Positions 1-64,000 of a stretch of 64,000 nucleotides of DNA are shown one piece after another. Within the stretch, counting starts at the first letter, position 1, and every line of letters starts with the position of its first letter. The translations under genes were made by a program, and so were the position numbers. A model generated the notes under the pieces. That model was not told the DNA's origin. It saw only the letters and a list, made by a program, of their open reading frames with translations, and did not search any database. Origin of the DNA: Rhina ancylostomus (taxonomy: Eukaryota); contig JARFYF010000084.1 of assembly GCA_030265395.1 (NCBI GenBank), positions 82,422,254 through 82,486,253 of the forward strand. Reading direction: 5' to 3'.

Positions 1-309
1 AGGATTGTTCACCTTTAACTTTTAGTGTGACTTCTTAAGAATAATCAAAGAACTTAGGCAAGAACTAATGCAATGCTGCATATTGTTATGATATCAATGA
101 TTGTCAAGTAATTTCTGAATATCTATTCTGTTATTTTATGGATATTAATATACAGTAAATATATATTTTCTTGGCATCCTTTGAAATGCAAAGTAGTCTG
201 CAGGGAGGCAATCTTCTAATACATTTTGTGGCAGTTTAGTACTGAAACAGCAATAGACTATGGTAGGATAGGTTTGTGAGTTGCATAACAACTTCAACAC
301 AATTTCTAT

Positions 310-410
310 TGCAAACAAGGTCAGAAAATGGTGGAAATGCTACATTTCAGGCAGCTTCTGTGGCGAGAGAAACAGAATTAATGTTTTTGGTTAATAAATT
401 ATCAGCACTA
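310..410 (-). mobile_element. Decayed copy of the Penelope-associated hammerhead-bearing short repeat
   Basis: CAGAAAATGGTGGAA…CAGGCAGCTTCTGTGGCGAGAGAAACAGAATTAATGTTT matches the copies at 5500 and 60185. The ribozyme core is eroded. Confidence 0.65.
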
Positions 411-619
411 GGCTGTTTGAAATTGAACATTCTTGAAGTTAGAGAGAAGGGGAGAGACGGATGAAGAGAGCGTCTGTGATCAAGAGAAACTGACAAAAGG
501 TGGTGGTGTCACTTGAGAGGGAGGTAAAGATTTGATAAACACAGCTGATCTATCTGGAGGTTCAAATAAGAAATGAATGTGTACAGAGAAGAGGGAGAGA
601 ACCACGCTGAGACTGTAGC

Positions 620-1552
620 ATACAAAATAATGCAGTTGCTGGAGATATGAAATAAAAGAACATTGGATATACTCAGCAGGTCAAGCAGCAACTATGGAGA
701 GAGAAAAAAAAATGAAGTTAGTGTTACAGTTTGATGATCTTTCAATAGAATTCTGATCCAATCTAGAAAGGCTAGTTATCCAAAGTTGTTAAATTCAATA
801 GTATATCTTGAGGGCTGAAGCCTGCCGAATTGGAAGCTGAGATGTTATTTCTGTAGATTATGTTGAGCTTCATTTGAACAGTCAAAGACAGAGGTTGGAG
901 TGGGAGTGAAATGGAGAATTAAAATGATAGGTAATCAGAAGATCAGGGCTACCCTTGAAGACTGAGCTTGTCACAATGTTGATCCAGAGCAAACTCAGAG
1001 AACCCAAATGCAGCACACTGATACAAGACTGGAGTCAGGATANNNNNNNNNNNNNNNNNNNNNNNNNNNNNNNNNNNNNNNNNNNNNNNNNNNNNNNNNN
1101 NNNNNNNNNNNNNNNNNNNNNNNNNNNNNNNNNNNNNNNNNNTTAATGGAGACTTGTTGATGAAATTGAAATGTTTTGTTATGTTTGCTTCCACCCAGCA
1201 CTCATTTTCACATGGTCCATTTCTGTCTTTCTTTTATTTTTGCAAATTATCTATTTCCAAGGGAATAGGTCAATGACCTATATCCTACAGCTACTTTGAC
1301 TACACTTCCTCACACCCTGGTTCCAGCAAGGACTCCACCTCTCAATTATTCTTGCTCTGTCACATCTGTTCTGATGATGCCACCTACCACACCAGTTCCT
1401 CTGAGATTCTAACTTTACCTGGTTCTGGAAAGTCAGTGATCTGAAACTTGATTCTTTCCCTCTTGAACAATGCTACCTGGCCTGCAGACTTTCTTGACAT
1501 TTTCTGTTTTTATTTCAGATTTCCAGCTTCTGCAGGGTTTTCTTTTGCTTTT
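620..1552. mobile_element. Penelope-like retroelement relic with inverted arrangement: minus-strand GIY-YIG C-terminus, plus-strand RT C-terminus, inverted terminal repeats
   Basis: About 775-1040 on the minus strand resembles the PLE endonuclease end (…RKLEEQHLIFRLGxLQPSGLNIEF type, decayed). 1288-1408 on the plus strand reads SYFDYTSSHPGSSKDS…LCHICSDDATYHTSSSEI, the PLE RT thumb motif. About 625-750 and 1421-1545 are opposite-orientation copies of the hammerhead-bearing repeat. A gap lies at 1043-1142. Confidence 0.75.
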
Positions 1553-2865
1553 TGATTATAGTCTCTATTGAACACTATAGACTATTTACAAAGCCTTGTT
1601 TACCTTTGTCATTTATTACCAACTCATTTTAAATTAACTAAGAAGAAACCATCATGACCACAAACTTGTACGCTGACTGGCTTGTTGGAATATATGCAGG
1701 GGGAAATAACTGGGTTGAATTCCTTGAAGATTTCACTGAATAAGTTGGAATTGAGCCAAGCATCTTGGGAACACGAGCTAGGAATTCAGTCCCTTGGGCT
1801 TACTCTATCATAAATAGGCGGCTTATATCTCAGTTCCATCAACCTCCCTTTAATTGTAATCCCTTGATATTTATTCTTAACTTATTCTTATTAATTCTTA
1901 ATAGGTCTACCTTTCTGACTCCGAGATGTTAGAATCCAAATTGTTTTGTGATTTAAAAGTTCTGCATTTCCACAATTTTTTTGATTGGGAAAAGTGCTTC
2001 CTGTCATAACTACAAAGTGGCCAACATCTGACTTTAAAATTGCCCTGAACTGGCCCTTCAGAAGAAGTATATTTTCTTCCTCCTCCTCTCAAAACCATTA
2101 ATTATTTTACAGGCCACAATGAGGTCATTGTTTAACTTTCATAGCTCAAGGAAATACAACCCAATTTTGTGCAACCTGTTGTTATACTTTACCCCTTTAT
2201 GCCCTGTATCATCCCAGGGAATGAAAAGGAGTTTATCTCTGTATGTTCCTTTTTTGTTAATTTGTCTCTGCACCTTAAAGTACTTGACAGGGTAGTGAAA
2301 TTGAATTCATTGATAACTTTGAAAGGGAATTGGATATGTACTCAAAGAACACATTGGGATTGGGTGGGAATTCCTCAGAGAACTGTCACAGACACATTGG
2401 GCCAAATGGCCCAGTGATGTTTGATTCTGTGATACAATATGAATCTCAGTACATTTAGACTGAAATAAAACATTCTTTTATGTAAAAAAAGACTCGACAC
2501 GAGAGTTTGTGCAAGAATCAGCACCTTTTTCAACTGATTTCATTCTTTCTTAAAGAGCATTTGAAATGCAATATTAATATCTGCCCCTCCTTAGTCAACC
2601 CTTTAAGCTGCTGCTGAATGAAAATTTCACCACAACTTTCAGACTTTGGTTTTCAGACCTTAGTCAGTCAATGTTTCAATCTCTGAAAAGCATCTCAATT
2701 TTCACCATGCTGATATCTTTTAACATTGGAATGCAGATTGCCTCAGGAATGGGAAAGTAAGAGTGCTGATTGGAAAATAGCAGGACTTGGCTTTCACAGC
2801 TACCGAGGAGGCCTTTTGTGGTGAAATGTTGCATAAATAATGCCAACAAGGGTCGAAATTCAGTG

Positions 2866-2879
2866 GTTGCCATGGAGAC
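2866..2879. promoter_or_regulatory. RFX X-box motif
   Basis: GTTGCCATGGAGAC is a 12/14 match to the palindromic X-box consensus GTTGCCATGGCAAC. Confidence 0.6.
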
Positions 2880-2948
2880 CTTTGTGCCTGGGTGAACTCC
2901 ATTCTACTCTGCTTGGAAGGCAGTGAGCACTCAGGCTGCCTGCATTGG

Positions 2949-3095
2949 ATGAGGCATTTTCTAATGAGTAGAAAAAGTTGTTTGCTCATTGGAAAGAATG
3001 TTAACTTGGGAAGACTTGGAGCATTTTGCTTTACTATTTACATAGCATGGTCCACATTCAGGTACTGGAACCGGGAATTTATCGATTTTGAGTAA
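2949..3095 (+). CDS. Candidate uORF/microprotein (48 aa from ATG 2949; 43 aa from ATG 2964) with a hydrophobic core
   Basis: MRHFLMSRKSCLLIGKNVNLGRLGAFCFTIYIAWSTFRYWNREFIDFE. Ends in tandem stops TAA TGA one base before a GT donor. Translation is unverified. Confidence 0.35.
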   Translation: MRHFLMSRKSCLLIGKNVNLGRLGAFCFTIYIAWSTFRYWNREFIDFE

Positions 3096-3826
3096 TGAGG
3101 TAACGCTGACTTTTTTTTTCATAAATGCTTGTGAATTGGGTAAGGTGCTTTGTCCTTTAGTTTGTCTGGTCAACAAATGCAGTAGCTGACAGCAATTTTT
3201 TGTCTGGGCCGGAGAAGGAAGGGAAATGAATTCTGTTTGCCTTGTGAGCAAACATGGGGGTGATTCGCCTGGTATCAATTATTTTTTGGATAAGAATTGG
3301 AGACTTGTAAGAGCCAGCTTGATCTACAACAGTTTACCTCGTCATTTATTGTATGTGAAGCTTAAGATAATTCCACAAGAAAAATATCCCTTGCAAACAA
3401 ACCCCTGCAGACAAACTGTAACTGGTGACCATTTGCTGTCTTTAGTTCTACCAGCACCCCACCCCTCCCATTCAAAACTTCAGGTTGTTGCAAAATACTT
3501 GTGCTTATTTTCTCGGATCTCCAGAATAGAGAAGGAGCATTTGAGGTAAAGTTGGAAGTGATTATTTTTATTTCTTGAAGAATTGAAGGGGAATTCTGAA
3601 AGTTCTTCAAAGTAAAAAGTGTGTGCTTGTGAGAAGGTAGGTCCAGCACACGCTGGTGGAGGAATGTAATGATGAATCCATCCTGTGAATAAATATAGAT
3701 GGCATTCAAAGATGAAGCAAATAAAAATAATCAGCCTCTCTTCCCCACCTCCCCCATCGACCTGGAGATCAGCCTGGAGCCGATTTGTCTTGAACGACAA
3801 TGCCCCTGAGATGTGCAAAGCTTTTA

Positions 3827-3890
3827 TGTTGTGTATTTGTGCCTAATCTTAGTTCTGTTGTGTATTTGTGCCTAATCTTATTTCTGTTGT
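3827..3890. repeat. 29-bp tandem duplication
   Basis: TGTTGTGTATTTGTGCCTAATCTTA(G/T)TTC x2, plus a partial third unit. Confidence 0.9.
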
Positions 3891-4073
3891 ATCATTGTTG
3901 TGCACTGTGATGTGTGATGCAAGCAGTGTCCCTTGTGATGTCTGTGATGTCTGGTCTCCTGAACTAAGCAGAATAATATTTTATTGAGACCTGCACTGAT
4001 TTAAAAGAAAGTTCAGCCTTTAAGTTAAGGATATGGATATGATCCATATTCTTATGAGGATATGGTCCATAAA

Positions 4074-4400
4074 GGGCGGCATGATAGCGTAGTGGTTAGC
4101 ACAACGCTATTACAGCACCAGCAACCTGGGTTTGATTCCCACAGCTGCCTGTAGNNNNNNNNNNNNNNNNNNNNNNNNNNNNNNNNNNNNNNNNNNNNNN
4201 NNNNNNNNNNNNNNNNNNNNNNNNNNNNNNNNNNNNNNNNNNNNNNNNNNNNNNTTCCTCCGGGTGCTCCGGTTTCCTCCCACATTCCAAAGACATATGG
4301 GTAGGTTAATTTGGGGTTTAAAATGGGTGGCATGGACTCGTTGGGCAGGAAGGGCCTGTTACCACGTTGTAAATAAAATTTTGAAAATTTTTTTTAAAAA
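4074..4400 (+). mobile_element. tRNA-derived V-SINE (HE1-like)
   Basis: A-box-like TAGCGTAGTGG, B-box-like GGTTTGATTCC, V-domain TTCCTCCGGGTGCTCCGGTTTCCTCCCACATTCCAAAGAC, CR1-type tail GAAGGGCCTGTT. Internal N gap. Confidence 0.85.
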
Positions 4401-5043
4401 AAGGGAGTTCGCTCATTTAATACTTATGATGAAACTGGGGCTTCAGTGTTTCATTTTGATAGAACTGTTAAGCTTTGAAACTTTATAAATGCAAATTGTC
4501 AACTGTGACGGGGTTTGGAGACCACGGGGACATCAGATCTGGAATAGCAAATGGAAAGGAGCCAAGAAAAATGGGAAATATCAAAGATGAATTTTCAGCT
4601 ACGAACTCCCCAGCAATAAATGCAAAGTGCCTCATTTTTTCTGCTATGTTATTCAACTTATGCTTTTAGATATAATAGTCCTTTTTAGAAATGTTCTCAC
4701 GAATTCGCTTATTTCTTCATCACTCCTGAACTTGATAATTTGTCGCTTGCCATCCTTGCCCAAAAACTGATGCTGTTTCAGTCACCTATAATGGTCAGTG
4801 TGGTCACAGGGCATCTCACAGTCAAGCTGAATCTCATTCAAAACTCACTTCACACTTTTTCTTCTGTATCCTATCTGAGTTATTGAGATGAAGTGCAAAA
4901 AACTCATTTGTGAACCATGTGCAGTAGTTACTGCTCAGTCATCAGGGGAGCTAACCCTATCTAAAATATTTATCTGGAGATGTAATTTTGGGCATGTAAT
5001 TATAGAATAAATTTTATCAATGCATAATCATAATCTACAGTAT

Positions 5044-5370
5044 CAACTTGCCTTTATATAACATCTTAAGCATTGCTAAATATCACAAGATGCTTGACAG
5101 AAACTTTGATTTCATTGAAGGGTGTTTTGAAGGAGAAGAAGTTGAAGTAATATTATAGAACAGTATAGGAAAGAAATTCAAACTTCAAGGGCATGGAGTT
5201 GAAGGCATGGCTGCCAGTGGTGGGGTGAAACAAGGTGTGATGCACAAGATGCCAGAACTGGAGGAATGCAGAGATCTCAAAGGGTGGTTGAACTGGAGGA
5301 AGTCTTGCAGATAGGGGTGTGGGGAAAAGCCCAAAGCAACAGAGTGATTTGAACATGTGGATTATCATTG
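5044..5370 (-). mobile_element. L2-clade LINE 3' end
   Basis: GAAGGCATGGCTGCCAGTGGTGGGG…GCCAGAACTGGAGGAATGCAGAGATCTC: reverse of the L2 C-terminal LRSS..GLL..P….TxGxRAF motif. Confidence 0.7.
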
Positions 5371-5496
5371 TAAGATCAAATGAAACCTGTGTGGTGGTGT
5401 TGAAAGATCTAAGAAATTATTCTTCCCCAGAAATTTTCCCCATTTTGTTCAAAAATATAGCAGGAGCAGAGTCTAAAACTCAGTTGTGGTAATGGA

Positions 5497-5626
5497 AAAT
5501 AAAACTTCAGATGCTGGAATCTGAAACCAAAACAGAAATGCTGGAAGAATTAGCCAGTCAATCAGCATCTGTGGAAAGAGAAACCAGTTAAATATTTCAG
5601 GTCAACGACCTTCATCAGAACAACTG
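5497..5626 (-). mobile_element. Penelope-associated short repeat with hammerhead motif
   Basis: CAGATGCTGGAATCTGAAACCAAAACAGAAATGCTGGAA…CAGCATCTGTGGAAAGAGAAAC, followed by the ribozyme motif. Confidence 0.8.
5585..5626 (-). ncRNA. Minimal type-I hammerhead ribozyme motif
   Basis: Minus strand: cagttgtt-CTGATGA-aggtc-gtt-gacct-GAAA-tattt-aactg. Core boxes intact, perfect 5-bp stem II, palindromic helix III (AAATATTT), cagtt/aactg flanks. Confidence 0.7.
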
Positions 5627-6124
5627 TGGTAAATTGTGATTGGAGTGGGGCACTCATGTGAAAGTTGAATGGCCAAACATAGAAATTCCAGAGTTAAAGG
5701 CTTTGGACAAGCCACTTTGACATGACGTGTTTGGAAATGAGACTAAATAGTCCTTCATTGGTCCATTGCTTTGCTAGATAACCTCTGCTGCTGGAGAAAA
5801 ATATCCTCTTGAATTGCTAAACAATGTCCATTCTCTGTCATGAGGCTGAGAATATTGCAGTGGTTCAGTTCTGGGCTACATCACTCTTGGTACAAGCTCT
5901 CCTTGGCCCACTAATTTAAATTAAAAGGTAATGTTCAGTGCTTTCCAAAATGTTAAACAANNNNNNNNNNCAAATTATGTAATAACTCAGTTTAATTGTG
6001 GCTGTATGCTGAAGGCACTGATATCACTAGCAGGAAAGTAGTGAGGGATGCACAAGATACTATAGTTGGAGACACACACAGTTCTCTTTAAGGGGCATTA
6101 TAAAGCTGAAGGAGGTCACTATAA

Positions 6125-6873
6125 AGAAAACCTTCACAGCACCTTTCATGGCCTTAGAACATCCCAAAGGATATTGCAGCTGTCAATAAAGTAGTCTGAA
6201 GTTTAGTCATTGCAAGGGAGGAACTCTACAGACCACTGAGTGATAGCCACAGTGGCCCAGCTCGGCTAGCAGAGCCACTGCCTCACAGTGCCAGACACCC
6301 AGGTTCAATCGTGACCTCAGGTGCTGTATCTGTAGAGTTTGCACGTTTTCCCTGTGACTGTGTGGGTTTCCTTCAGGAACTCCAGTTTCCTCTTGCGTCC
6401 CAAAATGTATGGGTTGGTAGGTCAGTTGGCCACTGCAAGTTGTCCCTAGTGTGCAGGTGAGTGGTAGAATCTGGTGGAATTTAATGAGAATGTGGGGAAA
6501 ATAAAAAATGGCCTAAATGTAGGATTAGTATCAATGACTGGTTGATGGTGGGTGCAAACATTGTGGGCTGAAGGGCCTATTTCCATGCTGTTCTATGACT
6601 GTACAAACACTAGATAATATCTTAGCTGTTATGATGTTGATTGAGGTCTAATAATTAGCTAAAATATTGTTGCTAACTTTCCTGCTCTTTCAAATTATGT
6701 CATGGGACTTTGAAGAGCACCTCAATTTAATGGCCAATCCAAACGATGGCATCTTTAACAATGCTTTGGTGTCTCAGTATCAGCAGATGTGCTCATGCTG
6801 CTAGAATGGAATTTGAAACCACAGTCGTCTGACTCAAAGGTATGAGTGTAATCAGCTGAGCCACATCTGACAC
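6125..6873 (-). mobile_element. Deu-domain SINE (SacSINE1/AmnSINE1-like), split by a V-SINE
   Basis: Tail at 6125-6245 (AGCACCTTTCATGGCCTTAGAACATCCCAAAG). Body and head at 6601-6873 (CCTGCTCTTTCAAATTATGTCATGGGA…CAGCTGAGCCAC). Confidence 0.65.
6246..6600 (+). mobile_element. V-SINE nested in a Deu-domain SINE
   Basis: tRNA head with GGTTCAATC, GAGTTTGCACGTTTTCCCTGTGACTGTGTGGGTTTCC, tail GGGCTGAAGGGCCTATTTCCATGCTGTTCTATGACT. Confidence 0.85.
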
Positions 6874-7704
6874 TGAGAGAGGTTCAAAACCAAGGAAGGA
6901 TTAGGGATCAGGCAGATTTTGTGTGTATTTGATATGATTTGTGAACTCTTACTGGGATTGGACAGAGTATGAGGTTTTGGTGGGTTTCAGGATGAAATAT
7001 GGAATGAGACTGCTGGTGACTGGGATGCTTGTACAACTGGCAAGGGACTGTATTAAAGGATGAAACTTAAAACAGTGGACTGGAGTGAAGTGATGTTTGG
7101 CTAGCAAGATGGTAATGGATGCAAAGGATGTTTTTTAAAAAGTAATCTGATCAAAGGGCTTTGGGTTGTTTATGTATGGATAAATTAAAACACAGGAAAT
7201 CTTATGAGCTGATTAACAGAATTAGGCATCAGTGACCCCGGTAAAAATAACCTAGCATTATCCACAATCTGAAATTTGAGTTGAGAATGTAGCACTGATT
7301 TCACTTCTCACTTTTGCAGACCTGCATGATTAAATTTCCCAGGGTTGTTTTTTTTTAAGTTCTGGATTCATTTTCACTGCTGCAGTTTAGGCTCATTTTT
7401 TGAAAACATTTCTTTTTCCAGGGGCCTTAACCATCTCCATCTCCTGCATGGGGTAAAATGGGGTCACACTGCTTCCCTGGTTTTATTATGCAACACGCAA
7501 TGATTGAGAACGATGAAGGATGCCTTCTGGTATTTCTCCCACCTGCACAACTTCCTGGCATGTGCTAGACTTTCTTGTCAATAGCTGCCTATCAGCAATG
7601 GTTGGCAACCTCCTGTCTGTAACAACCTGCCACAGAATTTTTGCTGTGAGCCAGCATCTGCTCCCTGTTGCATCATTGCTAAAAGTTTGACTATGCTTTC
7701 GGAC

Positions 7705-8015
7705 TTTGAAATGAAATGTTATTGTAATCTTAAAATCACATGGCCACAAAGTACAATGAGATAAAAGCTCTTTTGCAGTGAAGTTGGTTGAATGGTTAAT
7801 ATTAGCCAATAATGAGGAGAATTTTGCAATAGTAATATAGGATCTCCTTCGTTTGCTCAAAGGGGCAGATGGGGTCTTGGTTTAACATATAAACCAAATG
7901 TCAACATCTTTGATAAAGTAATCCTCCCTTCATTGCTGCGTTGGAATGTTAGTCCAGGATTTGTGCTCCAGTCTCTGGTGCGAGACTCTGAGCCAGGGGT
8001 GCTGCCAGCTGAGCT
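7705..8015 (-). mobile_element. Decayed Deu-domain SINE
   Basis: GTTGGTTGAATGGTTAATATTAGCCA…GGGGCAGATGGGGTCTTGGTTTAAC…TTGTGCTCCAGTCTCTGG match the reverse of the Deu consensus. Confidence 0.6.
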
Positions 8016-8517
8016 ATGGCAACCACCAGTCTGAGGAAATTATTGATTTGTGTTGGACAGAGACAACCAGGGGTCCGATTGAAGTTGAGGTGTATTCATT
8101 GACTGACTTCACATTGTTGGGAGATTTGAGAGATCTCTGTTTCATCGCAACTCGGCAGTTATGACGATCTCCAAATCCTACATGTAGGCAGATACTGAAA
8201 TACTGGAGCAAGTCTTGACTGCAGATTGCTGTTTTCAGCCAGACTGATTTTTGTTTTCCCCNNNNNNNNNNNNNNNNNNNNNNNNNNNNNNNNNNNNNNN
8301 NNNNNNNNNNNNNNNNNNNNNNNNNNNNNNNNNNNNNNNNNNNNNNNNNNNNNNNNNNNNNACCCCAGGGAGCCACAAGAGTGGCATCAGTGTTGTTTTT
8401 ATATAAAAAGGTAACACTAATGATTGCTCCGTACACAAATGTCAAGGTTTGCACTGTTTCATTGTTGTATATAGTTTGTTTTTAATGATTAGTTTATTTT
8501 GGAATAATATTAAAAAA

Positions 8518-10756
8518 ATACTGGATCTCCTCTTAGGGAATGAGACAGGGCAGGTGACAGAAGTATGTGTTGAGGAACACTTTGGATCTAATGATCATAA
8601 TTCCATTAGTTTCAAGATAATTATGGAGAAGGATAAGTCTGGTCCTTGGGTTGAGATTCTAAATTGGAGTAAGGCCAATTGTGATGCCATCAGAAGGGAT
8701 CTGGCTGGTGTGGATTGGGATAGGCTGTTTTCCAGCAAAGAGATGCTTGATAATTGGGAGGCTTTCAAAAGTGAAATATTGAGAGTGTAGAATCTATGTT
8801 CCTGTTAGAATAAAAGGCTAGCAGGTTTAGGGAACCTTGGTTATGGAAGGATATTGAGGTCCTGGTAAAGAGAAAGAAGGTGGCACACATCAGGTGTAGG
8901 CAGTTAGGATCAAATGAGGTGCTTGAGTATAGAAATGCAAGAGAACACTTGAGAGAAATCAGGACAGCAAAAAGATGACTAGGTTGCTCTTGCAGACAGG
9001 GTGAAAAGAGAATACCAAGGGTTTCTACAGCTATACTAAGAGCAAAAGGGTAGCAAGGGACAAAATTGTTCCTCTTAAAGATCAGAGTGGTCATCTATAC
9101 ATAAAGCCAAAAGAGAAGGGGGAAGATCTTAAATGAATTTTTTGCATCCATGTTTACTGTGGAGACAGTAAACACAGAACTGAGGAAAAAGTGTATCAAG
9201 GATTACAGAAGAGGAGGTGCTAGCTGTGATGAGGCAAATTAAGGTGGATAAATCCCCAGGGCCTGACAAGGTGCCCCTCTGATCTTGTGGGAGGCTAATG
9301 TAGAAATTGCAGAGGGTCTGACAGAGATTTAAAATGTCCTTCTCCACAGATGAGGTGCTAGAGGACTGGAGGATAGCTAATGTTGTTCAAGAAAAGCTCT
9401 AAGAGTAAGCCAGGAAATGATAGGCCAGTGAGCCTGATAATCAGTCATGGGTAAATCATTGGAAGGTATTCCAAAGGACAGGATATATTTGGATAGACAG
9501 GGCCTGATTAGGGATAGTGAACATAGCTTTGTGCATGGTAGGTGATGTCTAACTAATGCTGTAGTTTTGAGGAGGTTACCAAGAAGGTCGATGAGGGAAT
9601 GGTAGTGGATGTTGTCTACATGAACTTTAGCAAGGCCTTTGACAAAGTCCCATATGGGAGGCTGCTCCAGAAGGTTAAGTCGCTTGGCATTCAGGATGAA
9701 GTAGTCAATTGGATTCAATGGTTTAGCAGGAGAAGCCAGAGAGTGGTAGTAGATGGTTGTCTCCCTGACTGAAGGTCTGTGTCTAGTGGTGTGCCACAGA
9801 GATGGGTGCTGGGCCATTGTTGTTTATCATCCATATTAATGATTTAGATGATGTGGTAAACTAGATCAGCAAATTTGCAGGTAACACCAAGACTGGGGGT
9901 GTAGTGGACAACAAGGAAGGCTATCAAAGCCTGCAGTGTGATCTTGACCAACTAGGTAAATAGGCTGGAAAAATGGCAGATGAAATGTAATACAGACGTG
10001 CAAGGTGTTACACTTTGGGAGGAAAAACCAAGGTAACACTTACACAGACAATGGTAGGGCTCTGAGGTGTGCAATAGAACAAAGGGATCTGGGAATACAG
10101 ATCCATTGTTCCTTGAGTGGCATTGCAGGTAGATAGGGTTATAAAGATCTTTTGGCATTTTAGTCTTCATAAATCAGAGCATTGAGTACAGGAGTTGGTA
10201 TGTGATGTTGAAGCTGTACAGGATGTTGGTGAGGCCGATTGTGTGCAGTTCTGTTCACCTACCTACAGGAAACATATCAATCAGCTTGAAAGAGTGCAGA
10301 GAAAATTTACAAGGATGTTGCCAGGACGAGGACCTGAGTTATAGGGAAAGGTTGAATAGGTTAGGACTTCATTCCCTGGAGTGCAGGAGAATGAGAGAAG
10401 ATCTTGTATACAAAATGACGAGGGGTACAGATAGGGTGAATGCATGCAGGCTTTTTCCCCTAAGGTTGGGTGAGACTAGAAACAGAAGACATAGGTTTAG
10501 GGTGAAATATTCGAGGGGAATCTGACGGGAAACTTCTTCACTCAGAGGATGGTGCAAATGTGGAACGAGCTGCCAGCGGAAGTAGTGGATGCCGGTTAAA
10601 TTGCAACATTTAAGAAAAGTTTGGATAGGTACGTGGATGGGAAGGGTTTGGAGGGATATGGTCCAGGTGCAGGTAGATGGCAGTAGGCAGAAGATCAGGT
10701 CGACATGGACTAGATGGCCTGAAGGGTCTGTTTTTGTGCTGTAGTACTCTGACTCT
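8518..10756 (+). mobile_element. CR1-clade LINE (HER1-like), 5'-truncated ORF2 with endonuclease end, RT and 3' tail; many stops and frameshifts
   Basis: LDLLLGNETGQVTEVCVEEHFGSNDHNSISFKI; VDVVYMNFSKAFDKVP; SKFAGNTK (decayed FADD); RLNRLGLHSLECRRMRED; tail GAAGGGTCTGTTTTTGTGCTGTAGTACTCTGACTCT. Confidence 0.92.
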
Positions 10757-10757
10757 A

Positions 10758-10986
10758 AGTACTGAAGAGGTGCTGCACTGTCAGAAGTTAAACCAAAGAT
10801 CAATCTGCTTCTAAGGTGGACCTAAAATGGCACTCCTCAAAGAACAGGAGAGCTCTTCCAGTGTCCTGAATAACATATTAGTTTGAAACGATGGATTTTT
10901 TGTCTTTATGACAAAAGATAGCTGTTGTGATTTCTATGTTTGTGATTATTAGGAATGTAGCACTTCCTAAGCTCATGAAAGACTAC
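10758..10986 (+). mobile_element. Decayed Deu-domain SINE fragment
   Basis: GTACTGAAGAGGTGCTGCACTGTCAGA…GTTAAACCAAAG…GGTGGACCTAAAATGGCACT…GTGTCCTG. Confidence 0.65.
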
Positions 10987-11129
10987 AATTATTTTACAGT
11001 TATTTTGTGCTGTGTATAAGGTGAAACTCTATTTCAGAGAGAGTTATGTCAGGTAAATTATCAGTTAAATAAAGAAGGAAAGACACTTTACTAAATGTGA
11101 CTTCTGTATTGATTTTCTTGACTGTTGTC

Positions 11130-13275
11130 TTTGGTCAGATCGGTGCAACTCTGTGTCCTCAATGTGATTTAGGGAGGGGGTCCAGATTTACTTTTAGGAG
11201 ATGAAGCTGGACGTGTGGAAGGAGTATCTGTAGGAGAACATTGTTATGGTAGTGATCACAATTCAGGTCAATTTAGCATAGTTATGGAAAAGGGCAAGCA
11301 TGACTAATGAATCTTGGGGTAAGGCCGTTTTTTGTAAGTTGAAAACAGTTTAGCAAAAGTGGATGGAAGCAGGCCTCTGAGCAATCAGAGAGGCATTTAA
11401 GAAGGGGATTCAGGATAAATATGTTCCCACAAAAGGGCATATTTAGCACTTCCAAATCTACAGTACCCTTCGTAACAAGGGTAGGATACGGCCAAACACA
11501 AACTTTTGTCAGAAAATGAGAGCTTTATACAGTTGAAAAGTTTAGAACATTTAGGAGAAAAATGAAAAGGAAAATTAGGAAAATAAAGAGAGGGTGTGAA
11601 GCAAAATATTGTCTGGAAAATATACTTTAAAAATCCAAAGATGCTCTATAAGTATATAAAGAGAATAAGGAAAAAAGTAGGGATTATTAGGGACCAAAAA
11701 GGTAACTTGACTGGAGGTGGATGATATGGATAAAGTTTTTGAAAAATATTTTGTGACTGTCTTTGTATCAGATGATATGGTTATGGTGAATAAATGTGAA
11801 ATACTATAGAGGAAGAATCAAGGGATTTATCATTACTGAGAATAGATAAATCACAAACCCATACAACGTGCATCCTATGCTGTTAAAAGTAGTAAGAAAG
11901 AAATTTTGGGGCTCTAATAAAAATATTTCAACCCTCTGGTGTTAGAGGGTGGGAGCACTGTTATTGTAGTAGCATTGTTTAAAAAGGGAGGAGCGAGTAA
12001 ATGAGTAATTGAAGGCCATTTAATTTAACTTGGAATGGTTGGCAAATTATTGGAATCCATCTTAAGCAGCAGTACAAAACTTCTTTCAATCAGATTAATC
12101 AGTGACAGTTGGTATGGATTTGCTAAGGGAAGGTTCTTACTGTATACTCTAAATGAATTATTTGAGAAGGTATCAAGAAAGGCTCTTGATGGCAACGCAT
12201 ATGTAGTCTACATGGGTTTTAGCAAGAGTTTTGATACGGTTTGGCATGATGGGTTGGTAAAGTAAGGTAAAAGGCCATGGGATTTAAGAGGGTGGTGTGG
12301 CATTTTGGATGCCAGTGACAGGAATCAAAGGGCGATAGTTGATTGGTGTATTTGTGATTGGAAAGCTGTTAACACTGGGATTCCATAAGGCTCAGTACTC
12401 AGTCCCTTGGTTTTTGTAAGATATTTATTAATGATTTAGATCTAAGTATAGGGAACATGATAAATAAGTCTACAGATGATGCAATGATTGATGATGTGGT
12501 TAATGGTGGAAATGTTTAGATTACAGAAAATATGGATGGTCTGTCAGTTGGGCAGAAAAACAGCAAATGTAATTTAATCCAGAGAAATGTGAGGTGATGC
12601 CAATTGGGAAGGTGTAACATTACAATGGGTCATGTAATAAAGTGAGAGGATATTGACCGATGTGGAGGAGCAGTGGGATCTCGAAATGGATGACCACAAA
12701 TCCTTTAGCTAAAGATAGCAGGACAATTCAATAAAGTGTTTAAAAAGACAGGATATTTTCCTTTATAATCCAAGGCATAGAATATAAGAGCAGGGAAGTT
12801 ATGCTAGAACTGTATATAATACCAGTTAAGCCACAGCTTCAGTACTGCATTCGGTTCTGGCTACCACATCACATGGAGAAGCACAGGAGAGATTAACGAG
12901 AATGATGCCAAGACTGGAAAAGTTTAGCCGTGGAAAAAGTTTAGCTCCTTTAAAACAGAGGTGGCTGAGGAGAGTCATAATTGAGGAGCCTAGATGGGAC
13001 AAATATGGATAAAATATTTCCCTGAGCAGAGGGGTCAAACACCAACAGGCATTCATTTGTAGTACTAGATTAAAGGATTAGAGGGGAGATGAGGAAACTT
13101 TTTTTCATCCATAGGGTACACTTTCATCACATTTAAACGGTATTTGGTTATGTAATTGAAGAACTGTGAATTGTTTGGTCATGTACTTAGTGTAGGAAGG
13201 TGGGAATAGCTTGGGGTGCTCCTTATTAATTTGGCACAGAAATGATGGGTTTGAATGGTCTATGTTATAATCATA
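11130..13275 (+). mobile_element. Older, more decayed CR1-clade LINE ORF2 and tail
   Basis: VGKLLESIL…GFAKGR…YVVYMGFSKSFDTVWH; AAGTCTACAGATGAT (KSTDD); CR1-type 3' end. Confidence 0.85.
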
Positions 13276-13459
13276 CTGGAGTGTGAAGAAGGAATTTATT
13301 ATGCTGCATCACACCGCAACCCCCCCCACCCCCCCAACCCAAATCCTACATTTGTACCTNNNNNNNNNNNNNNNNNNNNNNNNNNNNNNNNNNNNNNNNN
13401 NNNNNNNNNNNNNNNNNNNNNNNNNNNNNNNNNNNNNNNNNNNNNNNNNNNNNNNNNNN

Positions 13460-13627
<168 letters not shown>

Positions 13628-14424
13628 TAAAACATGATGCCTTCTTATTTTCATGTTGTAGTCTACCACAAGCTTTGGAGGTGTGCTCAAAGCTAAGGTT
13701 TTATGTGTGTGTGTATGAAACAGTTTGATATATTGCTGGATTACCAAGGTTGAGGAGGTGCGGCATCATAGGTCGTTGGGTAGAAGAAAGGGTGTTCTTT
13801 CCTTGAGCCCTTGCAGTCCTTCTGATAGTTTAGTTGTGCCATGCAATGTGTTTTCCGGTAGAGGAAGCCTCTTCCTGACCACTGCTGCATGATTATTGAT
13901 TGATGAGAGGTACAACTGAGCACACTTGATGAGTAACTCCTTACTGCAGGCAATCATGAGTCTGAACCCTGGCAGTAAAACTGTGAAGAGTTATAGTATG
14001 TTCACCCCTAGAAAATACACTCTCCACAAAGAAGGACTTCATTAGTTTGAGTACACAAACTGCTCAGTCTACTCAATCATGTAACAGCAGCTAAGGAGCA
14101 GAGTCCATTGCAACCTAACATTACTCAAACATTAAAGCAATTACACTCAAGGTTTCCTATAGTATGTCATATGCTTGTGTATAAGGGTATGCCTGGGAAG
14201 ACTGAGATTTATAGCAGGATATTTGTGCTTTCTGTATTACTAAATATTTTGATACATGAGCTCCATTCAATGTCATCAGTAATTTAACTGGGACAATAGC
14301 CTTTGTTTTTATAGGATGCTTGGGCTGTGTGTAAGATAAAATAGGTACAGTTAGAGTCCAACAGAATAATTTTCCCTCCTCGTGGACACAAGCTATGTGA
14401 CAGTGGAATGCTCCTTTGCTATCA

Positions 14425-14556
14425 TCCACCCCAATAGACTGTCAGGTTAGGAGGGCACACATCTTCCACCCTCACCCTAAACACTGGTGTTCCCCAGGGG
14501 TGTGTGCTGAGTCCCTTCCTGTATGCCCTCTTTACCCATGACTGTTCATCCGTCCA
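14425..14556 (+). mobile_element. Rex1/Babar-clade LINE RT fragment
   Basis: TVRLGGHTSSTLTLNTGVPQGCVLSPFLYALFTHDC, running into a gap. Confidence 0.85.
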
Positions 14557-14656
14557 NNNNNNNNNNNNNNNNNNNNNNNNNNNNNNNNNNNNNNNNNNNN
14601 NNNNNNNNNNNNNNNNNNNNNNNNNNNNNNNNNNNNNNNNNNNNNNNNNNNNNNNN

Positions 14657-14957
14657 ACCAATGCTCAATACAAGAGGGCATGGCTTTAAAGTAATGGGTG
14701 GGAAGTTCAAGGGAGATATCAGAGAGAGGTTTTCACCCAGAGAGTGTTTGGTGCATGGAATGCACTGCCTGGGGAAGTGGGGAAGTGGTGGAGGCAGGTA
14801 GATTGGTCATGTTCAAGAGATTGTTGGACAAGCATATGGAGGAATTTAAAATAGGGGGATATGTGGGAGGAAAGGGTTAGATAGTCTTAAGCATGGATTA
14901 AAGGTTGGCACAACATGGTGGGCCGAAGGGCCTGTATTGTGCTGTATTGTTCTATAA
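14657..14957 (+). mobile_element. CR1 LINE 3' end
   Basis: NTRGHGFKVMGGKFKGDIRERF; tail GGGCCGAAGGGCCTGTATTGTGCTGTATTGTTCTAT. Confidence 0.88.
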
Positions 14958-15651
14958 CATTGGTAGTGTGTCTGAAGTCTCACTTCTGAATATCAACTGG
15001 TCCTTCCATTAAGGATTCATGAGAATTTATCTTGGGTTCTCTGTTGCAATTTCCTCCAGTTTAGTGTTCTCTAATAAAACCCATTTCTAGCGTATTTTGG
15101 GAATTCTGACTAGACTCATCATTTCCCCAAATTTCCCCTCATTTGAATAAATAATTGACTTTGCCCAGGTTTAACTTGAATTTCCTGATGCTGTCAAACT
15201 CAATGTGTCTAATATCCATCTACAAATGACGAAGGCATTGTAGCTATGTGTCCCCTTCCAATGTTGCTATCTTTGGATCCTCTGATTCTGCTACTGGCTT
15301 TTCACATCTTGTGCAGTGGTCTTGCACAGTCAGCTGTAGTTTCACTTAAAAGTGTTTTAACACTACAGGTTTAGGGTTTGATCCTTTAAGGTTTTGTGAG
15401 TTGTGTCAGCAGAAAAATCGCAATTAGTTACAGTCTTACAGGGTTCATTGCCACATTATCTTCAACTGTGAAATTTTAATCTCTATTTTCATGTCAATTT
15501 AGGCTTTGGTGTGACAATGCAAAGTTCCTTTGACCCCTTGTTTGATTAAAATTGGACACCTGCAAATTCCTGGTATTCACTACCTTTTCTTGGTATTTTA
15601 ATCTGTGGTGCCCTTTTGAGAAAACTCAAGAAGAGGTATTTCTGTAGCAGA

Positions 15652-15785
15652 AAACAAAAAAAAACTGCAGATGCTGGAAATCCAAAATAAAAACAGAAAA
15701 TGCTGGAATCAATCAGCAGGCCAGCCAGCATCTGTAGAAAGAAACAGACTTGTATTCCAGGCAGAAGATTCTTTGTAAGAACTGA
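15652..15785 (-). mobile_element. Penelope-associated short repeat, ribozyme core decayed
   Basis: ACTGCAGATGCTGGAAATCCAAAATAAAAACAGAAAATGCTGGAATCAATCAGCAGGCCAGCCAGCATCTGTAGAAAGAAACAG. The core reads CTTACAA…GGAA on the minus strand. Confidence 0.75.
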
Positions 15786-18689
15786 GAGAGAAGATGTTAG
15801 TTTTTTCTTGCCATGGTGCTATTTAATGATTTATGCTGCTATATTGATATGCTGCTGATTATCATTACTATTATTATGGTTCATTTGCACACTGCCTCTT
15901 ATTTTTTTATACCTTATATTTGTGTAAGTATATTTGTTTTATTTTATAGTCATAATTGCTCTTATCAATTTACTGTTCTGGTTTTTATTAGGCAAGGGAG
16001 TGCCATCTTAATTTTGTTATGTTGTTGTCCTGCAACAGTACAATGACAAATAAAGAAATCTAAATCTAATAACCCATTATTTACTTCAAAGGCAATTCTC
16101 CCCTCATGCTGCTCTTTTTACATGGGTTGTAGGATGTGTAGACACAATGCAATGCTGGTGGCTTTTATTTGCAAATTAACTGTATGGCATCCTCCTTTCA
16201 AAAATTGATGAACTTCATTGTACCTACGGATTTGTATTATTTTGGGGGCCAAGAAATGCCAGTTGTTTGTTACTTCTGATATTGACTAATTCACTTTGCT
16301 CACACAGCCACTGTGGCAGTTTCTTATCACTGATTCTCTGGGTGAGAAAAGGAATCAGTCTCCTGAAGGGGTAAACTTTGAAATGATGTGATGGTGTGAA
16401 ACAGGGTACAGCAAATTGTCAGGGACACTTTATGATCCCTTCACGAACCTCAATGGAAGCAAAAATAGGGAGAGGTGAAAAACAGACTGGTGATTTGCCA
16501 TCATTTGCTTTACACATATCATACAAAGTGTCTGACAGATTCAGAATTGAAATACAAGTGTGAAATGACAACGTCTTTGAATAGTATTTCATTGGTTATG
16601 TTAATGTCAAATATCGAGAAGATGTCTTACAAACAAATTAGTTTGTTGAAAGTGTTAGACCTGTAATGAATCATGCAAATTTTGAATGCATGTATTTATG
16701 TGTTTTCATTGCTTTTGAATCTTCAGCCTACAATGAGATTGACCTTGCCTTAGCTTCATTATGGTGAAGGGCCTTTCTTAAGTAATTGAGCAGCTGAAAC
16801 AATGGTTCATTGTCAGACTTCATTATTCCCCTTGTTTATTTTCTCAAAGTGTAGTGCCTGCTTTAGTTCCACAAGACTCTTAAAGAAAGCCCCTCAACCA
16901 GTACTTGCTGTAACCATCGTAGTTACTCCATCTTTGAACAGCTTCCTTTGAGCACAGCACAGATTGGATCCGGAGCTAAATATTTCTGCAACTAAAGATA
17001 TTCTTTCCACATTTCTCAAGGATCTTGCCAATAGCTGCAGGATAAATGTTGATCAAAATGTCTCTCCTTGGAGTACTGATAGGATTTCAGGTCCATAAAA
17101 GCAGAGTTTACTCACTGACCCAGTCCATCAGATTTGCGTGTTAGTGGACAGCATGGGGTTGTTGTGATGGATCTTCAGAATCATGGTCAGTAGCCTGGAT
17201 TTCCACCACCCCTGTCAAGTGATAATGGTACATTCGGGTCATCCTGATCACCTTTATCATGTCAATATACTGGGTGGAAGTACCCCTGGTGATTTCTTGT
17301 CATGCATTCCTGCACTCACTACTCTGCAGCCTCAACACCACTCCCTCCCCCAAATTTCCTCTGGCAAATGGACAATAAAGATTTCTAATTAGATGATTAT
17401 GGCTATTAGTCATCCATTTCTTTAACAATTACAGTACTTTTACAAGTAATGGAAGTGTTGAAAATACCCCTATAGTTTCTCTCCTAAGGTTGCTCCTGAC
17501 ACTCTATTGAATTCTTAGGCACTGAGTGATGACAAATGGTCCTTCATTGGATACTGTAATGGGGCTAAAGCTAATTTACTGTATGGCTCACTGGGTTGGG
17601 TTAGTAAATTTGCCTGCAGTCAGAGAAAATGGACAATTTTCCTCTTGACTCATTCATCAAAAATAGTGCTACGTGTGAGCACAGTGCCAGCACAGGAATG
17701 TGAAGGGCATACCGTGCCCATGGCTATTGCTGCCTGAGTTGTCCATAAGGTCCCCAGCAATACAAGTAATTTTTCCAATCCAAGGGTTGGTGTGCTGAAT
17801 CCTTGCCCCAGAGTGGTATGATTGGTGTTTGTAACATGGAGTTGGGCACTCTTCGCCTCTCTAAAGTTTGGTTTATCTGAAAAGTTTTGACCCCCCCCCT
17901 GCTGTGTATCCCATAACAGATTAATGGGTGGTATATTTACCATTCAATTTGCGATACAGTTTTTGTCTGCTGGGCATTCTACTGAAAACCGATTATGGAT
18001 CCAAGAATTAAATATATGCATATGTATGTGTAAGCATGTACTAGGGCAAGTAGGTTTTGATGAGTGTGTGTTTGGGTGGGGTTAGATGGGTGTGTATTTG
18101 CGAGAGAATGGGGAGGTAAAACCAGGTGAGTGTATGAATGGGTGTCCAGATGAATATTTGAGAGTCCAGCTGTCCTTATGTTGTTTGAATGGGTCTCAAT
18201 AGATGTATGAGTCCAGTGCAAGTGTGTTCACACACTCTTTGGATGTGAGAATTCTGATATATGTGTCACATCTCCTTCGACCATCTGCCTGCCAACCATA
18301 TAGTCATTTTTTAAATCTAATACCTTTATAACCAATAAGCAAAAATATTTGATAAATAAAACTGAAGTGGACTTCTCTTTAATGCTCCCTGATTTTTCTT
18401 CTACATTTCCATACAGCAGTGTCCAGGAGATCACCTTTAATTTCTGGAGACTCCAGGGAAATCCTGGATGTCGGCTGTGTAGGGAAAGTCAGGCTGACCC
18501 AGTATCATATCATGTTTAAGGCATTATCAACTTGGACGCCTTGACCAAGAATGCATGATTTCATCTGCTGACCAATTCCTCACATCCACTCACTCCCCAT
18601 CACACATTTCTCTGTGCCTATCAACCTTCACTGAATCATCTCAACTGAAAGATTTTCAACCTCAAATCAGTCCTTGGCCCAATCTCTTC

Positions 18690-18945
18690 ACAGCCTAACC
18701 TTCCCAAGTACTGTAAACTTCTCCAGCTCTACAATCTTCTGAGAACATTGCATTTCTCCAATTCTGATATCCTTTGTAGACATGACTTCAGCAACCCTGT
18801 GCCCTAACCTCTGGAATTCCTTTCTTAGACTTCTCTGCCTCTTTCCCATACTTCAAGTTGATTTCTTTGACCAAAATTTTGCATACTTGAGGTCCAGTGT
18901 CACATTTTGTTTGATGACATTCCTGTGAAGCATTTTGGATTTTTT
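18690..18945 (+). mobile_element. L2-clade LINE 3' end
   Basis: CTCCAGCTCTACAATC…CTCCAATTCTG…CCCTAACCTCTGGAATTCC…CTTTGACCAA…CCTGTGAAGCATTTTGG. Confidence 0.7.
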
Positions 18946-18949
18946 TCCC

Positions 18950-20275
18950 CATTTTATTCATTCAGTGGATGCGTTTGTTGCATTCATTGCCTATCCATAA
19001 TTGCCTTTGGATGGTGACTAAGTTTATTGCAATACCACATTCCACATGGTGAAAGGTACTCCAACACTACTGGTAAGTAGGGTGCTCTGGGAATTTCACC
19101 CCAGCACTGATGACTTATGTCTAAGACAGGATGGTTATGGAATTGGAAGTGGTGATATTTGTGGTGCCAAATGATCTTTGAAGTATTCAGAGCTTTGGGA
19201 GGTGCTATCACAGAAGACATTGCCAGTTTCTGCAATGCATTTTGTAGACACTACAAAACTTCAGTGAGTTAGTGACAGAGGGACTGAATAGATTGGAATC
19301 AAGTGAGTTTCTTTTACTTGCATGATGTCTTGGCTCATGAATGTTATTGGAGGAGCACTCATCCAGTCATGGTGAGAGTAATGCATTGGATTCCTGAAAA
19401 ATGCCTTGTTGATGCCAGAATTGCTTTAGAGAATCAGGGGAAGAGTTTTTTACCACAAAGTAACACTTTGTTTTTGATGCTGTCTAATAAATAGATAAAT
19501 GGGAACAGTTTNNNNNNNNNNNNNNNNNNNNNNNNNNNNNNNNNNNNNNNNNNNNNNNNNNNNNNNNNNNNNNNNNNNNNNNNNNNNNNNNNNNNNNNNN
19601 NNNNNNNNNNNGTAACACTATCCAAGCAGCTCTTAAAGTAGCTGGTAATGGTAACCCTCCTAAAATGTTGATGATCAATTATGGAAATGCCATTGAATGT
19701 TGAAGGTTAGGTACTCTCTCACCAGGGATATTCTTAACCTGGCCCTTTTGTAGTATAAATGTCATCTGTCACTTAACAGTCCATAAATGAATGTCCTCTG
19801 GGGCTTGCCATATATGAGCTCAGACTGCTCCATTTTCTGATCATTTTTAAGGCAAACTGAACACTGCAAATATTTCCAATTCTGAATTGAGAATGGAAGG
19901 AAGGTCACATAGAAGCAGGTTGGGACTAAAACATGTCCTGATGATTGGCCTCCAAATATAACAACTGTCCTCCTTTATATTGGGTATGATTCCAACCTAT
20001 GGAGAATTTCCCCTAATGGCTATTGACTTCAATTTCATCCATGCTGCTTAATGCAATATGTGGTCAAATACTGCCTTGACGTCAAGGGCAGTCGATCTCT
20101 TCTGTCCTCAAGAATGTAATTCTTTGGTCCACATTTTGACCCAGGTTATATTGATTTATGCATCCTTGATGGAACCTAGCTGGTGCTTTGATGAACATAC
20201 TATTGGTAAATAAGCATCAAGAATCTCTTCTGTCACTTTGCTGATTGAGATTTGGCTAATGTGGCAGTTAACGGC
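18950..20275 (-). mobile_element. Decayed LINE of a second CR1/L2-group family (further fragments near 35370-35860, 48300-49030, 51330-51480 and 52830-52975)
   Basis: A shared colinear motif string at these loci (…CCATAATTGCCTTTG…GGTACTCCAACACT…CAGGATGG…GGTGCT…TTTTGTAGA…). CTGCCTTGACGTCAAGGGCAG at about 20070 reads ALDVKA on the minus strand (RT motif). Confidence 0.6.
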
Positions 20276-20468
20276 AGATCTGGATTTGTGAACATGGCAA
20301 ATATAAAGGTCTCAGGTGGGAGATTTAGTGGGGATTTGAAGAATTTTTTTGCACCCGGAGGGTGGGGGAGATCTGGATTGCACTGCCTGAGGAGATGATA
20401 GAGGCAGGAACTCAACATTTAAAATGTATTTAAATGAGCACTTGAAATGCTGTGGTAAAGTTGGCTAT

Positions 20469-20786
20469 TGTTGCCTACTAGCAACAAAGGAAACACACCA
20501 ATACATGTATAAGTGTTAAAAACTACTTTATTAATAACTACTTATGATAGTAAGAAAAATAAAAGTAAAAATGTTAGAATGTTAGAAGTAAAAATGTTAA
20601 ACCTCAAAAATTAACCCCAAAAACTAACTAAACTTGTCGTGTGTGTGTGACAAATTCCCAAACTCCACGTCCAGGAATGGTTCTTANNNNNNNNNNNNNN
20701 NNNNNNNNNNNNNNNNNNNNNNNNNNNNNNNNNNNNNNNNNNNNNNNNNNNNNNNNNNNNNNNNNNNNNNNNNNNNNNNNNNNNNN

Positions 20787-20819
<33 letters not shown>

Positions 20820-20855
20820 AAAAGGGACACTCACTAATAGTCCTAGTCCGTAACA
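20469..20855 (-). mobile_element. Solo-LTR-like insertion (TGTT…AACA termini, 4-bp TSD CTAT)
   Basis: CTAT at 20465-20468 and 20856-20859. Starts TGTTG, ends TAACA. TTTATT (AATAAA on minus) near the left end. Contains an N gap and (CA)n. Confidence 0.7.
20787..20816. repeat. (CA)n microsatellite
   Basis: Perfect AC run abutting a gap. Confidence 0.95.
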
Positions 20856-23032
20856 CTATGGACTGAGTACTGGAAAATAGAACTTGTATAGCCAGGTACT
20901 TGATGGCTGGCATGGACACAGTGGGCCAAAGGGCTTGTTTCTGAGCTGTATGATTCTATGACATACCTGGGCTATTTTCTATTTTGTGTTTGTAGCTCTA
21001 CTGAAACTGCTTGTTTAGGAGTATGACAAGTTTAGGAACACAAGTCTGTGGTGAGCTGTTGGTATATGGTTGAGGCCTGTGGACTTCATGTTATCCATTG
21101 TCCTCAATCCAGAGAAGTGTGAAATAATGCATTTGTGGAGGTGCAACTAGGCAAAAGAAGATATGATAAATTGGAGGACAATGAGAAGCCTGGAAGTACA
21201 GAGGGATCTTTAAGGTAGCATGAATGGTCAATAAGATGGATACAAAGACACACGGAATACTTTATTAGCGGAGACATGGAATATTATGACAGGGAGGTAA
21301 TGATAGAACCATGTATACCACCAATTATGCTGCAGGGTGGGGATTGCATTTTGGCTTGTCTGCAGACATTGGTAAGATGAAATGAGTTGTTTTTATTGCG
21401 CTAGCTGTACCTTTGTTGTGTCTGATGCCCAGCTTAATTTTGTATGAACATATGTTACATGTCATTGTTCTCATTTGTGATTTTTGCCTGGATGAGTGGT
21501 TGCCAGGCCATTTCTGGAAGCAACCACATAAGTTTGGAATCACATGTATAGACTAGACCAGGTAAAGGCACAAAATTTTCTCTGTTGAAGGACTTTACTG
21601 AACCAGAAGAGGTCATAAAATAATCTTATTGCTTCAAGGCCACCATAGATACTCATTATTGTTCCAGATTCACTTAAATGACAGAGTTTTAATTCTCAAG
21701 TTGTGGACTTTAAACAAATATCTCTCATTATTTGACCATTATACTATACCATCTTATTGTATGCACTATTCTGTACTTTGTCTCTGCTAGTAAATGGTTT
21801 TTACTGCCCTATTCTCTGGAAGCAGGAATGACAGGAGATTTGGGTTGCTGGGAGATAGGCGCCAGTTTGAGTGGAGATGGTGAGCAATGTTTCATGAATT
21901 AAAGGTGTAAATGGTAACTTTCATTCTCAGAATCTTAACTAGATTCTGCTCAAGTTAGTGGCCAACAGGTTCTGGCAGTATCAAGTAGAAGCCCTCCAGA
22001 AGCTACTCATCCCATGGCACTTGGGATTGAATTGTGACAGTTCTACAAGAAGAAATGCTTTCATTTTTGTTACATCTGTCTGGGCTTCAGGACATTGCAA
22101 GATCCTTTAAAGCCAATGAAGTGTGGTCAATACTTTAATATCATTCTTTATGTTGTCAGCAGAAATAAAATAAAACCACTTCACAACACAAGTGTTGAAT
22201 AATTCTGACCAAAGAGATGTTTTTCATTCACATTTCAAGGAAATTCTGGTAACTGTTGAATCATATCTAGAATCTGTGGGTTTTTCCTACCCACTGAAGT
22301 TCATTTCTTGTTGATTTATTTTTTCCTCTCTATGAACCACTACCAGTGAAAATAATGATTATAACAGGTCTTGCAATGTACTAAATTCTCTTTTCACCAC
22401 AGCATTCCATGTCTCCTTATTTTTCTACATCATTGCCCTTGCACTGCTTCTGAAATTGATTTCCCAACTCACCCACTTAAAATTCCTTTCACGCAGACAG
22501 CTTTGCTGATAAATTCTATTTTTAGAAAGGGCACAAAGTCACAAACTGAGAAGATCTTTCTTTTATCTGAAGAGCCATTAGCCATTCCCATTCCTCCTCT
22601 ACTCAATGCTGTGAGAAAGGTTCATGCCATTTGCAGTGCAATTGATTTGTGCCTCTCACGGTTGCTATCACTAGTTTAACCAACTGTGGAGCTCGAGTCA
22701 ATCAGCAAGCATCCACCAGCACATTCTGGCCATTTATTAAATGAGCATCTGTTTGAGCCTGGAGTTTTCTACTTATGTATTCAGGAACACAGGAGTTATT
22801 CATTCAAGCCCTCAAGTCTGTTCCATCTCTCAGTTTGATTGTGGCTGATCTGTATCTTCACTTATTGGTTCATATCCTTTTAACATGCTTGCTTAACAAT
22901 AATCTATCAGACTTGCAAAAATAGCTTTTTTTTACTGTTGATTTTTCTGGATATCGAAGTATGATTGTGGGATACCCAAATACAAATGCATTCCTGGAGG
23001 ATTTTTTTCACGTTTCCGACTGTTTCACCCAT

Positions 23033-23215
23033 CCACTCAGGCAGCCAGATGAAAGCTCCCATGGCACTATGTTTAATCTGAAACTAATACCACTAAACAC
23101 GTATTGTCTGCTGATTATCACATTGCTGTTTATTGTACCCTGCTGTGAGAATATTAGCTGCTGTGTTCTTTCATTACAACAGAAACTACACTTTTCAACA
23201 TAAAGGTGCTCTGTT
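23033..23215 (+). mobile_element. Deu-domain SINE fragment
   Basis: CTCCCATGGCACTAT…ATTATCACATTGCTGTTT…CATTACAACAGAAACTACACTT. Confidence 0.65.
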
Positions 23216-23279
23216 TTAAAGCACATTCAAATATCCCATGTAATTTATCCTCTGTGCCTTCTTTTCTCATTTTATACTT

Positions 23280-23352
23280 CTTTTCTCTCTCTCCCTCCCT
23301 CTCTCTCCCTCCCCTTCTCTCTCTCTCCCTCCCCTTCTCTCTCTCCTTTTCT
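23280..23352. repeat. CT-rich low-complexity tract
   Basis: Repeated CTCTCTCCCTCCCCTT units. Confidence 0.9.
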
Positions 23353-24821
23353 TTGATATATGATAGTGAAAGGAGTGCATTTTATTTCCAATGACTCTAT
23401 GATCTTTTTCTCCCAGGCTGTTTNNNNNNNNNNNNNNNNNNNNNNNNNNNNNNNNNNNNNNNNNNNNNNNNNNNNNNNNNNNNNNNNNNNNNNNNNNNNN
23501 NNNNNNNNNNNNNNNNNNNNNNNNNNNNNNNNNNNNNNNNNNNNNNNNNNNNNNNNNNNNNNNNNNNNNNNNNNNNNNNNNNNNNNNNNNNNNNNNNNNN
23601 NNNNNNNNNNNNNNNNNNNNNNNNNNNNNNNNNNNNNNNNNNNNNNNNNNNNNNNNNNNNNNNNNNNNNNNNNNNNNNNNNNNNNNNNNNNNNNNNNNNN
23701 NNNNNNNNNNNNNNNNNNNNNNNNNNNNNNNNNNNNNNNNNNNNNNNNNNNNNNNNNNNNNNNNNNNNNNNNNNNNNNNNNNNNNNNNNNNNNNNNNNNN
23801 NNNNNNNNNNNNNNNNNNNNNNNNNNNNNNNNNNNNNNNNNNNNNNNNNNNNNNNNNNNNNNNNNNNNNNNNNNNNNNNNNNNNNNNNNNNNNNNNNNNN
23901 NNNNNNNNNNNNNNNNNNNNNNNNNNNNNNNNNNNNNNNNNNNNNNNNNNNNNNNNNNNNNNNNNNNNNNNNNNNNNNNNNNNNNNNNNNNNNNNNNNNN
24001 NNNNNNNNNNNNNNNACCCTCTGAGTGAAGAAATTTCTCATTATTTCAGTCCCAAAAGGAATAGCCCTTCTTCTGAGGCATTGACCTTCAGTTCATGACT
24101 TTTTAGCCAGGGTAATTAGCCTCCCACTTCCACCATGTTGAACCCCTGAAGAATTTTCTATGTCTCAGTGAAGTCATGGCTTATTCTCCTAAGCTCAAGA
24201 GGCCTAACCATCTCTCCTGTTATGTCAGATCTGTCATCCCAGGAAGTAGTTTGGTGAATCCTCATTGCACTGCTCCTATAATAACTACACTTTATTTAAG
24301 GTAAGGAAATCAAGATTGTACACAGTTCTCCAGGAGTTGCCTCCCGAGGCCGTGTATAGTTCCAGTATAGCATCTTTATCCTTGTACTCCAATTCCAATG
24401 AAGGCCAGCCTTCCATTTGACTTCATAATTGCCTCCTGCATCTGAATGTTAGCTTTCAGTGACTTGTGTACAAGAGCACACAGACTCCTCTGAACATCAA
24501 CCTTTCCCAATCTCTCACCGTTAAAAAAATTACTCAGCATTTCTGTTTTTGTTTTCCAAAGTGGATAACCTCTTATATTTCCACATTGGACTCCATCTGC
24601 TGTGTTGTTCACTCACTCAATTTGTCCATATCTCCTTGAATCCTCACCACTACTCACGTTCCCAGGTGGTTTTGTATTGTTAGCAAAATTGGACGTATTA
24701 CATTTGGTGCCCTTAGCCAAATTGTTCACAGAGATTGTGAATAGTTGGGGATCAACGCTGATCCATGTAGTATCTCACTATCACAACTTACTGACCTAAG
24801 AATGGCCCGTTTATTCTGACT

Positions 24822-24922
24822 GTCCATTTCCCTCTACAGATGCTGCCTGACTTGCTGAGTTCCTCTCAGTTTGTTTTTATTTTACTTCATTTTCCAGCAT
24901 CTGCAGACTCGTATTTCTCTAA
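24822..24922 (+). mobile_element. Penelope-associated short repeat lacking the ribozyme 5' part, inserted in a CR1 LINE with a 7-bp TSD
   Basis: (GACT)GTCCATTTCCCTCTACAGATGCTGCCTGACTTGCTGAGTTCC…TTCCAGCATCTGCAGACTC, flanked by TCTGACT at 24815-24821 and 24923-24929. Confidence 0.75.
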
Positions 24923-26012
24923 TCTGACTCTTTGTTTTCTATCTGTTAACTAAATCCCAATTCTACTCACTGTAACTTTGTTCACCAGCCTGTGTGGCAC
25001 TTCATTAAAAACCTTGTTAAAATTAAGTTACACCACATCCACTGATACCCTTCATTTACTCTACTAGGTTCATCTTCATAGAACTCCCAACAGATTAGTT
25101 GGACATAATTTCACTTTCATAAATTCATGTTGACTCTGCTCAACCATATTATTTTACAAGTATGTTGCTATTGTATTCTTCATTGTAGATTCCAATATTT
25201 TTTCTTCCACTGATGTCAAACTAACAGTTTCCTCAAGGTCACAATTGCTACCCTCCAATCTGCAGGAACCATGGGCAGATTATTGCAGATGATGTACTAT
25301 TTCTCTAAATGCTAGCCATTGCCTATCCACTATCATAACCACACTGCCATGTAGTTTCCCAATGTACCCCAGCCAATCTACCCCTCATACCTTCAGATAG
25401 AAAACCCTGGTGTCAAATTGAAATACATCACTTTTAAACTTCCTGTAAAATTCTGACATGTTAAGGTTTCCTGAACGTTCCGCCACAAGTTTTTTTTTCC
25501 TAAACCCTTTCTCATTGCATAGCACTAGATTTAAAATAGTCTATTTCCTAGTTGTTTCCTCAACACACCGATCTAGAAATTCTTCTTTTTCTAATTCCAT
25601 TAATTCATTGTTTACCTTGTTAGTACTAATTTGATTTGTCCAGTCTATGTGCAAATTAAAGATCCCCAAGTTTACTGTNNNNNNNNNNNNNAGTTTACTG
25701 TATGTCCTCTGTAATTTCATCATTTATACCAAGCCTTACATCACAACTGTTATTCACATGCCAATAAGCAACTCCATCTGATGCCCTGCTGCTTCTTCAC
25801 TCCACTAAACTGATTTTAATTGAGTACCGTGACCTGCTAAACCAAGATCCTTTCTAACTGCTGGGCTGATCTTATTCTGTAATGGAGCATTACCCTACCA
25901 CCTTTTCCTTTTTGACTGTTCTCCCTAAATGTAGAATACTCTGGAATATTTAGTTCCCAGCTTTGGTCTCTTGCAGCCACATTTTCCTAATGGCAATTGG
26001 ATGATACCCATC

Positions 26013-26066
26013 TACAAGTATTTGTCCCATAAATCCATTTACAAGTAGTTGTCCCATAAATTCATT
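26013..26066. repeat. 27-bp tandem duplication inside the CR1 relic
   Basis: TACAAGTA(T/G)TTGTCCCATAAAT(C/T)CATT x2. Confidence 0.85.
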
Positions 26067-27529
26067 CACCTTGGAGGCAACATGCCTTGAGTTTATCCTT
26101 TTAACACTACCTAGTACTCTGTTCCTGTTGCTGCTTGTTTTTCCTTTGCTACCTATTTAATTTGCACACTACATGTCTAACTTCTACTTTCAGCTTTGTT
26201 CCTCTCCCTTCTGACTCTCCTCTCAGCTTTCTATCCTCCTGACAGGTAATTTGGTCATTATTATATTGTTGTTTGTGAGATCAGCTGTTGGATACAAATT
26301 GGTTGCTGCAATTCGCAATCATAATATTGACAAATACACTTTTAAAATGAAAAAAGGAAACTTCATAAACTGTAAGTCATTTTGGGACAACCTGAGGTTC
26401 TTAAGTCATCATGTTGCTAAAGCGGCAGGGTTGGGGGCTGTTAATTGTGTAAAAGAGCTTATAGGGGGCACAGATGCTGAGTTGGAGATGTCTGAATGAG
26501 AATCAAAGCTGTGATATCAGGATAAGCAGAGGCATACACTCAGGTAATGGAACCCTCCATGCATCAGTAGGTTTGACTTTAACAAGTATTTTATTCCTGC
26601 CAGAGAATATTATCAATCTTGCAGTGCCTTTCATGGGAGTTTTCACATTGTGCAGGCTAGAATGAAAGTTTGAAAGGAAGAGAAATAATAGGAGGCTGCA
26701 CAATTGGACATAGGATCTGTAATCAGTGAAGCAAACACAATTGTTTGGCTGAGAAATGTTGGCAATTATCTGATATAGTTATTGTAAAGATGTTTATGAA
26801 GGATATCTCCGTGATGTTCTTTAACAATTTATACTTCATATGATCTTTGTATCACAGAGTGCATATGTTTCCTATTTTACACTACATTTGCGATTGTGTT
26901 CATGGATAAAATGTATCTTCATCCTGTTGGTTCTTACTGCCTTATGAGAGGATTGTTTGTGCTGGTCAATTGTCACTTAAAAAGTTGATGGATTGGCTTG
27001 AGTTTCTGAATCACTGATATAAAAATCTTAGTTCCCAATTAAACTTCTCATCCATATGTATAATTTGTCATGAGTTGCTGTTGCTTAAAGCTTCATGAGC
27101 TGTCTTTTGTGTGGATCTTTATCAAAGCTATTTCTGAAGTTAATTTTGTAACTTTTTCCAAAATTGTTTTTGTATATTGCTATTAATCGTGTCTTCTATT
27201 TACAAGTCAAACTCCCCTTTTTAGGCCCCCCCCCCCCAACCTCATAGATATGTGACTGGGAGGGTTGTGGAATGTTCTGAGGTAGCCACTGGTTTGCCTT
27301 GTAATCAGTTATTGGTTAAAATTCAAGAGTGGTCTGGAGGGATGTTTAATCTGGCTTTCTTGGCTTCCTGATTGAACAGCATGAATCTTCCTCCTCACTG
27401 AATGCCACAACAAAGATTTGTAATGAATTGCAAATCCACAATTTAATTTCCTATGACAAGGTACTAAAACACCCTGCACTGAACCTCTTGCATATTTTCT
27501 ATCATCTGAAAGAAAAAAGGCTAAATGGG

Positions 27530-27896
27530 TAGAAATCCAGACATTTCAGCACATAATCTCCATTGACTATCTGGCCTTCTTAACAAGTATTGCACTGTCA
27601 AAGATGCTGTCTTCAGGTGAGGTGTTAGGCCATAGACTAGTTGTGCCTCTGAAATGATGTAAAATATACCATGTCAATATTTCAAAAATCAGTGCGGTTA
27701 TCCTTGGTGTTCTGGCCATTATGTATCCTTCAGTCTGTGCCATCAATTTATCTTATCTAGTGCTGGCATAATGCTATTTGTGGGACTTTGCTACATGCAA
27801 GTTTGCTGTCATATTTCCCTGTATTGCAAAAACTACAGAGCTGTTCTTTACTATGAAGCAGTTCAGGGCATTCTGACATTGTAGGAAGTGCTATAT
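27530..27896 (+). mobile_element. Deu-domain SINE
   Basis: TGCACTGTCAAAGATGCTGTCTTCAGGTGAGGTGTTA…GGTGTTCTGGCCATTATGTATCCTTCA…TTTGTGGGACTTTGCTACATGCAAGTTTGCTG…GTGCTATAT. Confidence 0.7.
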
Positions 27897-29548
27897 TTTG
27901 TTTTGACTGTTTTACATTATCATGTCATTGGGAGAAAAAGAAATGCCTACAATGTTGAAGCAGTAATTAAGGACTCAGCTGCAGTTTAGGTTGACACGAT
28001 CCTGGGGATACCACTGAGTAAATACTGCTTCATTTTGTTACCCTATTGTTTGTCACCTTTTGGAGGTGCTTCAGCCAGCCAGGTTCTAGAATTAGGTTAG
28101 TTTGATTACATCACTCTACTGCCACATGCTTGTTCATTTCATCTGAAGTAGATTTTAAGATCTTATGCGCCTTGCAGTAATTTGTGTTAGGCATGGAATT
28201 CCCACTCTACTACAAGTTCTGCCATTTTTTAAAATAAATTAGATGTAGGACAGTTTGATTCATAAAACCTGTGTTGCTATGTGTTGTCTTCTTAGTATGC
28301 AAGGACCCTGATGCACCTTTGTAACTTTAGCCCACTTAGAGTTAACGCTGACCTCTGAAGATGGCCAATTTTATTGAAGCAAGACTTTTGAAAAGTAAAG
28401 CTGAGGTAGTTGGCAATTAAGAAGAATAAAGAAAATGATGAGAGTGAGAACAACGGGTGGTTCCATATCTGCAGATCCCAGGGATTTAAGTATGCAGGCA
28501 TTTCACTGCACAGCAAGATCTCACAAATGTCAATGCAATGAATAGCCAGTTAATGTGAATCTGACAGTGTCTGTTTGAGGCAGAAAGGCCTGGACATCAT
28601 TGAAACCCCACTGCTGCTCAACAAGTTGTGATAAGGAATATTTGCACTTACCTGGGAGGAGACTTTGTGTTATAAATGTTGAGCCCAGTCACAGGACCAG
28701 TAGCCAATGGATCTTCCCTGACTTCTTTGATAGTGATCACTTTATTTTTATCCTCTGGCAGAAGGGCTGATTTATTGTACCTCCAGTGAAACCTGCTCTC
28801 TCGGTTACATGTACATTGGTCAGTTTAGTATTCCAGTTAATCATGAGAAGAAGCTCTCCTTGTATTGAATAATGTAGAATGAGCAGTGCAGATATTGGTT
28901 ATTTGGTCCAAGTAAGCCATATCTTTCTTTATGCTCCACACATGCTTTTTCTCATCTTCATCTAATACTTCCAGAATAATCTTCCCCTTTTCTGTCCTAC
29001 CTTTAGTTTCCACTCAATTGTATTTATACTTTTCCTCTCAGTTACTCCACATGGTGGCAAGTTTCAGATTCCAACTAATTGCTGGGTATGGAACTCTCTC
29101 CTGAATTCCCTATTGGATTTATTTGTTATCCTGTATTGATCTCCCTAGAAGCGGAAGCATTTTCTCTACTTCCAAATCTAACCAATCTTTACATAATTTT
29201 AAAGACCTTATTAGGTCACCCCTCAATTTTGTCTTTCACAAAATCCATTGTAAATGAAAGGTAAACATATAATCATTGTAGCAATCAGGTGGTTAGAAAG
29301 CTACATGGCTAAATTACAACTTGTTACAGGTGTAAGAGCAGTTCTTGATGAATTGAGTTGTCAACTGATATTTTGTATGAGACACCTATTTCTACCAAAA
29401 ACTGCCCTATAAGCATGGTCCTGAATAAACAATGTATTCTTCAGTCAACTCCTTTGTTGTATTCCAAAATTGAGAGAAAATTGGGAATGGCTATGAAGCC
29501 ACTGGAAGGAAAAGTTTCAGTGAAGGAGACACAAGAGACTGCAGGTGC

Positions 29549-30167
29549 AATCCATGTCATTCACGAAGAGGCACGAGGGTTCTCTGGAACTTCTACAGAT
29601 GCACTATCGAGAGTATCCTGACAGGTTACCTTTCAGCCTGGTATGGAAACTGATCTGCTCTTGACCGACTGAACCTGTGGACAGTGGTTAACACAGCCCA
29701 GTCCACTATAGACTTATCACTCCTCCTATCCAGTCCATTTTCACAGTGTGCTGCTTTAGGAAGGCTAACAGTCTCGTCATAGATGACCACCACCCTGGCC
29801 ATTCCCTTTTCTCTATTCTACCTTCTGGGAGAAGATACAGGAGCTTGAAATCCCAGACTCCCATACTTAAGAACAGCTTCTTCCATCATTGCAATCAGGC
29901 TCCTGAACCAATCACCTCTTTCATATCCCCTTCCCAATGGTGCTACCACATCCTCTTAACTCTACCTTTCTCAGTTATTCTGCTATTGTCACTTTTGTAT
30001 CTTTTTTTGCACTACTTCAGCTTGCACAACAATCTGCACCATTCTGCTGTTTTGCACTCATCGTTGTACTTATTACCATGTATATTGCTTACTCTGTGAG
30101 CTTATGCAAACAAGAAATTTCATTGCACCCTGGTGTATATGACAATAAACTAATCTAATCGAATCCA
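29549..30167 (+). mobile_element. Rex1/Babar-clade LINE 3' end
   Basis: NFYRCTIESILT…; HPGHSLFSILPSGRRYRSLKSQTPILKNSFF; tail TGACAATAAACTAATCTAATC. Confidence 0.88.
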
Positions 30168-30314
30168 AGATGCTGGAATCTGGAACAAGAAAATAAACTG
30201 CTGGAGGAACTCGGGACTGATGCAAGATCTCGACCTGAAACATTGACTGCTCACTTCCCTCCACAGATGCTGCCTGATCCACCGAGTTCCCCCAGTAGTT
30301 TATTTTTTGCTCAG
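30166..30314. mobile_element. Fold-back Penelope-associated repeat with a central hammerhead-like motif (its left end, 29526-29548, is displaced by a Rex1 insertion)
   Basis: Arms 30190-30214 and 30282-30306 are 23/25 reverse complements. Centre reads CTGATGc-aagatc-tc-gacct-GAAA-c-att-gactg (30217-30249). Confidence 0.75.
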
Positions 30315-31137
30315 GGAAGGAGGTGATGGAATTGAATTGAGGCAGGTGAAATTGCATTTGTTCATTCATGTTGATAGAAGTGAAATGTTTGAACTAGTCA
30401 CCAGCTTCAATGCCCAGCTTCATCACGTGGTTGTAATCATCTGAAGTACACATTACTGCTTGGCCACAATGTGAGAGCTGCTAAGGACAGAGATTATTGA
30501 TGAGTGTTTTTGTTTCAGTAAAAGCACCATTCATTCTTGTATGAGGAAATTAAGTAATACAATTCGCATTCATCTTGGAGTTTGTAAGATGTTTGCACCT
30601 CAGACCTGAGTGGAATTAGTTACTGAAAAATGTGTGACCAGAATTACTTATTGCAGATTTATATTTTAAGCATTTTCATTAACTCTGCTAACAATAATGG
30701 CTTGTGTGTTTTGGCACCTTTTAATATTAGCATTGATTCAGGGCTTCTTCTGTGCTCTTGACATACCTACACAGATTATCAGTGTACATACAAGTGACCT
30801 CAGTCCCTGTGAAACACTCACTTGGAGATTTCTGTGTGAAATTGAACAAAGTATCTGGACACTCAGCATGGATCATTCATAGAACGGCAGATCTTAATAA
30901 CAGGGTTTGTCCTGTACCTGATCTATTTGAAGGGACCATCAATCATTTGCAGATTTTTTAGGAAGTCCGTTGCAGTTCAGCATACTTCGGAAGCCAATGG
31001 ATAATACTCTTCACTTGAGTGTGGGTTGTCACTGTACTTGTTTACCCCTTTACCTCCTGAAAACTGGTGTTTTAATGTTGTTCTCACTGGTCCTACATCA
31101 GGGCGGGAAGACATGAAGGCAAGGCTCTTTCACCAGA

Positions 31138-31660
31138 ATGGGAGAAATTGGGGGAAGAAGGACTTTAGCTGGTGGAGCTTATCCCTTGATAGACCTCCAA
31201 GCCCCACCGTTTCAGCTCTCTAAACTGCAATGTATCAGGCAGTTAAGATGTTCAAAGATGCAAGGCGATAAAGATCAGTCACTTTGTGTAGGTGGAGCTT
31301 CTGCCTTCATCCATGCTTGGAGCACCCTACCTCTAGACGTCACTGTCACCCTGATCTTCTTAGCATCTATGTCATTCCAGGTGGCAGTGACTGATGTATG
31401 CAACGTTTTGTAGTCTACAGTCTGATGTGGAATATCATGTGTGCTTTTTGAAAGGAGAGTGTAATTCATTGGAAAGCTGTAGTTATCATGGTCAGATGGC
31501 TTTCCAAAGGTTCTGTGATTGGTGCCCTGCATGCATGGTGATCTGGGCTTCCAATGTAAACCCATTACAACACTGAAGTTCCTGATGTGGCACTAGCCAT
31601 CACTGTCACACTGGAAAGAGTAGTTTCCATACTCAGCAAGAATTGTTCATGGTGGAAGCT
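31138..31660 (+). pseudogene. PIF/Harbinger (HARBI1-like) DDE transposase fossil
   Basis: LSKLQCIRQLR (cf. LSEEQCxRRLRF); LPLDVTVTLIFLASMSFQVAVTDVCNV (cf. LPVAVKVTxALNFFASGSFQxxxGDxCxISQ); GFPKV at 31498 (cf. GFPxVxGAIDCTH). Stops and frameshifts throughout. Confidence 0.7.
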
Positions 31661-32084
31661 AGACTCCCTCAGGCTCCTAGACATCCAACAGAAGCTTTGC
31701 CTTGACAAAGCCCTCAATTAATTCTTGTAGAGCTGGCCTGGCACAACATCATTTTCCAGTGTGCAACCTTTCCCTCTGGCCTGTTTGCAGGCCAGTTGTG
31801 CTTAGTGTCAAGCTACATCTAGCTCCTGCCTCTAAACTAACCTTTGCAGTCTATAAGGTGCTGGGATCCCAGGATTTCTGCCGCTGCAGCTACTATTTGT
31901 CGGAGTCCTTCTGCAAAAGAGAAGGAAGAAAGTTAGTGCATGTGGTTGGGTACTTGTTAGTCAGTGGTGTGTATGATTCATTTCAGAGCACTAAAACATG
32001 CTAGTGTATTACAACGCTAGCATTTATAATGGTTGATGGATTAAGCTTCTTGCAGCACTGACTATTGTACTGCAGGATGAACTA

Positions 32085-32234
32085 TTGGCGTTTCTCTCTC
32101 TGACCTCTTTCATGTTTCTCTTCATCTTGGCTCTCTTGCATACAGAACATTCATCCAGTGGTCAGCAGTGTCAACCAGGATGTCAAGGTCAGCATCAGAG
32201 AATCAGGACCTGACTTCTGTTTGTGTGCTGCCAT
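32085..32234 (-). pseudogene. Harbinger Myb/SANT-like DNA-binding gene fossil, convergent with the transposase
   Basis: ATG at 32234. After a frameshift it reads FSDADLDILVDTADHWMNVLYAR, resembling the (P)RFSDxxLExLxxxVxxxxxVL N-terminus of NAIF1/MSANTD-type proteins. Confidence 0.6.
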
Positions 32235-32347
32235 TCTTGTCAGAATTGTTCTCAAGCTGCACGCTGACTTCCAGAAATGGTTAAATTCAGTNNNNNNNNN
32301 NNNNNNNNNNNNNNNNNNNNNNNNNNNNNNNNNNNNNNNNNNNNNNN

Positions 32348-32670
32348 ATTGCTGTCAAGGCCAGGATTAATTATCTATCCCCATGCACTGACTGGCTGGC
32401 CAGGCCATTTAAGAGTTAACCACATTAGTGGGTCTGGAGTTACATTTAGACCTAACCTAATCAGGATGGCAGATTTTCTCCCTTGAAAGACATTAGACAT
32501 TAGTGAGCCAGATGGGTTTTTAGCAACATTTGGTGGCTTATATAAAAAATCAGATTATTAGCTAAATTTAAATTTCACAGCAGCCATGATGGGATTTGAA
32601 CTCTGGTCTCTGGGTTGTTGACCTGGACCTCTAGGTTGCAAGTGCAGTAAGTAAGTACCTTGCACCATCA
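32348..32670 (-). mobile_element. tRNA-derived SINE sharing its 3' end with the second LINE family (another copy at about 21480-21755)
   Basis: B-box-like GGGATTTGAAC (GTTCAAATCCC on minus). Body AAGAGTTAACCACATT…GGTCTGGAGTTACAT…GGCAGATTTTCTCCCTTGAAAGAC…CCAGATGGGTTTT is shared with 21520-21610. Confidence 0.65.
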
Positions 32671-33589
32671 TAATTAGACATTAGTTTGTGCTGGTTAATT
32701 TCATCAGGTGTGCAGTAGTGATTAAATTATTTGTGCTTGTGACTAGATAATGAAAAAGTAAATTCGATTGGAGTTTCCAAATTGCATGTACCTTTGTGCA
32801 AAATCACAAACTCCCTTCACCGTAGTGGGATGAGTCCCAAATGCAGTGCCATTTTGAGTGTATGTTTTTGAGTTAGTGAACTTATCCTAAGATATTTCGA
32901 CATCCTTCACAGTGCAACACCCTCTGCAGGGGATCTGTGGTGTATCTGAACAGACAAAGGAACTGTATCTCTTCAACCAAGGTGTGCAGAGTCCAAAGCA
33001 GGGAGTGTAAATTAGAATATTTAATTCATTGTAACATCATATATCCAAAGCAAAATAAGGAAAAGGGATTTAGGAGAGAGAGAAAAAAATACCAGAAAGA
33101 TTGTGCTTGTTTAAATATCCATTGATAATGTGATTCTGGACTCAATATAAAAATTAGATTTTTGGGATTTCAGGTTTTTTTGGCAACAGGAAAAGAATCA
33201 TACATTGTTTAAAAACCTCAAACTTGAGTGTCCAAGCCTAAATTTATTTTCATATTCAGTAGGCACCTAGTTGGCCATTACTTCAGCTTCATAGAATTTA
33301 AAGTGTGGTTATAGCATTGAAGGTCCATGCTGACGCTCTACCAGGGCAGCTCACTGTTTCCATCCTCAGTTGCCTGGCAATTTTCCATTGTCCTGTATTT
33401 ATCAAATTCCCTTTTGAAGGTCACAATGAAACCCATCTCCAACACATCTGCAGGCAGTGTATTCCAGATTCCAACCAATCAATGTCTTCATTTTATCAAG
33501 TTACTGACGTGGCATTGTCTGTGAAAGAACAGTGAAAATGAGACAAGAATGGTTTACACAGCTAAATTCAGGCTCCAGAAGTTGGTTTT

Positions 33590-33855
33590 CAGTGTATTTG
33601 ATGAAAATTGTGAAACTGTTTCCATGACAGAGGGGTCAGTAAACAAAGGATATAGATTTAAGGTAATTGGCAAAAGAGCTGGGTTGTTCCATTTGAAAGT
33701 TACTTTTAAATGTGAACTAGATTTATACTTGGAAGGGAAGAAATTACCAATTTATGTGGAAGAAACATAAAAGTAGGACTAATTGGATAGCTTTTTCAAA
33801 GAACTGGCAAGAGATGATGGGCTAAAAATGGTTCCCCTGTGCTGTACCATTCTGT
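33590..33855 (+). mobile_element. Decayed CR1 3' end
   Basis: GGGTCAGTAAACAAAGGATATAGATTTAAGGTAATTGGCAAAAGA…GATGATGGGCTAAAAATGG…CTGTGCTGTACCATTCTG. Confidence 0.7.
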
Positions 33856-34474
33856 CAACAACTTAGCACTGTGATTTTGATGCAAGATTCTGTAAATAGT
33901 AAAGCATATGAAAATATAGCAATCATATGACAATCCTAAATGCTTTTCAGCTCATGGTACTTCTGGTTGTTTAGGGTATGCAACCAGAATCTTTAGTATT
34001 TGCAATTAATGACTAATTTGGACCACAGATTTCTGTGCTGACGTACTACATGCAGCAAAAAAGCAGGAATTCAGCCCAATCCACCTTAAAGCCTATTCCA
34101 CTGCGTCCCCTCAGCAAATGCCTTTCTCCCGCATGGCTGACTAGCTTCTTCTTAGATTTTTCTGTTCAACTACTCATGCTGGAGTGTTTCAAACTATTGC
34201 ATTTCACTGTTTGATTGGTTCTGGTAAATTTCTTTTTATTTTCTTACAGTAAATCAGTATCTTAAGTGTACACACTGAAATTGTCTGGAGACCACAAACC
34301 TTGGTGTACCTAATAAAAGTAATAGCCAGTGTAGAAAAAGTTGCACTACCCATTCAGGAATTAAACTATATTGGAGAGAACTCTGCCACCTGTGCCCTTA
34401 AGTGGCATTTTAACAATTTGGACCATTGAGATTTAGGCCATGTTAATCAGAGGCTTTACTGTTGTAATCCATTT

Positions 34475-35300
34475 GGAGTCATAAAGCAATACAGTATAGA
34501 TACAGGCTTTTTGACCCAACCAGTCCCATGCTCACCCAGATAGTCCCAAATTCCTGCATTTGGCCCATATCCCTCTAAGCACCACCCCTCCATATACCTA
34601 TCCAAGTGCTTCTTTAGTGATATTATTGTACCTACTTCAACCACTTCCTCTGGCAGCTCATTCCATATTCTCACCATCCTCTGCTTGGTAAAGTTGCCCC
34701 TCAGGTCCCTTTTAAATCTTTCACCTCCCATTCTAACCCTATGGCCCCTAGTTTTGGACTTCCTTAGCCTGGGGATAAGATTGTTATCATCCACTTTATC
34801 TATGCTTCTCATAATTATAAACACTTCTATAATGCTGCCCCTCATTCTCTTGTATTGCAAGGAATAAACACCTAGCATGGCGAACCGTTCCTGATAACTT
34901 AGGCCCTGTCATCCTGGCAACACCCTTGTAAATCTTTTCTGCACGGTTTCCAGCTTAACCAAGTCTTTCCTATTACAGGGTGACCAAAACTGTACACTAC
35001 TCCAAGTGCGGCCTCACCAGTGACTTGTACAATTGCAGCATATGTCCCAACTCCTGTACTCAATGACCTGACTAATGAAGGCCAGCATGCTAAACCCCTT
35101 TTTCACCACCCTGTCTACCTGTGATGCCGCTTTCAACGAACTATGCACTTGAATTCCTATGTCTCTCTATTTCATTACACTCCCCATGTCCTACCATTCA
35201 TAGTACAAGTCCTATGGTGGTTTGACTTTCCAAAATGCATCACCTCGTACATCTGTATTGAAATGCATTTGCCACTCTGTTGTCCCTGGACTCTTGATAT
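34475..35300 (-). mobile_element. CR1 LINE 3' portion
   Basis: LGVYSLQYKRMRGSIIEVF…KTRGHRVRMGGERFKRDLRGNF…RIWNELPEEVVE. Confidence 0.9.
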
Positions 35301-35882
35301 CACACACTTTGCTCTGAATTGTAGTTATCTCTGAATTGAATTTTTTTCTGAATTGTAATTGTCCTTGAAGACAAGGTGGCATTAAGTTAGAAATTTCAAT
35401 CTTCTGACCAGTTAGACTGAAGGAATAGTGATACTTGCTCAGATCGGGATTGTACGTGATTTGAACTGGAATATGGAGGAGATGATGTTCCTACTAACTT
35501 ATTGTGATAGTCAATTTGGTGCGGGGAGTTGTAGAGGAGGAAGCAGTTGAAATTACTTTGGTGATTTGTAATAGTGCAGGAGACAGTACTGTCATCAAAC
35601 AGTTCAGAATGCTACTGAGCTTCTTTGGTGTTGTGGGTATTGGGAGTATTCCATTACATCATCTAATTGAGTCTTGTAGTTAGTGGTGCAGCACTGAGCT
35701 CAGGAAGTTGGAACTATTTTGCAAAGTCTTTGTCCTGCTTTATAAATACAATATTCCAATGGTTGGTCCATTTGAGAAATTTGTTGGTAATGATGCCCAG
35801 GATATTGCTAATGTGAGGCTCAATAGTGATGGTGTACATTAAGATCAATTTGCCATCATTTAATGTCCAATAGCTCTGGCTC

Positions 35883-36070
35883 TTTGGCCCACCCAAACCC
35901 AGCAGCCATTTACACTAGTTGCTCATTATTCTCACCACGTTCCCATCAACTCCTCCCAGATTCTACCACTCACCTCACATTAGGGCAATTTACAGTCACC
36001 AATTAACATATCAATCTGAAAGTCTTTGGCATGTGGGAGGAAACTGGAGCACCTGGAGGAAATCCACAGC
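35883..36070 (-). mobile_element. Partial V-SINE
   Basis: ATGTGGGAGGAAACTGGAGCACCTGGAGGAAATCCAC is the reverse complement of the V-domain. CCAGATTCTACCACTCACC matches the 6246 copy. Confidence 0.8.
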
Positions 36071-36789
36071 CCTTATGCATTTGAATATTTCCTGTTAGCT
36101 GTCAACCCAATGCTAGTCTCATGTTGAACACATTACACTCCTCAGTTCAATTGGCTTAATGCTAATTCTCTGAGTCAAATTTTTGTAGGGACTAAACTTT
36201 CTATTTGCCAAGTTACTTACAATGTTTAATTAGGTTGCATGATAATTTGATTTTCAAGAAAATTTTTTTTACTCTTGTTCGATGTTAGGAACTGTGAGTC
36301 ACAGCAGACATTCCATTCAGCTTATTAGAATAGTATATAAAAAGGCATTCTAAGATTACTTGAGCTGTATTGGAGGAAGCTCATTTTCCCAGGACATGCC
36401 TAGACATCCAGATCTTGTTTTTTGTTTTGATTCAGTGTCCAGTTTGAACTTCAGGGACCCTTTGGCTTGTTTTTTCCAAATCTGTTTCCTTATCAAACAT
36501 TTTTGAATGCGAGATTCGAGTTTGAAATGTGTCCAGTGCATTTTGCGTATTAATTTTAGGATGTGTTCATGATCAGCAAATCTTTTGATGAATTTNNNNN
36601 NNNNNNNNNNNNNNNNNNNNNNNNNNNNNNNNNNNNNNNNNNNNNNNNNNNNNNNNNNNNNNNNNNNNNNNNNNNNNNNNNNNNNNNNNNNNNNNATTTA
36701 TCGTTGCAGCCTCTTTTGGTCTATGAAAAAATGGGCATAGGTGAGAAGACATTGGTTAAATTATCTGGACAAATATTACAGATTAGTTT

Positions 36790-37140
36790 TGGAATCACTT
36801 GAATTCAGAAGATAAGGGTGAGCTAATTGCATTGTTTAAGATAATTAAAGAAATCTGTAATCTATTCGAGAGAAATTATTTTTTCTGATGACTGAGGATA
36901 ACCTTAAAATTAGAACAAGGCTACTCAGGATTGATGGTTGAACACACCAAGAGTACTGGAAAATGAGAGCTCCCTCTCCTTAAGGTGTTGCAGCTAAGTC
37001 AATTTAAAAAATCATGGTTGATAGAGTTTTGCTAGTCAAAAATATTAAAGGTTAGAAAACCAAGACAAGTGGAAAGGGTTGAAATGTAGTTAGGTTATGA
37101 TCTCATTGAATGGCAGAAGAAGTTTGAGGGGCTGTGCTGT
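36790..37140 (+). mobile_element. Decayed CR1 3' end
   Basis: GAATTCAGAAGATAAGGGTGAGCTAATTG…GGTTATGATCTCATTGAATGGCAGA. Confidence 0.65.
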
Positions 37141-38822
37141 TTGGCACTTTGTTCTGGCATCAACAATATTTCTTAATTCAATCAAATTAAAATATTAGTT
37201 TCTTGCACACTTGTAAAAGAAACACTTTCTATAATATTTGAAAATGTATTGTGAGTAACCTGCAAATAGATGAGAAGGATGAAGCAGCGATCAACTGTTG
37301 GCAGAATTGCATATTACAATTAACAGGAACCACTTGTGACAAATGAGGCACTGGAATTGTGAGATGAAAATTGTGTGGCCCAATTATTTGTTCAACAGCT
37401 CTTCATTGAATAATGAAACTGCTGCTGGCTAGTGAGATGGAACATGCTGCTCCATAAACACTTGAAATCGCACTGTAGGAGACTGCTGTTGGTGAGAAAT
37501 ACAAGGCCAGGTGATTGAGGTGCTGACCGCAGAGACAGGCTGCCTCTGCTAATTCGTCGGCAGCCAACCCTCACTGCTCACAGCTTTAAGACATCTGTTT
37601 GCACAGTGGCTGGTTGATTTAAACAGACTGAAAATCACATTACACACTACTATTCAAGGCCACCAGCTCACTGGTTTCTGTAGCACACGGCAGGGGATGA
37701 TTAAAGACGATCTGTTAAAGAATCACAATGCCAACCACATCTTATTACTATTAAAGCTGTTTCACTGCTGTAAACTGTCAAGTAGACTGTACCAAAAATT
37801 CTCCTCTACCATGAATCCTTCTGAACACTTGCCCATTATAGTGGCCAGTTTTTGCAATTGAGTGCACAAAGTCCCAGCTGCTTAGAAAGATCTTTGTTAC
37901 AGGCGCTTCTGTGATTGTGTTGTAGTTTATTCTGAAAAGTCTGTCAACGTGGTTGCTTGTAACACTAAGTTATTAAGGATATTCCCTTAGTTGTCATTCC
38001 TAGATACTATCCACTAACCCCACCTAACTCCACAAGGAAAACAAGGATGAGTGTTTTAAGATTACGATTCTGCTCAATAGTGGACATGAAGGTCAACCAG
38101 CACAGGAACGACGGGTGAACCTGGGGCATAGGCTGACCTCAACTTAACGGCAGTATTACGTAGAACATCGAACAATACAGCATGGGAACAGGCCATTTGG
38201 CCCGCAATGTTTGTTTTGAACAAGAGAGGGTGACTAGACGTGTATTGGAATACTTGGATCTAGAAGAACCTCCCAATTTTTATACTCTCTGCTCCAACCA
38301 ATGATGGCAAGCATCCCATGTCTTCTTTACCCCTCTACCTACCTGTGTGGCCACTTCAGAGAACTATGGATTTGAACCCCAAGAAATACTGATGTTTTGA
38401 ATTATCCATGTCACACAACAAATGTTTTTATAAGCCATGTCTTGAAGAGAATCGTTATGGAGTCACAGACTGGATGAGAAGGTTATTTTGTTCCTAGAAT
38501 TATTCATGTGACAGGAAGTAGTTGTTGTTACACTGGACTGCTTTGGTGATAAACAAAAAAGCACAATTTTATAAAGGTATCACTTTTATTTTACCACTGA
38601 GTAAATATTCTCCAAATATGCAGATCATTATCTGATGATAGAAATAACTCAGCTGAGAGGTTAGATGTTTGGTAATTCATGTTCACAAACTGAATATGTT
38701 TACTGATCCCAAATGATGTTGGTGTTCAGATGAGACTGCTTTTTGATATTTTAATCAACAGCATCGCTAGTTTATTTGATGACCAAAGTCACTGAGACCT
38801 TACAGCTGTGTTGCATAACATA

Positions 38823-38977
38823 GAACCTTACAGCATGTGAAATGCATGGGGTTGAACCTCAAAGATTGTGAGCTGCATGCGGTTGTATCTCACTGGTTCT
38901 GAATTGCTTGAGGTTGAGTCTCTTGGGTTCCAAGTTCTATGAGCTTGAACATTACAGATTGTGAGCTGCTTGAAGTT
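38823..38977. repeat. Degenerate 31-bp minisatellite, 5 full units plus partial flanking units
   Basis: Units start at 38823, 38854, 38885, 38916 and 38947. Consensus is about GAACCTCACAGATTGTGAGCTGCATGAGGTT. Confidence 0.85.
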
Positions 38978-39082
38978 GACTTTGAGCTACTGTCCTGGTT
39001 GTACATCATTGACTACAGAGCTTTCACTTACATTGCATTGCTTGGAAGTCCATTTGTTAATGACTCCCAGGTGAAAAAGAAC

Positions 39083-39402
39083 CTAGAGCTGCTGCCTCAC
39101 AGCTTCAGTGACCTGGTTCCACTCCTGATCTCCAGCACTGTCTGTGTGGAGTTTGCACATTTTCCTTGTTATCATGGGGTGCTCAGGTTTCCTCTCACAT
39201 CCCAAAGATATTACTAGGTTAAATGGCTGCTGTAAATTACCCTTAGTGTGTAGTTGAATGGGAGAATATAGAGGGAGTTGATGAGAATATGGGGAGAATA
39301 AAATGGGTTCAGATAGGATTAGTGGAAAAATAGCTGCTTCATGGTCGGCGCAGTCTTGGTAGGCTGGGTGGCTCATTTCTATGCAGTATTTCTCTATGAC
39401 TC
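39083..39402 (+). mobile_element. V-SINE
   Basis: GAGCTGCTGCCTCACAGC…TGTGTGGAGTTTGCACATTTTCC…GGTTTCCTCTCACATCCCAAAGA…TCTCTATGACTC, colinear with the 6246 copy. Confidence 0.85.
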
Positions 39403-39409
39403 GTGATTC

Positions 39410-40100
39410 TCATAGAATCATACAGCATAGTAAAAGGCACTTCAGCCTACCTTGTCCATGCCAACCATGATGTTTATCAATACTACTCCCATTTGTCTAC
39501 ATTAGGCCCATTTCTCTCTATGCCTTTCCTATCTCAGTACCTGTCTAAAATACCTTTTAAACATCATAATTGTATGTGCCTCTACCATCTCCTCTGGCAA
39601 CTTGTTCCAGATAACCCCATCCTCTGTATGGATGAACTGACACCTCAGACATCCTTTAAATTTCTCCCCTTTCACCTTAAACCTATGCCCTCTAGTTCTA
39701 GTCTTCCCTGACCTGGGTAAAAAACTCAGACTATCTATCCTATCTACTTTATAAACCTTTATAAGGTCACCCGTAGGCCTCCTACATTCCAGTGAGAATA
39801 AACGCAGCCTATCCAATGTCTTCTTATAACTAAAGCTGTCCATTCCAGGCAACATCTTGGTGAATCTCTTCTGCATTTTCTCTATTGCTCCCACATCCTT
39901 CCTGTAGTGTGGCAACCAGAACTAAATGCAATACTCCACGTGTGGCCTGGTTAATGTTTGTATAGTTGCAACGTGATGCCCCAGCTCCCGTATTGGATGC
40001 CTCAGCCAGTGAAGGCAAGCATACCAAATGCCACCTTCACTACCCTATCCACCTACGTCACCACTTTCAGTGAGCTATGGACATGCACACCAAGGTCCCT
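39410..40100 (-). mobile_element. CR1 LINE 3' portion, tail-to-tail with a V-SINE
   Basis: PHYRKDVGAIEKMQKRFTKMLPGM…TRGHRFKVKGEKFKG…WNKLPEEMVEA. Confidence 0.9.
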
Positions 40101-41494
40101 CGGTACATTTCAAATCATTTTTTTTTACCTCTGTCTCTTATTCTAACTCCAATTTGTATTCATTGCCTTTCCTGTGGTAAGTGGTTATTCAGGAAGCACT
40201 TTGAATAGATTGGATGCAAAATAAGAGCACTACTGAGTGCCATTCAGCACAATGCACCTGAATCAGGAAATTGACTTCCACAGTATAAGTGAGAGATTAT
40301 CCAACTTTAGTGGACTTCTCATCTTTTCTTCAGCTTGCTGGGTCATGAACTTTGGAATTCATTGCTTAAAACTGCTCTTTCAACCTTGGATTTTTTTTTC
40401 CTCAGGTCACTCCTTAAAATGACAGTTGATGTTCAACCAAGGATATTTCACCTTCCCTAATATTTCCTCCGGTTGAAATTGTATTAATGGAATTAAAACA
40501 GTGTTTTGAGTCACCTTAATGCTGTTTATGAAGGTTGTTTAAAGATCAAGATCTTCAATTGCAAGGTTTCCCTGTGTCAGATTACCCACTAATGTGTTGC
40601 AAATTCTTGCAGCTGACAGAACTCATCTTGCAGCTGTGATCCCTGTAGCCAGTTCTTAAGGTACATAATTTAATGCAAGCAACATTTTGCCAGCTACAGG
40701 GGAGTGAATCATTACTGTTTTGATGGGGAGGAATGGGAGGTTTCTCCCAGAGGTCAGAGGGACATGGGCAGATTAGTGCCCTGTGAATGGGAGCCACAGA
40801 GACCCTGGAAAGAAGTTATCAGGAGGTCTCTGTAGTGTCTGCACATTGGGGAACCTTGCCATGCAACTGAATGCCTGTGGCCACTCTGCCTGCTTCTGTG
40901 GGCTGAGGAAATACAGTAAAAATCTGATAATCTGGCATCCAATTGTTTGGATATCCTGAGAGTACTGGCAGATGGCTCATTTATTAGTCCAGTAGGTGAG
41001 TCTGAGTTCCAGAGTGGACTTGGCATGGTTTGAACTCTGGGCCGGGAGTATGCAGCTGAAGCTAGGGTTGGGTGTGCTTATTTATTCTACGTCTACTAAA
41101 ACTTATATAGAGGAAGTTAAGACAAGGTTTAGTTGCAAGTTTGGAATTAACTGGTCATCTCTGTGGCTTTTGATTCATGTCTATACCTTGCATAAAACAA
41201 GAGGTCAATTGGTGATACTCTAGCAAGCTCAAGGCAAACAGTACAATCTCTAATAGTGAAATTGATTTCAGGTGAAGGTTAACCAGACTCCAAAAAAATG
41301 TTTCAGTTGGAATTCCCAGCAGATCAACATTATGGAGACCTGATTTTGCTTACGAAGGGTCATGTAAATTAATGAAGGAAGACTGTGAGCTGAAAACAAC
41401 CCCACTAAACAGCCAGGTCTTCAAGTGAACTGCAGTTGCACGTAGAACCTAACCTGACTGTTGAAGCAGTTGATCTCTCTTCCAGTATCATGGA

Positions 41495-41667
41495 ATATAT
41501 GGGAAGGCATTCAAAGGTACATTGCCCGGGACATGCCCCCTTCACGTTACTACCATCTGGGAGGAGGTACAGGAACCTGAAGGCCCACATTTCAGGAACA
41601 GCATTTTCTCCTCTGCCATCAGATTTCTGAACAGTCCATGAACACTACCTCATTATTCCTCTTTTGC
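41495..41667 (+). mobile_element. Rex1/Babar-clade LINE 3' fragment
   Basis: PGHAPFTLLPSGRRYRNLKAH, running into a gap. Confidence 0.8.
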
Positions 41668-42879
41668 NNNNNNNNNNNNNNNNNNNNNNNNNNNNNNNNN
41701 NNNNNNNNNNNNNNNNNNNNNNNNNNNNNNNNNNNNNNNNNNNNNNNNNNNNNNNNNNNNNNNNNNNNNNNNNNNNNNNNNNNNNNNNNNNNNNNNNNNN
41801 NNNNNNNNNNNNNNNNNNNNNNNNNNNNNNNNNNNNNNNNNNNNNNNNNNNNNNNNNNNNNNNNNNNNNNNNNNNNNNNATATATTCCTGATGTAATACT
41901 GATCCGCCTGGCAATGCATTGTCCATTCACTAGAACGGGCTAGCTGTTGACCAAAGCTATTGGCAGTCAAATTATTACCCTGGCTTGCAATTGTGCAAAA
42001 AGTGTAATTTTGTCATTCAAGAACCACTGAGCAACTTGCATTGTGTCCAGTTAGTGCAGATGAGAATGGCTATTGTTTTATTTGTTGACTGCCCATATAC
42101 TGCAGTGACCTGCCCTTCCAAAGAGCTTAAATACTCTATGTTGCAAAGCTGAATCTCTTAAAATCCATGTTTGTGTATCAGGACTAGTCCAATGACATGT
42201 GCTGCTCTAAATGATGATCTTCATAACCCAAGAGGAAACATACATGCCATACTATTTGCTTAAGAGGAAGCAGTGGTAAAGGAACATCTTGGTGGATATG
42301 GTGATCCAAATATCAGAATTAAGCATGAGCTTGATGGCCTTTTCTTGGACAGATTGAAATCATCCTGCAAGAACAATCTGATGTTAAGAACCACAAATAT
42401 AGTTGTTCCTGTAAGAAACAAAGTTCTGCTAGAATAAGAGAATTTTTTTGGAAAGGACTCACTTAATCCTGAAGAAATACTCATCAGTGTTAGGATAGAA
42501 AGGTTCATTGAACATCATCCAGGACAGAATATGTATGAAAATCATCTCCCGTGATGGCTCTCGAGAAGAGGTCTTGAAATTTGTTGGAACTGCTTTTGTC
42601 TCTTCTCTTCATAAGAACATAATAAACAGGAGCAGTGGTAGGCCAGTCAGGCACTTGAGCCTGCTTTGCCATTCAATAAGATTCATGATCTTATTGAATG
42701 GTGGAGCAATCTTGGCCTGTCTCCATACTCTTGATTCCCTTCTACTTTGGTAACTGAGTTTCTGCCTTGAATATCTTCAATAACTTTGCCTCCACTGTTC
42801 TCTGAGGTAGAGAATTCCAAAGATTTGAAAACATATAAAAGAAGTTCCTCATTCCCTTCCCTATCCCACTGGATCAGGC

Positions 42880-43965
42880 TTCTTCTAAGGTTCACAATTT
42901 CCCTAGCCTCAAACTTGGATCTTTCTTTTGGTTCTCTCCTATTTCTTCACATGTTCTCTCCAAGCTTAAGCACAGGGTAAGACAAAGACACAATTCCTGC
43001 TCCCCCCACTTATCCTATCTGTTGATCACCCAGTGCCCTTCCACTTCACTTATTTACTAACATTAATGGCTTTCTTTCTCTGCAAGAATGATCCCCCCTC
43101 ACCTTCAAATCTATTATCATTGCTTTTAAAACAAACTTGACCCATCTGATCCTGCAAACCAGAGCCTCATCTTCATTTTCACTTTTCTCTCCAATATTCT
43201 TGAGTATGTTATTGCCTGCCCCACACACTCAGCACTACATATTTGAGTCCCTCCAACTGGGTTTCTGACATTGCAATTTGTGAAAGAGCTCTTATTCAAG
43301 TTGCAAGGAAAATTCTTTGCAACTTTGACAACGATAACCCATCTCTCTTTTTCCCAACCTGTCTTCAGCCTTTCACATAATTGTGGAGACAATCTTCCTC
43401 GAATTTCTCATCATTGGCATGCAGCTGGATGAGATGGTGCTCACTTGCTTTCATTGGTAGCCAAAAATTGATTTCTCTTTCTGTTCACTGAGTAAAATCT
43501 CTGGTGTCCTCCTAAAGATCTACCCTTGACTACCTTCAGATTTTCACCTTTGCCTCCACTCAGTGACATCATCCAAAAAGACAAAATCAATTTCCACGTA
43601 AACACAGACATCAAGCTCTACTACAGTATCACTTCTCTCAAACCTTTAAGCATTTTTAAATTATCAGACTGCTGTTCCAACATCCAGTATTGATTGATCA
43701 AAAAATTCCTTCAGTTAAAAACTGTTAAGACCAAAGACTGCAGTTTTTGCTTCAACAGACTTTTTCCTTGCATACAGACTCCATCCCTCTCTCTGGTTGA
43801 CATTGAACTGGATTGTTTGCAACCATGGTTTTCATATTTAATGCTAAAATGAGTTGGATTATATATCTGTACAATCATTTAGGTTGTCTGCTTCCACCTT
43901 CATATCATCAGCCTAACTTTGCCCCTCTTATTTGCTGCTGAACATTTGTCCACCACACTGTTTCT
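42880..43965 (+). mobile_element. L2-clade LINE RT remnant
   Basis: AACTTGACCCATCTGATCCTGCAAACCAGAGCCTCATC…TTTCTCTCCAATATTCTTGAG (LDPSD..N.RPIS..FLSKILE type), and a decayed YADD region near 43595-43620. Confidence 0.7.
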
Positions 43966-46089
43966 AATAAAACATGACTACCTGTCCTTCCCAGTTTATG
44001 AACAACCTGTACATACAATTGAGTATTTGGGAGACCAGTGGGATGGATTTGCCAGCTACTGGGAGGCTGGAAGTATCTCCTTCTGTGTGGGAACATGGTT
44101 TGCAGCTGAATTTCTGACTTGTGAACTGTTCGGGTTATGAACAGTTCCTAGGAATGGAACTCTGCCCTAACCTGGGGAAGAACTGCAATGTTCTTTTCTA
44201 TCTCCAACAGTCTCTGAAAACTTCTCCAGTTCTCAAACTTGCCTTTCTGACAGTTCTTGACCACATCCAGTTTCCTTTGCTCCATTTACTGAAGTCTTCA
44301 TTCTTACAGATGCTAAGCAACGGAATTCTCTTCCTCACATTGCTCCCATTTTCTCTGTCTGTAAACTGCACCTTAAAGCTATTACTTAGATCAAGCTTGT
44401 GCAGTGTGCCTTGCAATGTGTCACTATATTTAGGGTGCTGTAAAATGTAAGTTGTAGCGGTTGTAAACAGCAATTATAGTATTGAAGATATCACTAAATG
44501 TGCTGTTGGATGAAAATGTAGGTAGTTGCAGACACAATAGCTAAATCATTTCTGATTCCACTGGTTATTAACCTTTTAGAAAAACAGTAGGGGGTTCTAT
44601 TTTTCTCTAACCCATTAAACTCTTTTAATTTGTTCTTCCACCTTCCAAAATTTCTACGATAAACAGTCTTCTGATTCAATCAATAAAGCATTTATGCCTG
44701 ACTGCATAAAGTCTAGGAGGGCTTTCTCTTTCTGAAAGTTTATTGATTGACCCACCAGGATCCAGCTTACTCATTTCAAAGGAAGAACTGGTCAGGAAAG
44801 CTTTCCATTGTGTCATTTTGAAAATATTGAGGGCAATGAATGGGCAGAGCTCTGTGCAGTTTGCAGTGCAGAATAGAAACTCAATTCTATTTAAAATGAC
44901 ACCTTGGCATTTTGTTAAAGACTAATACAGAGGTTTCCTGTTTGGCACAGCATTGTGGAGAAAATTATGGAGCTTAGTGGACTCAGAGATAATGGATGTT
45001 GTTTTGCAAGCATTTTTTTAGATACCTAGGCTGATTGTTGAATATTAGTCTGATGACTTGAACTGTAAAATTGATTCCTTTTACCTTGCTTCTTCTATTT
45101 CTCACTGCTTATTATTGTTTTTGGCAGAATTCTGCCCATGAATGCAGAGAATCATCTATGTGCCTCGTTCATCTCCAAAACCTTTAATGATTTCCAATGC
45201 TGCATACTTGAAAACAATTTATGAAAATATGACCTCCGTCTAAAGTTCTGTTCCTAGCAGTCCATCTTCCTCACAAGTTGGACCACCCTCTGGTATGTTT
45301 ACTAGCACATCATCTGGCGGTCTTTTCATGTGTCCAGGACTTCCTCAGTCATTGTCCCTTTACTCTTTTCAATTTAACTTCATATTCAACCTCAGAGCAG
45401 ACAAATTTCAATTTTAAGTACTGGTGATTCTCTCCCTCTTCTTTCATGCCATTCAGTAAAGCAATGGGAACCTGCTAACTTGTATGAGTGCAGATTGTCT
45501 CAAATTGTCCAGTGGGTCAACATGCATCACTAGCCTCAGGAGGGAAGGGAAAAAATGCTGCAGGGAAAGATGAAGCCCTCCATATAGCAGTCTGAGAATA
45601 ATTTTATTCGTAGAAGTGAAACCACTTGACTTTGCTTTTCAATTAAATTAGCATTTCATGAATGGGTGCAACTGCATAGGAACTCCTTTATGTGATTGTG
45701 CATCCATTGAGACTGGTAAGCATCATTATTTCATACAGGTAGAAATTACACAATTTTTCACAGCTCAGAGTTAGCAAATGACTTGGAAATGAGTTTTTGA
45801 TTAAAGTTTTTCAGATAATAGGTGTAGATATTTGTTTCCTACTCATAGTTAAACACTTTGAGTGTGAAGTTATATCATACTCATTCTTTTTTGTTTTATA
45901 TCCACCACATATCATCATTTCAATTCTGAAAAGTTCTAGCAAACAGATCAATCTTTTAACTCCAATTCTGGGATGTACATTGAATATAGTATATCAGAGC
46001 AGCGCATCTCATACAATTTTTGCATGCTTATCTGTAACTACAGAACTGCTGTAGTGGTCCAGCAGTTATTAATGTATTGCATCAATGTA

Positions 46090-46560
46090 TTTATATTGGG
46101 AATTTAACATAGTAAAACTTCCCAAGGCCCTTCAAAATAAAATTTGACAACAAGTAGCATATAAAAATATTGAGGGAATTATAAGAGGCAGCAGGGGCTT
46201 GGTTAAAGAGGTTTAAAGCAATCTCTTAAAAGAGGAACCAGAGATAGAGAGGCTGAGAGGTTTAGTGGTGGAATTCCATAGGCTGGGGCTGCAACCACAA
46301 ACAATGGAGCAATTAAATTCTAGGTTGATCTGCTGACTAAAGTTGAAAGAATGTAGATGTCTCCAAGCGTACTGGGGTCAGAGGAGATTTTGGAGATTTT
46401 AGAGACCAGAAGGTGCAAGGCCATGGAGGATTGATAATGTTGATCACTTTAAAATTGAGGATTTTCTTAACCAGGAACCACTGCAGGAGAGCAAGCACTG
46501 GGGTGATGGGTGAATGTTTAAGGCAAAGTTAGGAGATGGGCATCAGAACTTTGAATGAGC
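46090..46560 (-). mobile_element. L2-clade LINE 3' end
   Basis: GGCTTGGTTAAAGAGGTTT…GAGGCTGAGAGGTTTAGTGGTGGAATTCCATAG…AAGGCCATGGAGGA. Confidence 0.7.
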
Positions 46561-49500
46561 TTGTTTACCCACTCCTTTGTTGGAAACCATCTCGTGATTA
46601 CAATGTTGCCATAAAGTTACCACCACAAGCCAGCTATGGTTTCAATTTCAGGCCTCCTGGAGCTGCTAATAGAAATCCAGGTAAAGATTTGGCACAAGAC
46701 AATACAGAGTCTGTGTGGCTATTTCACAACAAGGTTTTACCTGATACTAATGAAAGGTGACACAGTCACTATCAACAGCTATTCACTCTATCATGGCCTG
46801 CATCGTTTCACTGAAGATTACATTGAGATTGTAATAGCCCAGCCCTAATAAAAATAAATTGGATTATGTGCTGTTGTTGGCATTGACTATATTGCTTAAC
46901 TGAGGCAAAGGTGAGTGACTAGATAGATGCACCATCAGCACTTCTGTGAATTTCATTCAGACTATCCCCGGAGAGTCTTAGGTTGCACAATGAGCTGACG
47001 TATCCAGGTGTTCTTTGAGGTTTTATTTGTAGTCACTGAGCTCAGACAGCAGACTGGGAGTTGAAGTCTACACTTTAATTTTATAGGATACCTTGTTTAG
47101 GAGGAGAGGGGAAAATACAAGTGGAGCTAGAGTATCCCTTCAAATGTTAATGCACAATGTTTGGCATTCACGAAACAGAAGAGGCCACCCACACAAAAGA
47201 TATCATGAAATGTTTGCAGCATTACAGTGATAATAATGGAGCTACTTCCCCTTATAAAACAGGTTTTTAGCTTTCTAAAGAGTATTCTCAGAATTAGTTT
47301 GGACGCTGATAATTTGTTTAAGGTCTATGGATTTATCAACCTTATATGCATCATTCCGTGGCAGCTGAGGTGGATTTTTTTTGCATTGGAGAGCTTTTTG
47401 TCAATTATCCCTTCACAGCTTTGAGTTACTTGCTAGTTCACTTTTAGCAAGTTAAGTGAATACATTGTGGGGTTCCATTGAGCCTTCCAATAGTAACCCT
47501 TGGTTTAGCACAGTAAGAGCAATCTGTCTGCAGATCAGGCTTTGAGACTCCAGGGTGCAAAGTGCATCTGTGAAACATCACATACCCTGGTCAGAGAGCT
47601 CCACATCCACTGATTCTCCAACACATCTTCCAGACTGCTGTGCAAGTCTGCAAAAACATTTCACAGTTGTTCTAGTGATTACTTTCAAGTTGGTAGAGGT
47701 GGCACTTGGAATGAGATGTGGAGACCCAGTCCTTGACTACACTTTGTTTAAGCACCCCACCCCTGTGGAAAAGAGAAAAGATATAAAATATCATGTTGGT
47801 GTTTGAGAGATATGCTTTCCATAGAATCAAGAGCTGATATCTTGTCTGTTATGCAGTTGATGTGCAAAATATGTCTGTGTGTCACTTAGTAAGTTGAGCA
47901 TGGGTTTCTGAAAGAGGAGTTTTTTTGATATGTGCATTTTTTAAAAATATAAGTCATGAGCAATCTGTGAAGCAAAGACAGAGGGACAAAACATTGGATA
48001 GTTGGAGGACTACCACCCCTTTATCTGTACTATAATGCATGTATTGAGATGCATGTAGTTTCTAATTGTACTTCTGGTGAGGGGCATGCTATTCAAGTTG
48101 AATCAGCTATTTTATGGTGATCCACAAACTGCAGTACTCTAGCAGTGTGGTATGTAAGCATGTGTGAAAGAACAAAATGTAGTGTTCAAGCTTATAATGT
48201 TCCCTCTATCATTTCTAATGCACCAGAGCCTTTATGGAAAGCATGCAATTTCTGAAGACTAACATGCTACTTATCCTGAGTTTGTTGTGATGATACAACA
48301 TTTATTTATGGGATGGAGTCGTGCTGACAAACCTGGCATGAATTGCCCATTCCTGACTGCTACTGAGAAAGTAGTAATGAGCTGCCATCTTGAACTGCTG
48401 TAGCCCTTCATCTAAAGAAGATAGGAAATATCCTCAATACTTCAGCCACCTACATCAGGATGTTTGCAAAGCTTTTCCAGATTCATGCATGGGATGCCTG
48501 TGTCACTGACAATATAAGCATTTAATGTTCATTACTCAGTTTCTTTGAGGAGGACATGATGCCCTGGACTATTGTAACCTTGTACTGAAGTCATTCTCAC
48601 AGNNNNNNNNNNTAGTGATACATTTCAAAAATGGGACTTTCAATTGGCATGTTCCCATCTGCTGCTGTTCTTTTGGGAGATAGAAATTGTAGGTTTGGGT
48701 GGTGCTGTCAAAAAAGCCTTGGTGAATTGCTGCATTTCATTTTGCAAACAGTAATGGTGCAGCCACGGTGTGTAGGTGGGGGGGCAAAGGGTTGCATTGT
48801 CCTGGATGGTGTCAAATTTTTTGAGTTGTATTGGATCTGTCCTCATGCAGGCAAGTGGATGGCATTCCAGCTGATCCAGATTTGAGCTTTGTTAAATCTA
48901 GAAAGATTAGAAAATCAGGAAATATGCCATGAACCATTAAGTAGCCAGCCACTAATGATATCTTGTATCCCCATAGTATTCAAGTGGTTGATTTTGTGGC
49001 CAGTGGTGAAAAACACATTTCCTGTACTGGTTTCTGGTAACCAGTATGATCTTAAGGCTTTTGCTCATACTTCCCTGGCAGTGAAACCTACTAGCCAGAT
49101 GTTTTCATCCATTGTGGTTTTTTGTCTGCCTTGAAACCTCTTGCATACTGCTGGTGCTTTAGCGGACACTGTCTGTTAACAGAACCTGCACAAGTATGGC
49201 AGTCATCTGTTCTAACCAGAGGGATTAGTTGCAATTGACTATCCAGGGCAATAGTTTGATTGGTCAATCTATGTACAAACATATTTATAAATTTGTCTGG
49301 AGTAAAATGCCAGGCAGTTAAGAATGGAATCTCNNNNNNNNNNNNNNNNNNNNNNNNNNNNNNNNNNNNNNNNNNNNNNNNNNNNNNNNNNNNNNNNNNN
49401 NNNNNNNNNNNNNNNNNNNNNNNNNNNNNNNNNNNNNNNNNNNNNNNNNNNNNNNNNNNNNNNNNNNNNNNNNNNNNNNNNNNNNNNNNNNNNNNNNNNN

Positions 49501-51044
49501 NNNNNNNNNNNNNNNNNNNNNNNNNNNNNNNNNNNNNNNNNNNNNNNNNNNNNNNNNNNNNNNNNNNNNNNNNNNNNNNNNNNNNNNNNNNNNNNNNNNN
49601 NNNNNNNNNNNNNNNNNNNNNNNNNNNNNNNNNNNNNNNNNNNNNNNNNNNNNNNNNNNNNNNNNNNNNNNNNNNNNNNNNNNNNNNNNNNNNNNNNNNN
49701 NNNNNNNNNNNNNNNNNNNNNNNNNNNNNNNNNNNNNNNNNNNNNNNNNNNNNNNNNNNNNNNNNNNNNNNNNNNNNNNNNNNNNNNNNNNNNNNNNNNN
49801 NNNNNNNNNNNNNNNNNNNNNNNNAATCTCTCAATTTGGCTAATTGGTACTTTGGTGCACCTTAACTCATCAGAGTCATGAGGAAGCCATTCAGCCTAAA
49901 TTTCTAAAGGTGACTATTTAAAAGCTGTCTAATCAATCCCACTTCCCTACATGTCCCCATACCTCTGTAATTATGTTTTACTCAAAGTATGTATCTATTT
50001 TCTGAGCTGTATTTAAATATGAAAAAACTGTAGCAGGCATGTTAAATTTAGTGTTATGAACTGGCATCATTCTTGATTCTTACTTGGGGCCCCCCATAAC
50101 AGTCCTGGTGGCACATTGAAGAAAATCAGAAATTGGCCCTGCTGTCATTTACCTTGTTGATTCAAGTTGAATTTTAAAAAATTGTCTTCACTGTTAAGGT
50201 GAAAGTTATCTTTGTCAGCTGCTACAGTTGCATACAGAAGTGATCTGAGGTTGTCTTAATTTGTTTCCTCATAGACAAAGGTCAGCCCGTAATTGTCTTC
50301 AGCTTGACACCAATTAGCACTAATCAAGGATTGTTGTTTGGGAAATAGAAATATCCTATTGGTCTTGTATGAGTTTGAGATTAGATTTGTATTGGATGGT
50401 GGTTATAAAAGGCTTTACTTTGCAGCTAATTTCTACAATTGTGACAATTTTAAAATTATCTAATTGATTATAAATTACTTTGAGGTATCCTAATGTGGAA
50501 AGGATGATGGAGATGCAAGATGTTTCTTTCTAATTGTTTGTGGGTTTATTAGGAATGCAAATGTTCCTTCCATGACTCCCTGCTTCAATTTCAGTCACTA
50601 CTAATGACTCCTCTCATTTTTCATTCCTGTGCAAGTGCAGTAAATATAATGTTTCCTCTTCAATCTCTGCCCTTCATGGTACCTAGATTCCTAAATACCC
50701 TGACCAGGTGCCAAAGTAATTGTACTGCTTTCAATGTAACATATACATTAAGCACTGACAATGCACTCTCCTCCATACTGAGGAATTAAATGTAGGTTTA
50801 GTGATTATTTAGTGGAGTGCTTCTATTGAATCTGTAGGCATGACCCAAGCTTCCAGTTGGCTACTGCTTTAATTCTCTGGCCAAAACTCATTCTAATATC
50901 AGTTTCCTACTTTGTACTAGTGAAGTTAGTCTTTAAGCTCAGTCACCCTCTAGTCAAGCACATTGGACCACGCTGAATTATAGGTAATGATTTTTCTATT
51001 TGCCATTTCACTTCCAGCAACATTTTTTGTTTCTTTCCTGCCCC

Positions 51045-51305
51045 ATTACAACCTTTCCTATCCTATCCTATTCCTAAAGGTTTAGACCTTCTCTATAAGT
51101 GTACCTTTCCAAGAACCCTTTAAATGTTCTTAATGTACCTGCCTCAACCACTTGTTCTGGCAGCTCACTCCATATATGAACCACTCTCTGGGTGAAAAAA
51201 GTTCCAATGAAATAAGTCCCAACCTGTTGAACCCCTCTCCATAGCTCAGTCCCTCGATTCCTGGCAACATCCTTGTAAATCTCATCTGCACTCTATCCAG
51301 CTTAA
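51045..51305 (-). mobile_element. CR1 3' fragment
   Basis: KLDRVQMRFTRMLPGIEGLSYGEGFNRLGLISLE. Confidence 0.8.
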
Positions 51306-51519
51306 AAAGGCTTTTAGAGTTTGCACATTTGGAACATTCCATTAGATCAACCTAGACAAGTCGGTGAATTGTGCATTTTGTAGATGGTACATGTTGCACA
51401 CACCATGCACTGGAAATGAAGGGAATGAATGTTTATCGACAACTCCTTTGTCCTGGGTAGACTGATAATGGGAAACCAGCTTGTCATTTTCAGTTTTTAA
51501 TTATTTAGACTGTGACTTT

Positions 51520-51740
51520 TACCACCACAGGAGTTCCCAGACCTTTTTTGAACCCAATTATGTCAGTTTTGAATTGTAGTCACAGTTGTATCGTAGCCAA
51601 GGTGTACACAGCAAGATCTCACAAATTGCAGCATGATAATGATCAGATAATCATTTAACCACCAAAATGTCAGACTAGGGTTTTATCTTGACCTCATCTG
51701 TATGTGATGCAGCACTACCTCAGTGCTGAGCCTATGTTCG
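51520..51740 (-). mobile_element. Deu-domain SINE fragment
   Basis: TGTAGTCACAGTTGTA…CACAGCAAGATCTCACAAA…GATAATGATCAGATAATC…TGCAGCACTACCTCAGT. Confidence 0.6.
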
Positions 51741-52971
51741 GACCTTTTTCTATTTTCCAATTCATGCTGGCACTTCTTCTAAGTCAAGTGGGCACTTTAT
51801 CCTCATCCCACTTCAGCTGAACGTTTGTTTTAATCTGACTTCCTTTCTGTGTTCTTTCACCTTGTTTGCCCTCATCTCACGGTGTCACTGTTAGGCTTTC
51901 CTCTTTCATCCTCACTTTCTACTGCCCATCTCTCATTCAACCCGCCCAGGTTCTTTTCCATGTACCAAGTCCGGCAGCACTGGAAAGGCATGTTGATTGT
52001 TATCAGTGAAGGCCAACAGACAGACTGAGTCCTTCTTACAGAAATTCAGCAGTAGTTGTGCATAATGAATGGTAGTAGGGTGGGAAACTCTGTTGACTAA
52101 CTTAGTTATGGAATAATAAAGTACAGAAAGAGGCCATTTGGTCTATTGTGTCAAATGCAAACTCTTCTGTTAATAATCATGAAGCTGTTTCAGAGACCCT
52201 TCTTCAAGTAGAAACACTATATCCTTGTGTACACTATCCAAACCCTTCATAATTTAGCACACCTGAAATAATTCCCACCTCCATTTTTAACACAATTAAT
52301 CCCTCTGGCCATACTTCTACCAAAGAGCAGGGAAATCACACAAGGAATAACTAGATGGGTCAAAGTACAGTTCCTATGAGCTCTGCTCCATTTCAATTGA
52401 AGGTGACAATTTTCATTTTATTGGATTTTTTTTCTTAAGTGCATGAAAGATTGACTGGAGCCCAGCTGTGACACTGGTGACATCCCTAACAGACTGAAAC
52501 ATATCATCACAGGACATTAACAGAACAGACAGATAGCACCTCAACTCCAGTGCACAGTAAATATATATCATTGCAGTAAAATGTTTTGCGAGATCATTTG
52601 ACACCTACAGTCTGACTGTTCATTATATACAGATTAACATATTTAAAAAGTCATTGTTTTTCTCAGAGAGATTGGCGGGGATGCAAAAAATCTGTGCAAA
52701 TACTTATTAAGGGAATATCATGTTAAGCGTGCTTGATGACTGGAAATGGATGATATCAGTGAAGATCAGACTTGTATAGAGCTTGCTCAATAAAAGAGGG
52801 CTGTGTATGATTTATTTTAGTTTGTTCTTGGGGAACAGATACCATTGCCAGCATTTATGTCCCTGAGAAAGTGTTGATGGCCATTGTTTTTGAACTGCTG
52901 CACAGCTTACAGTAAAGGAACTGTCACACTGCTGGTAAGCAACGAGTTTCAGGTTTCTGAATCAGTTGTGA

Positions 52972-52974
<3 letters not shown>

Positions 52975-53013
<39 letters not shown>
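52975..53013. repeat. (AT)n microsatellite
   Basis: Perfect AT run. Confidence 0.97.
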
Positions 53014-53015
<2 letters not shown>

Positions 53016-55451
53016 TTAGCAATTGTTATTGACTTGTGGTGAATAAATGTAATCCAGTTTGCTTTTAATTTATTTATGGCAAATAATTTTCTTCCTCAAG
53101 GCCAGGTTTGCATTTACTCAAAAAGTCCCAAGGAGTCCTTGTAATTGTAATGTTCTACATCTACAGGGTTAACTGTGTGTGTAAAAAAAACTCTGTCAAC
53201 GTACAAAACATTTGAATTGCAATTCCTGAGCTCTTAAAAGTGTGCAACAATGTATGCTAATATTGCTTGACTATTTTAAAATGCAGCTGAAGGATCGTTC
53301 ATTGTCCTTCATAACATAAAATGGCCACTGTGGAATACAATAAATGGCACTTAATGCTGATGTAGTTAATGTTTAACATTTATTTCCAAACAACACTTTC
53401 TCAGGCACCAATTGACTCTCATTACTTTGAAATCATTACTATTGGTTTTTGTTTAATGAGGATAGTCTGATAAATAGAGGGCATGCAATAAGAAATGCTA
53501 CAATCCTTTGGTTATNNNNNNNNNNNNNNNNNNNNNNNNNNNNNNNNNNNNNNNNNNNNNNNNNNNNNNNNNNNNNNNNNNNNNNNNNNNNNNNNNNNNN
53601 NNNNNNNNNNNNNNNTACAGTGAAGGAAGCTCATGGATTTTATGAAGCCCTTTCTCATGTGTGGATTCTTGCCAGCAGGCTGTTTCTCTGCATTTCTACT
53701 CAATTAAAAACATTCATCTTAATCATCTTCTTTAAACCTCTGTTTCCTTCATGGATTTCAATAATATCTCCTGGTATTTTATAAAGCAATTCTGTTCTTT
53801 TCCGAAGATATTGGAAAATTGAAATGAAATATATATGCAGATAGCCTTTCTCCTGTTTTCAGTAACAAAATTTATAACAGTTTGGGAAACTGACAAGCAG
53901 AGTTGACTAAAAACTAAGGTTTTCTCTGCAGGTTTGCCCAGGAAGCTAGCAAGTCTAAAAGTGATGAGTTTCTGTTCCATTATTAAACAGTTAGTGTGAA
54001 AAGTTAAATGGTCAGTTTCTGTTCTGAATTTGAAGTTTTAAAAAAATATTTTACCCAACAGGCATTCTTGTATGGTTTACAAGAGCGGAATGCAAAGATA
54101 AAGAAATTTTGCTCAAGTTGATGCATCTTAAAAACAATAAATAGAATTACAAAGGAAGAATTTATTGTATTGGATGAAATTGTAAAATGATGTATTTAAG
54201 TATGTTAGATATTGTATTACAAAATTGGGGAATAATGTTGCATATTTTTATCTGTCATTAAAAAAAATAAAAATTTTGTTTATGTGCAATGTCACAATCA
54301 CATCAGTTATAAACAGTTCACACTTATGTCTCCTGCTTTCTATAAAATTAATGGTGCTTATTGTTATGATGGATAATTTCTGTAACTAACTACTATTAGT
54401 TAAAAAGAAAGCCCTCTGCATACTCTTTGTCTGGAGGGTGAACCTTTTGATCTTGAGAACTTCACTCAGCGGCATATGAAAGTCAGAAGCTGTATTGAGC
54501 TGTGTTTTCCACAGTTTGTTCCCGCAAATTTGTTTCAGTAAATGGGCTCCTTTTGATTTCCATCAAGATGTTTGAATCAAAAGGCTTCAAATGTAATACC
54601 AGTCCCTAAATCCAGCTTCATCCTGGAAGGTTTTTTTCCTATTCAATTGTTTTTCCAAAAGCTTTGACTGATGCAGAAACATTTTCAAAAGAAATTAGTT
54701 TTCGTTGTATAATTACTCAAGAAAACTCTTAAGCCCCTGTTAATGGTTGTTGGTGAACTCACTCACTCTTTTAAACATTTCCATATTCAGCACAAAAACT
54801 GACAGAAGGAAACTTCAGTGTCCAGCCATGCCCTGGTATGTTCTAACTTCTGCAGACCTGCTCAGATCCCATTCAGACTTTCTGTTGGATCAGATTTAAA
54901 TGAAGATCTGCCAGTCTTGAGATCTGGAAGCAAATGGGAAGATTTTCTTTAGTTATTTCAGTTTAATATTTTAATTATTACTTTATGTATTTATATTCTA
55001 AATTTTTCTTACTTTTCAGAAATTATTTACAGCACGTTTAATAGTTTGCAAACTTCTCTTGATATTGGAGATATTGAAAAACTACTTTTAACAAAGAAAG
55101 CCTCCCAGTTTCGATAGGAGACAAAACTCTGTCATCACTATTGCCTCCTGTCAAAGGCTGTTAGGACATTCTAAAGATGGCAGGTCAGCCTGTTGAAGCC
55201 ACATAACTTACCAGACTCTGGGTGCACCACATCAGCTAGACTGGCCCCCTGCATCTGACTTGTGTAAGTTGTGGCAGGCAGGGGCTGCAGGTGAAGAGCT
55301 GAATCTAACTTGATTTGGCTCATTGTTCCTTCTCCCAGGGTAGCAATGGAACTTGGTACAAGAAAGCTGAGGACCATTTCTCCATTTCCAATTTCTTGTA
55401 CATCCCTTTCTTGCTTGGCTTGTCATGCACTCACCAAACAGGTCCTAAACA

Positions 55452-56803
55452 TTGAACATAAAATATAGAAAAGTACAGCACAAGTCATTTGGCCCATGAT
55501 GTCTGTGCTGACCATGTTGCCAATTTAAACTGCACATCTGCCTGCACATGGTCTATATCCCTCGATTCACTGCCGGTTCATGTGCCTGTGTAAATGCCTC
55601 AATCATTGCTGTCATATCTGCTTCCACCACCTCCCCGGCAGCACGTTCCAGACACCTACCACACTCTGTGTGAAAAAGGAACTTTCCTTGTAAATCTCCT
55701 TTAAACTTTTTTCCCTTGCCTTAAATCTACACCCTCTAGTCTTTGACATTTCCATCCTGGGAGAAAGACTCTGACTTTCTAGACTATATATGCCTCTCAT
55801 TTGATATACTTCCATCAGGACGACCTTCAGCCTCCAAAGCTCTAGAAAAAACAACCCAAGTTTGTCCAACCTCTCCTTATAGCTAATACTCTCTAATCCA
55901 GGCAACATCCTGCTAAACCTCTTTTGCACCGTCTCCAAAACCTCTACATCCTTCCTGCAACACAGTGACCAAAACTGCACACAATACTCCAAATGTGGAC
56001 TAAACACTGATTTATACAGCTGCAGTATGGCGCACCAAATTTCATATTTAATGCCCTGACTGATAAAAGCAAGTGTTTCATATGCCTTCTTCACCACCCT
56101 GTCTGCTTGTATTGCCACTTTCAGTTAGCCATTTTCAGGGATTATGGACTTGTACCCTAATATCCCCCTGTACATCAATACTCGAAAGGGTCCTGCCATT
56201 TATTGTATACTTTCCTCTTACATTTGACCTTCAAAAATGCAACTCCTCACACTTGTCCGGATTAACCTCCATTTGCCATATCTCTGCCCATATTTCCAAC
56301 TGGTCTATATCCTGCTGTTTCCTTTGACAACCTTCCTCACTATCCACAACTCCACCAATTTTTTGTGCCATCTGCAGACTTGCTAATCCGCCCACCTACA
56401 GTACATATTTGTCCAAGTCATTTATATGTAAAACAACGGAGGTCCCAATACTGATCCGAAAAGAACACCACTGGTCACAGAACTTCAGTCAGAATAATAT
56501 TGCTCCACCACTAGCCTCTATGTTCCATTGCCAACCCATTTTGAATCCAATTTACCAATTCACTGTGGATCCCATGTGCCATAATCTTTTGAATTAGCCT
56601 ACCATGAGGGACCTTGTCAAATGCTTTACTGAAGTCCATGAATACCAGATCTATTGTCCTATTCTCATCTTCATCACCTCAAACAGCTCAATCAAATTTG
56701 GAAGACATGATCTCCCCTCCACAAAACCATACTGACTATTCCTATTATATTTATGCTTTTCCAGATGCGAGTAGATCCTATCACTGAGAATCTCCTCCAA
56801 TAA
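55452..56803 (-). mobile_element. CR1 LINE RT and 3' end, inserted in an L2 3' fragment
   Basis: SQYGFVEGRSCLPNLIELFE; AAGTCTGCAGATGGC on minus (KSADG); LQLYKSVFSPHLEYCVQFWS…VQKRFSRMLPGLE. Confidence 0.92.
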
Positions 56804-57224
56804 AATTATGGGCACCTCTCTATCTTTCTCAAGTCCTTTGAAACTCAGCTTAAAGCCTTTCCCTTTGACCAAACTCCTGGTCACTCTGCCTCACGTTTGT
56901 TACTTTGTGTCCCTCTCAGTTTTTGCCTGCTTATGCTCTCATGAAGCACTTCAGAATATTTGTATTGCAGGAGGGTTGGAGTTAAAAAGTAACAAAGTCT
57001 AGATTTGATTTTTACAAGGCTTTGGTGAAATCTCTTTTGGAGTTGTAGTATCTTTAAATTCTTCAAGACTGCTGCTTACGTCCTTTATCGAAAGTAGTAG
57101 ACTCTCAACTAAACAGCAGTGGCTGGTACAGCAGTTATATGGTACACTCAGTTCTTAAAGTACTCTTATTTCATATACAATACAGAAGGATGATATGTCT
57201 CTGCATTTAAAAAAGGACATATTC

Positions 57225-57610
57225 ACCCCATAATCAAGAGTTTAGAAGATTGAAAGGTGCTATCACTGAAGTCTGCAAGACTCTTGAGAGAGATTGATAG
57301 TGTAGATACTGTGGAGATGTTTCCTTCAGCTTGAGGGTCTGGCAACTAGAAGCATGGCTTTGGGATAAGGGGTGGGTATTTCAAGAACCAAAATGGAATT
57401 TGGGATTCAAATAATTATGAACCTTCGGAATTCTTCATCTCAGAGGGTTTTATCACTAAGCTGTTCAGTATATTCAAGGCTGTGATTAATAGATTTCTGG
57501 AACTATATGGGAATTGGTGGGAAAGTAGACTTGAGACACAGGATCAGTAGTGGTCTTTTTGAATGGCAAACTCAAGACCTGGGTGGCTTATCACTCCTAT
57601 TTCCAGTGTG
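57225..57610 (+). mobile_element. Decayed CR1 3' end
   Basis: GAGTTTAGAAGATTGAAAGGTG…GGAGATGTTTCC…CAACTAGAAGCATGG…ATATTCAAGGCTGTGATTAATAGATTT. Confidence 0.75.
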
Positions 57611-57974
57611 TTTTGATTTTTTCTGAACTAAATTTGCTACATTCTTCTTGTTTCATTGCAGGTGCATTATGCATCCAGTAAAAATCTTCAGCACCCATTT
57701 ATGATACAGATTGGCAATTATTGCTAATGATATCTCTGCCAGTTCTAATGATTCCAAATAAATTGTATAGAATCTGATGATGTGAACTGAGCCTGCTCTC
57801 ATTTTAATTAGCCTTCCCAATCCTTCCCTCTCTAACCCTCTAATGCTTTAATGCCACATTCACTCATCAAACCTCTCCTTAATGCATCAGTTTCACTTCT
57901 TCATATCAAAAAATCCTCCCAAGTTCTTTGCATGATATGCTTGAATAAACATTAATTATCAAAATATCTTCTGT

Positions 57975-58830
57975 GATTTTAGGACATAAAAAAATGCTTT
58001 GCAGATTATTGTAATATAACATGACAGCACCTTTGCGTACAACCAGCTCCATACAAAGAGCAATTAATGCTCAAATAATCTATTTTAGTAAAGCTATTGA
58101 TAGATAAACATTGTTGAGATCTGTTTTCAGAAAAAATCGCATGGAATTATCTGCATCTATCATGAGAACATGATATAATTATCTTATCCAAAATACAGTG
58201 CTTTATAGCATTTCAGCACTCATCCAGCCTGGGTTTGGTGTGCAAATCTCTGTTAGGATGTCTCAAGATCATGAATGATATTATGTTAATCAAAGCATAT
58301 CATTCAAAAACTTCAGAGGCTTTTTAACACAAAATTGTGAAATTGTGGAACTCATTGTAGACAAGTTTGAGCTCTCAGCACCCCTCCAAGTCAGATGACT
58401 TACCAGTAACCCATGACTGACTAGTTTGAGTTGCTTATCCAGTCTTATAGCAGGAAATGAATTTGTTGTCACTCCAAGTGTTAAAGGGCAACTCAAACTT
58501 TCCTCCAAGCCAGTATGCTTTTGGACTATAAGGAGAGTACTTTCCTTGTGACCAGAGTAAAAACATTACAAAATTTTCAGTAGTGTTTATGGGCACATTT
58601 GTCCAGAGATATCTGTATAATACAATGCATGGTGTCTGTTCTCTTGATGTTCTGCCATTATTTATCTCAACCAATGTCACTTAAAAATGGATTATTTATT
58701 CATCTTCCCATTAGTGTTTCTGGAACCTTACTGTGGGCAATTTGGTTGTTTTGTTTCACAACACTACAAAAAGTTTCTCAAAGGTTGTTAAGCACTGTGA
58801 GATACCTTGAGGTCAAAATAAACTTCTAAT
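57975..58830. mobile_element. Two oppositely oriented decayed Deu-domain SINEs (about 57975-58260 minus, 58570-58830 plus)
   Basis: The plus copy has ATTTATCTCAACCAATGTCACTTAAAAATGGATTAT…CTGTGGGCAATTTGGTTG. The minus copy has the reverse motifs. Confidence 0.5.
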
Positions 58831-60180
58831 CTTTTCTTTGCAGAACCCAACTGGTCATTTTGACTTTCTGTTATTGGTCTGTTGTGCGACAGTATGAAAA
58901 GAGGCTAAAACTATAATGTCAAATAATAACTCCTTGGTATTCATTTTTGCAGAAAACCTATAGCACAAATGAAACTCGGGAGGAGGAGGGATCTGTGTGA
59001 ACATGTTTAGGAGCAGGGGAAGAAAGAGACAGTGATAAATAGAAAGGTTTATGGCCTGTATTTCTAAGTGCCATTTAACATGAACTTTATAAAATGTGTT
59101 TTATAAATCTGTTATTTCCTGAATTTTCTAAAATTGTCAGATACTTTTCACACAACTGGAGAACATCTCCCTTCCCTTCCTGTATATATCTATGTATTTT
59201 CTACAATTCCACTTCCACTACCATGGCACAGCATTTCAAAATGATAACTTTCATGTTTGCTATTTCTTTCTTCCTATCTATTTTCTTTATGTACTTATTG
59301 CAGACATTCCTCCACTGTACTGAGTTTCCTCCTTTGATCTGACATCATGTTTTATATCACTGGTGTTGAGCATACAGTGGGATAGGGCAAAGGATCGATT
59401 TTGATGTTGATCATTGCCTTAACAATAAAATGAAGTGAAAAGATCCACTGCCATAGAAGTGCTGTCTTAGAAGAAAATACAGAAATACATCGTGCCCAAA
59501 TGGAGGGAGGCCATGTTGGCCTTTTGCTGTCCACTGATCTGTTATGTAATAGCTGTCAACTGGAATAATGGATTTTGATAGATAATACCTATGCAGTTTT
59601 AAAGCTCAGAAGTGTCTCTGCCTGATAAAACTTGTATCAATCTGCCATTTTTTTGATGGCTATGTGATTAAGCTACATGCATTGTTCAAGTCAAGACACC
59701 ACTGCTGTTTGGAATGTTTGTGGGTAAATTTTGTTGTAATATATTTTAATACTTACGTTATCAGGAAGTATGTTTTTAATATTGTATTATTATAAACTGA
59801 GAGAGTCTAACTCCTGCTAAGGGGTGATGATGATTAACCAGTGCAGCAACACAAAAGTCCTATGTTATATGAGATACTGATTCACCCCATTCTATAGACT
59901 GGTCTCCTGTTATTGATGACTAATGTAGGAGCAGGAGTAGAATTAGCCCCTTGAGCCTGTCCCATCACTGAACGAGATCATGGCTGATCTTCATCTTAAC
60001 ACCATCAATCTACCTTGGCTGGCTGTATACCCTTATCTAATAAATCAAGCTCAGATTTTAAATTATTTGCTTAATAAATATTTATGATTTTCTGTGGATG
60101 AGAGGCTCATTGCTGCTGCCACCCTTTGTGTGAAGAAATGTCTCCTCACTTCTGGTATTAAGGTTAAATGTTCTTGTCAT

Positions 60181-60276
60181 AAATATCGAAAATGCTGGAA
60201 AACCTCAGCAGGTCAGATAGCATCTGTGGAAAGAGAAACAGTTGACATTTCAGGTTGAAGACTCTTCATCAGCACT
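60181..60276 (-). mobile_element. Penelope-associated short repeat with hammerhead motif
   Basis: GAAAATGCTGGAAAACCTCAGCAGGTCAGATAGCATCTGTGGAAAGAGAAACAGTTGACATTTCAGGTTGAAGACTCTTCATCAG. Confidence 0.8.
60239..60276 (-). ncRNA. Minimal type-I hammerhead ribozyme motif with GUC cleavage triplet
   Basis: Minus strand: agtg-CTGATGA-agagtc-ttc-aacct-GAAA-t-GTC-aactg. Core boxes and GUC intact; stem II imperfect. Confidence 0.65.
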
Positions 60277-60879
60277 TTGATTTTCAAGACCTTTTTGTCC
60301 TGGTCTTTCATGTAGAGTAGTGCTGTCTAGGCATAAGATAGGGAACTTGATAAATTATTCATTCAACCATACAATCATAGAAACTCACTGCATAGAAGGA
60401 GGTCAGATCCATGTCAGACAAATATGGATCTGCTAATCCACTTCTCAGCTCTTGGGTTCATTGCTATGTTTGATGCGTCTGTCATCACATGTCATCCACT
60501 CTTCTTTGTTCCAAAAATCCACCCCAGTGTAGCCGACCTTTCTTCGCAGCTATAATTCATCAGCCCTGCAAAGTGTTTCTAAGTCTCTGCACTTTCCCCT
60601 GTGTGCCACGTCCTACCAGTACTGTAATGAACAAAACTGTATGTTGTACTCTTCCTGTGATCTGCCTAATACTTTATACATTTCTATTATGATTTTCCTT
60701 CTCATATATTTTGTGCCATATCCTATATGCTGCCTTAACCATGTTATTTACCTGCCCGGTTATCTTAAGCTTAGTATCCTACTCTTCATCGTGTGTTCCC
60801 TTATCTTGTTTGCAATTTATGGGTTCATTTTGATGGGACCATGGCACAGGCCTGTTGATTTGTCTCATAGCTTGCACAC

Positions 60880-61350
60880 TGTTGTGGAACAGAGGTAAAA
60901 TGGAAAAGAATTTCTGTGTGCAGCTGAATTTGAGCAGGGTGTTCCATGTCCCTCCCAGTTAATGGGGTCAAAGGCTTTAGTGAGAACAAAGAAGACCGTA
61001 TACAATATCTGGTGCTGCTCCCTGAACTTTTTTTGGAATTGTTGCATGATGAAGCTCATGTCCACCTTTTCTTGAGGTGGATGGAATCCACACTGTGATT
61101 TGGAGAGAAGCTCTTCAGCCACAGTTAGAAGATAGTTGAGGAGGACCTTGGCAGTCATTTTTCCTATGATAAACATGGGGAGACCCCTCTGAGGTTACCA
61201 CAGTTGGACCTGTCACTTCTCTTGAAGATGGTATTTCTGTGTTTCCTGGTATACCCACGTCTCCCAAATGTGGACTGTAAGATTGTGAATTTGTGATTGA
61301 AGTTTCTCGCAGCTGAGTTTTAGGATTTCAGTGGGGATATCCTCAGGTCC
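60880..61350 (-). mobile_element. RTE-clade LINE RT fragment
   Basis: AEELLSKSQCGFHP…DMSFIMQQFQKKFREQHQILYTVFFVLTKAFDPIN resembles the RTE motif (QCGFR…IFxxRQLQEKCREQxxxLYxxFxDLTKAFD). Confidence 0.85.
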
Positions 61351-61379
61351 TGAGGATTAGTCACTGCCCTGTAAATGCT

Positions 61380-62900
61380 CATTTATGTTTTCCCTTAGAA
61401 TTTTTTTCTGACCACTGCTGTTAGACTGGCTGGCATGTTTTACCCTTTCTTAAACAGCAGTATGGCATCAACAACCTTCCAGTTGTCCTTTCCTTCATTT
61501 GTAGCTAAAGGCCATTGGACAGTGGTCATTATTTCTTCCATTCCTCCTTTTAATAGCCTGTGATATATTTTAACTGGTGCTGCTGGTTTATCCATTTTTA
61601 AAGATTGGAACCCATATACCATGTCCTCTGTCTCTGTGTTTATCATTTCCAGTACTTCACATATTTCTTCCTGAATGTCAATGTCTAGGTCATTTTCCTC
61701 TTCCATGAATAAAGCTGGCAAGTATTCATCCAGAACTTTGCACATTATCCACCACCACTCTCAGGCTACCATTGTGGTTTTTAATATAACCAACTCTTTC
61801 CTTCCTAATTCTCTTTTACTTTTTAACCTTGATTTGTTTTGCTGGCATTTTTAAATGCACCCTCTTAGTCTTCCTAATTTTCTTTCCAACTTTAGTGTTG
61901 CACCTTCTATACTCCCCTGAGCTTTCTACAGAGTTGAGCCCCTGTATATAGGCCCTGCTATAAGCTTCCCTTTTTTTTCCATGTACTCTGTATATTCTTT
62001 GATACCTTGGGGGTTTAGATCTTGGAGCTGCCCCTTATAACATGAATATATTTGCTTAGAACTCTCATTGTCAGCCTCCCACTGCACTGACACAGATTTA
62101 CGTTCACGGAGCTGTTCCACCAATTTTTTCTAAAGTGTTTCTCTGCCTAAGAAAATTGATCTTAATGCATTTAAGCATTTTCACTGTTGGTCTGTCTTTT
62201 TCCTTCATTATGTTAAATCAAAACAAACCATTGATCACTGCCCCTCATGTGCTCCCCCATTTGCCTGTGCTCATTCCCTGGTCCAGACCATCCCCTCTCA
62301 TTGGCCTTCCTGCATACTGTACAGACTGGTAAGGTTTTGTTGAATGTATTTTAAGAATTGTGGTCCTTCTATAGCCTTGATACTACTACCATTCTAGTTT
62401 ATATTGTAGCAATTGAAATCCCCTACTGACTTGTTATTTTTGCAGTTCACAGAAATAGCTTACATTGATGTTGTTCCATCTCCCTCTAACTGATCTATCA
62501 CATCAATATGATTGGCCTAATTTTTTTGTCTCTCAATTCTACTAACACAGCCTCAGTTACCAATCTTTGTAGTGTATTATTATTCACAAACTGACACCAT
62601 ATTTGCCTCCTATCACAGACCATCCCTTTTCTCTTTTTCTCTGAACCTTAAAATATGTTTAATCTGCAACTCTTCCCAGTTCTGATACATTCTTTGACTG
62701 AAATGCTAAATCTGCTGCTCTTAGTATGGAAGCAGTCTGACCTGCAGAGTGTTTCCAGCAATGAAGTGCATCATCCCTTCTCACAACTCTGTTTGCCTTT
62801 ACCAATATTATTAACCATCTATTTCACTTCCCTGTCAATCTTTTCTAAATCCTATGATTAGGAATGTTCAATTTTTAAGCCATGGTTTTAGACCACAATA
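61380..62900 (-). mobile_element. Highly decayed CR1 ORF2 remnant
   Basis: LKMDKPAAPVKIYHRLLK…DNWKVVDAILLFKKG (KSPGPD…WRxANVxPLFKKG motif), with upstream endonuclease-like debris. Confidence 0.7.
62676..62762 (+). mobile_element. Decayed Penelope-associated hammerhead repeat
   Basis: cagtt-CTGATAc…gact-GAAA-tgct…CTGACCTGCAGAGTGTTTCCAGCA. Confidence 0.55.
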
Positions 62901-64000
62901 TCATTATCCCACCTGTGTATTCAGGTTCTTTAGTTCATTGGTTTTATTTTCTTGACACCTTACATTATAGACAATTTAGCACTTCCAGAATATTTACTTT
63001 CTGTTTTGTTTACTTAACCTCTACAGTTGACATCCAGTGTTGCCTTTTTCCTTTCTGAAACCACTCTCAGTTTCCCATCCCACTGCTAATTAAACTCTGT
63101 CCAATCCCCTGGGGAATACTGGAATGGATATTGTTTCCAGCCCTGTTTCTCATATACAGATCTGTTTTCATATTTGTTTTGTGTTCACCTCCTTTGATAG
63201 CTAACCTAAATACCAGCGACCAGCACAGAGTAGAAATTTTACACCTTGCTTTTCAAGACTATTATTGCTGAGGAATTTGGAATCTCCCATGCTGGTCTGT
63301 TGATATCAGTGGTATTGAGCCCTAAAGAAAGAAGTGCTGGTTATAGATCCCTCTCCTGGTCAATAAAAGTGGTTCTAACAGGAATCAAAAGCCTCTAAAG
63401 AATTGACTTTAAAGTACACTTGAATCATATACAGAGCAAAATAATGATCCACACAGCCCTTGAAAGACTTGACCACAGTGCATTCTATAAACTGTTGCAT
63501 TTTTGAGCTAGGTTAACATTGCAGTTTAGATACACAAAGTTGAGTTTAATGAAGGGTTATTTCCAAACAATGATTTATAAGTTAAATCATTAACTTAGGA
63601 GGGAATAACTAATGGCAGGAGTAAAGAAAACACTTCGACCACTAGTTTTTTTCCAATGAAGTCTCTTCAAGCTTATCCATATTACAAAACTAACATGTTA
63701 CAGGTATTTTGTTACCATAACACTGCAGCTGGGTATTGAAAAGTGCCATCCATGAAACAATAATAATGGTTTTGAGTCTTCCTCTCATTTTAGTTCATAG
63801 TCCTTTCTGTTTCTAATTTAACCAGATTGTCACTTGTGTTGGCAATCTTGCTAATCCACTTTACATTCAAGGTATAGTGGGTTCCTAACTTATCAAACTT
63901 TTTGAAAAAGCAGTGAGCAATTTATTTGACTTTACATGGAAAATGTAGGCGTTTTCATGTGATGCTACTGATTTTAGTGAAGACATTGGTCTCAGGATTA

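Follow-up and report, generated by a model that had tools for sequence, protein, structure and literature searches.

We propose that positions 3047-3061 of the window, by which we mean the whole 64,000-nucleotide (64-kb) stretch of DNA analysed here, most probably form the last, coding part of an alternative CTNND2 first exon, which would be transcribed from an internal promoter in intron 2 and would encode the five residues MVHIQ in frame with exon 3. A query of the genome with stingray CTNND2 places exon 2 at C84:82211285-82211437 and the start of exon 3 at 82435761 of the same contig. Since these coordinates flank the MVHIQ site (82425300), the latter lies in the 224-kb intron 2, on the sense strand, approximately 10.4 kb 5' of exon 3 and 214 kb 3' of exon 2. 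The mapping bears out the first-pass annotation of this DNA, which had placed the locus in intron 2 of CTNND2. The acceptor that it reported (13507/13508) and the downstream ATG at 13607, with A at -3, are likewise present in the sequence, and the segment that opens at this acceptor is exon 3 (table 1). The pyrimidine tract preceding exon 3 is the strongest in the window, ranking first of 1920 YAG sites by pyrimidine fraction, while exon 4 falls outside the 64 kb. Over six CTNND2 exon regions, identity reaches 92.4% with the sawfish (Pristis) protein and 89.5-91.5% with other rays and skates, in comparison with 86.1-88.9% for sharks and 81.0% for the chimaera. The CTNND2 query also matched other loci of the p120 family, at C1:37.13-37.22 Mb, C46:34.71-34.84 Mb, C63:63.9 Mb and C29:47.3 Mb.

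The first-pass annotation had proposed an alternative first exon at this site, spliced to 13508 and carrying a conserved microprotein. A first exon joined to 13508 is indeed likely; its conserved product, however, is likely the MVHIQ start and not a microprotein, the ATG at 3047 and a second donor, CAG/GTACTG after 3061, having been overlooked. The reading frame of 3047-3061 is one base off that of the 48-codon open reading frame (ORF) on which the microprotein was based, and is in frame with exon 3. With A at -3 and G at +4, the ATG has the best context of the six found in 2850-3110, equalled only by that at 2872. Of the nine positions of the U1 consensus, the donor after 3061 agrees with six, G at +5 being absent, and the predicted intron (3062-13507) measures 10,446 nt. 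A codon pattern for M[VI][HR][IVA][QKP] followed by GT in phase 0, which was composed after the MVHIQ site was known, has a single match in the window, at 3047 (0.01 expected), and one within the 224 kb of intron 2 (approximately 0.004 expected on the sense strand). Genome-wide (2.2 Gb) the pattern returns 41 forward and 29 reverse matches, 70 in total, and its reversed control 86. When 112 short queries derived from other database N-termini were compared with the window, the matches listed were noise except for MVHIQ and one intron read-through. A scan of metagenome sequences for the exon pattern recovered 40 loci, none of the 40 with similar flanks. The same intron contains a look-alike that we attribute to chance, 2.8 kb before exon 3, in which an ATG and the codons for MVQVQ (10658-10672) are followed by GT (10658-10674, forward strand); it sits in a repeat-like stretch, 10543-10673 being 75% identical to 34553-34683.

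Table 1. Features of the alternative start region and of CTNND2 exon 3, in window coordinates.
Feature	Position	Strand	Remarks
CCAAT boxes, three, at 2769, 2944 and 2988	2769..2992	-	within 300 nt 5' of the ATG; slight indication of a promoter
RFX X-box-like palindrome, candidate promoter element	2866..2879	.	168 nt before ATG 3047; sole match in the window at up to 2 mismatches
48-codon ORF, overlapping and out of the MVHIQ frame, likely chance	2949..3095	+	48 aa; 43 aa from ATG 2964
15-codon upstream ORF, putative	2998..3045	+	its stop is separated from ATG 3047 by one base
Five coding codons (MVHIQ), 3' end of the predicted alternative first exon	3047..3061	+	strong-context ATG; the same pentapeptide opens shark models
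Donor GTACTG, phase 0, likely exon end	3062..3067	+	CAG/GTACTG; use predicted from annotated proteins in other species
Second candidate donor GTAACG	3100..3105	+	GAG/GTAACG; consensus 6/9, same score as the 3061 donor
CTNND2 exon 3, coiled-coil core	13508..13620	+	113 nt; translation matches catenin delta-2
Met within exon 3 at which head-less database isoforms begin	13607..13609	+	12/294 database proteins begin here

The distribution of the pentapeptide among annotated proteins provides the main support for the exon. We compiled a set of 294 CTNND2 proteins, which are annotation models and not sequenced peptides, from an exon 3 search (best 120 of 1595 matches), a search seeded with MVHIQ (best 120 of 1418) and two cluster look-ups; in the first of these, two shark proteins start with MVHIQ directly before ELQFERL. 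Over the whole set, a five-residue start of the form M[VI][HR][IVA][QKP] directly precedes ELQFERL in 47 of 294 proteins, a proportion that measures spread and not frequency, given that the set consists of top matches and that one search was seeded with MVHIQ. MVHVK is the most common (24), followed by MVHVP (10), MVHIQ (4), MIHAK, MVHVQ, MVHAQ and MVRVK (2 each) and MVRVQ (1). The remaining proteins begin in exon 2 (136), at the exon 3 methionine (12) or elsewhere (89, largely intron read-through or one-off starts), or are without exon 3 (10). Among cartilaginous fishes the five-residue start can be found in Scyliorhinus, Heptranchias, Heterodontus, Chiloscyllium, Hemiscyllium and Callorhinchus, and among teleosts in many species, including Megalops, Danio, Cyprinus, Oryzias, Gasterosteus and salmonids. 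An identical MVHIQ joined to exon 3 occurs in Heptranchias perlo (XP_067857201.1 and XP_067857191.1), Heterodontus francisci (XP_067912378.1) and Scyliorhinus torazame (GCB73660.1). In contrast, the starts of Callorhinchus milii (XP_042187824.1, MVRVQ), Danio rerio (XP_073773992.1, MVHVP) and Oryzias latipes (XP_078791674.1, MVHVK) use the same junction and differ at one to two residues. Because the models were compared as protein and not as DNA, the orthology of these exons is deduced from the pentapeptide together with the splice position.

The presence of the start in chimaera, sharks and teleosts would date its origin to the split between cartilaginous and bony fishes, or before it. Within the 294, a set in which large tetrapod clusters were left out, none of the tetrapod proteins shows it. 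Megalops has two five-residue starts, MVHVQ and MVHVP, on contigs of different length, suggesting that the exon was kept by both teleost paralogues. From these comparisons of protein models, an ancient alternative start is likely to be real and to figure in the automatic annotations of other fishes, though apparently not yet in those of rays. Our literature search, which extended neither to supplements nor to most subscription journals, found no published description of it.

The MVHIQ models belong to sharks, whereas the present genome is ray-like, and among 33 ray proteins there is none with an MVHIQ start nor with any other five-residue start. According to this hand count, which covers the 15 of 29 and 15 of 47 members listed for two big clusters of cartilaginous fishes, 24 of the ray proteins begin in exon 2, six at the exon 3 methionine (3-4 accessions each) and three with MNDYKSFK. 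The absence of ray models is what would be expected if the exon were a silent relic in the ray lineage, homologous to the shark exon yet no longer spliced or translated. This we regard as decidedly unlikely, with the ATG, its context, all five residues and the GT intact and matching those of sharks; such intactness is nevertheless only moderate evidence against a relic, because substitution rates in cartilaginous fishes are slow. The ray proteins also bear on a scenario compatible with the use of the 3061 donor, which we consider possible though on the unlikely side. The same first exon might also, or in rays mainly, be spliced at 3099, in which case the ATG at 3047, read through 3061, would open a 14-codon upstream ORF (stop at 3089-3091) and reinitiation at 13607 would produce a delta-catenin devoid of the coiled coil. 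The two donors match the consensus equally well, and this equality, the exon 3 methionine starts of the six ray proteins and the missing five-residue starts together indicate that in rays the 3099 donor may serve alongside the 3061 donor or in its place. Against this, models of both kinds exist in Chiloscyllium and in Callorhinchus, so that methionine-start models need not derive from the 3099 donor, and a ribosome scanning towards 13607 would encounter as many as seven ATGs on the way, those at 3047, 3095 and 13579 among them. A delta-catenin without coiled coil was the very product that the first-pass annotation had assigned to this exon. Isoforms that start at the exon 3 methionine do exist in the database set, and PMC7948131 describes human isoforms with a downstream start; the conserved start of the exon, ending at 3061, would instead preserve most of the coiled coil. 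More speculative, and in our view rather improbable, is an ancient two-donor switch in which splicing at 3061 would give a capped coiled coil and splicing 38 nt later a short upstream ORF plus a head-less protein; rays would lean to the second option, and the human head-less isoforms would descend from the same promoter after loss of the five codons. Regarding the other short start of rays, MNDYKSFK precedes exon 3 in models of Mobula birostris, and it has no match in our genome at up to one mismatch, which does not by itself prove its absence.

The remaining readings of the site concern the sequence around the five codons. The ORF at 2949-3095, the TAA that closes it (3093-3095), the TGA that follows (3096-3098) and the GAG/GTAACG donor after 3099 are all present as first described, and an intact frame ending just before a plausible donor could fit the proposed conserved, functional single-pass membrane microprotein of 43-48 aa encoded on a bicistronic transcript. 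We give this proposal hardly any credence. Homologues of the 48-aa peptide were found neither among proteins of 26-84 aa nor in Pfam (E up to 10), and the ESM Atlas gave no usable hit, although each of these blanks is weak given that unannotated small proteins are often missing from such collections; the ORF is also single copy in the genome. Its hydrophobic stretch is matched by chance in the window, and the best 19-residue segment differs from the one originally quoted. The Kyte-Doolittle maximum of that segment (1.11) is close to the window median, 75 of the 158 ATG-initiated ORFs of at least 43 aa in the window (the candidate included) being at or above it, and on the Kyte-Doolittle scale alone it falls short of a membrane-spanning segment; over 15 residues, 66 of the 158 are as high as its maximum of 1.5. 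Weak contexts surround the ATGs at 2949 and 2964, each being preceded by a pyrimidine at -3 and followed by A at +4. Finally, the frame is unlikely to be intact in relatives, since the MIHAK start of the carpet sharks Chiloscyllium and Hemiscyllium would force a TGA at the Trp34 codon if the exon is orthologous, the kind of frame disruption that the first-pass annotation had itself named as speaking against the microprotein. The 48-codon ORF is therefore likely to have arisen by chance across the five-codon start, and its role could at most be that of a weak upstream ORF overlapping this start, should transcription begin before 2964. We also rejected a reading of 3046-3099, with the AG at 3044-3045 as its acceptor and its donor after 3099, as a cassette exon of 54 nt inserted in frame between exons 2 and 3, which it almost certainly is not. 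Although the segment is open in the exon 3 frame, with phase 0 at both ends, no strong acceptor precedes it (the pyrimidine tract is ordinary, ranking 322 of 1920) and the insert is absent from all 227 database proteins compared, the sole shared 5-mer being the low-complexity GTGTG, in 3 proteins. With the microprotein likely reduced to a chance frame, the locus probably represents a second start, ancient but ordinary in kind, of a gene for adhesion in the brain.

If the five codons at 3047-3061 do close an alternative first exon, transcription would begin at an internal promoter in intron 2, a short way upstream of 3047, and splicing would join 3061 to 13508, skipping exons 1-2. Translation from 3047 would then yield a delta-catenin without the approximately 40-50 low-complexity residues of exons 1-2, in which the coiled coil, beginning one heptad ahead of exon 3, would be largely retained. 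In the heptad register, which we assigned by hand, residue 2 occupies a core 'a' position; it is V in 45 and I in 2 of the 47 five-residue starts, and exon 2 supplies an invariant V at the aligned position (136 of 136 proteins). As V or I fills this position, the five-codon exon would provide the coiled coil with a cap, and the low-complexity head would be lost. In the MVHIQ transcript, the acidic tail of the 48-codon ORF would fall inside the intron, and its frame would stop seven codons into exon 3 (13527-13529).

The X-box-like palindrome and the CCAAT boxes upstream of the ATG are hints of such a promoter and not more. Using the RFX X-box consensus taken from general knowledge, one match at up to two mismatches is present in the window where 0.20 are expected, and 17 of 100 shuffles contained one; a looser consensus returned five against 4.69 expected, that is, chance level. 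At least three CCAAT boxes occur in 13 of the 189 300-nt bins of the window. No CpG island was detected near the exon (CpG o/e 0.24), and no literature linking CTNND2 with RFX3 and the X-box was found. A bacterial promoter scan of the window gave no sites, its model not being relevant to vertebrate DNA. The strong-context ATG at 2872 lies inside the palindrome and opens a 7-codon ORF (2872-2895, forward strand). A Synchiropus model with a differing N-terminus, also starting MET, is joined to exon 4; this is possibly another X-box-borne start, or a coincidence.

Alternative N-termini of CTNND2 have precedent in human. The gene is described as having four isoforms, of which three employ a downstream start codon, with the coiled coil unique to the longest, as well as intragenic promoter elements (PMC7948131); PMC9289679 gives the same account. 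In these two accounts, the human short isoforms resemble the start proposed here in that they too arise from internal promoters that bypass exons 1-2, but they are without the coiled coil, most of which the product of the five-codon exon would keep. A further parallel is offered by p120-catenin isoforms 1 and 3, where, as reported in PMC4148249, the choice of N-terminus likewise sets the presence of the head that binds DIPA/CCDC85. The difference is one of extent, since p120 switches the whole 101-aa head (PMC4148249) and the CTNND2 start would drop only the part before the coiled coil. In the experiments described there, the head is the region to which CCDC85/DIPA proteins bind in members of the p120 family, including delta-catenin, and the coiled coil of p120 was not sufficient by itself for DIPA binding (PMC4148249). 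Fishes would thus possess a third class of delta-catenin, with the coiled coil but without the preceding head, which would separate the two regions for DIPA/CCDC85 binding tests. Additionally, mutations directed at exons 1-2 in fishes would leave the five-codon-start isoform intact; the zebrafish lines presented in PMC10351287 target ctnnd2 exons 5 and 6, and would hence be unaffected by the alternative start. Overall, we consider the significance of the five-codon start to be modest.

The window as a whole, which includes 16 runs of N totalling 2284 bases, gave no Rfam matches. Its only stop-free frames of at least 150 codons are the three at 34459-34908, 55615-56124 and 10372-10821 (-), and none corresponds to a Pfam family; the first two resemble decayed ends of CR1-type LINEs. 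An element at 4074-4340, masked in its middle, is SINE-like and presumably akin to elasmobranch SINEs.
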